Source of the DNA: Candidatus Eiseniibacteriota bacterium
GTDB taxonomy: Bacteria; Eisenbacteria; RBG-16-71-46
Assembly: GCA_041483195.1 (NCBI GenBank)
Contig: JBGPFC010000016.1
Location: 22,004 to 86,003 of the forward strand
Direction: 5' to 3'
DNA: 64,000 nucleotides
Positions 1-64,000 of this stretch are shown here, in pieces. The translations under genes were made by a program, and so were the position numbers. The notes beneath the pieces were generated by a model, which ran no database searches, was not told where the DNA came from, and saw only the letters and a list, made by a program, of their open reading frames with translations. Position 1 is the stretch's first letter. Every line of letters starts with the position of its first letter.

Positions 1-868
1 GCTCGCGCGCCTTGGCCGCGAAAGCGGCGCCCTGCGCGAGATGATCGCGATGCGTTCCGCTCAGGTCGCGCAGCGCCTCGAGCGCGCCGCGCTCCGCGCC
101 GCCCGCGTAGGCCGCCGCGAGCCCCGCGCCGCTCCAGAGGTCGGCGTGGCGGGCGGCATCGAGCCCGGCGATCGCGGCCGCGATCCGTCCGGGCTCTCCC
201 CCCTCGCCGAACCAGAGGCTGCGTCCGAGCCCCTGATCGTACGCGCGCCGCGCGTAGCCCAAGATGTCGCGCGGAACGAGCCCGCGCTTCACGCGCCGCA
301 CGCGCGCGAAATATCCGTCGTGGAATCCGCGCCCGTCGAGGACCAGCCAGCGCAGCAGCGGGTCGAACCCGGCGATTCGCCTCGCGAGCGCATGCGGGAG
401 CCGCGCGGTCGCCCAGCCCGCGCCGACGTGCAGCATGTACGCGTGCGGTGCCCCGTCGCCGCGCGCGAAGCGAGCCCATCGACCGCGATCGAACGGCGAG
501 ATCGCGTCGAGCAGCGCGAGCGCCATGCCCGCCCCTTCGAACGCGAAGCCGCGGATCTCGAGGGGTTCGTCGTCGAGCCGCGCGCCGAGCGCCGGGGCAC
601 CGCCCCGCTCGAGCGCCGCGTGGTACCCCCGGACGAACGCGAGGCCGATCGATTCGAGCCGCTCGCGCATCGCGGCCGCCGGCACATCGAACCCGCGCCG
701 CGCGACCGATGTCTCGCCGGACGGGATTCCGAAGAGCGCGATGCGCACCCGAGCCGCTGGCGAGAGGGCGCGCGGCCGCCCGACCGCCTGGACGATCGGG
801 GCGGCAGGCACCATGGCGATCGGGAGAGGGCCTGAGTCCCGGGGGGTCTTTCGGCCTGCGGCGCGCAT
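1..868 (-). CDS. DUF1702 family protein, enediyne biosynthesis E3/UnbL-like (3' end runs off the window)
   Basis: Hand translation of the minus frame (codons 868->2, no stop): ...RERLESIGLAFVRGYHAAL...RGFAFEGAGMALALLD...YMLHVGAGWATAR...DPLLRWLVLDGRGFHDGYF...YDQGLGRSLWF...DLWSGAGLAAAYAGG...LAQGAAFAAKARE. ATG at 868 has AGGAG upstream; alternative ATG at 814. Not in the ORF track because no stop falls inside the window. Confidence 0.85.
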   Translation of the reverse strand, partial: MRAAGRKTPRDSGPLPIAMVPAAPIVQAVGRPRALSPAARVRIALFGIPSGETSVARRGFDVPAAAMRERLESIGLAFVRGYHAALERGGAPALGARLDDEPLEIRGFAFEGAGMALALLDAISPFDRGRWARFARGDGAPHAYMLHVGAGWATARLPHALARRIAGFDPLLRWLVLDGRGFHDGYFARVRRVKRGLVPRDILGYARRAYDQGLGRSLWFGEGGEPGRIAAAIAGLDAARHADLWSGAGLAAAYAGGAERGALEALRDLSGTHRDHLAQGAAFAAKARE

Positions 869-986
869 GCGGAGCTCCTGAGAGACCGCGCCGGGTGCGA
901 TGGAGCGCCGCGGCACGGGCGGACCATGATGGTCGCGCCCCGGTCCGAGCGCTGTCAATGCCGAATCCGGCGCGCGGGGAGAGGCG

Positions 987-2333
987 CTAGTACATGTGCC
1001 GCAGCTCGACGCCCGTGTAGTAGTGCTCGAGGATCTCGGCCGCGTTCTTTCCCGTGCGCGCCATGCCGAGCGCCCCGGTCTGGCAGAGGCCGACGCCGTG
1101 ACCCGACCCCGCCCCGCTCGCCACGATCGCGAGCGTGCGCCCCGTCGCCGGATCGCGCCGCACGTCCACCTTGAACAGGTTCGAGCGGAGGATCGCCCCC
1201 GCGTTGCCGGCGCGACGCAACACCTGCCGCAGCACGTAGGCGGGGACGATGATCGTGCCGGTGCTGGTCGTCACCTCGAGGCGCCAGACGCGTCCCGATC
1301 TCGAGCGCGACGCGACGCGCACGTCGAACAGCGTTCCCACGCCCGTGGGGGGCAGCTCGACGCCGTACTGCGGCGCGAAGTGCGCGAGATTGGAGCCGAA
1401 CTCGGCGGCGGTCCATTCTTCGCGCCAGCGATACTGGGGCGATGCCGCGCAATAATCCTCTGAGCCGTCGCGATCGCGACGGCTCACGAGGTAGCGCAGT
1501 CCGTCGGTGGGCCAGGCCTCCCACGCCTCGGCGGTGATGCCGCCGCAGGTCGAGCAGTAGTTCGCGCGAATCGGCCAGCCGTCCGCGAGCGGAACGTCCC
1601 CCCGCGTGCTCTCGACGCAACGCGTCGCGAGCGGGCGCTCGGTCTCGACCGGACCGTAGACCTGGTCCTCGACCGTTCCGTAGAGATCGAAGCCCTCCTC
1701 GCCGCGGCGCCCGCGATAGAAGAGGGTGTAGCCGCGCGCCGCGATCGCCTGCGCGCGGCCCGCCTCGATGAGGGCGTCGGAGAGCGCGCCGATCTCCCCG
1801 GGCACGACGCCGAGCAGGTAGGTCTCGAGCGGCAAACGGTCCACCACGGTCAGCCTGCCGCGCGGATTCACGAATATCTTGATGCTGCCGCGCCACGTCT
1901 TGCCGCGCCACGCCACGACCGCCTCCGGTGAGAGTCTGCGGTCGCGCACCCAGAGCGTGTCGCCGGCGCGCAGCGCGGAGCCGAGGTTCCCGCGTCCCCT
2001 CGGCCCGAGGTTGTCGAAGGTGGCTTCGCCGTTCTTCGCCGTGACGCGGATCGTGCCCAGCGAGCGCTGGGCGGATCCATCGGGCGTGACGAGCATCGCG
2101 TCCGATCCCACGGTCGTGAGCTCGACGTCGTCGAGATCCCACGCCAGCCCCACGTCCATCGCGGGCTCGGCGGCCAGCTCGAAGGCCGCGGGCGCGGGGG
2201 GTGGCAGCGGCGCGGGCGCGCCGGGCCGTGCCACGGGTGGCGCCGGTGGCGAGACCGGTCGCGGCAGGGGCGCACAGGAGGCGGCGAGCGCGACCAGCGC
2301 GGCGGCGGCGAGTCGTGTGCCCGGGCCGCGCAC
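987..2333 (-). CDS. SpoIID/LytB domain lipoprotein (lytic transglycosylase-like)
   Basis: Lipobox-like ALAASC; motifs LETYLLGVVPGEI, AQAIAARGY, DQVYG, CGGIT, GHGVGLCQTGA, EILEHYYTG. Confidence 0.9.
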   Translation of the reverse strand: MRGPGTRLAAAALVALAASCAPLPRPVSPPAPPVARPGAPAPLPPPAPAAFELAAEPAMDVGLAWDLDDVELTTVGSDAMLVTPDGSAQRSLGTIRVTAKNGEATFDNLGPRGRGNLGSALRAGDTLWVRDRRLSPEAVVAWRGKTWRGSIKIFVNPRGRLTVVDRLPLETYLLGVVPGEIGALSDALIEAGRAQAIAARGYTLFYRGRRGEEGFDLYGTVEDQVYGPVETERPLATRCVESTRGDVPLADGWPIRANYCSTCGGITAEAWEAWPTDGLRYLVSRRDRDGSEDYCAASPQYRWREEWTAAEFGSNLAHFAPQYGVELPPTGVGTLFDVRVASRSRSGRVWRLEVTTSTGTIIVPAYVLRQVLRRAGNAGAILRSNLFKVDVRRDPATGRTLAIVASGAGSGHGVGLCQTGALGMARTGKNAAEILEHYYTGVELRHMY

Positions 2334-3545
2334 TCAGATCCCGGGGGTGATCTGCCCGAGCACGACAGGCCGCGATGCTCCGGTCGCGCGCGGCACGTTG
2401 CCCGGATGCCCGCAGAGCGTGAGGTGCGCGAGAAACGCGAACGCCAGCGCCTCCTTCGAATCGGCGCTCACGCCCAGCGTATCGAGCGGCGCGATGCGCG
2501 CGGGGCGCAGCCGCCGCGCGAGCGCACGCATCAGCGTCGCGTTCTTCACACCGCCCCCGCTCGCGTAGATCCCATCGACGCCAGAGTGCGGCTCGAGAAA
2601 CTGCTCGACGCCCGACGCGACCGCCGCGGCGGTGAGCTCGACCGCTGTCGCGAGCAGATCGTCGTCGGCGAGACTCATGGCCGCGCCCAGCCTGCGCAGC
2701 ATCACGGCGTAGTGTTCGCCGAACAGCTCCCGGCCGGTCGATCGCGGAGGCGGCGCCGCGAAAAACGGGTCGGACAACAACTCCGAGAGCAGCGCCTCGT
2801 TCGCGGTCCCGCGCGCGGCCGCCGCCCCGCCCGCGTCGTGCCGCTCGGTCCCGCCCGAGCGCAGGCCGACGAGCGCATCGAGCACCACGTTGCCCGGCCC
2901 GGTGTCGAACGCGACCACGTCGCCGATCCCGCCACCGCGAGGAAGAAACGTGAGGTTCGCCATGCCCCCGAGATTGAGGAGCACCCGCGATTCGAGATCG
3001 GACCGGAACAGCCACCAGTCGGCGAGCGGCACCAGCGGAGCGCCCTCGCCCCCCGCCGCGGTATCGCGCGCGCGGAAGTTGGAGACCACGGCGATGCCGG
3101 TGCGCTCTGCGAGCACGGCGGCCGAGCCGATCTGGAGCGTGAGCGCCTGGCCGTGCCCCGCGCGCCGCGGCACGTGACGCACCGTCTGGCCGTGCGAGCC
3201 GATCGCGTCCACCTCTCGCGGATCCACGTGCGCTGACGCGAGCAGCTCGAACACCGCCGCCGCGTATCGCTCGCCGAGCGCGGAGTCGAGGCGCATGAGT
3301 CGCTCGAGATCGACCGCCGGCGCGGAGGCCACCTCGAGCACCTCGCGGCGCAGCGCGCCCTCGAGCGGGGTCTCCGCGTATGCCTCGAGCGCGTGGCTCG
3401 CGCCGAGCCCCGCCCCGCGGAATCGCACGAGCGCCGCGTCCACGGCGTCGGCCGACGTCCCGGTCATGAGCCCCACGATCAGGTGCTCTTCGCGCGAGCC
3501 ATACTCCCGGAACCCGGCCAGCGCGTCGTGCGGCTGTCGTTTCAT
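2334..3545 (-). CDS. anmK: Anhydro-N-acetylmuramic acid kinase
   Basis: GLMTGTSAD, GSHGQTVRH, GGEGAPLVP, NLGGMAN, FDTGPGN, KEALAFA; start re-picked at ATG 3545. Confidence 0.93.
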   Translation of the reverse strand: MKRQPHDALAGFREYGSREEHLIVGLMTGTSADAVDAALVRFRGAGLGASHALEAYAETPLEGALRREVLEVASAPAVDLERLMRLDSALGERYAAAVFELLASAHVDPREVDAIGSHGQTVRHVPRRAGHGQALTLQIGSAAVLAERTGIAVVSNFRARDTAAGGEGAPLVPLADWWLFRSDLESRVLLNLGGMANLTFLPRGGGIGDVVAFDTGPGNVVLDALVGLRSGGTERHDAGGAAAARGTANEALLSELLSDPFFAAPPPRSTGRELFGEHYAVMLRRLGAAMSLADDDLLATAVELTAAAVASGVEQFLEPHSGVDGIYASGGGVKNATLMRALARRLRPARIAPLDTLGVSADSKEALAFAFLAHLTLCGHPGNVPRATGASRPVVLGQITPGI

Positions 3546-3570
3546 CGCCCGGACCCCGTTCGCGGCCCCG

Positions 3571-4491
3571 TCATGGCGCGTCGCCGAGCGCACCGCGAAC
3601 GAAGCCGCCCGCGCGCGCGAGCCGCTCCTCGGCCTCCGCGCGCGCGCATCCGCGCTTCAGCATCACGATCGCGGTCTTCACGCTCTTTCCCGCCGCCTCG
3701 ATGGCCGATTCGGCGCGCTCGTAGTCCACGCCGGTCACCGTCATCACGGTGCGCCGCGAGCGCTCGACCAGCTTCTGACTGGTCGCCTTCAGATCCACCA
3801 TCATGTTCTCGTAGGCCTTCCCCATTCGCACGAAGGCGGCGGTCGTGATCATGTTGAGCACCAGCTTCTGCGCGGTGCCCGCCTTCATTCGCGTCGAGCC
3901 CATCAGCACCTCGGGCCCCACCTCCACGCAGATCGACGCGTCCACCTCGAGCGTGAACTCGCTGCGCGGGGTGCACGTGACGTACCCGGTGCGCGCGCCG
4001 AGCCTGCGCGCGACGCGAAGCGCCGCGACCACGAACGGCGTGCGCCGGCTCGCGGCGAGCCCGATCACCGTGTCGCGCGGTCCCACCTCGAGGTCGATCA
4101 AGGCGGCTTCGCCTTCATCCTCGCGATCCTCTGCGCCCTCCACGGCGCGAATCAGCGCGCCGGGGCCTCCGGCCATGACGCCCCGCACCATGCCCGGCTC
4201 CGAGCCGAAGGTGGGAGGACACTCCGAGGCGTCGAGCACGCCGAGCCGCCCGCTGGTCCCGGCACCGACGTAGATCAGGCGGCCGCCCTCGCGGAAGGAG
4301 GCGACCACCAGCTCGACGGCCCCGGCGATCGCCGGCAGCTCGCGCGCCACGGCGTCCGGCACGGCGCGGTCCTCTGCGGAAATGCGCTCGAGCAGGGCCG
4401 GGACGTCGAGCGTGTCCAGGTCCATGGTGCGCGGATTGCGCTGCTCGGTGGCGAGGCGGGCGAACTCATCGAAGCGTGCGCGGTCGTCCAT
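3571..4491 (-). CDS. murQ: N-acetylmuramic acid 6-phosphate etherase
   Basis: TEQRNP, GAGTSGRLGVLDASECPPTFG, GPEVLMGSTRMKAGTAQKLVLNM; start ATG 4491. Confidence 0.95.
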   Translation of the reverse strand: MDDRARFDEFARLATEQRNPRTMDLDTLDVPALLERISAEDRAVPDAVARELPAIAGAVELVVASFREGGRLIYVGAGTSGRLGVLDASECPPTFGSEPGMVRGVMAGGPGALIRAVEGAEDREDEGEAALIDLEVGPRDTVIGLAASRRTPFVVAALRVARRLGARTGYVTCTPRSEFTLEVDASICVEVGPEVLMGSTRMKAGTAQKLVLNMITTAAFVRMGKAYENMMVDLKATSQKLVERSRRTVMTVTGVDYERAESAIEAAGKSVKTAIVMLKRGCARAEAEERLARAGGFVRGALGDAP

Positions 4492-4585
4492 GACCCGCCC
4501 AAGATGCCACGCCGCGCGCGGCGGGCGCAACGAGGGAGACGCGCGCGATCTTGACGCCCCCGCGATCGCGCCATAGCGTGCGGTG

Positions 4586-5440
4586 GTGCCCGAACTGCCG
4601 GAGGTCGAGACCGTGCGCCGAATGCTCGAGGCGCACGTGGTGGGACGCAGGGTGCGCGCCGTGCGGCTCTCGGGCAAGCGCCTGCGCGACCCCGTGCCGC
4701 GCGCGACGCCGCGGATGCTCGCGGGCCGCACGATCGTGGCGGTCGGCCGCCGCGGCAAGTACCTGCTGGTCTCGCTGGAGGACGGCGTGACGCTGCTCTC
4801 CCACCTCGGGATGAGCGGACGCTGGCTGTTCTATCTCGAGCCACCCGCTGCGCGGCTCCCGCACGTCCACGCGTGCATCGCATTCACCGATGGCAGCGCG
4901 CTCTGGTATCAGGACCCGCGCCGCTTCGGCTTGCTGCGCGCGGTGCGCACCGAAGCCGTCGACTTGGACCCCGCGATCGCGGTGCTCGGACCCGACCCGA
5001 TCGCGACGCCGCCCACCGGCCCCGCGCTCGCTGCACTCGCACGGGGCCTCACGCTCAGCGTGAAGGGCTTCCTGCTCGACCAGAGGCGCATCGCGGGCGT
5101 CGGGAACATCTACGCGAGCGAGATCCTCCATCGCGCGGGCGTGGATCCGCGCCGGCGCGCCTCGAGTCTCACGGGCGCGGAGTGGGCGCGCGTCGCGTCC
5201 GAGCTGGCCGCTGTGCTCGACGAGGCCATCCGCCGCTTCGGCACCACGTTCAGCATGTACCGAACGCTATGGAACGAGCCGGGCACGTACGGCGAGAAGC
5301 TGCGTGTGTACGATCGCGCGGCCGAGCCGTGCCGCCGCTGCGGCACGCCGATCCGCCGCATCGTCCAGGGCCAGCGCTCGACCTTCTTCTGTCCTCGCTG
5401 CCAGTCGCGCCGTGCCGCGCGCCCTGGCGCGCGCGCCTAG
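4586..5440 (+). CDS. mutM: Formamidopyrimidine-DNA glycosylase (Fpg/MutM)
   Basis: N-terminal PELPEVE, RRGKYL, HLGMSG, DPRRFG, GVGNIYASE, C-terminal CxxC...CxxC zinc finger. Confidence 0.95.
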   Translation: MPELPEVETVRRMLEAHVVGRRVRAVRLSGKRLRDPVPRATPRMLAGRTIVAVGRRGKYLLVSLEDGVTLLSHLGMSGRWLFYLEPPAARLPHVHACIAFTDGSALWYQDPRRFGLLRAVRTEAVDLDPAIAVLGPDPIATPPTGPALAALARGLTLSVKGFLLDQRRIAGVGNIYASEILHRAGVDPRRRASSLTGAEWARVASELAAVLDEAIRRFGTTFSMYRTLWNEPGTYGEKLRVYDRAAEPCRRCGTPIRRIVQGQRSTFFCPRCQSRRAARPGARA

Positions 5441-6617
5441 ACGACCTCCCACCTCCGCGCCAGCACGCGCGCGGCCGCGAGGAACACCACCGTCAGCGTG
5501 ATCAGCACCGTGAGCTGGGGCCAGAGCTCGAGCAGCGGCGCCTCGCGCCAGAACACCTTGAGGTAGCCGTCGAGCGCCCACGCGTTGAAGGTGACGAGCC
5601 CCATCCTCTGCATGCTCTCGCTCATGAGGAAGCGCGGGAACATGCTGCCGCCGAGCGCTGACATCACCAGGATCACGATGGTCGAGAGCCCCGAGAGCTG
5701 CTGCCGGCTGCGCGAAGCGGTGGCGAGCACGAGGCCGAAAGCCGCGGCGGCGGCGGCGGTCGCGAGCGTCATGATCGCGAAGCCCGGCAGGTGGCCGAGC
5801 AGATCGAGCCCGAATACCGCAGCGCCCCACAGGAACATGACGAGGACCTGGAGCATGCCGAGCAGGGTGAGGTGCACCCACTTGCCCGCCAGCAATCCGG
5901 TCATCCCCACGCTGGTGTTGAGCACGCGCTCGAGCGTTCCGGATTCCTGCTCGTCCAGCAGCGCGCCGCCCCCCGACGACGACGAGAAGAGCAGGAACAT
6001 CACCGCGATCCCCGCCGCGTAGAACGAGATCATGCGCCGGCTGTCCCTCCGGTCGCCAACCACGTTGGTGACGTGCGTCGCGACCAGCATGCCGGCTTCA
6101 TCCCCCGATGCGCCGGCGGCGGACGACCCCTCCGCCGCGACTCCGCCACGCAGCACCCGTGCCGCGGCGCGCTGGAGCAGCCCGGTCACCACGCGAGCGC
6201 CCACCGGATCGGACGGATCCGCGAGCATCTCCGCCCGCATGCCTTTGCCGTTCAGATTGGGGAACGTCGCGCCCCACCCCTTCGGCAGCACGACCGCCAC
6301 CGGCAGGTCGCCGCCGCGCACCATTGCCTCGGCGCGTGCGCGATCGATCGGACCCGCCGCGCCAGTGCCCGAGCCCGCGACCGAGTCCCGCACGCGCAGG
6401 CTCGAGTCGGCCTTCAGCGCCTCGATCAGGTAGCGGCTCATGTCGGAGCGATCCTCGTCTGCCACCGCCACCCGCACGCGGGGCATCCGGCTCATGGACG
6501 CTCCGCCGAAGACCGATGCGAAGATCGAGAAGAAGGCGATGGGAAGCACGAAGGTCATGGCCTGCGCGACGCGGTCGCGACGCAGGGTGATGCGGCTGAT
6601 GCGCATGAGGGTCGTGA

Positions 6618-6621
<4 letters not shown>
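5437..6621 (-). CDS. ABC-2 type exporter permease
   Basis: N-terminal TM, extracytoplasmic loop, E-x-GTLER motif, several C-terminal TMs, LGGSMFP; ATG overlaps the ATPase stop (ATGA). Confidence 0.88.
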
Positions 6622-7577
<956 letters not shown>

Positions 7578-8003
7578 GGAGCCTCCGGGGCACGAGTTGG
7601 GGTCCGAATGCGGGTCCAGACTACCCTCGGGAGTCGCCCCGCCCATGCGGGTCCCGACGGACGGTCGATGGAATGGGACCAACGGTCACGGCGGGAGACG
7701 GGCGGCCCCGCGCGGCGTTCCATCGAGTCCTCCCCCCGGCGCGCCCCGAACGGGCTCGCTCGGCGACCATGGGGCCGGGTTCGGCCGCGATTTCCGCGGC
7801 ATCCGTGTGGAATCAGGCGATTTGCACGCCGCGCCGGGGTCCGGGGTGAGCCCCGCCCGTCCACTTTTTTTTGGAAAGTTCTTTCCCCGGCGGCCGTCCC
7901 CCCCTAACCTGTCGGCGGGTTTCGGCATCCGACACCCGTGACCAACGCGCTGGAACCCGATCCGTCACCTCAGACGAACCCATTCACCTCTCACGGAGGT
8001 CTC

Positions 8004-9488
8004 GTGACGTTCGCATCATTTGGGCTGCCTACTCCCATCTTGAAAGGCATTCGCGCCGCGGGCTTTACCGAGCCCACCGCGATCCAGGGCCGGGCGATCC
8101 CCGTCATCCTGCAGGGCAACGATCTCATCGGCGCCGCGCAAAACGGGAGCGGCAAGACCGGCGCCTACATCATCCCCATCCTGGCGCGCCTGATCGAGAG
8201 CACCGGACGGCTCAGCTCGCTCATCGTGGTACCCACGCGTGAGCTGGCGAGCTACGTCGAGACCCGGGCTCGGGACTACGCGCGCTACACGAACATCAAG
8301 ATCGGTGTCGTGTTCACCGGCGCGCCGATCGCCGCGCAGGAGCGCATGCTCCGCGAGCAGCCGTTGGACGTGCTGGTCTCGACCCCGGGCCGCCTGCTCG
8401 AGCTGCACGCCCGCGGCTGCCTCAACTTCGAGGATGTCGAGATCATGGTGCTCGAGGAGGCCGACCGCATGGTCGCGCTCGGCCTCGCGCCCGATCTGCG
8501 CAAGCTCCTGAAGCTCCTGCCCGAGACGCGGCAGACGCTCATGTTCGCGATCACCATGCCGCCCGAGCTGAACCGGCTCGCGAAGGAGGCGCTGATCGAG
8601 CCGGTGCGCGTGGACATGGCGCCGCCCGCACGACCGAGTTCCGGCATCACGCAGGCGATCTACCCGGTGCCCAAGGAGCTGAAGCCCGATCTGCTCGACG
8701 AGATGCTCTCGCGCGCGGAGGTGCGCAACACCATCATGTTCTGCCGCTCGCGAGCTTCCGCCGAGCGCGTCGCGAAGCAGCTCCAGCGCCGCGGCTACAG
8801 CGTCGCGATCCTGGACGAGCACCCGAGCCAGGGCGAGCGCGAGCAGGCGCTCGAGGACCTGCTGCGCGGTCGCGTGCAGATCCTGGTCGCGAGCGACGCA
8901 TCGGCGCGCAGCCTCGACGTGACCGGGGTTTCGCACGTCATCAACTTCGAGGTGCCTCAGACGCCCGAGGACTACGTGCATCGCCTCGGTCGCGCGGGGA
9001 AGGCCGATCCGGTCGGAGACGTGTTCACGCTCATGAGCCCCGACGAGCGCAAGGACGTCGCGGCCATCGAGCGGCTCGTCGGGCGCGCGATTCCGCTCGT
9101 CATGCTCCCCGACTTCGACTACGGCCGGCCCCCGGCGCTGCTCAAGCAGGTGGTGAGTTACGGCGAGGACAGCCTGGCTCCGGCCGCGGCGAGGCCGCCG
9201 GCGGGGGTCGCGGGCGCCGCGGCACGCATCGCCGTGGTGCCGCGAGCCGGCGTCACGATCGTCAAGCCCGGTGGCGCCCAGGCGAAGGTCTCTGTGAACG
9301 GCGGCGCGAAGAGCGGTGGCGCGCGCGCGAAGACCGCGAAGGGCGCGCAGCCCGGCCGTGGAAAGAGCGCGGCACGCCCCAAGTCGCGGCCCGAGCGCTC
9401 GCACCATGCGACGCACGCGCGCGCGAGCGGACACGCGAAGTCCTCCCGCTCACGCCCCGCGCAGCGGGCGTCGGGGAAGCGCCGCTAG
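8004..9488 (+). CDS. DEAD-box RNA helicase homolog with degenerate ATPase motifs and a basic C-terminal tail
   Basis: Q motif GFTEPTAIQ, AQNGSGKT, PTRELA, TPGRL, EEAD, AIT, ARSLD, HRLGRAGK; GGAGG RBS before GTG 8004. Confidence 0.85.
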   Translation: MTFASFGLPTPILKGIRAAGFTEPTAIQGRAIPVILQGNDLIGAAQNGSGKTGAYIIPILARLIESTGRLSSLIVVPTRELASYVETRARDYARYTNIKIGVVFTGAPIAAQERMLREQPLDVLVSTPGRLLELHARGCLNFEDVEIMVLEEADRMVALGLAPDLRKLLKLLPETRQTLMFAITMPPELNRLAKEALIEPVRVDMAPPARPSSGITQAIYPVPKELKPDLLDEMLSRAEVRNTIMFCRSRASAERVAKQLQRRGYSVAILDEHPSQGEREQALEDLLRGRVQILVASDASARSLDVTGVSHVINFEVPQTPEDYVHRLGRAGKADPVGDVFTLMSPDERKDVAAIERLVGRAIPLVMLPDFDYGRPPALLKQVVSYGEDSLAPAAARPPAGVAGAAARIAVVPRAGVTIVKPGGAQAKVSVNGGAKSGGARAKTAKGAQPGRGKSAARPKSRPERSHHATHARASGHAKSSRSRPAQRASGKRR

Positions 9489-10678
9489 CGGGACGGCTCG
9501 ATCGCGGCGGGGATCTTCGCCGCCGCCCACCGCCAGGCGTCTTCCGCGCCGCCCGCGTCGGCGGCCGCGATCTGCAGGAGTTCCGGGCTGCCGCCGCCCT
9601 TCCCCTTCGCGAGCGTGAGCAGCTCCGGCAGCCACGCCTTGAGATCGAGGCTCCCGCCTTTCGCGCGTGCCACGATCACTGTCGGCTCGGGAGCGCTCGC
9701 GGCCGCCGCCACCCATGGCGCTCCCGCCTCGAGGCACTTGAGCACGAACGCGCGCAGCTCGTCTCGCGGCCGGGCGGGCGACAGCTCGGAGACGCCGTGC
9801 GGCGGGTGCCCCACGCGCTCCCTGGCCTCGGCCGCGATCGCCTTCGCGGTCAGCTCGCGCAATCGCTTCGCCAGCTCGTCGCGCTCTTCGGCCGCGCGCT
9901 CGAGATGGGCGATCAGCTCGCGGTCCTTCAGCGTGCGGCGCTTCGCCGCCTCGAGCAGCGCCTCGGTCCGCCACGCGTGATCGCGCAGGGCGCGGCCGCC
10001 GCACAGAAACTCGAACCGGAGATTCCCGCGCACCTTCTCCCAGCGCACGATCTTGATCGCGCCCACCTCGCCCGTGCGCCGGGTGTGCGTGCCGCCGCAG
10101 GCCGACACGTCCCACTCCGGGATCTCGACGATGCGAATTCGCCCGCTCACGGCGAGCGGCTTGCGGAGGACGAAGCGCTTCACGCCCTCGTCGTCCACCC
10201 AGTGCCGCTCGATCGGGCGGTCCTCCCACACCACGCCGTTCGCCGCAGCCTCGATGCGCTCGACCCGCCTCCAGTCCGCGTCAGCCAGCGCCAGCTCGAC
10301 GGAGCTACGCTCCTCGCCGAGGTGCGAAGACAACGTCGGCGCGTTCAGCACGCGCTCGAACGCCGCGGAGAGGATGTGCTGTCCGGTGTGCTGCTGCATG
10401 TGGTCGAAGCGCCGCGGCCAGTCGATCGCGGCCTCGATCTCGCCCCGAAGATCCACGCCGTCGATCACGTGCCACACGCGTCCGCCCTCGTCCTGCACGT
10501 CCACCACCGTGGCCCCGCCGAGCGTGCCGCGGTCGGCTCCCTGCCCGCCGCTCTCTGGGTAGAAATACGTGGCGTCGAGCTCGACGGCCGCGCGGCCACG
10601 ATGTTCCCCCGCCGCCGCGACCCGCGCGGTGAATCGCGTGGTGTATGCGTCGTCGTAGTCGAGCCGGGTCGAGGCCAT
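9485..10678 (-). CDS. Alanyl-tRNA editing protein (AlaX-like, with DHHA1 domain)
   Basis: FYPESGGQ..D.G, HMQQHTGQHILS, CGGTH, C-terminal KGGGS. Confidence 0.88.
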   Translation of the reverse strand: MASTRLDYDDAYTTRFTARVAAAGEHRGRAAVELDATYFYPESGGQGADRGTLGGATVVDVQDEGGRVWHVIDGVDLRGEIEAAIDWPRRFDHMQQHTGQHILSAAFERVLNAPTLSSHLGEERSSVELALADADWRRVERIEAAANGVVWEDRPIERHWVDDEGVKRFVLRKPLAVSGRIRIVEIPEWDVSACGGTHTRRTGEVGAIKIVRWEKVRGNLRFEFLCGGRALRDHAWRTEALLEAAKRRTLKDRELIAHLERAAEERDELAKRLRELTAKAIAAEARERVGHPPHGVSELSPARPRDELRAFVLKCLEAGAPWVAAAASAPEPTVIVARAKGGSLDLKAWLPELLTLAKGKGGGSPELLQIAAADAGGAEDAWRWAAAKIPAAIEPSR

Positions 10679-10682
10679 CGGA

Positions 10683-11720
<1,038 letters not shown>

Positions 11721-11731
11721 GAGCTGGCGCC

Positions 11732-12619
11732 TCAGACCGATGACGGGGCGCCCGGCTCCGGCTCGGGCGACCTCGCGGGCTCCACCAGCGTGAGCCGCGC
11801 GCCGTGGCCGGCTCCGGCCACGCGCGCATCGAGATCCGCGCCGGCGTAGGCGGGTCCGACCTCGACCAGCTCGGCGTCGGCCTCGACCAGCCGGAGGTAG
11901 AAGAACGTCCACGCGTATTGAATGACCGGCGTGAACGCCGTGACGAGCAGCCAGCAGATCGCGACCCAGGTGGTCACCCCCGCTCCCGGCACGAGCAGAG
12001 AGAGCACGGTGACGGCGAACACCGCGGCGAGGGCAAGAAACACCGACACCACGATCATCTCGAACCAGCGCTCGAAGCGTCCCGACGAAAGCCGGAACGA
12101 ACGCTGGAACGCGCCGGACAGGTGCGGCTCGTCGAGCACGACCGCCTCGGTCGCGAACGCCAGGCGGTAGCCCAGCACGATCGCCGGGACCACGAAGAAG
12201 AAGGTCGCGAACAGCAGCGCGAGATTGCGCACGATCTCGGTCACGATGAGCCAGGGCAGGCGCCTCAAGCCCCGCGCGTAGCACTCGAGCGCTGGCGCGG
12301 GATGCGCGGCGGGGGGCGTATTGAACACCGACCGCGCGCGGAACCGGAGCATGGCTCCCACCACCATCAGCATCAGGTAGTCGCCGAGCAGCGCCACGCT
12401 GCTGAGCAGCATGACGCGGCCGGGTTGCTCGGTCTGATCGAGTGGCGGCAGCAGCGCGAGCGCCACGATCCATGGCGCGCGCAGCAGCAGCGGCACGACC
12501 AGCGAATGCAGCGCGTCACGGCGCACCGCCAGATCGAAGGCGAGCGCGAAGGCGTGCCGCGTGGAGGCCGGGAGACGCGGATCATGGGGCGTGGGCATGG
12601 AGTGGGCCGCGCGGTCCAT
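11732..12619 (-). CDS. Hypothetical multi-pass membrane protein
   Basis: About 6 hydrophobic segments, 'AF.RSFRL' pattern and 'FFYLRL' end; start 12619 or 12598. Confidence 0.65.
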   Translation of the reverse strand: MDRAAHSMPTPHDPRLPASTRHAFALAFDLAVRRDALHSLVVPLLLRAPWIVALALLPPLDQTEQPGRVMLLSSVALLGDYLMLMVVGAMLRFRARSVFNTPPAAHPAPALECYARGLRRLPWLIVTEIVRNLALLFATFFFVVPAIVLGYRLAFATEAVVLDEPHLSGAFQRSFRLSSGRFERWFEMIVVSVFLALAAVFAVTVLSLLVPGAGVTTWVAICWLLVTAFTPVIQYAWTFFYLRLVEADAELVEVGPAYAGADLDARVAGAGHGARLTLVEPARSPEPEPGAPSSV

Positions 12620-12629
12620 GCGCGGCCGA

Positions 12630-12661
12630 TTGACACTAGAGAGAGCCCTCACTAGTGTCAA
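12630..12661. promoter_or_regulatory. Symmetric bidirectional sigma70-type promoter / inverted repeat TTGACACTAG-N12-CTAGTGTCAA
   Basis: Each strand reads TTGACA-17 nt-TAGTGT; lies between divergent starts at 12619 (-) and 12667 (+). Confidence 0.7.
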
Positions 12662-12666
12662 GCTGC

Positions 12667-13149
12667 ATGCCTCGCAAGCTCTCACACGTCGACAGCAGAG
12701 GCCGGATCCGCATGGTGGACGTGAGCGACAAGCCCGTCACCGCCCGCGTCGCGGTCGCCCATGGCCGTATCTACATGCATCACGATACGCTCGCGCTGGT
12801 GCGCGAGGAACGCGCCCCGAAGGGCAACGTGCTGACCACCGCGCAGATCGCGGGCGTGATGGCCGCGAAGCGCACCGGCAGTCTGATCCCCCTCGCCCAC
12901 ACCCTTCCGCTCGACAGCGTCGATCTCGCCTTCTCGTTCGACGAGGACTCCTCGTCGATCGGGATCGAGGCGCGCGTCAAGTCGCGCGGGCGGACCGGCG
13001 TCGAGATCGAAGCACTCACGGCCGCGATGACGGCGGCGCTGACGCTCTACGACATGCTGAAGGCGGTGGATCGAGGCATGGTCATGGGCGAGTTCGCGCT
13101 GCTGGAGAAGCGCGGAGGCCGGAGTGGGGCCTACCGCCGCGGCTCCTGA
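12667..13149 (+). CDS. moaC: Cyclic pyranopterin monophosphate synthase
   Basis: LSHVD..G.IRMVDVSDK, KGNVL, AGVMAAKRT, LIPLAH, TGVEIEALT, YDMLKAVD, KRGGRSG. Confidence 0.95.
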   Translation: MPRKLSHVDSRGRIRMVDVSDKPVTARVAVAHGRIYMHHDTLALVREERAPKGNVLTTAQIAGVMAAKRTGSLIPLAHTLPLDSVDLAFSFDEDSSSIGIEARVKSRGRTGVEIEALTAAMTAALTLYDMLKAVDRGMVMGEFALLEKRGGRSGAYRRGS

Positions 13150-14389
13150 GCCGCTGAGCTACGCCGAGGCGCGGGCCAGGGTGCTTGCGGCCGCGCGGCC
13201 GCTGGCGTCCGAGATGGTCGCGCTCGCGGACTGTCGCGGGCGCGCGCTGCGGCGGCGCGTGACGGCCGCGCACGCCCTGCCCCCCTTCCGCAACAGCTCG
13301 ATGGACGGCGTCGCGGTGCGCTCGGACGATCTGGCTGCGGCGAGCGCGGCGAGCCCGGTGACGCTGCCGGTGGCCGAGACCATCGCGGCGGGGCACCTCG
13401 CGTCGCGCGCGCTTCGCCCCGGGGAGGTCATGCGCATCATGACCGGCGCGATGCTCCCCGAGTCCGCCGACGCGATCGTTCCCGTCGAAGACTTCGAGGT
13501 CGAAGCATCGGCCGGCTCGGAGCGCGCTCGCTTCACCCGCCCGGCGTCCGCAGCTCAGTACGTGCGCGAGGCGGGCGCGGATCTCGCGGCGGGCGCACTC
13601 GCGCTCGAGGAGGGCCGCGAGCTTTCGGCACACGATCTCGCGTTGCTCGCGGCGCTCGGCGAGGCCACGCTCGCGGTGGGGCCGCGTCCGCGCGTTGCGG
13701 TGCTCTCGACCGGCGACGAGCTGCTCGACGTCGGCCAGCCGCTGCGCGAGGGGGCGATCCGCGACAGCAACCGCGTCATGCTGGCGTCGCTGCTCGAGGA
13801 GTGCGGCGCCCGCGTCGTGGCCGCGCGCCGCGTGCCGGATGATCCCGCCCGCGTGGCCACCGACGTCGCGAAGCTGCTCGAGATCGCAGACGTCGTGCTC
13901 ACCATCGGTGGCGTATCGGCCGGCGATTTCGATCCGGTCAAGCTCGCGCTCGCGGCCGTTGGCGACGTCGCCCTGTGGCGCGTCGCGATGAAACCCGGCC
14001 GGCCCCAGGCGTTCGGCACCCCGCGGGGCCGGCTCTTCTTCGGAATGCCGGGCAATCCGGCCTCGGTCGCGTGCACGTTCGAGGCGCTGGTGCGCCCCGC
14101 GCTTCGCAGGCTCGCGGGCTGCGCATCGCTCGACCGCCCGCGGCTCACGGTGCGCGCGGCGGAGCCCATCGGTTCCCGCGAGGGTCGCACCGACTTCGTG
14201 CGCGTGACGCTGGCCGAGCGCGATGGGACGTGGTGGGCGAGCGTCGCCGGCGATCAGGTGTCCGGTCACCTCACGCCCCAATCGCGCGCGCACGCGCTCC
14301 TGATCGTGCCAGAGGCCGACGCTTCGCTCGAAACCGGCGCGGGCGCCGAGGCGATGATCCTCCGCTGGCCGGAGCGCGAAGGCTCGTGA
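13124..14389 (+). CDS. moeA: Molybdopterin molybdotransferase
   Basis: PPFRNSSMDG, IMTGAMLP, STGDEL, GGVSAGDFD, MKPGRP, MPGNPAS; start uncertain. Confidence 0.92.
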   Translation: MGPTAAAPEPLSYAEARARVLAAARPLASEMVALADCRGRALRRRVTAAHALPPFRNSSMDGVAVRSDDLAAASAASPVTLPVAETIAAGHLASRALRPGEVMRIMTGAMLPESADAIVPVEDFEVEASAGSERARFTRPASAAQYVREAGADLAAGALALEEGRELSAHDLALLAALGEATLAVGPRPRVAVLSTGDELLDVGQPLREGAIRDSNRVMLASLLEECGARVVAARRVPDDPARVATDVAKLLEIADVVLTIGGVSAGDFDPVKLALAAVGDVALWRVAMKPGRPQAFGTPRGRLFFGMPGNPASVACTFEALVRPALRRLAGCASLDRPRLTVRAAEPIGSREGRTDFVRVTLAERDGTWWASVAGDQVSGHLTPQSRAHALLIVPEADASLETGAGAEAMILRWPEREGS

Positions 14390-16464
14390 GCCGGCGCCGT
14401 CCGCCGGCGCGCGGCGAAGCACGAACGCACCCGGCTCCGCCGGCCGTCGCGCCCGCTTACCAGGCGCCTCCCCTCTCGCCGAGCCATCCCGCGGCGATCG
14501 CGGCGTTGCTCGCGGCGATCGCGTGCGTCGTGCTGAGCGCGACGTTCGAGATCTACGACACCGATTTCTGGCAGCACCTGCTGGTGGGCAAGGCGATCTG
14601 GCAGGCCCATGGAGTTCCGCGGCTCCACGAGTGGACGTGGCCGGGTCTCGGCCGCCCCGACGTGCTGCCCTCCTGGGGATTCCGAGCGCTGATCTGGCCG
14701 TTCTGGGCCGCGGGCGGGGTCTGGGGGCTGTTCGCCTTCCGCTGGATCGCGTCGCTCGCCGCGCTCGGGGTGATGTGGCAGACCGCGCGTCGCATGGGAG
14801 CGCGCGGGCTCTCCCCGCTATTCGTCGTGGTGCTCGGCTCTGTGATCCTGCGCACCCGATCGCAGGTGCGGCCCGAGGCCCTCGCCGCGATCCTGCTGGC
14901 GCTCGAGATCGCGATCCTCGAGACGGCGCGCGCGGGCGGCGCGCTGCGCCGTGCTCCCGCTGCATCGCTGATCGCGATCGCGTGGGCGTGGATCAACGTG
15001 CACGTCTCGTTTCCGCTCTTCTTCGTCGTGCTCGGGATTCACGCGCTCGACGCCCGGCTCGCGGCCCGCGGCGGGAGCGGCTCCGGCGACGCCGCTCGCG
15101 CGCGGCGGCTCGCGTTCGTCGGCCTCGCGGCGCTCGCCGCTTCCTTCCTCAACCCGTTCGGCGCGCGCGCGGTCTGGCAGCCGTTCGAGTTCATCCTCCA
15201 CCAGCGCCAGGAACCCATCTTCCTCACCATCGGCGAGCTGCAACCGCCGCGCATCGACGAGAACCTCTGGAACGGCCTCCCGCTGCTGGCGCTGGGCTGG
15301 CCGCTGCTGCTGGCGTGGCGTGCGCGGCGCACCGGGTGGGATCGCGTCGAGCTCATGACGCTGCTCGCGTTCGGGGCGATGGGCGCGAGCAGTGCGCGCT
15401 TTCTCGGCAACGCGGCGCTGGTCGCGGTGCCCTACGCGGCTCGCGATCTCGACGCGTGGATTCGCGCGAGAGGCTGGCCGCGCTGGACCGCCTCGCCATG
15501 GGCGCGCGCCGCGATCGCGATCGCCGCCTCGGTCCTGGTGGGATGGTTCGAATGGACGGCCCCCGATCCGCGCCCCGGCGTGGGGATCGAGATGAGCCAG
15601 TACCCGGTGCGTGCGTGCGATTTCATGCGCGATCACGACGTGCGTGGGCGCGGCTTCAACCACTTCTCGCAGGGCGGCTACCTGTTGTGGCGGTTCTGGC
15701 CGGACCCGGCGCGCCTGCCGTTCATGGACATTCACCAGTCGGGAACGCGCGAGGACCGGCTGCTCTACATGCTGGCCGGTGCACGCTTCGAGCGCTGGCG
15801 CGCGCTCGATGCCCGCGAACGTTTCGCATGGGTGTTGCTCAATCGCCGGCAGGTGGTGGGCGATCACCTGTTGGATTTCCTCGACCGCGACAGCACGTTC
15901 GCGCTCGTCTTCCTCGACGACGCTGCTGCGCTCTACGCGCGGCGCGGCGGCGTGCTCGATCCGCTCACGCAGCGCGGCTACCGGCTGATCCCGGGCGGGC
16001 GCGCCGCGCTCGCCGCGCTGGGGGAGCGCTGCGCGGAGGATCCCGTGCTCCGCGAGCGGGCGCGCATCGAGCTCGAACGCCAGGTGGACGGCTCCCCGTG
16101 GAACGCGGCGGCGCACAGCCTGCTCGCGAACATCGCGCTCATGGAACATCGCGCCACGGCGGCACGCTTCCACCTGGAGCGGGCGCTCGAGGCGGACCCA
16201 CTCATTCCGCGCACCCACGAGCGGCTCGGCGACCTCGCACTCGAGGGCGGCGATCCGCGCGCGGCGATCCGCGAGTACCGTCTCGAGCTGGTCACGAACG
16301 AGCCCCCGCCCCAGATCGAGCTGCGCATGGGACGCGCCTCGGAGGCCCTGGGCGATCCCGGGGCGGCTCGCGCGCACTACCGCGCGGAGCTGAAGCGCGA
16401 CCCATCGAGTCGGGAAGCGCTCGATCGGCTCTCGGCGCTCGAAGCGCGCATCGCGAGACCGTGA
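14386..16464 (+). CDS. Polytopic membrane protein (GT-C-like, D-x-W-x-H-L-x-x-G motif) with C-terminal TPR-like repeats
   Basis: DFWQHLLVGKAIW, RPE, WINVH, LNPFG, GGYLLW; TPR-like helices at the C-terminus; GTG overlaps the moeA stop. Confidence 0.65.
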   Translation: MSRRRPPARGEARTHPAPPAVAPAYQAPPLSPSHPAAIAALLAAIACVVLSATFEIYDTDFWQHLLVGKAIWQAHGVPRLHEWTWPGLGRPDVLPSWGFRALIWPFWAAGGVWGLFAFRWIASLAALGVMWQTARRMGARGLSPLFVVVLGSVILRTRSQVRPEALAAILLALEIAILETARAGGALRRAPAASLIAIAWAWINVHVSFPLFFVVLGIHALDARLAARGGSGSGDAARARRLAFVGLAALAASFLNPFGARAVWQPFEFILHQRQEPIFLTIGELQPPRIDENLWNGLPLLALGWPLLLAWRARRTGWDRVELMTLLAFGAMGASSARFLGNAALVAVPYAARDLDAWIRARGWPRWTASPWARAAIAIAASVLVGWFEWTAPDPRPGVGIEMSQYPVRACDFMRDHDVRGRGFNHFSQGGYLLWRFWPDPARLPFMDIHQSGTREDRLLYMLAGARFERWRALDARERFAWVLLNRRQVVGDHLLDFLDRDSTFALVFLDDAAALYARRGGVLDPLTQRGYRLIPGGRAALAALGERCAEDPVLRERARIELERQVDGSPWNAAAHSLLANIALMEHRATAARFHLERALEADPLIPRTHERLGDLALEGGDPRAAIREYRLELVTNEPPPQIELRMGRASEALGDPGAARAHYRAELKRDPSSREALDRLSALEARIARP

Positions 16465-16534
16465 GCCGCAGGTCCCCGCGCCGCGGATCCGTCGACCGCG
16501 ACCGGGGGACGGCCCGCGAGGGTGTGGCTCTCGG

Positions 16535-17998
16535 CTAGAGCAGCCCGCGCACGCTGCGCTGCGCCGCGACCAGCAGCGCCTGCGCCTGCACGCCCCACCA
16601 GAGCGTGAGCACGATGCTCGCGAACAGCGCGACCATGGCCGGCGCCGCCCACGAGACCTCCGTGGGTTCCCCGCTCGGCTCGTCCATGTACATCGCGACG
16701 GTGATGCGCAGGTAGTAGAAGATGGACACCACGCTGTTCAGCACGCCAACGATCACCAGCGACACCAGGTGCTGGTCGAGCGCCGCGCCGAAGATGTAGA
16801 CCTTGCCCATGAACCCGGCGGTGGGCGGAATTCCGCCCAGCGAGAGCATGAACACCGTCATCGCGAGGCCGAGCACCGGGTGGCGGAAGCCCAGCCCCGA
16901 GAGGTCGGAGATCAGCACGCGCTCGTCTTGTCCGCGACCGAGCAGCGCGAGAACGCCGAACGCCCCGAGGCTCGTCACGGCGTAGATCACGAGGTAGAAG
17001 ACGGCGGCCGAAGTTCCCTGCGGCCCGCCCGCCGCGAGCGCGACCAGCACGTAGCCCGCGTGCGCGATGCTCGAGTAGGCGAGCATGCGCTTCACGTTGG
17101 TCTGGAGCAGCGCCGTGACGTTGCCGAGCGTCATCGTCAGGATCGCGATCCACGACAGGATCGGGCGCCAGTCGCCCTGCACCTCGGCGAGCGCGCTCAT
17201 GCTCACCCGCAGGATCGCGGCGAAGCCCGCCGCCTTGGCCCCCGCCGACATGAAGCCCGTGACCGAGGTGGGCGCCCCTTCGTAGGCGTCCGGCGCCCAC
17301 ATGTGGAAAGGCACGGCGGCGACCTTGAACCCGAAGCCCACCAGCAGCAGCAACCCGCCGGTCACGAACAGCGGATTCTGGAGCATCGGGGAGTCGGCCA
17401 TGAAGGCCGCGATCGCGCGCAGATTCGTCGAGCCGGTCGCGCCGTACACCAGCGCGATGCCGTAGAGCAGGAAGCCGCTCGCGAAGGCGCCCAGCAGGAA
17501 GTACTTGAGCGCGGCCTCGTTCGATTCGAGCTGGCCCCGCCGGAAGCCCACCAGGACGTAGAGCGAGATCGACATCAGCTCGAGCCCGAGGAACACCGTG
17601 ATGAGATCGTTCGATGCGGCCATCACGATCATGCCGAGCGTGGCGCTCAGCAGCAGCGCGTAGTACTCCGTCGCGCGCAGGCCGAGCCGCTTCACGTAGT
17701 TCCAGGACACCAGCACGCTGACCGCCGCGATCGAGCAGAACAGCAGCGTGAAGAACACGCTGAATCCGTCGTGCACGAACATGCCGCCGAACAGCGAGCG
17801 CCTGGCGTCCCGCACGAAGAACACGGACGCAGCGGCTGCGATCAGCGTGAGCAGCGCGAGCGCCGGCGCGCGGCCGCTCTCCGCCCGGACCGGCACGAAC
17901 TCGAGCATCAGCAGCAGCATCACCCCGGCGCTCAGCGCGATCACGGCGCCCAGCGCCCACCAGTCCACGGCGAGCAGCGCGGCAGGCAGCGGCATCAT
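16535..17998 (-). CDS. nuoN: NADH-quinone oxidoreductase subunit N
   Basis: GLELMSI, EAALKYFLLG, FKVAAVPFHMWAPDAYEGAP, KRMLAYSSIAH, GIPPTAGFMGK. Confidence 0.95.
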   Translation of the reverse strand: MMPLPAALLAVDWWALGAVIALSAGVMLLLMLEFVPVRAESGRAPALALLTLIAAAASVFFVRDARRSLFGGMFVHDGFSVFFTLLFCSIAAVSVLVSWNYVKRLGLRATEYYALLLSATLGMIVMAASNDLITVFLGLELMSISLYVLVGFRRGQLESNEAALKYFLLGAFASGFLLYGIALVYGATGSTNLRAIAAFMADSPMLQNPLFVTGGLLLLVGFGFKVAAVPFHMWAPDAYEGAPTSVTGFMSAGAKAAGFAAILRVSMSALAEVQGDWRPILSWIAILTMTLGNVTALLQTNVKRMLAYSSIAHAGYVLVALAAGGPQGTSAAVFYLVIYAVTSLGAFGVLALLGRGQDERVLISDLSGLGFRHPVLGLAMTVFMLSLGGIPPTAGFMGKVYIFGAALDQHLVSLVIVGVLNSVVSIFYYLRITVAMYMDEPSGEPTEVSWAAPAMVALFASIVLTLWWGVQAQALLVAAQRSVRGLL

Positions 17999-19554
17999 CG
18001 CGGGCCCCCCGCGCTCGCGAGCGGCGGCGCGACGCGCGCCGGCGCGGCCTCCACCACCTGCATGGTCTCGCGCTGCTGCGCGAGCGCGAGCGTGCGATCG
18101 AGCGCCGGCTGCATGCGGTCGAGGAAGGGCTGCGGCATGAAGCCCATCCAGAAGACGAGGATCAGCAGCGGCGCGAACACCAGTCGCTCGCGCAGGCTCA
18201 GGTCGGAGAGCTTCTCGTTCTCGGCATGCGTCACCGGGCCGAACATGACGCGCTGGTACATCCACAGCATGTAGCAGGCGGAGAGGATCACTCCGGTCGC
18301 CGCGATCACCGCCCACACCGGCTGCGCGCGGTACGCGCCGAGCAGGATCAGGAACTCGCCGACGAATCCGTTGGTCCCGGGGAGCCCGATCGAGGAGAGC
18401 ATCACGACGAGGAACACCGCCGCGAACACCGGGAGCGGCTTCCACAGCCCGCCGAAGTCCGCGATCATACGCGTGTGCCGGCGCTCGTAGACGACGCCCA
18501 CCAGCTGGAACAGCGCCCCGGTCGAGATGCCGTGGTTGATCATCTGGAGCATCGCGCCCGCGAAGCCTTGCGGATTCATCGCGTAGAGGCCGAGCATCGC
18601 GAAGCCGAGGTGGCTGACCGACGAGTAGGCCACCAGCTTCTTGAGATCGGGCTGCACCATCGCGACCAGCGCGCCGTAGATGATGCCGACCAGCGCGAGC
18701 CCCGCGATCCACGGCGCGAACTGGTGCGAGGCCACCGGGAACAACGGGATCGCGAAGCGGATGAAGCCGTAGGTGCCCATCTTGAGGAGCACCGCCGCCA
18801 GGATGACGGAGCCCGCCGTCGGCGCCTCGACGTGCGCGTCGGGGAGCCAGGTGTGGAGCGGGAACATCGGCACCTTGATCGCGAACGCCAGCGCGAAGGC
18901 GAGGAACAGCCAGACCTGGGTCGCGTGCGGGATCGCGAGCGCGTAGAAGGCGTCGAGCTCGAAGGTCGCGACGCCCGTGGCGGCGCGCTGCATGAAGTAG
19001 AGCCACAGGATCGCGGCCAGCATGAGCACGCTGCCCGCCATGGTATAGAGGAAGAACTTGATCGCGGCGTACACGCGCCGCGGGCCGCCCCAGATCCCGA
19101 TCAACAGGTACATCGGGACCAGCATCGCCTCCCAGAACACGTAGAACAGCAGCAGGTCGAGGCAGAGGAACGTGCCGATCATCCCGGTCTCGAGCGCGAG
19201 CATCAGCGCGTAGAACTCGCGAGGGCGCTGGTGGACGGCGCCGGTCGAGCCCAGCACCGCGACCGCCGTCAGCACCGTGGTGAGCAGCACCAGCAGCACG
19301 CTGATGCCGTCGACGCCCAGGTGGTAGGTCGCGCCGAGGGCGGGCAGCCACGCGTGCTTCTCCTCGAACTGCCAGCCGGGCTGGGCGGGAACGAACCGCC
19401 ACCAGAGCGGCAGCGAGAACAGGAGCTCCGCGATCGAGACCGTGATGGCCCAGCGGCGGATCGCGCGCTCGGCGGTCGCCGGCATGAGCGCGATCAGCAC
19501 GGCGCCCATGAGCGGGAAGAACACCAGCCACGACAGCCAGGGGAATTCGGTCAT
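17995..19554 (-). CDS. nuoM: NADH-quinone oxidoreductase subunit M
   Basis: FYVFWEAMLVPMY, IKVPMFPLHTWLPDAHVEAPTAGS, KKLVAYSSVSH, GFVGEF. Confidence 0.95.
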   Translation of the reverse strand: MTEFPWLSWLVFFPLMGAVLIALMPATAERAIRRWAITVSIAELLFSLPLWWRFVPAQPGWQFEEKHAWLPALGATYHLGVDGISVLLVLLTTVLTAVAVLGSTGAVHQRPREFYALMLALETGMIGTFLCLDLLLFYVFWEAMLVPMYLLIGIWGGPRRVYAAIKFFLYTMAGSVLMLAAILWLYFMQRAATGVATFELDAFYALAIPHATQVWLFLAFALAFAIKVPMFPLHTWLPDAHVEAPTAGSVILAAVLLKMGTYGFIRFAIPLFPVASHQFAPWIAGLALVGIIYGALVAMVQPDLKKLVAYSSVSHLGFAMLGLYAMNPQGFAGAMLQMINHGISTGALFQLVGVVYERRHTRMIADFGGLWKPLPVFAAVFLVVMLSSIGLPGTNGFVGEFLILLGAYRAQPVWAVIAATGVILSACYMLWMYQRVMFGPVTHAENEKLSDLSLRERLVFAPLLILVFWMGFMPQPFLDRMQPALDRTLALAQQRETMQVVEAAPARVAPPLASAGGPR

Positions 19555-21464
19555 GGCGTGTGCCGGAGGAGGTGGAACAGCAGGGCGGCGACGCCCAGCG
19601 AGAAGAAGAGCGCGTAGGTGCCGACGAATCCGGTCTGGACCAGTCGCAGGATGGCGGAGGCCCCCTCGATCACGGAAGCGACCCCGTTCACGGTGCCGTC
19701 GACGATGGTCTCGTCCCAGAATTTCCAGAGCCGCATGCTCCAGCCTTGAATGGGACGCACGACCGCAGCTTCGTAGAACTCGTCGACCCAGTACTTGTGG
19801 CTGAGCACGTTGTGCAGGCCCGGCAGGAGCCGCGCGACCGGGTCGTCGGCTCCGGCGCGCGCGTACGCGCGGAACGCGAGCGCAATGCCGAGTGCGGCGA
19901 CGCCCACCGAGAGCGCGATCAGCATCCACTCGACGGTGGCCGACACCTCGTGCGCCGCGGCATGGCCGTCGGCGAACACCGGGGCCAGCCAGCGCGCGAA
20001 CGCGTGGCCGCCTTCCTGGAACGGCATGCCGACCAGACCGCCCACCACGGAGAGCACGGCGAGCGCGACCAGCGGCGCGATCATCGATGGCGGCGACTCG
20101 TGCAGGTGGTGCTCAGCCTCGTGCGTGAGCCGGGAGGTGCCGCGGAAGGCGAGGATGTAGAGCCGGAACATGTAGAAGGCCGTGAGCCCGGCGCCCAGCA
20201 CGCCGACGATCCACACGCCGTAGTGCCCGGAGGCGAACGCGTCCGTCAGAATTTCATCCTTGCTGAAGAATCCGGCGAAGGGCGGGATGCCCGCGATCGC
20301 AATGGTCGCCATCAGCATCGTGCCGTGGGTCCAGGGCAGGCGCGGGGCGAGCGCGCCCATGCGCCTCAGGTCCTGCTCGTCCGAGAGCGCGTGGATCACG
20401 GAGCCGGCGCCGAGGAACAGCAGCGCCTTGAAGAACGCGTGGGTCATGAGGTGGAAGATCCCGGCGCCGAATCCGCCAACGCCGCACGCGAAGAACATGT
20501 AGCCGAGCTGGCTCACGGTCGAGTAGGCGAGCACCCGCTTGATGTCGTTCTGCGCGAGCCCGATGGTCGCGGCGAACAGCGCGGTGGCGGCCCCGATCAC
20601 CGCCACCGTCTCGAGCGAGAACGGCGCGAGCTGGAACAGCACGTGGCAGCGCGCCACCATGTAGACGCCGGCGGTCACCATGGTGGCGGCGTGGATGAGC
20701 GCCGACACCGGCGTCGGGCCCTCCATCGCGTCGGGGAGCCAGGTGTAGAGCGGGAGCTGCGCGCTCTTGCCGGTCGCGCCGAGGAACAGCAGCAGGGTCG
20801 CCGCCGTGATCACGGGGGTGCCGACTGCGAACACGTGCGGGGCGATCGCGAACAGCCGCTCGAAGTTGAGGCTCCCGCCGAACGCGAACAGGATCAGCAT
20901 TCCGAGGATGAAGCCGAAGTCGCCGATGCGGTTGACGATGAAGGCCTTCTTCCCGGCGGCCGCGGCCGCCGGGCGCACGTACCAGAACCCGATCAGCAGG
21001 TAGGAGCACAACCCCACGCCCTCCCAGCCCACGAACATGAGCAGGAAGTTGTCGGCGAGCACCAGCGTGAGCATCGCGAACATGAACAGGTTCAGGTAGA
21101 GGAAGAAGCGCCGGAACGACGGGTCGTGCGCCATGTACCCGATCGAGTACACGTGGATCAGGAAGCCCACGCCGGTGACGACCAGCACCATGACGGCCGA
21201 GAGCGGATCGAGCAGGAACGCGACGCTCGCCGAGAAGTCGCCGACGCGGATCCAGGTCCACGCGTTCTCGACCAGGCTCCGCTGCGCGGCGGGCAGTGCG
21301 GCCAGCCGGAACACCGCGCGCGCCGCGAACAGGAACGCGAGCCCCACCGCGCCGCAGGCGAGCCAGGCGGTGGCGCGCTTGCCCAGACGGTCGCCCAGCA
21401 GCAGGCTCAGCGCGACCGCGCCCAGCGGCAGCGCGGGGATGATCCAGAGCAGCGGCAGGCTCAA
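19551..21464 (-). CDS. nuoL: NADH-quinone oxidoreductase subunit L
   Basis: FVGWEGVGLCSYLLIGFW, NRIGD, GKSAQLPLYTWLPDAMEGPTPVSALIHAATMV. Confidence 0.96.
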   Translation of the reverse strand: MSLPLLWIIPALPLGAVALSLLLGDRLGKRATAWLACGAVGLAFLFAARAVFRLAALPAAQRSLVENAWTWIRVGDFSASVAFLLDPLSAVMVLVVTGVGFLIHVYSIGYMAHDPSFRRFFLYLNLFMFAMLTLVLADNFLLMFVGWEGVGLCSYLLIGFWYVRPAAAAAGKKAFIVNRIGDFGFILGMLILFAFGGSLNFERLFAIAPHVFAVGTPVITAATLLLFLGATGKSAQLPLYTWLPDAMEGPTPVSALIHAATMVTAGVYMVARCHVLFQLAPFSLETVAVIGAATALFAATIGLAQNDIKRVLAYSTVSQLGYMFFACGVGGFGAGIFHLMTHAFFKALLFLGAGSVIHALSDEQDLRRMGALAPRLPWTHGTMLMATIAIAGIPPFAGFFSKDEILTDAFASGHYGVWIVGVLGAGLTAFYMFRLYILAFRGTSRLTHEAEHHLHESPPSMIAPLVALAVLSVVGGLVGMPFQEGGHAFARWLAPVFADGHAAAHEVSATVEWMLIALSVGVAALGIALAFRAYARAGADDPVARLLPGLHNVLSHKYWVDEFYEAAVVRPIQGWSMRLWKFWDETIVDGTVNGVASVIEGASAILRLVQTGFVGTYALFFSLGVAALLFHLLRHTP

Positions 21465-21471
21465 GCGACGC

Positions 21472-21774
21472 TCATCCTTTCAGCAGGGTCACTTCGTCGA
21501 CGAACACCGTCTCGCGGAGGCGGAACAGGTTCACGATGATCGCGAGGCCCACCGCGACTTCGGCGGCGGCCACCGTCATCACGAAGAACACGAAGATCTG
21601 GCCGTCGATCGAGTGCAGCGCACGCGCGAACGCCACGAAGGCGAGGTTGGCCGCGTTCAGCATGAGCTCGATGGACATGAAGATGACGAGCGCGTTGCGG
21701 CGCACCAGCACGCCCACCACGCCGATCACGAACAGCAGCGCGCTGAGCGCGAGCGTCCACGCGAGCGGAATCAC
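21472..21774 (-). CDS. nuoK: NADH-quinone oxidoreductase subunit K
   Basis: [34 protein letters not shown] start 21774. Confidence 0.95.
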
Positions 21775-22286
21775 GGCTGCTCCCTCCTGCGGCCCTTGCC
21801 GATCACGATCACGCCCACCATCGCGACCAGCAGCACCATCGACGTGATCTCGAACGGAAACAGGTAGCGCGTGTAGAGCGCCTGCCCGATCGCCTGGGTG
21901 TTGCCGCCCGCCGGCGGCGCGGCCTCCGGCATCACCGGCCCCGGCGACCAGCGCCGCATGAAGAGCAGCGCCGATTCGGCAGCGATCACGGCCCCCGTCA
22001 CCCAGCCGACGCCGCGGCGCACCGCGTGGTGGACGCCGGCGTCGATGTCGTGGGAGAGGTTCAGGTACATGAGCACGAACAGGAACAGCACCATGATCGC
22101 GCCGGCGTACACGATGATCTGGACCAGCCCGACGAACTCGGCGCCGAGCAGCAGGTAGATGCCGGCGAGCGAGCAGAACGCAAGCACCAGGAACAGCGCG
22201 CTCGTCACCGGGCTGCGGTGGAGGATCACGAGCAGCGCGCACGCCACCAGCATCGCGCCGAAGCCCACGAACAGGGCTGGGGTCAT
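21771..22286 (-). CDS. nuoJ: NADH-quinone oxidoreductase subunit J
   Basis: [34 protein letters not shown]. Confidence 0.95.
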
Positions 22287-23308
22287 GGGTGCGTCACCCA
22301 GAAGACCCAGACCGAGGTCACGACGATGTTGGCGAGCGCGACCGGGAGCAGCACCTTCCAGCCCAGGTTCATGAGCTGGTCGTAGCGGAGCCGGGGATAG
22401 GTCCAGCGCACCCATATGAAGAAGAAGAGGAGCGCGCCGAGCTTGGCGAAGAACCAGAGGAACTTGAGGGAGTCGGGCAGCCACGGCCCGTTCCACCCTC
22501 CCAGGAACAGCGTCACCGCGATCGAGCAGATGGTGATGACGTTCGCGAACTCGCCGAGGAAGAAGAGGCCGAATTTCATGCTCGAGTACTCGGTGTGGAA
22601 TCCCGCCACCAGCTCGGCCTCGGCCTCGGGCAGGTCGAATGGCGCGCGGTTGGTCTCGGCCAGCGCCGTGATCATGAACACGGCGAATGCGACCGGCTGG
22701 TAGAAGACGAACCAGCGCGGCAGCGCGAGCGGCCCCAGCTGGATCGCGCTCGCCTGCGCGTGCACGATATCCACCAGCGAGAGCGACCCGGCGATCAGCA
22801 GCACGCCGATGGTCGAGAGCCCCATCGCCAGCTCGTACGACACCATCTGGGCGGCGGAGCGCAGCCCCCCGAGCAGCGCGTACTTGTTGTTCGATGACCA
22901 GCCGCCGAGCGTGATGGAGTACACGCCCAGGCTCGACATCGCGAGGAACAGCAGCAGCCCGACGTTGATGTCGGTGACGATGAAGTTGGGCCCGATCGGA
23001 ATCACCGAGAACGTCACCAGCGCCGGCACCACCGCCAGCATGGGCGCGATGTGGAAGATGACCTTGTTCGCGTCCGCCGGAATGAACTCCTCCTTGAAGA
23101 AGAGCTTCAGCACGTCGGCGATGGGCTGGAGCAGGCCGAACGGGCCCACGCGGTTGGGGCCGACCCGGGCCTGCATGTGGCCGGCGATCTTGCGCTCGGC
23201 GAAGATCATGTAGGAAACGACCCCCAGCATCCCGAACAGGATCACGACGATCTTGATCATGGCCCAGAAGACGAACTGGAAGTCGGGGTTGCTCCAGAGG
23301 GCGGCCAT
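22283..23308 (-). CDS. nuoH: NADH-quinone oxidoreductase subunit H
   Basis: [50 protein letters not shown]. Confidence 0.96.
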
Positions 23309-23315
23309 CCCGGCG

Positions 23316-26009
23316 CTAAGCTCCCACCTTCTCCGCGACGCCGGAACGGCGCGCCGCGACTCGGAGTCCCGCGCCCTGCGGGGCGCCGAGACGGTTGAGC
23401 TGCACGCCGGGGTGCGCGTGGGGCACGAATACGCTGCCCTCTGGCACGGCGTCGTCGATCGCGACCGGCAGCTCGATGCGGCCCCCCGGCCCCGCGAGCT
23501 CGACGCGATCTCCCTCGCCCAGGCCGAGGCTTCGCGCCTCGGCCGGATGGAGGAAGGCGCGCGCCGCCTTCGCGAGCTTCGGGAGCAGCGTGCCGCGATC
23601 CGCGACGGTGTCGTTCAGGAAGAGCGTCGCGCCGGACAGCAGCGACAATCCGTCCGCGCGTCCTGCCGGCGCACCCGGCGCGGCGACCGGCGTCAGCGCC
23701 GCGGCCACGGCCGGCGCCCCGGGGCTCGACCACTGGGGACCCAGCGGCAGGAGCGTCGCGTAGCTGGTTCCCTGGTAGCCGGGCGTGAGGCGCGCGATCT
23801 CGCGGTACACGTCCTCGACGGTGCGATAGCTCCACGCCGCGCCGAGCGCGCGCGCGACGGACTGGATGATCTCCCAGTCGGGCCGGCTGCCGCGGCGCGG
23901 GGACAGCGCGCGCGCCGAGCGCTGAAGGCGACGCTCGCAGTTCACGACAACGCCTTCCTTCTCCGCGAAAGCCGAGGCCGGGAACACGACGTGCGCGTGC
24001 TTCGCGGTCTCGGTGAGGAACAGATCGCTCACGATGACGAGGTCCGCCGTCTCGAGCGCCCGCATCGCGAGCGCGCGGTCGGGGGCGCTCCGCAACCAGT
24101 CGTCGCCCGCGATCCACAGCGCCCGAACGCGGCCATCGGCGGCGGCGGCGAGGATCTCGGGCGCGGTCATGCCCGGCGCCGGCGCGAGCGCGGCGCCCCA
24201 CTGCTGCTCGAAAGGCTTGCGCCGCGCCGCGTCAGCGACCGGGACGTAGCCCGGGAGGCAATCGGGCGTGAGGCCCATGTCGAGAGCGCCCTGGCTGTTG
24301 TTGCGGGGACCCAGGTACATCACAAACGACCGCTCCGCGGTGAGCGCGCCGGTCACCCAGCCGAGATGCTCGATCGCCTGGAGCAGCGCCACCGCCTGCG
24401 GATGCTCCGCCACCGCGCGTCCGAACAGCACGAGCTTGCGTTGGGCCGACCGGAGACGTGCGGCCGCGGCGCGGATCGCGGCATACGAGACGCCGCTCGC
24501 GCGCTCGACCGCTTCGGCGGTCCACGGCGCGAGCGAGGCTTCCAGCGCAGGCCGCGCAGCCGCGAGCTCGGGAGGCGGCGCTTCGGGTCCGCCCGCCTCG
24601 AGCGCCGCGCGCGTGAGGCCATGGAGCAGCGCCAACTCACCGCCCGGCTTCACAGCGAGCCAGTCGCCTCCGAACTTCGGGCGGGCGAGCTTCACGCGTC
24701 GCGCGTGCGCCACGGTGAGATGGAGTCCCCGCTGATGCTGGCCCTGGATGAGCACCGCCTGCGCGAATGGCGATTCCCCCTGCAGGTCGTCGAACAGCAC
24801 CAGGGCCTCCCGCGCGCCGCGCGCCTCGTCGAACGAGACCAGCGGCCGGCCGCCGCCGGTCGCCCGCAGGAGCGCGGCGCCCGGCACCTTCGCCGTGAAG
24901 CGCGTGCGCGCGTCGACGTGCGGGGTGCCCAGCACCGCGCGCGCGAGCTTCTGGAGCAGGTACTGCTCCTCGAGGTTGAGCGTCTCGCCGCCCAGGAACG
25001 CGATCGCGCCGGGGCCATGCGCGCCCGCGATCGCCCGCAGGTGCGTCGCCGCGAGCGCGACCGCCTCGTCGAAGGACGCCGGCGCGAGCGCGCCGCCCGC
25101 GCGCACGAGCGGCGCCGAGAGCCGCTCCGCGCTCTGCACGAACTCGTAGCCGAAGCGGCCGTGGACGCACAGGTATTCCTGGTTCACGCCGCGGTGCTCG
25201 GTGCCGCGCGCCCTGAGAATCTCCATGCCGCGCACCCCGAGCCGCACGCTGCACCCGTTCGAGCACGACGGGCAGATCGTCACGTGCTGGCGCAGGTCCC
25301 AGGGGCGCGCCTTGAAACGGTAGGGCAGCGCGGTGAGCGCGCCGACCGGGCACACCTCGATGCAGTTGCCGCACTGCTCGCACTCGAGCGGCTGGCGGTC
25401 GAACGACGAGATCTCGGTGTGAACGCCACGCTGGTGCGCGGTAAGCGCGTCGTCGCCCATGATCTCGTCGCAGTAGCGCACGCACCGCATGCACACGATG
25501 CAGCGGTTCGCCTCCTTCTTCACGACCGGGCCCAGGTCCTCGGAAACGAAGGTGCGCTTCGCCTCGTCCATGCGCGAGAAGTCGTGGCCGAACGCGAAGG
25601 CCAAGTCTTGAAGTTGGCACTCGCCGCCCTCGTCGCACACCGGGCAGTCGAGCGGATGGTTGACGAGCAGGAATTCCATGACGCCCTGCCGCGCCTTCAC
25701 GGCGCCGGGCGATCGGGTCGCGACCACCATGCCGTCGGACACGGTCGTGGTGCACGCGGTCTGCGGCTTCGGCATCCACGCGATGACCGGCTCGCCGTCC
25801 GGCCCCAGCACCGGCTTGCCGTCGCGCTCGCGTTTCGGCGTCCCGATCTCGACGACGCAGATCCGGCACGCGCCGAGCGGCGGGAGCTTCTGGTGCGAGC
25901 AGAAGATCGGAATGTGCGTCTCCGCCATGCGGGCGGCGTCGGTGACGAGCGTGCCGGCCGGCACCTCGATCGCGTGGTCGTCGATGCGCACGCGGCAGGT
26001 CGCGCTCAT
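23316..26009 (-). CDS. nuoG: NADH-quinone oxidoreductase subunit G (long form)
   Basis: IPIFC, GACRICVVE, NHPLDCPVCDEGGECQLQD, RCIVCMRC, CEQCGNCIEVCPVGAL, CPSCSNGC. Confidence 0.93.
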   Translation of the reverse strand: MSATCRVRIDDHAIEVPAGTLVTDAARMAETHIPIFCSHQKLPPLGACRICVVEIGTPKRERDGKPVLGPDGEPVIAWMPKPQTACTTTVSDGMVVATRSPGAVKARQGVMEFLLVNHPLDCPVCDEGGECQLQDLAFAFGHDFSRMDEAKRTFVSEDLGPVVKKEANRCIVCMRCVRYCDEIMGDDALTAHQRGVHTEISSFDRQPLECEQCGNCIEVCPVGALTALPYRFKARPWDLRQHVTICPSCSNGCSVRLGVRGMEILRARGTEHRGVNQEYLCVHGRFGYEFVQSAERLSAPLVRAGGALAPASFDEAVALAATHLRAIAGAHGPGAIAFLGGETLNLEEQYLLQKLARAVLGTPHVDARTRFTAKVPGAALLRATGGGRPLVSFDEARGAREALVLFDDLQGESPFAQAVLIQGQHQRGLHLTVAHARRVKLARPKFGGDWLAVKPGGELALLHGLTRAALEAGGPEAPPPELAAARPALEASLAPWTAEAVERASGVSYAAIRAAAARLRSAQRKLVLFGRAVAEHPQAVALLQAIEHLGWVTGALTAERSFVMYLGPRNNSQGALDMGLTPDCLPGYVPVADAARRKPFEQQWGAALAPAPGMTAPEILAAAADGRVRALWIAGDDWLRSAPDRALAMRALETADLVIVSDLFLTETAKHAHVVFPASAFAEKEGVVVNCERRLQRSARALSPRRGSRPDWEIIQSVARALGAAWSYRTVEDVYREIARLTPGYQGTSYATLLPLGPQWSSPGAPAVAAALTPVAAPGAPAGRADGLSLLSGATLFLNDTVADRGTLLPKLAKAARAFLHPAEARSLGLGEGDRVELAGPGGRIELPVAIDDAVPEGSVFVPHAHPGVQLNRLGAPQGAGLRVAARRSGVAEKVGA

Positions 26010-27322
26010 GCGCGCACCGCCTCGCCCCACCGCGACTCGATCTCGGCGCTGCGGCGGTTCACCATGCAGCGCCGGTGGGCGACGTGGTACTCGAACTCGG
26101 CGCGGAAGTGCTGGATGAAGCCCTGCACCGGCATCGCGGCCGCGTCGCCCAGCGCGCAGAACGACTTGCCGAGGATGTTGTCCGCAACGTCCTCCAGCAG
26201 GCCGATGTCGCTCTCGCGCCCATGGCCGTGCTCGAGGCGCTCCAGCACCTCGCTCATCCAGTAGGTGCCCTCGCGGCACGGCGTGCACTTGCCGCACGAC
26301 TCGTGCTCGTAGAAGCGCGTGATGTTCCAGAGCGCGTCCACCAGGCAGGTCTGGTCGTCGATCACGATCACGCCGCCCGAGCCGAGAAACGTGCCCGCCG
26401 CGTTCATGGATTCGTAGTCGAGGCCGGTGCTCAGCATCGAGGCCGGCAGCGGAGGCACCGACGATCCGCCCGGGATCACGGCCTTGATCGCGAGGCCGTC
26501 GCGCATGCCGCCGCAGTGCTCATCGAGCAGCGTCGAGAGCGGCAGGCCGAGCGGCACCTCGTAGTTGCCGGGGCGCTTCACGCGGCCCGAGACGCTCAGG
26601 ATCTTGGTGCCGGCGCTCTTCTCGGTTCCCCACTGCCGGTACCACGCCGCTCCGTGCTTGAGAATGTGCGGCACGTTCATGAGCGTCTCGGTGTTGTTCA
26701 CCACCGTGGGACAGGCGTAGAGGCCCTCGACCGCGGGGAACGGCGGCTTGAGACGCGGCTGGCCGCGGTAGCCTTCGAGCGAGGAGAGCAGCGCGGTTTC
26801 CTCGCCGCAGATGTACGCGCCGGCGCCGAGGTGCGTGTACAGCTCGAAGCGGAATCCGGTGCCGAGCACGTTCGCGCCGATCAGGCCCGCCGTGCGCGCA
26901 TCCGCGATCGCGCGGTCGAGGATGCGCTGGATGTAGTCGAACTCGCCGCGCAGGTAGATGTACCCGGTGTTCGCCTGGATCGCCCACGCCGAGAGGATGA
27001 TGCCCTCGATGAGCAGGTGTGGGTTCTTCTCCATGAGCTCGCGGTCCTTGAAGGTGCCGGGCTCGCTCTCGTCGGCGTTGCACACGAGATACTTCGGCTT
27101 CGTGGTCTGCTTCGGCACGAAGCTCCACTTGAGCCCGGTGGGAAATCCGGCGCCGCCGCGGCCGCGCAATCCCGATGCCTTCACGATCTCGATGCATTCG
27201 TCGGGGCTCCGCTTGCCGAGCGCCTCGGCGAGCGTTTCGTAGCCACCGCCCGCGCGATAGGTCTCGAGCGCGGCCAGCCCCGGCGTGTCGATGTCCTTGA
27301 AGAGCAGCGGCCCGCGGCTCAT
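26006..27322 (-). CDS. nuoF: NADH-quinone oxidoreductase subunit F
   Basis: GLRGRGGAGFPTGLKW, NADESEPGTFKDR, GAGAYICGEETAL, HESCGKCTPCREG. Confidence 0.96.
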   Translation of the reverse strand: MSRGPLLFKDIDTPGLAALETYRAGGGYETLAEALGKRSPDECIEIVKASGLRGRGGAGFPTGLKWSFVPKQTTKPKYLVCNADESEPGTFKDRELMEKNPHLLIEGIILSAWAIQANTGYIYLRGEFDYIQRILDRAIADARTAGLIGANVLGTGFRFELYTHLGAGAYICGEETALLSSLEGYRGQPRLKPPFPAVEGLYACPTVVNNTETLMNVPHILKHGAAWYRQWGTEKSAGTKILSVSGRVKRPGNYEVPLGLPLSTLLDEHCGGMRDGLAIKAVIPGGSSVPPLPASMLSTGLDYESMNAAGTFLGSGGVIVIDDQTCLVDALWNITRFYEHESCGKCTPCREGTYWMSEVLERLEHGHGRESDIGLLEDVADNILGKSFCALGDAAAMPVQGFIQHFRAEFEYHVAHRRCMVNRRSAEIESRWGEAVRA

Positions 27323-27828
27323 TTCAGCTTCTCCAGCAGCGCGTCCACCTTCGCCTCGTCCAGGTGCTCGTGGTATTCGAGCCCGGCCTGCAGGCACGGC
27401 CCGCCGCCGCACGCCGCCAGGCACTCGACGCGCCGCAGCGTGAACCGGCCGTCCGGGGTGGTCTCGCCGTGCCCGATCCCGAGCTTCGACTCGAGATGGC
27501 TGAACAGGCGGTCGGCGCCCATCAGCGAGCACGAGAGCGTCATGCACACCTGGAGATGATGGCGGCCGATCGGCTTCAGATTGAACATCGTGTAGAAGGT
27601 CGCGATCCCGAACACCTCGGGCTCCGGCAGCTCGAGGGTGCGGGCGACGAGCCTGAGCGCGGCGGGCGAGATCCACCCCCACTCGCGCTGCGCGATCCAG
27701 AGAATGGGCAGCACCGCCGAGCGCCGGAGCGGGTAGTGCGAGAGCGCATCGTCCACCTCCGCTCGGCGCGCGGCGGGCCACTCGAGCGGCGGGGCCGCGC
27801 TCTCGATCGAGACGACCGGCGCGCTCAC
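27319..27828 (-). CDS. nuoE: NADH-quinone oxidoreductase subunit E
   Basis: ATFYTMF, VCMTLSC, VECLAAC; GTG start 27828. Confidence 0.93.
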   Translation of the reverse strand: MSAPVVSIESAAPPLEWPAARRAEVDDALSHYPLRRSAVLPILWIAQREWGWISPAALRLVARTLELPEPEVFGIATFYTMFNLKPIGRHHLQVCMTLSCSLMGADRLFSHLESKLGIGHGETTPDGRFTLRRVECLAACGGGPCLQAGLEYHEHLDEAKVDALLEKLK

Positions 27829-29003
27829 CGGTCGACCTCGCCCAGCACGATGTCGATGCTCCCGATGGCGGTGATCACGTCGGCGACCAGTCTTCCCTCG
27901 ATCATGGTCGGAATCGTCTGGAGATTGACGAACGACGGCGAGCGCACCTTCATGCGCCAGGGCCGCGGGGTGCCGTCCGAGACGAAGTAGAAGCCGAGCT
28001 CGCCCTTCGGCGCCTCGATCGCGTGGTACGCCTCGCCCACCGGCGGGAAGAACCCGTGCGCGACGATCTTGAAATGGTGGATCAGGGCCTCCATCGAGGT
28101 CTTGACCTCTTCCTTGGGCGGGAGCACGTACTTGTAGTCGCGCAGGCGGTAGTCGCCGGGGCCCAGCTCGCGCAGGCGCCGGATCGCCTGATCCGCGATG
28201 CGCGTGCTCTGGCGCATCTCCTCGACGCGCACCTGGTAGCGATCGTACGCGTCTCCCCCGGTGCCGATCGGGATCTCGAAGTCGTAGGCTTCGTAGCCGG
28301 AGTAGGGCTGGCTCTTGCGCAGGTCCCACTTGACCCCCGAGCCGCGCAGCACCGGCCCGGTCGCGCCCAGCGCGAGGGCGTCCTTCGCGGAGAGCGGCGC
28401 GACGCCCCTTGTGCGCGCGAGCCAGATCGGGTTCTTCGTGAGCAGCGCCTCGTACTCGTCGATGTGCGCCGGCATCTCGTCCACGAACGTCTGGCAACGG
28501 TCGAGGAACCCCTCCGGGATGTCCATCGCGAGCCCGCCCACCCGGAAATAGGAAGCGGTCATGCGCGCGCCGCACACCTGATCGTAAATCGACAGCACCC
28601 GCTCGCGCTCGCGGAAGCAATAGAAGAAGACGGTCATGGCGCCGATGTCGAGCGCGTGCGTCCCGAGCCACACGCAATGCGCGCTGATCCGGCTCAGCTC
28701 GGTGAGCAGCACCCGCACCGCCTGCGCGCGCGGCGGCGCCTCGATCGCCAGCAGGCGCTCCGCCGCGAGGCACAGCGCCAGGTTGTTGCTCATCGGCGCC
28801 AGGTAGTCCATGCGGTCGGTCTGCGGGATGGACTGGGTGTAGGTCTTGTACTCGGCCTGCTTCTCCATGCCGGTATGCAGGTAGCCGATGATCGGCCTGG
28901 CGCGCAGCACGGTCTCGCCGTCGAGCTCGAGCGCGACCCGCAGCACGCCGTGGGTCGCGGGGTGCTGGGGACCCATGTTGAGGGTCATGGTCTCAGTGCG
29001 CAC
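27825..29003 (-). CDS. nuoD: NADH-quinone oxidoreductase subunit D
   Basis: NMGPQHPATHGVLR, GYLHTGMEK, DRMDY, EAPKGELG, DIVLGEVDR. Confidence 0.96.
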   Translation of the reverse strand: MRTETMTLNMGPQHPATHGVLRVALELDGETVLRARPIIGYLHTGMEKQAEYKTYTQSIPQTDRMDYLAPMSNNLALCLAAERLLAIEAPPRAQAVRVLLTELSRISAHCVWLGTHALDIGAMTVFFYCFRERERVLSIYDQVCGARMTASYFRVGGLAMDIPEGFLDRCQTFVDEMPAHIDEYEALLTKNPIWLARTRGVAPLSAKDALALGATGPVLRGSGVKWDLRKSQPYSGYEAYDFEIPIGTGGDAYDRYQVRVEEMRQSTRIADQAIRRLRELGPGDYRLRDYKYVLPPKEEVKTSMEALIHHFKIVAHGFFPPVGEAYHAIEAPKGELGFYFVSDGTPRPWRMKVRSPSFVNLQTIPTMIEGRLVADVITAIGSIDIVLGEVDR

Positions 29004-29562
29004 GGTATCGAACCTTCTTCGGCGCGAGCTTCTTGAGCGTGGGGTCGGGCTTCATGCGGTGGGGCGTGTTGTGAGTGAAGGCGACCTCTTCGTAGCCCAG
29101 CGGGGAATCCTTGCGCAGCGGCCAGCCCACCCAGTCCTCGGGCAGCAGGATGCGCGTGAGGTCCGGGTGCCCCGTGAACTCGATGCCGTAGAAGTCGTAG
29201 GTCTCGCGCTCGTGCCAGTTGGCGGTGGGCCACACGCCGGCGACGGTCGGCACGCGTGGATTCTCCTCGGGCACCGCGACCTTCAGCGTGACGCGTGTGT
29301 TGCGCGTGAGCGAGAGCAACCCGTATGCGACCTCGAAGCGGGGCTCGCGCGGGAGCCAGTCGATGCCCGCGATCCACGACAGCATCGCGAAATCGAGCTC
29401 GGGGTCGTCGCGCAGGAAGGCGCAGATCTCCGCGATCCGTTCGGCCGGCACCATCAGCGTGAAGTCTCGGACCGCCTCGCCGGTCTGACGGTGAAACGGC
29501 GCGTCGGGAAAGCGCTCGCGGAGGCGCTCCTCGATGCGCAGCGGCGTGAGGGCGGTGGTCAT
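28993..29562 (-). CDS. nuoC: NADH-quinone oxidoreductase subunit C
   Basis: [39 protein letters not shown]. Confidence 0.94.
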
Positions 29563-30176
29563 GCCGCGCCCTTGGCCTTCTTCCTGCTCGGGAGGGGACC
29601 GAGCTCGACCTTCGAGACGAGGATCTTCTCCTGCAGCTTCATGATCCCGTGAATGAGCGCCTCGGGGCGCGGCGGGCAGCCGGGCACGTAGACGTCCACC
29701 GGCACGATCTTGTCGACCCCCTGGAGGATCGCGTAGTTGTTGAAAACGCCTCCGCAGGACGCGCACGCGCCCATCGAGATCACCCACTTGGGATCGGGCA
29801 TCTGGTCGTACAGCTGGCGCAGCACCGGGGCCATCTTGATGCTGACCCGCCCCGCGACGATCATGAGGTCAGCCTGGCGCGGGGACGAACGAAACACCTC
29901 AGCGCCGAAGCGAGAGATGTCGAAGCGCGGGCCGACGATCGCCATCATCTCGATCGCGCAGCAGGCCAGACCGAATCCGAGCGGCCAGATCGAATTCGCG
30001 CGGGACTGATTGACCGCCCAGCTCACGAGCTTCTCGGCCGACGTGAACAGCACGCCGCGCTCGACCTCTTCGCGGATCGCGTCGGCCTCGCTGATCGGCA
30101 GGTCGCGATGCGCCGGGGCGGCGGCCGGCGGCGGCGCGAGCGTGCGAAACGGATTCAGCGTCCCGTCGTCAGGCAA
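29559..30176 (-). CDS. nuoB: NADH-quinone oxidoreductase subunit B
   Basis: [34 protein letters not shown] start at 30176 after GAGGAGG. Confidence 0.95.
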
Positions 30177-30254
30177 GCCCCACCTCCTCGCGCCGGTGGC
30201 CGTTCGCGGGTGCGGGGCGCACCCCGGAAACACGCGGGCCCAGGGTGCCGCGCC

Positions 30255-30608
30255 TCATTCCCATTCGAGGGCCCGCTTCTTCAGCAGGTAGAGATACCCG
30301 ACGAGCAGGACGACGATGAAGAGCAGCATCTCGACGAGGCCGTACATCCCGAGCGCCCGAAACGCGACCGCCCACGGGTACAGGAACACCGCCTCGATGT
30401 CGAACAGGATGAAGAGCACGGCCACCAGGTAGAACTTCACGGAGAACCGCGCCCGCGCATCGCCCACCGGCTCGACGCCGCATTCGTACGGCGAGTTCTT
30501 GATGGCGTTGGTGCGCCTCGGGACGATGATGGTCGACAGGCCGATCGTGCCCGCCGCGAAGGCGAATCCCACGGCCACGAACAGCAGCACCGGCAGGTAC
30601 TCTCTCAT
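30255..30608 (-). CDS. nuoA: NADH-quinone oxidoreductase subunit A
   Basis: PYECG, FYLVAVLFILFDIEAVFLYPWA, ALEWE. Confidence 0.95.
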   Translation of the reverse strand: MREYLPVLLFVAVGFAFAAGTIGLSTIIVPRRTNAIKNSPYECGVEPVGDARARFSVKFYLVAVLFILFDIEAVFLYPWAVAFRALGMYGLVEMLLFIVVLLVGYLYLLKKRALEWE

Positions 30609-30689
30609 GCCACCCCTCAGGCCTCCCCGAAGCACCTCATGCGAAGCGTGCGGTGGAATTCGCACCCTAGCGGCCGCGCGGAACGAGCG

Positions 30690-31670
30690 TCAAGCGCGCT
30701 GCGCGTTGAGCTCCCGCACCGCGCGCGCGAGCGCCGGCACGATCTCGAACAGGTCCCCCACCACGCCGTAGTCCGCGACCTTGAAGATGGGCGCATCCGG
30801 ATCTTTGTTGATAGCCACGATGCAACGCGACGACGACATCCCGGCCAGGTGCTGGATCGCGCCCGAGATCCCCACCGCGACGTAGAGCTTGGGCGAAACC
30901 GTCTTGCCGGTCTGGCCCACCTGATCGGCGTGCGGGCGCCAGCCCGCGTCCACCACGGCGCGCGATGCGCCGACCGTCGCGCCCAGCGCGTCTGCGAGTT
31001 CCTCGATCAGATGGAAATTCTCGGGGCCCTTGAGCCCGCGGCCGCCCGAGACGATGATCTCGGACTCCGTGAGGTCGATCTTGCCGCCCGCGGAGGCCGC
31101 GGTCCGCACGACGCGCGCGCGGTAGGTGGCCGGATCGTAATCGAGCGCGAGCGGTTCCACCGCCGCGACGCCGCCCGGATGGCTCACCGCCGCGAAGATC
31201 TTGGGGCGCAGCGACACCAGCGCCGGGGTGTGCGGAAAGGCCACGGTCTGGAGCGCCTTGCCCGCGAAGACCGGGCGGGTCGCGACCAGACGGCCGCCGG
31301 AGGCCGAAAGCGCCGTGCAGTCCGACGCGAGCCCCAGGCCGAGCCGCGCGGCGACGCGCGGGGCGAGATCGCGCCCCATCGCCGAAGCGGCGAACAGCAC
31401 GACCGAAGGCGTGAGTGCCGCGATCGCGGCCGCGACCGCATGGGCGTAACCCTCCGCGTGGTAGAAGGCGAAGGCGTCGTGACGCGCGAAGAGCACGCGC
31501 GCCGCGCCCGCTTCACCCAGGCCCGAGAGCCCGGGGTCGGCGGCGGCCGCGCACACGCCCACCACCTCGCCTCCCAGCGCTCCGGCGAGGCGGGTGGCCT
31601 CGCCCAGCACCTCGCGCGCGCCGCTGCGCACGTGCCCGTCGCGCTGCTCGATGACCGCCAGGATGCTCAT
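30690..31670 (-). CDS. etfA: Electron transfer flavoprotein subunit alpha
   Basis: [41 protein letters not shown]. Confidence 0.95.
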
Positions 31671-31680
31671 CGCCGCCCTC

Positions 31681-32430
31681 TCAGATCGCCCGCGCTTCGT
31701 CGCGCAGGACACGCACCAGCACGGGCACGGCGTCCACGCCCTGGCCGACGATCCGCCCCGGAGGGCGCGCGGGCGGCAGCGCGAGCGACACGATCTCGAG
31801 CGCGCTCCCGCCCGGCACCGCCGGTTTCTCGTCGATGGTCTTCTTCTTCGCCGCCATGATGCCCTTGAGCGAGGCGTAACGGGGCTGGTTGAGTCCCTTC
31901 TCGGTCGTGAACACGGCGGGCAGTGTGACCTCGACGACCTCGCGGCCGCCCTCGATCTCGCGCTCGGCGACCGCGCGCGCGCCATCGAGCGCGAAAGACC
32001 CCACCACGGTGACGCAGGGGAGACCGAGCAATTGAGCGAGCATCGGCCCCACCTGGGCCGCGTCGTCATCCACCGCCTGTTTTCCGAGCCACACGAGCTC
32101 GGGAGCGAGCGCACCGATCTCGGCCGCCAGGGCGCGCGCGATCTGAAGGGGATCGAGCGCGGCGTCGGCGCGCAGGTGCACGGCGCGGTCCGCGCCCATG
32201 GCGAGCGCGCTGCGGAGCGTGGTCTGCACCGTGGGTCCGCCGAGCGAGACCACGACGACCTCTCCAGCGCCCTGCTTCTCGCGGATCGAGAGGGCCTGTT
32301 CGACCGCGATTTCGTCGTACGGGTTCAGGATCCACGTGACGCCCGCGGGATCGAGGCTCCTGCCGTCTGGCGCGACGCGGACCCGGGTCTCGGTATCCGC
32401 CACCTGCTTGATGCAGACCACCTGAAGCAC
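31681..32430 (-). CDS. etfB: Electron transfer flavoprotein subunit beta
   Basis: VCIKQVAD, NPYDEIAVE, ALAMGAD, GKQAVD, PRYASLKGIMAAKKK; GTG start 32430. Confidence 0.93.
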   Translation of the reverse strand: MLQVVCIKQVADTETRVRVAPDGRSLDPAGVTWILNPYDEIAVEQALSIREKQGAGEVVVVSLGGPTVQTTLRSALAMGADRAVHLRADAALDPLQIARALAAEIGALAPELVWLGKQAVDDDAAQVGPMLAQLLGLPCVTVVGSFALDGARAVAEREIEGGREVVEVTLPAVFTTEKGLNQPRYASLKGIMAAKKKTIDEKPAVPGGSALEIVSLALPPARPPGRIVGQGVDAVPVLVRVLRDEARAI

Positions 32431-32764
32431 GGAAGCCCTCGTCTCATGAGCCGGCGCGAGCCGCGGAACTTTGGTCAAACTTTCACAATCTGACTCGCAG
32501 GCCGCGTTGGCGCGGCCTGGCGGGTATCCAGCGGCGCAGTCTCGCTGCTCTCCGCGCGGAGTGTCAAGCGACCACGGGGTCCGCGCCGCGCCGCGCCGGG
32601 ACCCGTTCCGTCGCGAAATGTCGCCGCGATCGTCGCCGGGTACCGCAAACGCATCCCGGATTCCGGGGCACATGCGCATTGACGCTCGCGGCCACCCTGT
32701 GTCAGGCTTTTTGTGGTTTGGTTCGCCCGATCCATTTGGCCAGCCCCTGGGGACGGAGGATCCG

Positions 32765-33352
32765 TTGAAAACCATCAGCGCCATCGTCGAGATCGAGGAG
32801 TTGGGCCGCCGAATCCGCAAGCTCCGCCTCGACTGCCGGATGACACTCAAACAGGTCGAAAAGTCCTCCGGCCTGTCCGCCACGCACCTCTCCGAGATCG
32901 AGCGGGGCCGCACCTCCCCGACGATTGGCGCGCTGGTCCGCATCGCGCGGGCGCTCCATCGCGACGCCTCGTACTTCATCGAGCGCGAGGAGCGCACCGA
33001 AGTCGCTCACCAGACGTACGAGCGCGTGCAGCGATTGGCTCCGAGCCCCGGGGTGACGGCCGAGGTGCTCACGCCGGGCATTCCAGGCAGCAGGATCTTC
33101 AGCTACCGCCTGCTCCTCGGCGCATCGCCCCGCTCCGAATTGAAGCTTCCCACCCACGAGATTCCGGGTGACGCGCTCTACTACGTGCGCCAGGGCGCGA
33201 TCGACGTCGAGTTCGGGGACCAGCGGGTCACGCTCTCGGCCGGGGACTCTGCTCAGGCCACGTTCGCGGTGCCGCATCGCGTGCGCGCGGCGCACGGCGC
33301 CGACGCAGAAGTCATCGCCATTCTCACGCGCTCGCTGGACGAACAGCCATGA
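32765..33352 (+). CDS. XRE-family HTH regulator with cupin-like C-terminal domain
   Basis: LGRRIRKLR...LSATHLSEIERGRTSPT; TTG start after GGAGG. Confidence 0.85.
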   Translation: MKTISAIVEIEELGRRIRKLRLDCRMTLKQVEKSSGLSATHLSEIERGRTSPTIGALVRIARALHRDASYFIEREERTEVAHQTYERVQRLAPSPGVTAEVLTPGIPGSRIFSYRLLLGASPRSELKLPTHEIPGDALYYVRQGAIDVEFGDQRVTLSAGDSAQATFAVPHRVRAAHGADAEVIAILTRSLDEQP

Positions 33353-33392
33353 GACCGCGCCAGAGTACCGCATCCATCCACGGAGAACGCGC

Positions 33393-34019
33393 ATGACACA
33401 CGAGACCCACGCGATCCTCGAATCCGCCGGCGCCGAAGGCACGCATCCGCTCCGGCCGCGCGATCCCTCGCCCACCGAGCTCGGCCGCCGCATCAAGCTG
33501 TTGCGTGTCTCGCGCGGACTCACGCTCAAGGATCTCGAGGAGCGCGGCGGCATCTCGGCCACCCACGTTTCGGAGATCGAGCGCGGCAAGGCGTCGCCGA
33601 CGGTGGGCGCGCTCGGACGGATCGCGCGCGCGCTCGGCATGCGACCGGCGACGCTGGTCGAGCCCTACGTGCTGCCCGAGGTCACCGTCATGCGCGCGCA
33701 GGACCGCGAAGGACGCTTCGTGCAGTGGGGCTCCGCGCGGCTCGCGCCGCTCACAGAGCCCGTGCAGTGCGCGCTGGTGAGCGCGCAGCTGCTCACCCTC
33801 CCGATCGGCCGCGAGCCGGCACTCTCGCACTGTCACGAGGGCGAGGAGTGGGTGACCGTGTTGTCGGGCGTCGCGGAGATCCGCGTCGACGGCGAGCAAT
33901 TCGTATTGCGCGAGGGCGAGTCGCTCCACTTCCGCTCCCATCGCCAGCATTCGTATTCGAATCTCGCGTCGAGCCCCGCGCTGCTGCTGATGGCGAGCCG
34001 CCCGAGACTGGCGCTCTAG
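33393..34019 (+). CDS. XRE-family HTH regulator with cupin domain
   Basis: LGRRIKLLR...ISATHVSEIERGKASPT; HEGEE...H cupin motif. Confidence 0.87.
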   Translation: MTHETHAILESAGAEGTHPLRPRDPSPTELGRRIKLLRVSRGLTLKDLEERGGISATHVSEIERGKASPTVGALGRIARALGMRPATLVEPYVLPEVTVMRAQDREGRFVQWGSARLAPLTEPVQCALVSAQLLTLPIGREPALSHCHEGEEWVTVLSGVAEIRVDGEQFVLREGESLHFRSHRQHSYSNLASSPALLLMASRPRLAL

Positions 34020-34038
34020 CCCCGCGCGGCGGGCGCGT

Positions 34039-35334
34039 TCACCATTCCAGCCGATCGTCCGCGCGCCGCGCGGCGAGCTCGCCCGGCGTCTCGCCGGCCC
34101 GCGCGCGACGCAGCATCGCCCCTTCGATCACCAGCTCGGCGAGCCGTCCGCGGCCGTTGTAGTTGGACGCCATCGAAGCGCCATACGCTCCGGCGTCGAG
34201 CACCGCCACCAGATCGCCGGGCTCGAGCGGTGGCAGCGAGGCGGCCGCCGCGAACACGTCTCCGCTCTCGCAGACCGGACCCACCACCGTCGCCGCCACG
34301 CTCGCACCGGCGCGCGGGCGCACCGGCACGATGCGGTGCGGGGCGCCGTACAGCGCGGGCCGGATGAAATCGTTCATCCCCGCGCCGAGCACGATGAAGC
34401 GCCGCGGCGCGCCGGCTCCTGAGGCGGCCCTGTGCTTGACTCCCAGCACTTCGGCGAGCAGCACGCCGATCGGGGCCGTCATCCAGCGTCCGGGCTCGAG
34501 CACCCACTCGAGATCGCGGCCGCGTGCGCGCTCGGCCAGTCGCGCGGCGTGGCGCTCGAGCGGAAACTCCGCCCCCGCGCCGGAGTAGTCGACGCCGAAT
34601 CCCCCGCCGAGATTGACGAACGCGAGCGGCGCCCCGCGCCGCGCGGAAGCATCCACGAGCGCGAGCCCGGCCTCGGCCGCGGCTTCGAGCGGCGCAGGAT
34701 CGAGCAGCTGCGAGCCCACGTGCAGGTGGAGGCCATCGAGCGCGAGATGCGGCCAGCGCGGCCGTCCCTCCCACGCCGCGAGCGCGTCCGCCTCGCTCAT
34801 TCCGAACTTCGCGTCGTCGCCGCCGGTCGCGACGTAGGGGTGCCCGGGGATCTCGATGCCCGGGTTCACGCGCAGCGCGACACGCACCCTGGATCCGGCG
34901 GACGCCGCCGCCCGCTCGAGCAGGTCGAGCTCCGGGACCGCGTCCGCGTTGACGGAGTGCGCCCCCTCCCGCGCCACCCACGCCGCTTCCTCGCGCGTGC
35001 GCCCGTTGCCGTTGAGCACGCGGCACGCCGGGGCGAAGCCCGCCGCGCGCACCAGCTCGAGCTCGCCGAGCGAGCCCGCGTCCGCGCCCAGCCCGGCGGC
35101 GCGCGCGCGATCGAGCAGCGCCGGCAGCCCGTTCGCCTTGACCGCGAGCGCGACCAGCGGATCGAGCGCTGCGAAGGCCGCGCGGAAGCGCCGCGCGCGG
35201 GCGTCGAACGCATCGAGATCGTACACCCAGCACGCGTGCGCGTCGGGCTCGAGCCGGCGCAGCGCTTCGAACGCCCGGTCGAGCGGGACTCCGCCGAGCG
35301 CGAGCGCGGCGCCCCCCGGATCCGACCCGCTCAC
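34039..35334 (-). CDS. lysA: Diaminopimelate decarboxylase
   Basis: AVKAN (PLP Lys), RVNP, KFG, HVGSQ, NLGGG, EPGR, RPALYGA, GPVCESGD, GAYG...NYN. Confidence 0.9.
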   Translation of the reverse strand: MSGSDPGGAALALGGVPLDRAFEALRRLEPDAHACWVYDLDAFDARARRFRAAFAALDPLVALAVKANGLPALLDRARAAGLGADAGSLGELELVRAAGFAPACRVLNGNGRTREEAAWVAREGAHSVNADAVPELDLLERAAASAGSRVRVALRVNPGIEIPGHPYVATGGDDAKFGMSEADALAAWEGRPRWPHLALDGLHLHVGSQLLDPAPLEAAAEAGLALVDASARRGAPLAFVNLGGGFGVDYSGAGAEFPLERHAARLAERARGRDLEWVLEPGRWMTAPIGVLLAEVLGVKHRAASGAGAPRRFIVLGAGMNDFIRPALYGAPHRIVPVRPRAGASVAATVVGPVCESGDVFAAAASLPPLEPGDLVAVLDAGAYGASMASNYNGRGRLAELVIEGAMLRRARAGETPGELAARRADDRLEW

Positions 35335-35948
35335 CGGCCGGGCTCCGCGCGCGCGATCGAGTCGATGCGCCTCCGCGCCTCCTCGAGGTCGGCGGGCGTG
35401 TTGAGGTTGAAGAACGGGTCGTCTCCGCCGATCCGCGCGCTCGCGGCCTCATCCAGCAGCAGCGCATCGAGCGCGAGCACGGCGGGCGTGAGGGCACGTT
35501 CGCCGCGCGCGAGCGCCGCCGCGAGCGCCGGCGCGGCGGCGGGGGCGTAAGCCGCCGCCAGCGGCTGCGGCACGCCGCGCGGCGACGGCAGCGCCGCAGC
35601 ATGGCCGGGCAGGCATGCGAGCATCGCCCCGAGCGCCGCGGGCGACATGAACGGAAAATCCACGCCGAGCGCGACCGCCCGATCGAACGGCCGCGCCGCG
35701 AGGCCCGCGACCAGTCCCGCGAGCGGACCCCCGGCGCCCGCCACGTCGTCGACGCGCGCATAGGCATGGCGCGGCAGCTCGCACCCGCGCGGCGCAGCGA
35801 TCACGATCGCGTCGCAGACCGACTCGAGCACGCGGACCGCGCGGGCGAGCAGCGAGACCCCGCCGACCTCCGCGAACGCCTTGGGTCCCGCGAGCCCGAG
35901 GCGGGCGCCGCGCCCGCCGGCCACCAGCACGCCCAGCGTGCGCTCCAT
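35331..35948 (-). CDS. mobA: Molybdenum cofactor guanylyltransferase
   Basis: LVAGG...LG...K, GPLAGL, VDFP, PL.A.Y, FFNLNTPADL. Confidence 0.88.
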   Translation of the reverse strand: MERTLGVLVAGGRGARLGLAGPKAFAEVGGVSLLARAVRVLESVCDAIVIAAPRGCELPRHAYARVDDVAGAGGPLAGLVAGLAARPFDRAVALGVDFPFMSPAALGAMLACLPGHAAALPSPRGVPQPLAAAYAPAAAPALAAALARGERALTPAVLALDALLLDEAASARIGGDDPFFNLNTPADLEEARRRIDSIARAEPGR

Positions 35949-35949
35949 G

Positions 35950-36933
35950 TCAGTATCCCGCCCGCTTGTCCACGACGTTGGCCAGCGGCCGAGAGTCGAG
36001 GTACGCGCGCAGGTTGCCCGCGAACAATTCGACGGCGCGTTCCCAGTACCGCGGCCCGAGACCCGAGACGTGCGGCGTCGCGATCACCTGTGGCATGGAC
36101 CACAGCGCGCTCTCCGCCGCGAGCGGCTCGCGGCGGAACACGTCGAGCGCCGCGCCGGCGATGCCGCCCGAGCGCAGGGCGTCGATCAGCGCGTCTTCGT
36201 CCACCAGGTCGCCGCGGCCCAGGTTGACGAGCAACGCGCCGGGCCGCATGCGCGCGATCCGGTCGCGACTCATCAACCCGCGCGTCTCCGCCGTGAGCGG
36301 CGCCGCGAGTACGAGGATGTCGGCGCGCGCGACCAGCGCATCGAGGCGCTCGACCCCCCACTGCTCGTCGGCGGGCGCGGGCGGCGAGGACGGATGGTGG
36401 CGCACCGCGATCACGTGGAGGCCGAGGGCGCGCGCGCGACTCGCGATCGCGGAGCCCACCGCGCCGAGCCCCACCAGGCCGAGGGTCTTCCCCGAGAGCT
36501 CGCCGATCGGCGGCGCGTCCGTCCACAGCGAGCGCTGCGTCCAGCGACGCTCGTGCTGCGCGTCGCGGGCGAGATGCAGCTTGCGGGTGAACGCGAGGAT
36601 CACGCCCAGCGTGTGCTCGGCCATCGCGGTCGCGTGGAGCCCGCGCCCGTTGGTCAGCACGACATCGCTCTCGACCAGCGCCGGAAACAGCTGCGCCCCC
36701 GCGCCGGCGGCCGTGATCTGGATCCAGCGCAGCATCGAGGCGGAGGCGAAATTGTCGGCGGTCACCGCCCAGCCGAACACCACCTCGGCGCCCGGCAGCA
36801 TCCGGTCGGCCCCGGCCTGGTCGGCCGGCGCCACGAACTCGACCGAGGGAAACGACGCCCGCAGCGAATCGACGAGGGCCGGCGGAAGATTCCATACGCC
36901 GTCCTTCGATCGATTGAATTCCAGCACGCGCAT
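35950..36933 (-). CDS. D-2-hydroxyacid dehydrogenase family protein
   Basis: LTNGRG, GLGAVG, PLTAETRGL, NLGRG, LDVF..EPL, TPHVSG. Confidence 0.9.
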   Translation of the reverse strand: MRVLEFNRSKDGVWNLPPALVDSLRASFPSVEFVAPADQAGADRMLPGAEVVFGWAVTADNFASASMLRWIQITAAGAGAQLFPALVESDVVLTNGRGLHATAMAEHTLGVILAFTRKLHLARDAQHERRWTQRSLWTDAPPIGELSGKTLGLVGLGAVGSAIASRARALGLHVIAVRHHPSSPPAPADEQWGVERLDALVARADILVLAAPLTAETRGLMSRDRIARMRPGALLVNLGRGDLVDEDALIDALRSGGIAGAALDVFRREPLAAESALWSMPQVIATPHVSGLGPRYWERAVELFAGNLRAYLDSRPLANVVDKRAGY

Positions 36934-37132
36934 GACGCTCACGGCGGCATGGTGCCACAGCGGCGCGGCGGCGCGCGAGCGGCCCGCGCGAGGCGCCGGG
37001 TACGCGGCCGGACGCGCGGGACTCGGCGCCCAACGGGCGCGTCCCACGATTCGCTTGCGCCCCGCGTGGCACCCGGATAGATTGCACGCATTCTGCGGTA
37101 ACCGACCGGTGCGAGGAGGGTGTCATTTGCAC

Positions 37133-38089
37133 ATGAGCGTGCGCCATCCGATGTCGATCGTTCTGATTGCCGCCGTCTGCTCGGCCCTCTTCGCCGGCCG
37201 CGCGATCAGCGGCCCGTGGCTCCCGGCCCCGGGCGAATACTCCACGGAGCTGCGCGGCAGCCTGTTCTCCGCAGACGACTTCCACAACCGGCTGGGCCAT
37301 CGCGAGCAGTTCGCGACCGGCGGGGTGCTCCAGCAGCGCACGGCGCTCTCGTACACCGAGTTCGGCTGGAAGAAAAACGTCAGCGCGGTGCTCGGCATTC
37401 CGGCCGTGAGCGTGACGCGGCGCAGCGGCACCGGCGCCCCGAACAACACGCAGACCGGGTTGTCGGATCTGAAGTTCGGATTGCGCTTCAAGCTGGCGGA
37501 TGGCCCCACCGCGCTCGCGTTCGAGGTGGATTACGGCGCCCCGCTCGGCTACGACCACAACGTGCGGCTCACGAGCGCTCAGCTCCGGGCGGCGGACACC
37601 ACGTTCGCGCGTGGCCTGACCGGCGGCGATTCCGCCAACGCGGTGCGGCAATCCGCACCGCCGAACCTGGGGCTGGGGCAGCAGGAAGTCACGGCGATGC
37701 TGCTCTGGGGCGCCGAGATCCGGCCGCTCAAGGGTTTCATCCAGCTCGCGCACGGATATCGTCACCTCGGCCGGGAGGTCTCTGGCCAGGCGCTGCTCGG
37801 CGCCGATCTGGGAATCTGGTTCTTCCCGCGGGTGATGATGGCCGGCCGCTACCAGGGTGCGATCCAGGTCGGTCACGGCACCACTTCCGCCGACGCGATC
37901 GAAGAACATCTGGTCGGACCGCTGCTCCTCTATCGCGTGGATGACCAGCTCGACGTCTACGCGGGATTCATGAGCACCGCGACCGGGCGGAATACGGTAC
38001 ACGCCGATCGTTACTACGTCGGAATTTCGATGAAGCAGACCGGACTCAATCGGCTTCAGGGCTTCCTGGGCGGCACGAAGCGCCCCTGA
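37133..38089 (+). CDS. Secreted protein, probable outer-membrane beta-barrel
   Basis: Signal peptide followed by GPWLPAPGE; amphipathic beta-strand-like segments (GLSDLKFGLRFKL, YYVGISMK). Confidence 0.55.
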   Translation: MSVRHPMSIVLIAAVCSALFAGRAISGPWLPAPGEYSTELRGSLFSADDFHNRLGHREQFATGGVLQQRTALSYTEFGWKKNVSAVLGIPAVSVTRRSGTGAPNNTQTGLSDLKFGLRFKLADGPTALAFEVDYGAPLGYDHNVRLTSAQLRAADTTFARGLTGGDSANAVRQSAPPNLGLGQQEVTAMLLWGAEIRPLKGFIQLAHGYRHLGREVSGQALLGADLGIWFFPRVMMAGRYQGAIQVGHGTTSADAIEEHLVGPLLLYRVDDQLDVYAGFMSTATGRNTVHADRYYVGISMKQTGLNRLQGFLGGTKRP

Positions 38090-38156
38090 AGTCCGCGCGG
38101 GCCACGCGCGGCGCGCGAGGCCGCGAATCGCCCGGGGGAGGCGACCCATTCGCTCC

Positions 38157-39893
38157 TTGAGCGCTCGGCTGGTCCCCTACCTCGCCCGCTATCGGCGCGG
38201 GCTCGCGTGGGGGCTCGCGTGCGTGGCGCTCGCCAACTTCATCGCGCTCGCGCAGCCGCAGGTGCTGTCGCACGCGGTGGACGACCTCTATCGTGGCGTC
38301 ACGGCCGAGAAGCTCGGGCGCTACGCGCTGATCCTGTTCGGGATCGCCCTGGTCGCCGGCGTGTTTCGCTACGGCATGCGCCGGGCGGTGCTCGGCATCT
38401 CGCGCGACATCGAGTTCGACCTGCGCAACGACCTGTTCGCGCATCTCCAACGGCTGCCGCTCCAGTATTTTCAGCGCACGCGCACCGGCGAGATCATGTC
38501 GCGCGCGACGAACGACCTCTCGGCGGTCCGCATGATGCTGGGCCCCGGGGTCATGTACCTGGTGAACACCGCCGTGGTCGCCGTGGTGTCGGTCGCGTTC
38601 ATGCTCGCGATCAGCCCGCGCATCACGCTCTACGCGATGCTGCCCCTGCCGCTGGTGTCGCTCTCGGCCTGGTTCTTCGGCGAGCGCATTCACCACCGCT
38701 TCGAGGAGATCCAGGCGCACTTCGCAGCGATCTCGGCCCGAGTGCAGGAGAATCTGGCCGGCGTGCGCGTGGTGCGCGCGTTCAATCGCGAGGCGGGCGA
38801 GCTCGCGGACTTCGCGGGCCTCAATCGCGAGTACCTCGATCGCAACGTCCGGCTGATCCAGACCTCCGGCGTGTTCCATCCTTCGCTCGCGTTCCTGTCG
38901 GGACTCGCGGCGCTGCTCGGCCTCTACCTGGGCGGGCGGGAGGTGGTCGGCTCGCGGATCACGCTCGGGCAGTTCGTGGCGTTCACCGTGTACCTCGCGA
39001 TGCTCAACTGGCCGATGGTCGCGCTGGGCTGGGTCATCAGCCTGTTTCAGCGCGGGGCGGCCTCCTTCGCCCGCCTCACCGAGATCCTCGACGTGGTCCC
39101 CGAGATCGCGAGCCCGCCGGGCGGCATCGTCCCCGCGCGCTGCCGCGGTGAGATCGAGTTCCGGGATCTCACGTTCACCTATCCGGGAGCGGACCGGCCC
39201 GCGCTGCGCGGGATCTCCTTCACAGTCCCCGCCGGCAGGACCGTGGCGCTGGTGGGCCACACCGGATCGGGAAAGAGCACGCTGCTCGCGTTGATCCCGC
39301 GCGTCTTCGACCCGCCCCCGGGCACGGTGTTCCTCGACGGGGCCGACGTGCGCACGTTGGACCTCGAGGCGCTGCGCGCGCAGATCGCGCCGGCCCCGCA
39401 GGAGACGTTCCTGTTCTCCGCCACGATCGCCGAGAACATCGCGTACGGCGTGGAGCGCTGCGATGCGCCGGCCGTCGAGCGCGCCGCGGGCGTCGCGCAC
39501 CTCGACGGAGACGTGTCCGGCTTCCCGGCGGGCTACGCGACGCAGGTCGGCGAGCGCGGCATCACGCTCTCGGGGGGACAGAAGCAGCGGGTCGCGATCG
39601 CCCGCGCGGTACTGCGCGACGCTTCGGTGCTCATGCTCGACGACTGCCTGTCGAGCGTGGACACGCAGACCGAGGAGGCGATCCTGACGGGCCTGCGGCG
39701 CGAGATGCGCCGCCGCACCACCCTGATCGTTTCGCATCGCGTCAGCACCGTGCACGACGCGGATCTCATTTTGGTCCTCGAGGACGGGGCGATCGTCGAG
39801 CGTGGCGACCACGCCGCCCTGCTCGAACGCGGCGGGCGCTACGCCACCCTGTGGCGCGAGCAGCAGATCGAAGAGGAGCTCGAAGCTTCGTGA
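38157..39893 (+). CDS. ABC exporter ATP-binding/permease, MdlA-like half of a heterodimer
   Basis: TMD plus GHTGSGKS, LSGGQKQR, degenerate Walker B LDDCLS. Confidence 0.92.
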   Translation: MSARLVPYLARYRRGLAWGLACVALANFIALAQPQVLSHAVDDLYRGVTAEKLGRYALILFGIALVAGVFRYGMRRAVLGISRDIEFDLRNDLFAHLQRLPLQYFQRTRTGEIMSRATNDLSAVRMMLGPGVMYLVNTAVVAVVSVAFMLAISPRITLYAMLPLPLVSLSAWFFGERIHHRFEEIQAHFAAISARVQENLAGVRVVRAFNREAGELADFAGLNREYLDRNVRLIQTSGVFHPSLAFLSGLAALLGLYLGGREVVGSRITLGQFVAFTVYLAMLNWPMVALGWVISLFQRGAASFARLTEILDVVPEIASPPGGIVPARCRGEIEFRDLTFTYPGADRPALRGISFTVPAGRTVALVGHTGSGKSTLLALIPRVFDPPPGTVFLDGADVRTLDLEALRAQIAPAPQETFLFSATIAENIAYGVERCDAPAVERAAGVAHLDGDVSGFPAGYATQVGERGITLSGGQKQRVAIARAVLRDASVLMLDDCLSSVDTQTEEAILTGLRREMRRRTTLIVSHRVSTVHDADLILVLEDGAIVERGDHAALLERGGRYATLWREQQIEEELEAS

Positions 39894-41839
39894 GCCACGA
39901 GGAAGAAGCGCTCGGACGCAGCTACGACCAGCGCCTCATGCGGCGCCTGCTGGGATACCTGCGGCCCTACCGCGGCCGCATGGCCTTCGCGGGCATCGTC
40001 GTGATCGCCGACGCGCTGGTCGGACTCGCCGGACCGTGGCTCACGAAGGAGGCGATCGACAACGGCATCCGTCACCACGATCTGCTCCATCTCGACCGGG
40101 TGGCCATCCTCTACCTGTGCATGCTGGTCGTGGGCTTCGGCCTCGGCTACCTCGAGCACCAGATCATGCAGCGTGTCGGCCAGTACGTGATGATGGACCT
40201 GCGGATGGCGCTCTTCCGCCATCTCCAGCGCCTGCCGGTCGCCTTCTACGATCGCAATCCGATCGGCCGGCTGATGACGCGCGTCACGAACGACGTGGAC
40301 GTGCTGAACGAGCTGGTGACCGCGGGAGTCGTCGCGATCTTCGGCGACCTGTTCGCGCTCGCCGGCATCGTGTTCGCGATGTGGCGTCTCAACGTCGAGC
40401 TGCTCGGCGTGACCTTCACCGTGATCCCGCTCATCCTGATCGTGACCCTGGTGTTCCGCTCGCGCGTGCGCCGGTCGTTCCGCGACATCCGCACGCGTCT
40501 CGCGCGCATGAACGCGTTCCTCAACGAGAACCTCACCGGCATGAGCACGGTCCAGATGCTGAACCGGGAGCGCCGCAACTTCGAGGCATTCCGCGACGTG
40601 AACGCCGGGCATCGCGACGCCAACATCCAGGCGGTGTTTCTCTACGCGATGTTCTTCCCGGTGCTGGAATTGGTGGGCGCGCTCGCGGTCTCGCTGATCG
40701 TGTGGTACGGCGGACGCCAGGTGATGTGGACCGGCATCACGCTGGGAACGCTGGTGGCGTTCATCCAGTACACCCAGCGGTTCTTCCGCCCGATCTCCGA
40801 CCTGAGCGAGAAGTACAACATCCTGCAGCAGGCGATGGCGTCCTCGGAGCGCATCTTCGACCTCCTCGACACTCCGGCCGATCCCGCGACGCCGGTCCCG
40901 GCGGCCGATCCCGCCCGGCCGCGCGGCACGAGCGGCCCGATCGCGGTGACCGAAGCTGCGAGGCTCGCGCCCGCCGCGGGCGACGGCAACGGCTCACCGG
41001 TCCGCGAGAAGCCGCTCGAGGGCGGCGTGGAGTTCGACCGGGTGTGGTTCGCGTACCGCGAGCCGCAGTGGGTGATCGAAGACGTCTCCTTCGGCATCGC
41101 GCCCGGCGAAAAGGTGGCGCTGGTGGGGGCCACCGGCTCTGGCAAGACCACGCTCACCCACCTGCTCCTGCGTTTCTACCGGGCGCAGCGCGGCGAGATC
41201 CGCGTGGACGGACGCGCGCTCGAGGACCGCGACGCGGGCTGGCTGCGCCGCCACGTGGGCCTCGTCATGCAGGACGTCTTCCTGTTCTCGGGCACGGTCG
41301 AGAGCAATCTGCGGCTCGGGGATCCAGGCGTGTCGCGGGAGGCGCTCGAGCGCGCGGCGCGCGAGGTGCACGCTCACGAGTTCATCTCGCGTCTGCCCGG
41401 GGGATACGACGCCGTGGTGCGCGAGCGCGGCGCGACGCTCTCCTCGGGCCAGAAGCAGCTGCTCGCGTTCGCCCGGGCGCTCGCGCGCGATCCGCGGCTC
41501 CTGATCCTGGACGAAGCGACGTCGTCGGTGGATACCATGACCGAGAGCCTGATCCAGGACGCGCTCCAGCGCCTGATGCGGGGGCGCACCAGCCTCATCA
41601 TCGCGCACCGCCTCTCCACCATCCAGCACGTCGACCGCATCGTGGTGCTCCACCGCGGGCGGGTGCGCGAGGTGGGAACGCACGCGGAGCTGCTCGCGCT
41701 GGACGGAATCTACTCGCGCCTCTACGAGCTGCAGGCGCTGGGTGGTCGCGGCGGCCGTCACGAACCGACACCCTCGGAGTGGGAAACCCCGGAAGATACG
41801 GCTGCGACGATGGTTGACAGAGGCTTGAACTTGGCCTAG
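39890..41839 (+). CDS. ABC exporter ATP-binding/permease, MdlB-like half of a heterodimer
   Basis: TMD plus GATGSGKT, LSSGQKQ, LDEATS, IAHRLST; GTGA overlap with the upstream gene. Confidence 0.92.
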   Translation: MSHEEEALGRSYDQRLMRRLLGYLRPYRGRMAFAGIVVIADALVGLAGPWLTKEAIDNGIRHHDLLHLDRVAILYLCMLVVGFGLGYLEHQIMQRVGQYVMMDLRMALFRHLQRLPVAFYDRNPIGRLMTRVTNDVDVLNELVTAGVVAIFGDLFALAGIVFAMWRLNVELLGVTFTVIPLILIVTLVFRSRVRRSFRDIRTRLARMNAFLNENLTGMSTVQMLNRERRNFEAFRDVNAGHRDANIQAVFLYAMFFPVLELVGALAVSLIVWYGGRQVMWTGITLGTLVAFIQYTQRFFRPISDLSEKYNILQQAMASSERIFDLLDTPADPATPVPAADPARPRGTSGPIAVTEAARLAPAAGDGNGSPVREKPLEGGVEFDRVWFAYREPQWVIEDVSFGIAPGEKVALVGATGSGKTTLTHLLLRFYRAQRGEIRVDGRALEDRDAGWLRRHVGLVMQDVFLFSGTVESNLRLGDPGVSREALERAAREVHAHEFISRLPGGYDAVVRERGATLSSGQKQLLAFARALARDPRLLILDEATSSVDTMTESLIQDALQRLMRGRTSLIIAHRLSTIQHVDRIVVLHRGRVREVGTHAELLALDGIYSRLYELQALGGRGGRHEPTPSEWETPEDTAATMVDRGLNLA

Positions 41840-41856
41840 CATTTCTAAACTTGTTT
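41814..41856 (+). promoter_or_regulatory. Sigma70-type promoter (TTGACA-17-TAGCAT) with a downstream AAAC-TT-GTTT inverted repeat
   Basis: TTGACA 41814-41819, TAGCAT 41837-41842, AAACTTGTTT 41847-41856; AT-rich patch upstream of the XRE gene. Confidence 0.6.
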
Positions 41857-41887
41857 CACTGTCTCCCAACATCCGGCGGGGCCCCCC

Positions 41888-42499
41888 ATGCAACTCGGCA
41901 GGAAGATCCGCGACTTGAGGCTGCGCCGCGGCCTCACCGTCCAGCAGCTCGCCCAGGCGAGCGGTCTCTCGAAGGGATTCATCAGCCAGGTCGAGAACGA
42001 TCGCACCTCCCCGTCGCTCGCGACCCTGGGCGACCTCGCGAAGGCCCTCAACACTTCGGTCGCATACCTCGTGGTCGAGGAAGAGAAGGTGCCGTATCAC
42101 GTGCGCGCCGGCGAGCGCCCGCGCGTGCACGTCGGCGGGAACAGCTCGAAGGTCGAGCTCCTCTCCGCCCAGCCGAAACGCAACCTCGAGCTGCTGATGG
42201 CGGAGCTGCCTCCCGGCAGGACGGCGGGTGACAAGCGCCACTACCATCACGGCGAGGAATGCATGGTATGCCTCGAGGGCCGCGTGAGCGTGGTGTGCGG
42301 CGATCACACGCTGGTGCTCGAGGCCGGCGATTCGTGTCATTTCGACGGACGCACGCCGCACGCCATCGAGAACTGCGGCTCCACCACCGCGCGCGTGCTG
42401 ATCGCGATGACGCCCGCCGCGTTCGAGCCGCTCATTCGCGTGCGCGAGGCGAAAGCGGCAGTCTCCGCCGAGCCGGTGGCGGTCAGCTCGCTGACCTGA
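41888..42499 (+). CDS. XRE-family HTH regulator with cupin domain (PuuR/SutR-like)
   Basis: LGRKIRDLR...LSKGFISQVENDRTSPSL; HHGEE...PH. Confidence 0.9.
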   Translation: MQLGRKIRDLRLRRGLTVQQLAQASGLSKGFISQVENDRTSPSLATLGDLAKALNTSVAYLVVEEEKVPYHVRAGERPRVHVGGNSSKVELLSAQPKRNLELLMAELPPGRTAGDKRHYHHGEECMVCLEGRVSVVCGDHTLVLEAGDSCHFDGRTPHAIENCGSTTARVLIAMTPAAFEPLIRVREAKAAVSAEPVAVSSLT

Positions 42500-42572
42500 C
42501 GCCGCCGCTTCTCGACTCACCCCCGGCACCCACCCGGCGGCTCGACCGAGCCGCCGTTGGTCTTGGAATCCG

Positions 42573-43868
42573 ATGAGCCCGTTGCGTCGAGCATTCGACG
42601 ACTTTCGCGACGCCGCGCGCGAGTTCTCGCGTCCGGCGCGCCTCTACCTGCTCGCCGAGTTCCTGGCGTGGACCGGGCACGGGATCTTCGGCGTGCTCTT
42701 CAACCTGTACCTCGTCGAAGGCGGTCACAAGGAGTCGTTCGTCGGGACCGCGATCTCCGTGAACGCGCTCGGCCTGGCGCTCGCCGCGCTCCCGGCGGGC
42801 GTCCTCGCCGACCGCTGGGGCCGCAGGCGCTGCTTGATGCTGGGCGCCGTGCTCGACGGGCTGGGCTTCCTGCTGCGCGCGACGGTGCCGAGCCCGGCCG
42901 CGATCCTCGGCGCGAGCTTCGTCGCCGGCGCCGGCCAGTCCATGCTCGCGATCGCGGCCGCGCCGTTCATCACAGAGCACTCCACCCCGCGCGAGCGCAC
43001 CCACCTGTTCAGCGCGTTCTTCGCCCTCGCGCTGTTCGCCGGCGTGGTGGGCAGCGCGCTCGGCGGCTGGCTGCCGCGTGTCATGCTCGCGCTGCCGCTC
43101 GGCGCGCGACCCGACCTGTTCCACGCGTACCGCATGGTGCTCGTGCTGGGCGCGGGGTTCGGGCTGGCGGCCGCGATCCCGCTCGCCCGGTTGCGCGGGT
43201 TGCGCGAGGCCTCGCTCTCGCACGCCGACGCGCCGGCGACCCCGGCGGACAAGCGCAAGCTGTTCCCGATCGCGCTCAACTCGCTGCTGATCGGGATGGG
43301 CGCCGGGCTCGTGATCCCGTTCATGAACCTCTATTTCAAGGACCGCTTCGCGTGCTCGAGCGGCCAGATCGGGCTGTTCTTCTCGCTCGCGCAGGTCTTC
43401 ACGGCGTTCGCGTCGCTGCTGGGCCCGGCGGTCGCGCGGCATTTCGGCAAGCTGCGCACCGCGGTCGCCTCCGAGCTGCTCTCGCTTCCGTTCCTGGTCA
43501 CGCTCGGCGCCGAGCGCCGCCTGGGCATCGCGGTCGTCGCGTTCTGGATGCGCGCGACATTGATGCAGGCCTCCACCCCGCTGCTGCAGGCGTTCGTGAT
43601 GGAGGCGCTGCCGCAGGGGCTGCGCGCCCGCTCGACCAGCATCAACAACCTCGTCTGGAACGTGGGGTGGGCCGCGAGCGCGACGCTGGCCGGCGTCGTG
43701 ATCCAGCACTTCGGCTACGCGGTGCCCTTCTACATGACCGCCGCGCTCTACGCGACCGCGGCCACCACGTTCTACTTCGCGTTCCGCGGCGCGCGCGAGG
43801 TCGCGGCGGAGCCGCAGCTCGCCGAGGAAGCCAAGGGCCGGCGCGGCGAGGGGCCGTTCACGGACTAG
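42573..43868 (+). CDS. MFS transporter
   Basis: About 12 TM segments; motif A GVLADRWGRR. Confidence 0.88.
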   Translation: MSPLRRAFDDFRDAAREFSRPARLYLLAEFLAWTGHGIFGVLFNLYLVEGGHKESFVGTAISVNALGLALAALPAGVLADRWGRRRCLMLGAVLDGLGFLLRATVPSPAAILGASFVAGAGQSMLAIAAAPFITEHSTPRERTHLFSAFFALALFAGVVGSALGGWLPRVMLALPLGARPDLFHAYRMVLVLGAGFGLAAAIPLARLRGLREASLSHADAPATPADKRKLFPIALNSLLIGMGAGLVIPFMNLYFKDRFACSSGQIGLFFSLAQVFTAFASLLGPAVARHFGKLRTAVASELLSLPFLVTLGAERRLGIAVVAFWMRATLMQASTPLLQAFVMEALPQGLRARSTSINNLVWNVGWAASATLAGVVIQHFGYAVPFYMTAALYATAATTFYFAFRGAREVAAEPQLAEEAKGRRGEGPFTD

Positions 43869-44000
43869 CGGCCCGGCCGCGCGGCCCCTCGCCCGGGCCG
43901 CTCGCGGCTCGTCACGCGCCGGCCTTGCGCGCGGCCCGGCGCGGGGCTAATTTCGAAGCTCGCCGCCGGCAGGATGCCGGTCCCACGACGGGAGGGAACC

Positions 44001-44375
44001 ATGAAGAAGCTGATCTTCCTGCTGCTGATCGCGTTCGCCGCCTGGTACGGCTACAAGCACTACCCCGAGCTGATGAACCGCCGCCCGGGGCACGACGCCG
44101 TGATCGAGAACCAGTCCGGCCTGACGATGCAGGCCATCCGCCTCACCGTGGACGGCCAGACGTTCGTCAAGGAGGAGCTCGCGAACGAGGCGTCCGTCGA
44201 CTTCCCGTTCAAGGTCAGCAACGACGCGTCGTTCACGCTCGTCTGGGCTTGGAAGGAAAAGCCCGGCGAGGCCCACTGGAGCGGCGGCATGGTGCCGAAG
44301 GGACCGATGATGCAGCGCCATCGGTTCCAGATCGACGGCGACGGCGCCGTGACCTACACGCCCGAGAACAAGTAG
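44001..44375 (+). CDS. Hypothetical protein with N-terminal membrane anchor
   Basis: GGAGG RBS; MKKLIFLLLIAFAAWYGYKHYP followed by a small beta-rich domain. Confidence 0.7.
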   Translation: MKKLIFLLLIAFAAWYGYKHYPELMNRRPGHDAVIENQSGLTMQAIRLTVDGQTFVKEELANEASVDFPFKVSNDASFTLVWAWKEKPGEAHWSGGMVPKGPMMQRHRFQIDGDGAVTYTPENK

Positions 44376-44409
44376 GGACCGGGCGTGGGGGCCGCGATGC
44401 GCTCGCGCC

Positions 44410-44892
44410 CTACTCCGCCTGATCGAGGTAGAGCTGCTCGTCGTCCGGGCTGAAACCGAGCAGCTCGGTGTAGCGTCCCCAGTCGATCACGGTCTTGAGG
44501 AGCGCCTCGGCGTTTTCGGCGGGCAGATGGAGCGCGAAGATCTCGAGGAAGGCGTCGGCGTCGGCGCGGCCATCCTCGCTGCGCTTGAGCGCGTCCACCA
44601 CGGTGCGGAACAGCGCGAGCTTCTTGATCTGCTCCTTGAGCATCTTCTTGCGCGGGTTGACGCGGGCGCGCAGGAGCGCGCTGCCGGTCCCGGTGAGCAC
44701 CACGTCGGCGCCCGGGGTCACCACCAGCTCCAGCATCTCGGCGGCCTTGATGACTTGCAGGATCTCCCCGAACTCGTAGTTGATGTCGCGAGCGAGACGG
44801 AACACGTCGTAACGGCCGCCGGCATCGTCGAGCACCTCGAGCAGTCCGATGACCTTGCTGATACCCACGTGCGGAACGGGATCGATCGCCAT
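44410..44892 (-). CDS. Stand-alone AAA-associated C-terminal domain protein (NitT/TauT ATPase C-terminal-like)
   Basis: GLLE.L...GG..D...LA, AAEML, L.TVIDWGRY.EL..F pattern. Confidence 0.65.
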   Translation of the reverse strand: MAIDPVPHVGISKVIGLLEVLDDAGGRYDVFRLARDINYEFGEILQVIKAAEMLELVVTPGADVVLTGTGSALLRARVNPRKKMLKEQIKKLALFRTVVDALKRSEDGRADADAFLEIFALHLPAENAEALLKTVIDWGRYTELLGFSPDDEQLYLDQAE

Positions 44893-44906
44893 GGCGGGAT
44901 CCCGGC

Positions 44907-46655
44907 CTAGGCCACGGCGCCGACGCGCGCCGGCGGCGCGTCAGCTCCCAGCCCCTGGCGCCTGATCTTCCCGGTGGTGGTCTTCGGGAACTCCTGCCTG
45001 CGCACGATCACGCGCTTGACGCGCTTGTATGGCGCGAGCTGCCCGCACCGAGTCTCGACGTCGCGCCGCAGCACCTCCTCGACGAACGCATCGTCGCAGG
45101 CGCGCCCGGAATCGCGCGCCAGCGTCTCGAGCTCCGGGAGGTTCGGCACGATGTGCGCGTGCACCTCCTCGCGCTCGCCGCGCGCGTCGCGTCCTCCGGC
45201 GACCACGACCTCGAGCACGTACGGCGAATTCGCGAGATGAATCTCGACCTCCTCTGGATAGATCTTCTTGCCGGCGGCGGTCGCGATCATGTTCTTGAGG
45301 CGGCCGGTGATGCGCACGCGGCCGTCTCCGAGGAAGCGCCCGAGGTCGCCGGTGTGAAACCAGCCGTCGCGCATCACGTCAGCGGTGGCCTCTGGATTTC
45401 CGAAGTAGCCGAGCATCACGTTGGGCCCGCGCACGACGATCTCGCCGTTGCCATCGGCGTCGGGGTCGTCGATTCGCACCTCGACGCCCATGAGCGGCCA
45501 GCCCACCGCGCCCGGCCGCGGTCTGCGCGGGCGATTCGCGCAGACCACCGGCGAGGTCTCCGTGAGCCCGTAGCCCTCGAGCATCGGCCAGCCGAGATCG
45601 ATGAACCCCCAGAACACCTCGGGCGCGAGCGGCGCGGCGCCGGTGACGAACATGCGCAGGCGGTCCATGCCCGCCTTCGCCCTCAGCGGCCGCATCACCG
45701 CGCGTCCGACCCGCGCGCCGCTGACGACGCGAACCAGGCGCGTGATCGCCATCATCGCGCGCACGAAGATCCGCCGCGGCAACGGAGCGTCGTCGACGCC
45801 GCGATGGATCGCGCTCAGCAGCTTCTCGTAGAGGAGCGGCACGCCCACGAAGATGGTGGCGGCCGAGGTCGTCATGTCCTCGCGCAATCCGCGCGAGTCG
45901 AGCCCGCGCGCGTACGCGACGCTCGCCCCCACGCGCAGCGGACAGAGCAGGCCGGCGGTGGATTCGAGCGTGTGATGAAGCGGCAGCACCGAGAGAAACC
46001 GGTCGCCCGGCCCGAACTCGAAGGTGCGCGCCACCCCCTCGACGTTGGTGAGGAGATTCGAGTGCGAGAGCATCACGCCCTTCGCCTGCCCGGTGGTGCC
46101 CGATGTGAAGATGATGACCGCCAGATCGTTCGGCGCCGCCGCGGACTCCCCTGGCCGCGCGTCGGGAAAGCGCGCCTGCGCCTGATCCCAGGCCGGCAGT
46201 CCCTCGACCGGGTCGAGCGCGATCAGCCGGAGATCGGGCAGGCGTGAAGTGCGCACCTGCTCGAGCAGCGGGTGCTGCCGGGCGCTCACGATGCAGCGCG
46301 TGGCTAAGGCGGTGGCGAGGATCTCCCCCACCTCCTGGACCTTGAGCTGCGCGTCGAGCGGCACCACCACCGCGCCGGCCTCGAGGATCGCCAGGTAGGC
46401 GAGCCCCCATTCGGGGCGGTTCTCGCTCTGCAGCCCGACGCGATCGCCGGGCTTCACGCCCTCCGCCTCGAGCAGGGCGGCAAACGCGTGCATCGCGCGC
46501 GCGGCCTCCGCGAACGTGTAGCCCCGCCATCCGTCCGGGGTCGAACGGAGCAGAAACGGGCGGTCTCCGTAGTGCCTGGACGCGAAATCGGCGAGCTGCG
46601 GGAGGAGGCGCACGACCGGCGCGGGTGCCGGGACGGCACGCGATGGGGAAAGCAC
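44907..46655 (-). CDS. Long-chain acyl-CoA synthetase (AMP-binding)
   Basis: IFTSGTTGQAKGVMLSH, LPLHH, GYGLTETSP, GWFHTGDLG, GRLKNMI, TTTGKI. Confidence 0.9.
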   Translation of the reverse strand: MLSPSRAVPAPAPVVRLLPQLADFASRHYGDRPFLLRSTPDGWRGYTFAEAARAMHAFAALLEAEGVKPGDRVGLQSENRPEWGLAYLAILEAGAVVVPLDAQLKVQEVGEILATALATRCIVSARQHPLLEQVRTSRLPDLRLIALDPVEGLPAWDQAQARFPDARPGESAAAPNDLAVIIFTSGTTGQAKGVMLSHSNLLTNVEGVARTFEFGPGDRFLSVLPLHHTLESTAGLLCPLRVGASVAYARGLDSRGLREDMTTSAATIFVGVPLLYEKLLSAIHRGVDDAPLPRRIFVRAMMAITRLVRVVSGARVGRAVMRPLRAKAGMDRLRMFVTGAAPLAPEVFWGFIDLGWPMLEGYGLTETSPVVCANRPRRPRPGAVGWPLMGVEVRIDDPDADGNGEIVVRGPNVMLGYFGNPEATADVMRDGWFHTGDLGRFLGDGRVRITGRLKNMIATAAGKKIYPEEVEIHLANSPYVLEVVVAGGRDARGEREEVHAHIVPNLPELETLARDSGRACDDAFVEEVLRRDVETRCGQLAPYKRVKRVIVRRQEFPKTTTGKIRRQGLGADAPPARVGAVA

Positions 46656-46739
46656 GCGACGACACTAGCACCCGCGTCAAAACGCGGTCAAGAATGCGGG
46701 GTTTCGCGCGATCTCGACGGCGGCGGTCGGAGCGGAGGG

Positions 46740-47450
46740 CTAGCGCCTGCGCGCCACCACCAGGTGCGCGAGCACCTCGCGCGGGTCGAACCACAGCCGA
46801 TCGAGCCCCTCGAAGCAGAGCTGGAGCAGGATGTAGAGCAGCCGCACCGGAATCTCGGTGAGCACGCGCGTCGGCCCCCGATTGAGGCGATTGAGCGCCG
46901 CGATGGTCGAGAGTCCGACCCTCGCCCACAATCCGCCGATCGGGATGAATTCGACCGGCTCGAACCCCGCGCCATCGAGCAGGTGCCGGGCGCCGAAGCG
47001 CGTGAAGCGGAGGTAATCGTGCGGCTCGTCGTGAAGCGGCGCCATTTGCGTGAACTCGAGCAGCAGCGTGCCGCCGGGTTTCAGCACGCGATGCATCTCG
47101 CGCAACGGGGCGCCGGGATCCGGGAAGTACGTCAGCATGGAGAGCCCGAGCACCGTGTCCACCGAGGCATCGCGCAACGGCAGCGCCTCGCCCCGCGAGT
47201 AGACGTCGGGGGGCCGGTCGCCGAGAAATCGCGAGCCGCGCAGATCGGTGCCGAGGTACAGATCGACGCGGCCATCGAAGAGCCACGCGAACGGCCGCGA
47301 CCCGCAGCCCACGTCGAGCAGGACGCCCCGCGCATGCGGCCTCGCACGCTCGAGCGCCCGGATGATCTTGTGGTTGGCGAGCCAGTTGAACTTCCACACC
47401 GACCCGCGCCCGGTCCGCGTTCTCGCGAACGCCCTCATCGGCGCGCTCAC
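46740..47450 (-). CDS. Class I SAM-dependent methyltransferase
   Basis: LLDVGCG, LPLRDASVD, RVLKPGG, LHDEPHDYLRFT; GTGA overlap with the upstream gene. Confidence 0.85.
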   Translation of the reverse strand: MSAPMRAFARTRTGRGSVWKFNWLANHKIIRALERARPHARGVLLDVGCGSRPFAWLFDGRVDLYLGTDLRGSRFLGDRPPDVYSRGEALPLRDASVDTVLGLSMLTYFPDPGAPLREMHRVLKPGGTLLLEFTQMAPLHDEPHDYLRFTRFGARHLLDGAGFEPVEFIPIGGLWARVGLSTIAALNRLNRGPTRVLTEIPVRLLYILLQLCFEGLDRLWFDPREVLAHLVVARRR

Positions 47451-48739
47451 GCGCGCACCCACTCGATCAGGTATTCGCCGACGTTCACGCGCGCGGTCAC
47501 GGCGCCGTCTTCGATTCGCGCCTCGGCTTCCGCCCCGCCGCGACCCTCCCCCAGCACCACGCCGGTCGCGCCGGCCGGGGCCGGGATTCGCACGGGCTCC
47601 CCTGGCACGCCGTGATAGCGAAGCAACACGCCGCGCGCGCCGATCTCGCGCACCGACCAGCCGCGCTCGTGCAACGAGCGCACCTCGGCGTCGGTGAGGA
47701 ACACGGCGCCCTCACGGACCAGGTCCCGAAGCAGCTCGCGCAGCGCGTCGCGACCGGCGCGCGACCACTCCGGATCGAGATGGGCGTAGTTCACGCGGTG
47801 GGTGCTCACCACCGCCGGTTGTGCGCGGCTCCACGCCTGACGCGCCGCGCGCAGCACGGCCGCGACACCCAGCTTCGGAGTCGCGTCGCCGCTCCCGCAT
47901 GGTTCGAACGCGATGCGCGGCGGCAGGTAGAAGCGCGAGCCCTGTTCGTGCGGCCAGCGGAAGCGGAGCAGGGTACGGCGCACGCGCGGCAGCGGCCCGC
48001 CGCTCTGCTCCGCCTTGCCCTGAAAGGTGGTCACGCCCAGCCGCTCGGCGTCGGCCTCGAGCGAGTCGTCCCATCGGTAGTCGGGGGGGCAGAACGATCG
48101 CGGCCCGCGGCCCACGAGCGCGGTGAACCGCTCGACCGCCGCTTCGAGGTTGCGCCGTCGCACCTCGCGCGGCTCGGAGGCATCGTACTCGCCGCTCGCC
48201 TCGACCGCCGCGCACACCGGGCTCTGCTGCTCGTGCGCCCTGCGCGCGTCGTCGGCCCCGCGGCGCAGCGCGGCGAGCCACGCGGTCTCGGGCAGATGAT
48301 GGAGCCCGTGCAGCTCGATCCACCACACTCCGGCCTCGCACGAGCCGCGGATCTCCTCCCACAAGCCGGGACGCGTCCAGCGCGAAGGAGTCCTCGGAAA
48401 ATCCACGAGCGGCATGCGCTCGACCTGGAACAGCGGCGGCTCGAGCCTCGCGTAATCGGGCGCGGCCATGACGGTGTTCGCCTGGAGCACCGGGGGAAAC
48501 CCGTCACCGCCGCGATATTCGAGCAGCAGCTCCGCGATCGCCCGCACGTCAGCGGCGCTCTCCAGCGTGGAGCCTCCGTAGCGCCGGCCCGCCCCGGCGC
48601 GAAACGCCGGGGTGTCCGCGAGCACGCGCTGGGCCTTCACATCGGGCGACCACGCGCACAGCCCCCAGTCGTCGCTCTCGAGCACGACCGCCTTGAGCCG
48701 GGCCCAATCGAGATTCACGCGCGAGTCCCCCGTCCGCAT
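47447..48739 (-). CDS. Polysaccharide deacetylase-like protein (ESDDWG motif)
   Basis: VLESDDWG, ELHGLHH, FCPPDY, STHRVNY. Confidence 0.55.
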   Translation of the reverse strand: MRTGDSRVNLDWARLKAVVLESDDWGLCAWSPDVKAQRVLADTPAFRAGAGRRYGGSTLESAADVRAIAELLLEYRGGDGFPPVLQANTVMAAPDYARLEPPLFQVERMPLVDFPRTPSRWTRPGLWEEIRGSCEAGVWWIELHGLHHLPETAWLAALRRGADDARRAHEQQSPVCAAVEASGEYDASEPREVRRRNLEAAVERFTALVGRGPRSFCPPDYRWDDSLEADAERLGVTTFQGKAEQSGGPLPRVRRTLLRFRWPHEQGSRFYLPPRIAFEPCGSGDATPKLGVAAVLRAARQAWSRAQPAVVSTHRVNYAHLDPEWSRAGRDALRELLRDLVREGAVFLTDAEVRSLHERGWSVREIGARGVLLRYHGVPGEPVRIPAPAGATGVVLGEGRGGAEAEARIEDGAVTARVNVGEYLIEWVRA

Positions 48740-48847
48740 CGCACACGGCCAGCGACCGTCGAGCGCAGCACGTGATTCGTGGGCCGGCCACGAAAGAACG
48801 CGGCACTATAGCACGTGCCTCGGCGGCGCGGCCCCGCGGGCGCGGGC

Positions 48848-49966
48848 TCAGCGCAGCAGCAGCAATCGCCCCGCGCCGCGATACGCGCCGGCTTCCACGC
48901 GCAGGAAGTACGCGCCGGGCGGAAGCCTGCGCCCCGCGTCGTCGCGGCCGTCCCAGCTCGCGGAGAACGCTCCGGCGGGCCGCGGCTCGTCGAGCAGCAC
49001 GCGCACCGGGCGCCCGCTCACGTCGAGGATCGTGATGCGAACCCGCGCCGGGGACGAGACGCGCAGATCGAATCGCGCGGCGTCGCGGAACGGGTTGGGG
49101 CGGATCGCCTCGATGCGCGCGCCGGCGCCGGGCCGTGGCTCCGGAGTTGCGGCAGCGCACGCGAGGGTGGCGACCTTCGCGTCGTGAAACACCTCGACGC
49201 AGCTCTGCCCGAGATCGAGCGCGGTCATGCCGTAGGGGTATGCTCCGTTCGCGAGGTCGCCACCCCCGTCATCGCGGCCGTCCCAGCTCACGACGTGCTG
49301 GCCGGCGGCGAGCATCCCGTTCACGAGCGTGCGCACCACGTGAGACGAGTCGCGGCTCCACACCTCGAGGTGGACCTCGGCGGTCTGCGGCACGCGAAAG
49401 AAGATGCTCGTGCCCTGCGGGGATCCCTCGACGCCCGCGGGACAGAAGGCGTCCGGATCGTTCTGGCCGAGGCTCCACCAGAAACCGCAGCGCACGCGCG
49501 CGACCCGCATGTCCTCGAAGAGCACGGCGGCGGTGGACACTTCCCGCGCGGTCAGGCGGTACGGATAGTCCCCATCGGCGAGCATCGCGCCCGTGCCGTC
49601 GCGCCCGTCGAAGCTCACCTGGTAGCGGCCGGCGGCCTGCGTCGCGCCGATCGCCGTTCGCAGCACCGTCGCGCTGTCCAAGCTCAGCACCTCGAGCGTC
49701 ACCGAGGACGACTGCTGGAGCTGGTAATCGATCAGCGTGAGGTGCGGGCCGCCGGCGAGCGTCGTGTCCGGACAGAATGGATCGGGGCAGCTCTGCGTCA
49801 GCCCCCACTCGGGGGGCGGAGGAGGAGGTCCGTCGGCGCATGCGACGGCGGCGAGGCGTGGCGCGAGCGCCAGCCCCGCGATCATCGAGGCGGCGGCGAT
49901 GGCGCGAAGTGACCCAGGCGCGAGCCGCGCGAGCCGCCCGCCGGCGGCAAAGATGGTTGCCTTCAT
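48848..49966 (-). CDS. Secreted protein built from three tandem FlgD-Ig/CTD-like domains
   Basis: Signal peptide; three repeats each with P(D/N)xF...VR.L...G...(W/F)DGRD..G..L..G.Y. Confidence 0.8.
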   Translation of the reverse strand: MKATIFAAGGRLARLAPGSLRAIAAASMIAGLALAPRLAAVACADGPPPPPPEWGLTQSCPDPFCPDTTLAGGPHLTLIDYQLQQSSSVTLEVLSLDSATVLRTAIGATQAAGRYQVSFDGRDGTGAMLADGDYPYRLTAREVSTAAVLFEDMRVARVRCGFWWSLGQNDPDAFCPAGVEGSPQGTSIFFRVPQTAEVHLEVWSRDSSHVVRTLVNGMLAAGQHVVSWDGRDDGGGDLANGAYPYGMTALDLGQSCVEVFHDAKVATLACAAATPEPRPGAGARIEAIRPNPFRDAARFDLRVSSPARVRITILDVSGRPVRVLLDEPRPAGAFSASWDGRDDAGRRLPPGAYFLRVEAGAYRGAGRLLLLR

Positions 49967-50050
49967 CGCGACCTCCGTGATGCCGGGCCCGCCGATCGCG
50001 GCGCGCCGGGCCGGTTGACCCTGTTCGCGGCGGGATGACAGAGTGCCGGC

Positions 50051-51508
50051 GTGCGCCAGCCTCCCGCCACGAACGGCTCCCGTTGGTTTCTCGCCGCGCT
50101 CATCTTCGTCGCAGCGTACTGGTTGTTCGACCTCGCGATCTTACACGCCGGCGCCCCCGATCCGCTCGACGATTCGTGGGAGTACGGCGTGGTCGCACGC
50201 TCGTTGCTCGCGGGGCACGGGTTCCGCACCGGCGTGATCCATCCGCCGCTCTGGACGCTGCGCGACGCGAACGGGACGGTGCCGGTCCTGATCCACGGCC
50301 CGCTGATCCCGGTGCTGATCGCCCCGCTCATCTCGGCGTTCGGCAACGGCGTGCTCGACCGGCTCGCGTGGCTGGCGGCGCTGTTCGCGCTGCTCGCGGC
50401 ATGGGCGACCTATCGCCTCGGCGCGCGCGCCTTCGGTCCCGAGGCGGGCGCCGCGGCCGCCGCGCTGTTCACCGTATCCCCGCTCATGCTCGAAGCCGTG
50501 CATCACGATCTCTCCCTGCCGCTCGGCGCCGCGCTGCTCGGATTCGCGATCGAGCGGCTGCACGCGCCGCGGCCGCGCCCGCTGGTCGCGGGGATCGCGC
50601 TGGGCCTTGCATCGCTCGCGCGTCCCGAGATGCTGATCGCGGCGCTGGTGCTCATGCCCTTCGCGGGCCGCGCGTGGTGGCGGCTCGGGCTCGCCGCCGC
50701 GGCGTGCGCTCTCCCGTGGTGGGTTCATACCGCGCGCGCCGTCGGAACGCCGCTCTTCAATCTCTCGTCGTACCTGCTGGTCGGATACTGGGGCCAGCGG
50801 CCGGATCTGACCGTGCTTCGCGACTTCGATCTCACGCCGGCGCGCTGGCCCGGCGAGCTGCTGCGCGCGCTCCCCGGGCTGCCCGGCAAGTGGGCCGACT
50901 TCTTCCCGCACGCGATGAAGCGCGCGCTGCTGGTGCCGACCGGCGGCTGCGGCTGGCTCGCGATCGCGGGGGCGCTCGCCATGCCGCGCGAAGCGCGGCG
51001 GCTCGGCGCCACGATGCTCTCGCTGGCGATCATTCCCATCGCGATCATGACGGCCACGCTCTATGACCCGCGATACCTCACGCCGTTCCTGCCGCTCTGG
51101 GCGGGGCCCGTCGCATGGGGCGCGCGCGCGCTCGCGGCGCGGCTGCCGGCCTGGGCTCGAAGGCCCCGGCTCTGGATCTCGGCACTCGCGCTGATCGCGG
51201 CGCCGTCGGTGGGCCCCGCGCTGCACGAGGGCGCGCGCGAGGCGCGAGGGCTAGAGGTGCGCCTCGCCCGCGAGCGCCTGGCGCTCGCACCGCTCGCCGC
51301 CGGGGCGCACGAAGAGCCGCGGCCGATGTTCTCCGACACGCCCGACTTCGTGGCGTGGACAACGTCGCGACCCGTGGTGTGGATCACGGCCGATGAATGG
51401 GGGCGCCTCCCGCTCGTCGAAGCGGGCGGCGCGCAGGCGCGTCCCGCGCGCGGCGAGCCGGGGGCGACGTCGTTCCATGCGCGCGCCCCCGCGCCGTGGG
51501 GGCGCTGA
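50051..51508 (+). CDS. GT-C (ArnT/PMT-like) membrane glycosyltransferase
   Basis: DDSWEY after TM1, many TMs, LARPE, RYLTPF. Confidence 0.65.
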   Translation: MRQPPATNGSRWFLAALIFVAAYWLFDLAILHAGAPDPLDDSWEYGVVARSLLAGHGFRTGVIHPPLWTLRDANGTVPVLIHGPLIPVLIAPLISAFGNGVLDRLAWLAALFALLAAWATYRLGARAFGPEAGAAAAALFTVSPLMLEAVHHDLSLPLGAALLGFAIERLHAPRPRPLVAGIALGLASLARPEMLIAALVLMPFAGRAWWRLGLAAAACALPWWVHTARAVGTPLFNLSSYLLVGYWGQRPDLTVLRDFDLTPARWPGELLRALPGLPGKWADFFPHAMKRALLVPTGGCGWLAIAGALAMPREARRLGATMLSLAIIPIAIMTATLYDPRYLTPFLPLWAGPVAWGARALAARLPAWARRPRLWISALALIAAPSVGPALHEGAREARGLEVRLARERLALAPLAAGAHEEPRPMFSDTPDFVAWTTSRPVVWITADEWGRLPLVEAGGAQARPARGEPGATSFHARAPAPWGR

Positions 51509-51602
51509 GTCGCTCACGGGATCGTTTCGCGGCACGCCGGCATCGGATAGACTCGTGCTCGGCCCTCCCCCACCCGAAGCGGTCCACCCCGTGGAAATTC
51601 GC

Positions 51603-54302
51603 ATGCGCGCGACCCCGACAGCCCGCCTTCGCATTCTCGCGTTCGCCATCGCGCTGATCGCCCAGCATGCGGCGCTCGCGGCGCCGGTCCCGGGACCGCA
51701 CGCCGGGCTCGGGCGCGCGCGGGAGCGCGCATGGCCGGGCGAGTCGCCGGAGGCGGGCGCCCGAACGCTTCCGCGCTGCGGCGCGTCGCCCGACGGCCTC
51801 GCCGGCGCGCTCGCCGATCACGAAGCGCGCGCCCTGAACGATCCGCTGCCCACGCCCCACTCGATCGACGCCGGCGAGATCGCGGTGCTCGAGGACGACG
51901 GCACGTTCTTCTACACGAACAAGGGCAACGACGTGATCCTCGATCTGGAGAGCGCGGCGCGCGCGTTCTATCGAACGCACGGGGACGACTACGACTTCAT
52001 CGCGTTCTACCTCGCGAGCGGCCACACCACGTACCTCGGCTCCCCCACCGCGCTCGCCTCGGCGTTCGTGGTGCGCAACCCGACTCAGGGGATCGGGCTC
52101 GACACGTTCGACGACGGCCGCGAGTTCGGCAGCACCTCGCGCCTTCAGTCCATGCTCTCCATGAACGGCATTCATCTCTACGCCGACCGGCCCGACTCCT
52201 CGGCCGGACCCGACGACTTCTCCCCGCTCGACTTCCTCGCGCACGAGCTGGGACATCGCTGGCTCGCGTACGTGGACGTGGACTCCGCCGGCACGCCGGT
52301 GCCCGCGTTGCTCGGCCGCGGCTACGCGCACTGGAACTTCTTCTTCGACTGCGACGCCTCGGTCATGGAGGGCTGCGACTGGGCGCGACTCCCGGCCGAC
52401 TCGTTCGCGACCGACAGCGTGACGGTGGGCTACGGAGCGCTCGACCTCTACCTGATGGGGCTCGCCTCGAAGGCCGAGACCGATTCGTTCTTCGTCGTGA
52501 ACGATCCGCACGACATGAACCCGCCCGACATCTACGTGCCCTATTCCATCCCCGCCGTCGGCGTGGGCTGCAACGGCCGCGCGACCTGGTGGCACGTGAG
52601 CGACATCGAGGGGGCGAACGGCCCGCGGGTGCCAGACGCCGCGAGTGCTCCCCACGCGTTTCGCATGGCGGTGGCGCTAGTCACCGCGCGCGACAGCGCG
52701 GCGAGCGCGGCCGATCTCGCGAAGCTCGAGGCGATCCGCTCGCAATTCCCCGCCTACTTCGAGAAGGCCACGCGGTACCACGGCACCATCGACCTCACGC
52801 TCGACTCGCACGCGGGCCGCGTGTGCATCGCGCATCAGAATCTCGGCGACATCGAGAGCGCATTGCAAACGCGCCCGGTGGGCGCGCGCGTCTCGATCGC
52901 GCAGGGCGGCATCCCGATCGCGCTCGACCCGGGCAGCGTCGAGCTGTTCTGGCGCCCGGCGGGCGGCGGCGCCTTCGACTCGGTCGCGTTCGCGCCGGCG
53001 GGCGCCGACTCGTTCGCCGCCACTTTTCCCGCGGCGGGGACGTTCGGCACCGTCGAGTACTACCTCCACGCCGCGAGCGATTCGAGCGGGATCGACGCTT
53101 TCGATCCGCCTTCGGGTCCGCTCGCGCCCTACACGTTCGAGGTCGGCCCGGACCTCACGCCGCCGGTCATCGTCCACGTGCCGGTGCAGGCGCAGGGCGC
53201 GGCGCGCATGCCGCAGACGCTGATCGCGAAGGTCACGGACAACCTCGGCGTGGACTCGGTGTGGGTGGAGTTCGCGACCGACGGCGGGCCGGCGCAGAGC
53301 GCGGCCGCGACTTCCGCGGGGCGCGACTCGTTCAAGGTGGCGCTCGGCGGCGGGCTCGCTTCCGGGCAGCGCCTCGCCTACCGCTTCGTCGCGCGCGACG
53401 CCTCGGCCGCGCACGGCATCGCCACCTCGAGCGCCGGCTACGACACGCTGCTCGTCGGACGGGACTGGACGCTCGACTTCGAGAACGGCGCAGAGGGGAT
53501 GCTGCACCAGATCTGGTGGTACTCGTACCGCGACGCCTGGCACCTCACGCAGGAGGCATCCTCGCCGCCTGGCGGTACCGCGTGGAAGTGCGGCGGCGGC
53601 GATTCCACAGCGTATCCGGTTCACCTCGACGCGAATCTCTACCTGCCGGTCCTGACCGACATCGTTCCCGGCACCGTGGTGCGCTTCGATCACCGCTACG
53701 GGCTGGAGCAGGCGGACGCATTCTACGCGTGGGACGGCGCGCGGCTCGAGATCTCGGTGGACGGGGGCGCGTTTCAGGCGCTCACGCCGCTCGCCGGATA
53801 CAGTCACGTGTTGCTCCACAACTCGAACCCGTTCGTTCAGGGCTCGCCGTGCTGGAGCGGCGACTCGCCAGCGTGGCGCACCGAGACCGTGGATCTCACG
53901 CCGTACGCCGGCGCGTCGGCGCGAATTCGCTTCCGCATGCTCGCCGACGACTTCACCGGCGGGCTCGGCTGGTTCGTGGACCGCGTGCGCGTGCTGTACC
54001 CCGGACCCACGGCCGCGGTGGCGGAGGTAACGCCCCGCATCTCGATCGGGCGCCCGTGGCCGAATCCTTCCGGCGGATCGCTGCGGCTCGCGGCCTCGCT
54101 CCCGCGCGCGAGCGACGGCGAGTGGTCGCTCTACGATCTCGCGGGACGGCGGGTCGCGACGCTGTGGCGCGGGTTGCTCGCGGCGGGCCGCAACGACCTC
54201 TCGGCCACGCTCCCACCCGGGCTCCGCAGCGGCCTGTACTTCACGCAGCTGAATCTCGGCGGACGCGTGGCGAGCCGCGATCGCATCGCGCTGGTGCGCT
54301 AG
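51603..54302 (+). CDS. Large secreted zinc metallopeptidase-like protein with beta-rich domains and a PNP-type C-terminal domain
   Basis: Signal peptide, AHELGHRW (HExxH), later DGARLEIS..GG and IRFR...D...GWFVD, C-terminal PWPNP...YDLAGRRV...SGLYF. Confidence 0.75.
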   Translation: MRATPTARLRILAFAIALIAQHAALAAPVPGPHAGLGRARERAWPGESPEAGARTLPRCGASPDGLAGALADHEARALNDPLPTPHSIDAGEIAVLEDDGTFFYTNKGNDVILDLESAARAFYRTHGDDYDFIAFYLASGHTTYLGSPTALASAFVVRNPTQGIGLDTFDDGREFGSTSRLQSMLSMNGIHLYADRPDSSAGPDDFSPLDFLAHELGHRWLAYVDVDSAGTPVPALLGRGYAHWNFFFDCDASVMEGCDWARLPADSFATDSVTVGYGALDLYLMGLASKAETDSFFVVNDPHDMNPPDIYVPYSIPAVGVGCNGRATWWHVSDIEGANGPRVPDAASAPHAFRMAVALVTARDSAASAADLAKLEAIRSQFPAYFEKATRYHGTIDLTLDSHAGRVCIAHQNLGDIESALQTRPVGARVSIAQGGIPIALDPGSVELFWRPAGGGAFDSVAFAPAGADSFAATFPAAGTFGTVEYYLHAASDSSGIDAFDPPSGPLAPYTFEVGPDLTPPVIVHVPVQAQGAARMPQTLIAKVTDNLGVDSVWVEFATDGGPAQSAAATSAGRDSFKVALGGGLASGQRLAYRFVARDASAAHGIATSSAGYDTLLVGRDWTLDFENGAEGMLHQIWWYSYRDAWHLTQEASSPPGGTAWKCGGGDSTAYPVHLDANLYLPVLTDIVPGTVVRFDHRYGLEQADAFYAWDGARLEISVDGGAFQALTPLAGYSHVLLHNSNPFVQGSPCWSGDSPAWRTETVDLTPYAGASARIRFRMLADDFTGGLGWFVDRVRVLYPGPTAAVAEVTPRISIGRPWPNPSGGSLRLAASLPRASDGEWSLYDLAGRRVATLWRGLLAAGRNDLSATLPPGLRSGLYFTQLNLGGRVASRDRIALVR

Positions 54303-54374
54303 CGCGGGGCTTCGCCGGAGCCGCCAGCCGGCAAGTTCGCCCGGTCGCCGCGGCGCGCGCGAGCCCGCGGCCGG

Positions 54375-55592
54375 CTACTCGTAACGCAGCGCGTCCACCG
54401 GATCGAGGCGCGAGGCGCGGCGCGCGGGGTAGAAGCCGAAGAACACGCCCACCATGCTCGCGAAGCCGAAGGCGAGCGCGACAGCTCCCGGCTGGATCAG
54501 GGTCGGCCAGCGCGCGATCTGGGTGATGACCGTCGCCGAGCCGACGCCCAGCAGCACGCCGAGCGCGCCGCCCGCGAGCGCGAGGAACGAGGCCTCGACC
54601 AGGAACTGCAGCAGGATGTCGCGCCGCCTCGCCCCGATCGCGCGGCGGATGCCGATCTCGCGCGTGCGCTCGGTCACCGACACCAGCATGATGTTCATGA
54701 TCCCGATGCCGCCCACCAGCAGCGAGACCGCGGCGATGCTCGCGAGCAGCATCGTCATGACCTTGGAGGTCGCCTCGGCCGAGTTCGCGATGTCGAGCTG
54801 GGTGTAGATGAAGAAGTCGGCGTCGGCGCCGGGGCGGATGCGGTGGCGCTGCCGCAGCAGGTCGGTGATCTGCGTGCTGGCCTCGTTCACGGCGCTCTCG
54901 CTCACCGCCGAGAGCGAGATGGAGTTCACGTAGGTGATGCCGATCAGCTTGCGCTGCGCGGTGGTGAGCGGCACGAGCGCGACGTCGTCCTGGTTGCCGC
55001 CCATTCCCTGCCCGCCCTTGAAGGCGAGCACGCCCACCACCCGGAACGGAATGTCCTTGATGCGCACGGTCTGACCCACGGGATCGGCGTCGCCGAACAG
55101 CTGCTGCGCGACGTTCTTCCCGATCACGCACACTTTCGCAGCCCCCCGCACGTCGGAGTCGGTGATGAACACACCGGATTCCACCGGCCACTGGCGGATG
55201 ATCGTGAAGTCGGCCGTGGTGCCCTGCACCTGCGTGCTCCAGTTCTGGTTCCCGGCCACCATCTGCGCAACGGTGCGCACCATGGGGGCGACCGCTTCGA
55301 CCGCGGGGCATTCGCTCCTGATGGCTGCGGCGTCCTCGACCGTCAGCGTCGTGATGCTACCCATGCCGCTGCGCGCGCCGCCGGCGGTCACGGTGCCGGG
55401 CACCACCGTCATGACGTTGGCGCCGAGCGCGCGGATCTGAGCCTGCACCGCCGCGCGCGCGCCCTGCCCGATCGCGAGCGTCGCGATCACGGCCGCGACG
55501 CCGATCACGATGCCGAGCACGGTGAGCGCGGAGCGCATGCGATTGCGCGAGAGCGCCTGGAGTCCGACGTGAATCAGCCCCGCGAGGTTCAT
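54375..55592 (-). CDS. MacB-like ABC transporter permease (no fused ATPase)
   Basis: RSALTVLGIVIGV, GGIGIMNIMLVSVTERTREIGIR, PARRASRLDPVDALRYE. Confidence 0.93.
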   Translation of the reverse strand: MNLAGLIHVGLQALSRNRMRSALTVLGIVIGVAAVIATLAIGQGARAAVQAQIRALGANVMTVVPGTVTAGGARSGMGSITTLTVEDAAAIRSECPAVEAVAPMVRTVAQMVAGNQNWSTQVQGTTADFTIIRQWPVESGVFITDSDVRGAAKVCVIGKNVAQQLFGDADPVGQTVRIKDIPFRVVGVLAFKGGQGMGGNQDDVALVPLTTAQRKLIGITYVNSISLSAVSESAVNEASTQITDLLRQRHRIRPGADADFFIYTQLDIANSAEATSKVMTMLLASIAAVSLLVGGIGIMNIMLVSVTERTREIGIRRAIGARRRDILLQFLVEASFLALAGGALGVLLGVGSATVITQIARWPTLIQPGAVALAFGFASMVGVFFGFYPARRASRLDPVDALRYE

Positions 55593-57163
55593 CGTCCGCC
55601 TCCGCGTCCACCACGACCGCCGCCGAATCCCGGGCCGCCGAGGCCGGGCGGCGGCTGCAGCGCCGTCTTCGAAGCCGCCGTCTCCATTCCCACCACGACC
55701 AGGTCGCCGGGCTTCAAGGCGTCGCTCGCGATCTCGACCGCCGCGCCGTCGCTGATCCCCGTCATGACCGCGACGCGAATCGGCCTCCCGTCCCGAAGCA
55801 CGTAGATCGCGCCCGGCTTCATCACGGTTTCGGGATCGGCGGTGCCCGGTGTGACGCCCGCGCCACCCGGGGCCGCGCCCCGGCCGCCCGCGCCGCGCGC
55901 CGTGGACGCGCCGCCGCCTTCGCCCGGCGCACCGGATCCATGCGACTCCCGCCACTTCGCCATCGCCTGCGCGATCTGTTCATCCGACATGCCGCGAGCC
56001 TTCATGCGGCTCACGATCTCGTCGCGGCTCGGGGCGCCGCCGCCGCCCTGGCCCCACGCGCCGCCGCGAGGCCCCGCGCCTGCAGGCGTGCCGGCGTCCG
56101 CGGCGCTTCCGATTCCGGCGCCCGCGCGAGCGCGCGATCCGCCGGCTCCGGCCCCCGGCATTCCCGCAGCGGTCGAGGCGCCGTCGCGAGCGAACGCGCC
56201 CGCCCCGCCCGTGCCGCCCGAGGCGCGCGCGCCGGCACGCGCGCCGCCGTTCACGGCCGGATGGAAGCGCAGGGCGGCGTTCGGGACCTTCAACACGTCG
56301 TCCTTCTTCTGGACCAGCACCGAGACGTTCGCCGTCATCCCCGGCCGCAGCTTGAGATCGTCGTTGCGCGTGTGAATCACGGTGGTGTAGGTCACCACGC
56401 CCTGCTCGACGATCGGCTCGAGCCGCACCTGCGCGACCCGGCCCTCGAACGAGAGGTCGGGGAACGCGTCGACGGTGAAGGTCACCGGCAGTCCCGTGCT
56501 GATGCGGCCGATGTCCGCCTCGTCGATGCGGGTCTCGACCTGCATCTGCGAGAGGTCGTTCGCGATGACGAACAGCTGCGGCGCCTGGAGGCTGGCCGCG
56601 ACCGTCTGCCCAACGTCGATCGAGCGCGAGATCACGACGCCGTCGATGGGCGCGTGGATCGTGGTGTTCGCGAGGTCCACCTGCGCCGCCTCGAGCTGCG
56701 CACGCGCCTGCTTGAGGTCCGCCTCGCGCTGCTCGACCGCGACCTGCGCGGCCTCGACGTCGGCCTGCGACACGTAGTCGTCCTTGACGAGCTCGGACGT
56801 GCGCCGGAGCTGGCGCTGCCCGTCGTTGAGCGCCGCCTGCGCGCGCGCGACCGACGCCTCGGCCTGCAGCTCGCGCGCGCGAAACGCCGACGGCTCGATC
56901 TGGCAAAGGACGTCGCCCGCCTTCACGCGCGCGTTGTAATCGGTCATGAGCTTGTTCACCGTGCCGCTCACCTGGCTCCCGACCAGGACCTGCACGACCG
57001 GGCGCACGGTGCCGGTCGCCGACACGACGGTCTCGATCGCGCCGCGCTCCACGGCGGCGGTGCGGTACTTCGGCTCCTCCGATTGTCCACGGGACCTGAG
57101 CCACAGTCCGGCGACGACCACCACCACGACGACGGCGAGCCCGATCCAACGCCAACGGTTCAA
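55589..57163 (-). CDS. MacA-like periplasmic adaptor subunit with a long Gly/Ala-rich insert
   Basis: VGSQVSG, IHAPIDGVV, GQTVAASLQAP, DEADIG, LRPGMTA. Confidence 0.9.
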   Translation of the reverse strand: MNRWRWIGLAVVVVVVVAGLWLRSRGQSEEPKYRTAAVERGAIETVVSATGTVRPVVQVLVGSQVSGTVNKLMTDYNARVKAGDVLCQIEPSAFRARELQAEASVARAQAALNDGQRQLRRTSELVKDDYVSQADVEAAQVAVEQREADLKQARAQLEAAQVDLANTTIHAPIDGVVISRSIDVGQTVAASLQAPQLFVIANDLSQMQVETRIDEADIGRISTGLPVTFTVDAFPDLSFEGRVAQVRLEPIVEQGVVTYTTVIHTRNDDLKLRPGMTANVSVLVQKKDDVLKVPNAALRFHPAVNGGARAGARASGGTGGAGAFARDGASTAAGMPGAGAGGSRARAGAGIGSAADAGTPAGAGPRGGAWGQGGGGAPSRDEIVSRMKARGMSDEQIAQAMAKWRESHGSGAPGEGGGASTARGAGGRGAAPGGAGVTPGTADPETVMKPGAIYVLRDGRPIRVAVMTGISDGAAVEIASDALKPGDLVVVGMETAASKTALQPPPGLGGPGFGGGRGGRGGGR

Positions 57164-57410
57164 GGTTCCTCCGACGATTCCGGATTACATGCGGCGCCGC
57201 GCCGCGCCCACCGGCGCGGACCATGATAGACGATCGAGCATAGCCGCGGGTTGCTCAGGGAGCCCACGCGCGGCCGACGAACGCGCCCCCCGCGGCGACG
57301 GATGCGTTCCGAGCGCGCCATTGCGCCCGCGCACACTTGCGGGCGCCCGGGCGGCGGTCCATGATGCGTCCCTCCTGTCCCCGCGGGATCCTTGAGGAGG
57401 AGATCGGCCC

Positions 57411-58334
57411 GTGAACCCGCGCGCCAACCATCGCCTGCAGCGGATCAGCCACATTCTGTGGGTCATCTTTTGGCTCAACCTGCTGGTGGCGGCCGCGAAG
57501 CTGGTCTACGGCTACCTCTCGGGCGCGATCGCCATCACGGCGGACGGCGTGCACTCGCTGCTCGACGCCTCTTCCAACGTGGTCGGCCTCGTGGGCATGG
57601 CCGCCGCGCGCCGCCCGCCCGACGCGAATCATCCATACGGCCATCGCAAGTACGAGACGGTCGCGGCGCTCGGCGTCGGCGCGATGCTGTTCGTCGGGTG
57701 CTACGCGATCGGACTCGAGGCGCTCGACCGGCTCCGCCACCCGCGGCTGCCCGAGGTCTCCGCGGCGGGGTTCGCGATCATCGGGCTGACGCTCGCCATC
57801 AACCTGTTCGTGGTCGGGATCGAGCGTCGCGAGGGTCGAAAGCTCAACAGCGAGCTGCTGATCGCCGACGCCGCGCACACCGGCAGCGACGTCGCAGCGA
57901 GCCTGCTCGTGCTCGTGAGTTTTTCCTTCGCGCGGCTGCACCTCGTGTGGATCGACATCGCCGCCGCCGCGCTGATCATCGTGCTCATCCTGCGCGCCGG
58001 CCTCGAGGTGCTGCGCGGCACGCTGCCCACGCTCTCGGACGAGCGGAGGATCGAGCCCGCGCTGGTGGAGGCCGCGGCGCTCGAAGAGCCGGGCGTGCTC
58101 GAGGCCCACAACGTGCGCTCGCGCGGGCCGCTCGACGACATCCATCTCGACATGCACATCCTGGTGGATCCCGGATCGCCGATCGCGGACGCGCACCAGG
58201 TGGGCCATCGCGTCGAGCGCCGGCTGCGTGAGCGCTGGAGCGGGCTCACCGACGTCGTGGTGCACGTCGAGCCCGGGATCGACAGCGAGCGCGCGCGCAC
58301 CCGCGAGGGCGGCGGATTGCACGCGGAGGGCTGA
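57411..58334 (+). CDS. Cation diffusion facilitator transporter
   Basis: ADGVHSLLD, HPYGH.K.E, ADAAHTGSD, C-terminal VHVEP; GAGGAG RBS. Confidence 0.92.
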   Translation: MNPRANHRLQRISHILWVIFWLNLLVAAAKLVYGYLSGAIAITADGVHSLLDASSNVVGLVGMAAARRPPDANHPYGHRKYETVAALGVGAMLFVGCYAIGLEALDRLRHPRLPEVSAAGFAIIGLTLAINLFVVGIERREGRKLNSELLIADAAHTGSDVAASLLVLVSFSFARLHLVWIDIAAAALIIVLILRAGLEVLRGTLPTLSDERRIEPALVEAAALEEPGVLEAHNVRSRGPLDDIHLDMHILVDPGSPIADAHQVGHRVERRLRERWSGLTDVVVHVEPGIDSERARTREGGGLHAEG

Positions 58335-58357
58335 AGCCCATCCGGGGTTCGCAGCGC

Positions 58358-59644
58358 TCAGAGCATGCGGCGGGTGGTGAACGCGATTTCCAGGTGCGCC
58401 TCCCCGCGCAGGATTCCGAGCCGGTGCGTCTCGCCGGGGCGGCGGCACATCTCCCGCCACGCCGGCAGGCCGAGCTCGGCGGAGGGGGTTCCGTCCACGC
58501 GCTCGATCAGGTCGCCGGGCGCGAAGCCCGATTCCTCGGCCGGCGATGACGGCTGGATCCACTCCACCAGGAACGCCCGCGTTTCTCCGGGGCCGGCCCG
58601 CACGCCGAGACCGCTCATGTCCGCCTCGAACGGGTCGGCCAGCCGCGCGTTCGGCTCGAGAATCATGCGGCGGCGCGGATAATCGAAGATCACCTTGAAC
58701 CTCCGCAGCACGTCGCCGCCGATGTTGCCGCTCGCGCCGCTCGCCGCGATGTGGCCGACGTCGGAGACGCGCAGCGTTGCGGTCGGCGCATCGAGGCGGA
58801 TCCCGCCGAGCGTGAGGCTCGAGACGCGCGCGAGCAGATTCTGCGTCCCGCCCCCCACGCCGCGGTTGCGGACCTGGATGGTCTTCGGCACAGCCTCGAG
58901 CACGCGTTGCTCCCGCACGAACGGCGCGGCGAGAATGATCGCGTTCCCGGAGCCGGTGTCGATCACGAAGCGCCCATCGATCGGCGCGCGCCCTGGAAGC
59001 GTGATGCGCGCCCGCACGTAGGGCAGCCGCTCCTTGAATTCGAGCGGCAGCACCGTGCCGCCGCCGGCGTAGTGGTAGTGGTCGCCCTCGCGGATCGTGA
59101 GGGTCCCCGCCGCGTAATCGATCTCGACGACGCACCGGCTGAGCAGCGGATACCCGAGGATCGCGTCCAGGTCGCGCCCGGTCCGCGCACCGATGTCGTC
59201 GAGCGACAGCGTCGTGAGCGGCGCGCCGTCGAGCGCGACACCCGGCAGGTTCACCGTCGCGCCGCGCACCCGGCCGGCCTCCGCCGCGCCGCCCGAGCCG
59301 TGCGCCTCGCCCCCCTCCGCGATCGAGAGCCCGAGTTCGCGCGCGCGGCTGGCGTTGATGACGTCCGCCGCGGCGCCGGAGTCGAGCACGATCCAGAGCG
59401 AGTCCGAGGCATTCACGCGCCCGCGCAAGTAGACGAGATTGCCGCGCACGTCGATCGGCATGCGCACCACGCTCGAGTCGAGCGCGAGACGCCCCGGCCC
59501 GGCGCCGTGAGCGTCCGCGTCCCCGTACAACCCATGGCTCGCCGCGCTCGCGAGCGTGGAATGCGCGAGCGGCTCCACGGCGATCGCCGCGCAGCCGACC
59601 ACGAGCAGCGATCGGATCAGTCCTCGAAGCGCGTGCGTTCGCAG
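58358..59644 (-). CDS. Aspartyl protease family protein (two retropepsin-like domains plus PDZ); start uncertain
   Basis: LDSGA and IDTGS catalytic motifs, ILG and NIGG, C-terminal SPAE.SG...GD.I..VDG. Confidence 0.8.
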   Translation of the reverse strand: MRTHALRGLIRSLLVVGCAAIAVEPLAHSTLASAASHGLYGDADAHGAGPGRLALDSSVVRMPIDVRGNLVYLRGRVNASDSLWIVLDSGAAADVINASRARELGLSIAEGGEAHGSGGAAEAGRVRGATVNLPGVALDGAPLTTLSLDDIGARTGRDLDAILGYPLLSRCVVEIDYAAGTLTIREGDHYHYAGGGTVLPLEFKERLPYVRARITLPGRAPIDGRFVIDTGSGNAIILAAPFVREQRVLEAVPKTIQVRNRGVGGGTQNLLARVSSLTLGGIRLDAPTATLRVSDVGHIAASGASGNIGGDVLRRFKVIFDYPRRRMILEPNARLADPFEADMSGLGVRAGPGETRAFLVEWIQPSSPAEESGFAPGDLIERVDGTPSAELGLPAWREMCRRPGETHRLGILRGEAHLEIAFTTRRML

Positions 59645-59819
59645 TGGAGATCTTCTGTCGGGTGGATCGAGACGCGCTGGCGGCGGGAACAGAGGACGCA
59701 GGCTTGGATGGCTCAGGCACGCGATTGGTTGGACAGCGCGCCTCGCGGACGGCCCGCCGGTCGGGCGCGATGGACGCGCGCGGGCTCCATCGGAGGAGCG
59801 CCGCGGCTGCCGGCGGACT

Positions 59820-60509
59820 TCAAGCATTACTCGAAGTGCCGCCCCGAGTCGCACCCCGCGCGGCCCCAGCCAGGGCCTCGTGCATCGCATCCGCGAGCGG
59901 GCCCAACTGCCTGTCGAAAAAGTGAGTTGCGCCCGGGATCTCGATCAGCTGCCGGGGCTCGGCCCAGCGCGGCAGGACGGCATGCAGCCGGTCGCGGGGG
60001 CAAACGTCATCGCTGGTGCCCTGGAGGATGAGCTTGGGCACGGCCGTCGTCTCGAGCACGTCGAAGTTCGAGGTGGCGACCGGCGGCGCGATCAGGATCA
60101 ACTGCTCGATGCCCCGCTCCGAGGCGGCGAGTCGCGCGGCGATCCACGCGCCGAAGGAAAATCCCGCGAGCCAGCGCCGCGCTCCGGGGTAGCGGGCCGA
60201 GAGGAACGCCAGCGCGGCCCGCGCGTCATCGATCTCTCCCTCGTCGCCATCGAATCGCCCGTCGCTCGCGCCCACGCCGCGGAAGTTGAAACGCAACACG
60301 GCGGCGCCGAGCGAGTGCAGCACCGAGGCCGTGCGATGCACGATCTTGTTGTGCAGCGTGCCGCCGTAGAGCGGATGCGGATGGCACACCAGCGCGACGA
60401 GCGAGTGATCGTGCGCATCGCGCTCCTGGAGCAGGGCCTCGAGCCGGCCCGCCGGGCCATCGATCGAAAGCGGCTTAAGTCGCGCGGTCGATGCCGGGAC
60501 GCGCGTCAC
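59820..60509 (-). CDS. Alpha/beta fold hydrolase
   Basis: HPHPLYGGT, RFNFRGVG.S.G, GFSFG, G.SDDV, HFF. Confidence 0.88.
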   Translation of the reverse strand: MTRVPASTARLKPLSIDGPAGRLEALLQERDAHDHSLVALVCHPHPLYGGTLHNKIVHRTASVLHSLGAAVLRFNFRGVGASDGRFDGDEGEIDDARAALAFLSARYPGARRWLAGFSFGAWIAARLAASERGIEQLILIAPPVATSNFDVLETTAVPKLILQGTSDDVCPRDRLHAVLPRWAEPRQLIEIPGATHFFDRQLGPLADAMHEALAGAARGATRGGTSSNA

Positions 60510-60513
60510 GCCG

Positions 60514-60999
60514 TCAGGGCTTCGCCGGCTTGAAGCGGGCCGCCATCCGTTCCGCGAGCCCGCCGTCCAGCGTCGCGTAGTTGAGCGCGACCCCGTCGCC
60601 GAGCGCGAGCAGGCAGCCGGTGTCGATCATCCACTCCTCGAGCCCGAGCGGCGTCGTCTCGCTGAAGTCGTGGAGGTCGGTGGTCAGCCGGCCGGGGAAG
60701 GACTCGAACTCCTCGTTCCACTCGGTCGCGAGGATGAGTTCGTCGTTGCCGGTGAACAGACCCACCGAAGCGAGCTGGTCCAGGTCGCCGGGCGCGAGCA
60801 GCAGCACGCCGCGATGCTCGATCACGCGCACGCCCTCGGCGCGCAGCCGGCGCTTGACGATCGGCCACTCACCCGGCCGCTCCTGGCCGTCGAGCAGGGG
60901 AATCGCTGCCAGCTCGAAGTCCGGCAGCAGGTCGATGCCGGCGTCCACCACGTCGGCGACGGTCGCCTTCAGGCAACCATGATGAAGCCGATCGCTCAC
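60514..60999 (-). CDS. Hypothetical protein
   Basis: 161-aa ORF with normal composition, 4 nt upstream of the co-oriented hydrolase. Confidence 0.65.
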   Translation of the reverse strand: MSDRLHHGCLKATVADVVDAGIDLLPDFELAAIPLLDGQERPGEWPIVKRRLRAEGVRVIEHRGVLLLAPGDLDQLASVGLFTGNDELILATEWNEEFESFPGRLTTDLHDFSETTPLGLEEWMIDTGCLLALGDGVALNYATLDGGLAERMAARFKPAKP

Positions 61000-61091
61000 G
61001 GCGCCGGGAAGCGCGAGGGGCCTCTGTTCATGGCGGGGCGCATGGCGGGCGGCATTCTAGGCCCGGCGCCCGCCCGCGCCAAATGCGCCCC

Positions 61092-63098
61092 TCAGTCACC
61101 GGCTCCCGCGCCCGGCGCCTGAGGCCCCGGCGCGCCTTCCGATTTTCCGCTCGGCACGCTCAGCACCGGGACGCGGACCAGGTGGCGCAGACCCGAGGTG
61201 GTGCTGCCGTAGATCAGGTCCTGAAGGAGGCGGTGCCCGTGCGCGCCGGTCACGAGCAGATCCGCTCCCGACTCACGCACCAGACGCGCGAGCTCGAGCT
61301 TCGCGTCGCCGTGCCCGAGCATGACCCGCGTCGAGACGCCGCGCCGCCGCAGGTCCGCCGCCAGCGATTCGAGCGTCGCCTCGTCCTCGCGGCTTTCCTC
61401 GTCGGAGGAGTCGGGTCCGAGGTAGCGGCTCGCCGCGCTCTCCGCGACGTGGAGCAGCACCACCTCGCCGCCGGGGGCGAGACGCATGGCGCGAACGTGA
61501 TCGAGCACCACGCGATCGGCGGGACCGAGCTCGAGGGCGACCGCGACGTGGAGGTAGTTTCCATCGAGCGTCGGAACGGCCAGCGCCGGACGCTCGGACG
61601 CCGGCACGGGGCGCAGGGGCGGCAACGCGGGGACGCTCTCTGGGACGCGCCGGGCAATCGCGGGAAGGAAGCGGCGCAGCAACGGGGCAAGGGCGATGTA
61701 CGCGAGCAACAGTCCGGCGAGCGCCGTGAGTGGGAGCACCACGAGCTGGATCCAGGGACGAGCGGGGCCCGGCGTCGCGAGCCAGATCCCGAGCTGCTGG
61801 GCGACCAGATTGCAGTTCAGCCCCACGATGATCACCGTGCCGATCGCGGCGAGCGCGATCACCCACGGCGGGCTCACGAACTCACCCATCTTCCCGCGGT
61901 CGCTGGTGAACAGAATGAGCGGCACGACCGCGAACGACAGCTGGAGGCTCAAGACCACCTGCGAGAGGACGAGCAACCCGTCCACCGCGGATTCCCCGCG
62001 GGTCATGATGACGATCGCGGCCGGGATGATCGCGAGGCTCCGGCTGATCAGGCGCCGCAGCCAGGGACGGATGCGGATGCGGAGAAATCCCTCCATCACG
62101 ATCTGGCCGGCGAGCGTTCCGGTGATGGTGCTCGACTGGCCCGAGCACAGCAGCGCGATCGCGAACACGGTGGACGCGAGGCTGGTGCCGAGCAGCGGCG
62201 CGAGCAACCGGTGCGCGTCTTTGAGCTGCGCAACGTCCTGATGCCCGCTGGTGTGGAACACCGCCCCCGCGAGCACGAGAATCGCGGCGTTCACGAAGAA
62301 CGCGGCGTTGAGCGCCACCGCGGAATCCACGAAGTTCATGTGGCAGGCCTCGCGCTTGCCCTCGATCGAGCGCTCGACCCTGCGGCTCTGCACCAGCGAG
62401 CTGTGGAGGTAGAGGTTGTGCGGCATCACGGTGGCGCCGATGATCCCCATCGCGATGTAGAGCGAGTCCCCCGACAGGCCGAGCACCGACCAGCCGCGCG
62501 GCCCGTGTGCGATCAGGCTCGGACTGCCGCCGTCGCCGCGCGGGACGAAGCACCTCAAGATCGCGGGGATCTCGGGGCGTGACAGCAACATTTCGATCGC
62601 GAAGCACCCGCCCATGGTGGCGACCAGCACGATGATGATCGCCTCGAGGCGGCGCATGCCGAGCCGCCCGAGCGCGAGCAACAGCAGCACGTCGAGCGCG
62701 GTGATCATCACGCCCAGCCCGAGCGGGATGTGGAACAGGAGCTGGAGGCCGATCGCAGCGCCCAGCACCTCGGCGAGGTCGCACGCGACGATCGCGATCT
62801 CGCACAGCACCCAGAGCGGAAAGACGAGCGGCCGCGGATAGTAGTCGCGGCAGGCCTGCGCGAGATCCTTGCCGGTCACGACCCCGAGCCGCGCCGCGAG
62901 CGTCTGCAACAGGATCGCCAGCAGGTTGCTCAACAGCAGCACCCAGATCAGCCGGTAGCCGAAGCGCGCGCCGCCCGCGAGATCGGTGGCCCAGTTGCCG
63001 GGATCCATGTAGCCGACGCTCACCAGATACGCCGGCCCTGCGAACGCGAACATCCGCCGGATCCACGACCCGGCGGGCAGGGGCACGCTGCGGTGCAT
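61092..63098 (-). CDS. mntH: Nramp-family Mn2+/Fe2+ transporter with C-terminal universal stress protein domain
   Basis: VGYMDPGNWATD, DLAEVLG, GATVMPHNLYLHSS, GQSSTITGTLAGQIVMEGF; USP end GAHGHR...GST...VPVL. Confidence 0.93.
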   Translation of the reverse strand: MHRSVPLPAGSWIRRMFAFAGPAYLVSVGYMDPGNWATDLAGGARFGYRLIWVLLLSNLLAILLQTLAARLGVVTGKDLAQACRDYYPRPLVFPLWVLCEIAIVACDLAEVLGAAIGLQLLFHIPLGLGVMITALDVLLLLALGRLGMRRLEAIIIVLVATMGGCFAIEMLLSRPEIPAILRCFVPRGDGGSPSLIAHGPRGWSVLGLSGDSLYIAMGIIGATVMPHNLYLHSSLVQSRRVERSIEGKREACHMNFVDSAVALNAAFFVNAAILVLAGAVFHTSGHQDVAQLKDAHRLLAPLLGTSLASTVFAIALLCSGQSSTITGTLAGQIVMEGFLRIRIRPWLRRLISRSLAIIPAAIVIMTRGESAVDGLLVLSQVVLSLQLSFAVVPLILFTSDRGKMGEFVSPPWVIALAAIGTVIIVGLNCNLVAQQLGIWLATPGPARPWIQLVVLPLTALAGLLLAYIALAPLLRRFLPAIARRVPESVPALPPLRPVPASERPALAVPTLDGNYLHVAVALELGPADRVVLDHVRAMRLAPGGEVVLLHVAESAASRYLGPDSSDEESREDEATLESLAADLRRRGVSTRVMLGHGDAKLELARLVRESGADLLVTGAHGHRLLQDLIYGSTTSGLRHLVRVPVLSVPSGKSEGAPGPQAPGAGAGD

Positions 63099-63123
63099 CT
63101 CGGGCAGCGAGCGGCTCTCGCGT

Positions 63124-63810
63124 TCAGTGGCCGCGGCCCGCCTCCTTGCGCGGCTCGACCATCACGCCGTCGAGGCCCTCGCTGCCGGTGACGAAGCGCC
63201 GCCCCGAGACCTCGAGCTCGAACACGTCGTCGATCTCGCGCACGTCGCGCACCACCACCTCCGCCCCCGGCACCAGCCCCGATCGCTTCCAGTGCGCGAG
63301 GCGCCGCCCGCCCGGGTCGCGGTCGCGAATCTCGCGCACCGTGGCGCGAGCCCCACGCGCCAGCGATCCCAGCGGCGCGAGTGCGCGCGGGCGCAGGCGC
63401 CCCGCCCGATCGGGAATGAGATGTCCGTGAGGGTCTTCCCGGGGATGGCCCATCAGCCGATCCACGGCATCGAGCACGCGATCGCTGATGTGGTGCTCGA
63501 GGACCTCTGCGTCCTCGTGGACTTCCGCCCAATCGAGTCCCAGCACGCGCACCAGGAACGTCTCGAGGATGCGGTGGCGTCGCACGATCTCGATCGCCTG
63601 TCGGCGGCCGCGCGTCGTGAGCCGCGCGCCAGCGCGCGGCGCGTGCGCGACCAGCCGCCCGGCCGCGAGCTTGGCGAGCATGTGCGTGACCGACGGTGGC
63701 GACACCGCGAGCCGCTCCGCCAGCCGCGAAGTCGCCACCGCCCCGCCCTCCGGCCCGAGCGCATACAGCGCCTTCAAGTAATCCTGTTCGGAACGAGTGA
63801 GCGCCTGCAT
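63124..63810 (-). CDS. mntR: DtxR/MntR-family metal-dependent repressor with FeoA-like C-terminus
   Basis: QDYLKALY, LAVSPPSVT, RRHRILETFL, AEVLEH, DPHGHLIP. Confidence 0.9.
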   Translation of the reverse strand: MQALTRSEQDYLKALYALGPEGGAVATSRLAERLAVSPPSVTHMLAKLAAGRLVAHAPRAGARLTTRGRRQAIEIVRRHRILETFLVRVLGLDWAEVHEDAEVLEHHISDRVLDAVDRLMGHPREDPHGHLIPDRAGRLRPRALAPLGSLARGARATVREIRDRDPGGRRLAHWKRSGLVPGAEVVVRDVREIDDVFELEVSGRRFVTGSEGLDGVMVEPRKEAGRGH

Positions 63811-63857
63811 GCGGTACCTCGGATCTGACTCCAAGCGTTCGCGGGCGAAGTTGCCCG

Positions 63858-63887
63858 TTAGACTAGTCTAATTGTGACGTTCGTCAA
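63858..63887 (-). promoter_or_regulatory. mntR-mntH promoter with palindromic operator TTAGACTAGTCTAA
   Basis: Perfect 14-bp palindrome at 63858-63871 overlapping -10 TAGTCT (63865-63860); -35 TTGACG (63887-63882) with a 16-nt spacer. Confidence 0.7.
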
Positions 63888-63907
63888 GACTAATGTCGCG
63901 CCACGTG

Positions 63908-64000
63908 CGGGGGCGGGGGGCGCGGGGGGGGGGGGGGGCCCCCCCAGCGGGTAAACGATATTGTGCGCGGGGGGCCCCGCCCCCGCCCCCCCCCCCCCCC
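63908..64000. other. Low-complexity G/C homopolymer tract, probably low-quality sequence
   Basis: Long G and C runs at the window end, unlike the rest of the window. Confidence 0.6.

Follow-up and report, generated by a model that had tools for sequence, protein, structure and literature searches.

Does the gene fragment at the left edge of this DNA announce an enediyne-type polyketide cluster in a lineage where it would be unexpected, as a first-pass annotation proposed? The window (the whole stretch of DNA that was analysed, 64,000 nucleotides, G000:C16:22004-86003) comes from a sediment metagenome-assembled genome (G000; 4.17 Mb in 93 contigs, GC content 70%, 96.8% complete, contamination 0.04%). 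Among the 120 matches listed for TyrS, encoded on the same contig as the gene in question, the four that carry an organism name are all from Candidatus Eisenbacteria (73-77% identity), and by this measure the genome is, as that annotation supposed, from a non-actinobacterial candidate phylum. Three of the genomes compared below are genus mates of G000 (G097, G074 and G145), G133 is from another genus of the same family, and G040 from another family. The features at the left edge of the window are:

Window 1..868 (frame 2-868), minus strand: 5' part of E3, a UnbL/SgcE3-type DUF1702 gene (PF08012), codons 1-289 of 350
G000:C16:21819-22871, minus strand: whole E3 gene, 350 aa, first gene of the operon (PF08012)
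Window 869..986, minus strand: 118-nt spacer from the SpoIID-like gene to E3, carrying AGGAG at 875-879 (sequence and ORF table)
Window 987-2333, minus strand: SpoIID-like gene (ORF table)

The E3 frame is as it had been described: it starts from an ATG on the minus strand (868-866), 6 bases after an AGGAG ribosome-binding site (879-875), and stays open for 289 codons to position 2; the gene extends a further 185 nt to the left of the window, to G000:C16:21819. All six motifs that had been quoted for it (GFAFEGAGM, YMLHVGAGWA, DPLLRWLVLDGRGFHDGYF, DQGLGRSLWF, DLWSGAGLAAAYAGG and LAQGAAFAAKAR) are found in the translation. The assignment to DUF1702/UnbL (SgcE3), for which a profile search of the translated frame had been suggested, is borne out by PF08012 (cut-off 25 bits): the part within the window scores 278.6 bits alone (E 6.7e-83), and the whole gene scores 349.3 bits (E 2e-104), covering profile positions 4-318 of 319. 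The frame is confirmed as a genuine DUF1702 gene rather than a chance reading frame, and the G000 assembly contains no other DUF1702 gene. Its nearest Atlas clusters are DUF1702 or 'enediyne biosynthesis protein' (score 0.97-0.98), and GC3 is 0.86 when taken over the complete ORF; none of the NCBIfam models covers E3, E4 or E5. The frame appears in the ORF list only when open-ended ORFs are allowed (on the left it extends past the window), and this open end may be why the ORF track would miss it. Since residues 1-31 are low-confidence or disordered in the predicted model and the Pfam match begins at residue 40, the start could possibly be later, e.g. at Met19.

The predicted E3 model (pLDDT 85, pTM 0.84) is an all-helical repeat with about 19 helices. 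We found no match to the PDB by sequence at E<=1, and no solved fold at E<=0.001 when the model was searched with Foldseek. The best VIA-align match, to MIF4G/MA3-type helical repeats (Z 6.4 over 100 residues), is within expectation for helical proteins, and no function was drawn from the fold searches. The family has 78 invariant columns in 20 diverse members, several His, Asp and Glu included. Going by the model, E3 is a soluble all-helical protein with no known catalytic fold, and its candidate roles are those of an enzyme or of a scaffold that serves the synthase; the available portion of one paper describes the DUF1702 family as of unknown function (PMC9992847).

Two more genes lie just to the left of the window:

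G000:C16:16021-21819, minus strand: PksE, 1932 aa, second gene of the operon, outside the window (Pfam KS, AT, KR and DH)
G000:C16:15599-16024, minus strand: E10 hot-dog thioesterase, 141 aa, third gene of the operon, outside the window (PF13279, CalE7 match)

A PksE and a hot-dog thioesterase had been predicted at this place, with E3 as the first gene of a leftward operon, and both genes are annotated there on the same strand. The stop of E3 overlaps the start of PksE as TGATG, the stop of PksE overlaps the start of E10 as ATGA, and we read E3-PksE-E10 as a translationally coupled operon. The first-pass annotation had been prepared to give way if UnbV, UnbU and PksE homologs were missing both beside E3 and from the rest of the genome; PksE adjoins E3, and this case does not arise. 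Four PksE domains are above the Pfam cut-offs (KS, residues 2-410; AT, 618-831; KR, 1209-1388; DH, 1466-1737). The ACP region (residues ~947-1011) has a weak Pfam PP-binding match of 15.6 bits, and matches the ACP structure of CalE8 at E 4e-16, the CalE8 ACP being the only ACP chain among the 60 matches listed, out of 146 PDB matches to the C-terminal half of PksE. The C-terminal PPTase (ACPS) match is under the Pfam cut-off (22.6 versus 25 bits); by sequence comparison we regard five of the six domains as secure and the PPTase as probable. Residues 481-899 match the acyltransferase structure of DynE8 (E 5e-57). DGACASS, HGTGT, GHSLGE, HAFH, HxxxGxxxxP and GGxGxxA, which we take to be the catalytic motifs, are all intact in the translation, and the size and domain order are those of the PKSE type (KS-AT-ACP-KR-DH-(PPTase)). 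E10 scores 51.5 bits against PF13279 (4HBT_2), and matches CalE7 (E 2.6e-48), SgcE10, annotated as 'ACP-polyene thioesterase' (E 1.2e-44), and DynE7 (E 4.1e-41).

The spacer at 869..986 is the likely place of the operon promoter; a sigma-70-like consensus scan of the spacer and the operon listed no site in the spacer, promoter-like sites being confined to the E10 end of the operon and to sequence beyond the tRNA gene that follows, and a terminator scan of the operon gave none above shuffle expectation. GC3 of the operon genes is 0.86-0.88, like that of neighboring genes. Across the E3/PKS, PKS/E10 and E10/tRNA junctions, four further sediment runs yielded contig pieces identical to G000; each piece is short, and none covers the operon in full. 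No RNA run was among those listed for the operon. Many 20-23-nt 'joints' of metagenome pieces were set aside as repeats or other organisms.

Downstream of the operon are tRNA-Asp and the genes for AdoMet decarboxylase, agmatinase, RNA methyltransferase, MazG and alanine racemase; upstream, in the window, are SpoIID, AnmK, MurQ and Fpg. Beside the operon we found no E4/UnbV, E5/UnbU, tailoring, regulatory or self-resistance genes. With tRNA-Asp and housekeeping genes as neighbors, the operon ends after three genes and does not border on a large cluster, so that three expectations of the first-pass annotation do not hold: the gene order is E3-PksE-E10 instead of E3-E4-E5-PksE, E4/UnbV and E5/UnbU do not accompany E3 (the only counterparts, E4' and E5', are distant ones on contig C26), and the tRNA, AdoMet decarboxylase and agmatinase genes follow where the rest of a larger cluster had been predicted.

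The operon was found in two of the four genus genomes. G097 (L005) has the same operon (68%, 72% and 74% identity to G000 for E3, PKS and E10, respectively), also preceding AdoMet decarboxylase and agmatinase, with a SpoIID-E3 distance about 2.4 kb longer than in G000; searches of G074 (93% complete) and of G145 (80% complete) did not turn up the operon. Between its tRNA-Asp and SpoIID genes, G074 has 16 kb of other genes, which encode an ABC ATPase, an ECF sigma factor, a type III glutamine synthetase, a DUF4331 protein and a 1623-aa PKD/beta-helix surface protein. Given these other genes and the additional ~2.4 kb in G097, the operon occupies a variable interval adjoining a tRNA gene, and this, together with its patchy occurrence in the genus, fits horizontal gain or loss.

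Where, then, are the E4 and E5 functions? Our queries for E4 (FG-GAP + UnbV_ASPIC), E5 (an RnfD-like membrane protein) and E10 (4HBT_2) came from Paludisphaera soli (L021), whose cassette is complete. In G000, the E10 query matches at the operon (63% identity), and the E4 and E5 queries (33% and 31%) match side by side on contig C26, where three genes make up a triad:

C26:13579-15570, minus strand: E4', 663 aa (FG-GAP_3 147.7 bits, UnbV_ASPIC 74 bits)
C26:12551-13582, minus strand: X343, 343 aa, no Pfam family, between E4' and E5' (predicted model)
C26:11617-12537, minus strand: E5', 306 aa (31% identity to Paludisphaera E5)

E4' has FG-GAP repeats and a C-terminal UnbV_ASPIC domain, as UnbV/E4 does, an architecture common to many unrelated CRTAC1-like proteins and thus not E4-specific; its N-terminal hydrophobic segment looks like a signal peptide or membrane anchor. 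The 31% identity of E5' extends over 259 residues, and both E5' and Paludisphaera E5 have weak NQR2_RnfD_RnfE matches (24.3 and 30.9 bits, respectively). According to its predicted model (pLDDT 90), with a single N-terminal membrane helix followed by TPR-like repeats, X343 is a membrane-anchored TPR protein; its family has few members (among 1.84 billion proteins, 84 representatives were found at E<=0.001). In a tree of 67 E4-type proteins, which leaves aside the E4' of G133 as an in-frame TGA splits its match, five E4' sequences form their own clade (SH-aLRT 96) on a long branch from 60 canonical E4 sequences, and E4' does not group with the cassette-encoded E4 proteins. Multihaem cytochromes and surface proteins are encoded around the triad on C26; the cytochrome genes were considered as part of the triad system and dropped, not being kept beside triads elsewhere.

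From gene context, the triad probably belongs to the same pathway as E3-PksE-E10. The reading that we favor, and hold with fairly good confidence, is that G000 has a split variant of a five-plus-one cassette, E3-PksE-E10 on C16 and E4'-X343-E5' on C26, a simple lipid being likelier as its product than a decorated enediyne. By analogy with characterised PKSE/TE pairs, PksE would prime its own ACP and act as an iterative type I synthase, turning malonyl units into an ACP-bound conjugated polyene, which E10 would release, the heptaene being a known shunt product of such pairs; in the accessible parts of two papers, a PKSE-TE pair makes an ACP-bound polyene, with pentadecaheptaene as the shunt product (PMC4480864, PMC9682884). 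E3 would be made in step with the synthase and act on or with an enzyme-bound intermediate. E4' (FG-GAP/UnbV beta-propeller), the X343 anchor and E5' (an RnfD/NqrB-like polytopic membrane protein) would most likely be the envelope-side half of the same pathway. Next to either locus we found no tailoring, resistance or 9-/10-membered-ring-specific genes, and because of this a simple polyene or polyyne-type lipid is more likely, on gene content, than a decorated DNA-cleaving enediyne. The operon and the triad together are not evidence that this bacterium makes an enediyne.

The main alternative is that E3-PksE-E10 is self-sufficient, making a heptaene-type polyene or a close derivative by itself, while the triad is an unrelated envelope system that just happens to neighbor PKSE genes in certain genomes; we consider this unlikely. 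It would explain why four genomes (G151-G154) contain E3-PksE-E10 and gave no E5-like match with two E5 queries, so that the three genes can evidently stand without E5, and it agrees with characterised systems in which PKSE and TE alone yield the heptaene, according to the portion of PMC4480864 that was available. E4/E5-like pairs or fusions are present in G084, G144 and G118, all without DUF1702, and matches to these domains are abundant (25 to UnbV_ASPIC in G151 alone; RnfD-like matches in 72 of 151 phylum genomes, a tally that includes the unpublished genome G014), both being large families with many unrelated members. But the physical linkage of triad and operon recurs in four different arrangements. 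Among the linked loci, G133 (L086) has the two back to back, [E10<-PksE<-E3] and [E4'->X343->E5'], six genes contiguous, with triad proteins 64-73%, 61% and 66% identical to those on C26; G040 carries E3-PksE-E10 with an E4'-X fusion ORF at a distance of 5 kb; L024 reads E3-PksE-E10-E4'; and in L058 (Terriglobia) the triad shares a locus with DUF1702 and discrete ACP/KS/KS/FabA/KS genes.

We further scanned metagenomes with an alignment of the eight closest X343 sequences as the seed and obtained 56 loci, in which the E4'-X-E5' order is kept wherever the contig reaches. DUF1702 and/or PKSE lies beside the triad in eight of the 56: in four of these E3 is divergent from the triad (L098, L099, L100 and L142), two are collinear as E4'-X-E5'-DUF1702-PksE (L136, with E10 in addition, and L143), and the other two are L139 and L106. 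On the other hand, six of the eight well-flanked X343 loci (>=5 kb on both sides) have neither DUF1702 nor PKSE, and the triad could therefore have a function of its own, as the self-sufficient operon would require.

Co-occurrence in genomes speaks against such independence. Out of 206 phylum genomes, in which related genomes are not independent samples, five have DUF1702 above the cut-off and three have X343, and all three X343 genomes have DUF1702. The E4' of G097 (83% identity) ends 12 nt from a contig end. Both halves are absent together from G074 and G145, neither of which has E3, E10, E4' or X343, and in G145 a 41-residue relic of E5' remains beside the same neighboring gene. In 250 further Acidobacteriota genomes X343 was not found at all, so that the co-occurrence test is without power there.

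A true enediyne producer, with a 9- or 10-membered warhead and the other pathway genes scattered or unassembled, is very improbable. Each of the five cassette functions has some counterpart in G000, if only a distant one, and with 93 contigs and 96.8% completeness some genes could be missing; however, both loci are embedded in long contigs, with housekeeping, cytochrome or surface-protein genes around them and none for an oxidoreductase, an epoxide hydrolase, sugars, an aromatic moiety, regulation or resistance adjoining either, E4' and E5' are outside the canonical E4 clade, and apart from PksE itself the PKS query of G000 turned up just a FAS-like locus on C8 and no further type I PKS. The part of PMC10308959 at hand reports no enediyne from outside Actinobacteria and ascidian extracts. 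That the operon is misbinned or misassembled foreign DNA, or the E3 frame a shadow ORF, is hardly credible: the record is a metagenome-assembled genome and the operon is patchy in the genus (two of four genomes), but it is inside an 86-kb contig with an Eisenbacteria-type TyrS, in a genome with 0.04% contamination, its GC3 is similar to that of its neighbors, its flanks are syntenic in G097, its junctions are bridged by identical pieces from four other runs, and E3 scores 349 bits against Pfam.

E3 has 4204 related proteins at E<=0.001 among 8000 scored candidates; in one-genome-per-species contigs, 460 of 468 E3 pattern matches were confirmed, giving 460 species genomes. None of the closest 80 of these loci is actinobacterial, their hosts being Acidobacteriota, Planctomycetota, Cyanobacteriota, Parabeggiatoa, Chloroflexota and others, and the breakdown given here is of these 80, the other 380 possibly including actinomycetes. 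E4 follows E3 in 62 of the 80 loci, the order is E4-E5-E3-PksE in three, PksE follows E3 with no E4/E5 between in seven (L005, L008, L020, L022, L024, L039 and L075), and eight have no PksE, E4 or E5 in the locus. On the PKS tree (47 sequences, all of them non-actinobacterial relatives; none of the trees includes an actinobacterial PKSE, E3, E4 or E5), the state with no E4/E5 between needs at least six changes, and hence, as far as this tree tells, it arose repeatedly. A single origin of this architecture was rejected, as it is not a clade on the E3 or the PKS tree. The E3 proteins of G000 and G097 fall together with Bryobacterales cassettes and a single Planctomycetota one (SH-aLRT 97) rather than with G133, which points to separate acquisition of the core operon. 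Between G133 and G000, E3, PKS and E10 are 49%, 55% and 61% identical as compared to 61-73% for the triads, and considering this difference along with the E3 grouping, the core operon and the triad may have different histories.

As to the lineage, the first-pass annotation was right that the genome is not actinobacterial, but 'unexpected' overstates the case: cassettes from outside Actinobacteria are common in the genome collection searched and already in print, with, in the available portions of these papers, 160 of 210 metagenomic enediyne KS domains falling outside the actinobacterial lineage (PMC10308959), homologues of sgcE3/E4/E5/E/E10 in Methyloprofundus (PMC8788690), and seven of 61 cassettes outside Actinomycetales (PMC4480864). 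In view of these and of the 460 species genomes with E3 relatives, of which the closest 80 are all non-actinobacterial, an enediyne-like cassette in Eisenbacteria is only mildly surprising. In the literature searched, Eisenbacteria and enediyne are not mentioned together, and DUF1702 is rarely mentioned. Rudolf 2016 reportedly may list non-actinobacterial cassettes, and Gui 2024 is said possibly to assign roles to E3-E5. Going by these searches (for Eisenbacteria with enediyne and for DUF1702, not for the module as such), the split cassette with an E4'-TPR-E5' module looks like an undescribed variant. Tentatively, and with less confidence than for G000 itself, we propose a second form of the cassette, in which an invariant E3-PksE-E10 core has the canonical E4/E5 replaced by a deep-branching envelope module of E4', TPR anchor and E5' (adjacent, fused or at a separate locus), and which, in members of several phyla living in soil and sediment (Eisenbacteria, Acidobacteriota and unclassified MAGs), would make an envelope polyene or polyyne lipid, not a DNA-cleaving antibiotic.

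Compared to the actinomycete E3/E4/E5/E/E10 cassette (SgcE3-E4-E5-E-E10 of C-1027; UnbL/UnbV/UnbU/PksE/TebC), G000 likewise has a DUF1702 E3, a PKSE-type E with DynE8-like AT and CalE8-like ACP regions, and a close relative of CalE7/SgcE10/DynE7. Unlike in that cassette, the five genes are not contiguous in G000, only E3, E and E10 being together, while deep-branching E4' and E5' stand on a different contig, separated by an additional TPR membrane protein; the host belongs to Candidatus Eisenbacteria instead of Actinomycetota, and there are no nearby tailoring or resistance genes. From the gene clusters of 9- and 10-membered enediynes, the G000 cassette differs in having no further conserved biosynthetic, regulatory and self-resistance genes around it. 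The Paludisphaera soli JC670 cassette (L021, E3-E4-E5-PksE-E10) resembles that of G000 in its co-directional, tightly packed genes and in sequence (E3 57%, PKS 56% and E10 63% identical), whereas E4 comes directly after E3 in Paludisphaera and PksE does in G000. G133 has the same six gene families, contiguous there and split over C16 and C26 in G000, and differs also in its more distant E3 and PKS and in the in-frame TGA of its E4'. A resemblance to the PUFA synthase PfaA and other secondary-lipid type I synthases shows in omega_3_PfaA being among the best NCBIfam matches of the G000 PKS (514 bits, far under the cut-off of 1010), whereas PksE has a single ACP, a C-terminal PPTase-like domain, E3 and a CalE7-type TE as partners, and no adjacent Pfa partner genes.

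In the available portions of the papers, E3, E4 and E5 are still described as conserved but functionally unassigned genes. Natural variants make it possible to tell the contributions of the three apart. Here E3 stays with the synthase while E4/E5 are exchanged for a remote module or lost, and this offers sets that can be put into a heterologous host as they are (E3-E-E10 by itself, together with E4'-X-E5', or together with canonical E4-E5). The persisting unit is the E3-PksE-E10 trio, not the five-gene cassette, and genome mining that requires E4 or E5 beside PksE would miss this class. Candidatus Eisenbacteria would thereby gain a putative polyketide pathway, and the locus is of moderate interest for enediyne/polyene biosynthesis and genome mining.

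A minor observation concerns the surroundings of the E4'-TPR-E5' cassettes: MMPL-type lipid exporters are found beside two of these loci, which fit a reading in which an envelope lipid is made.

The interval between the tRNA-Asp and SpoIID-like genes at the two ends of the E3-PksE-E10 operon varies within the genus: it holds 7.3 kb of operon in the genome under study (G000), compared with 16 kb of unrelated genes in its genus mate G074. The SpoIID-like gene belongs to a row that lies upstream of E3, shares its strand and is a cell-wall recycling block. Beside the E4'-X343-E5' triad on contig C26, we found a pair of multihaem cytochrome c genes, which is not conserved beside triads elsewhere.

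L002:12446-12522 (G000:C16:15445-15521, just left of the window): tRNA-Asp(GTC), directly after E10
Window 987-4758, minus strand: SpoIID-like, anhydro-MurNAc kinase (AnmK) and MurQ-like SIS-domain genes in a row
L085:1124-2633 (G000:C26:10124-11633): two multihaem cytochrome c genes, overlapping and converging on E5'

Inside E3, one base (L002:19168; window ~164) is missing in one contig of run X5 (depth 6.5 of 22.6), which may be due to misassembly or to a strain whose E3 is frameshifted.

Truncated or interrupted triad genes were seen in two relatives, the genus mate G145 and G133 (same family, other genus).

L089:5692-6196 (G145:C353): E5' remnant of 41 residues (E5' residues 244-284; 76% identity)
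L086:12828-14761 (G133:C85:74827-76775): E4' interrupted at about residue 320 by a single TGA in frame

The G145 remnant lies 250 nt from a DNA-glycosylase-like gene (the same gene flanks E4' on C26) and looks like the scar of a triad deletion; E3 and E10 are also missing from this genome. The in-frame TGA in G133 may stem from a sequencing error, or E4' may be a pseudogene there, or the codon may be recoded.

In G040, from another family of the phylum, a single ORF of ~860 aa joins E4' and the TPR protein, and an MMPL/RND-type transporter gene lies between triad and E3. A Planctomycetota locus (L008) carries an MMPL gene between E3 and PksE. The MMPL genes at these two loci hint that a lipid product is exported.

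L088:2482-5064 and 7289-9979 (G040): E4'-TPR fusion, MMPL/RND-type transporter gene
L008:2091-4427: MMPL gene
L058:10001-20921: locus of a Terriglobia MAG

In the Terriglobia locus, a DtxR-type regulator comes after DUF1702, then a discrete ACP together with three KS-like genes and one FabA-like dehydratase, and after these E4'-X343-E5' (57%, 44% and 63% identity to the respective C26 proteins). It looks like a type II-like, dissociated counterpart of the cassette that lacks PksE.

Seven loci have E3/DUF1702 with no PksE, E4, E5 or E10 detectable in the locus (flanks covered up to 10 kb per side in some cases): L067, L082, L034 and four from Candidatus Parabeggiatoa (L006, L007, L012, L077), whose E3 proteins form a tight clade (SH-aLRT 100). 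Two genomes without DUF1702 (G084 and G144) encode E5-like and E4-like matches in one open frame, so there is a third UnbU/UnbV-like subfamily, separate from PKSE cassettes.

L091 (G084:C1:2346982-2349696): joint E5-like and E4-like frame, 991 aa
L092 (G144:C40:129506-132211): joint E5-like and E4-like frame, 1150 aa
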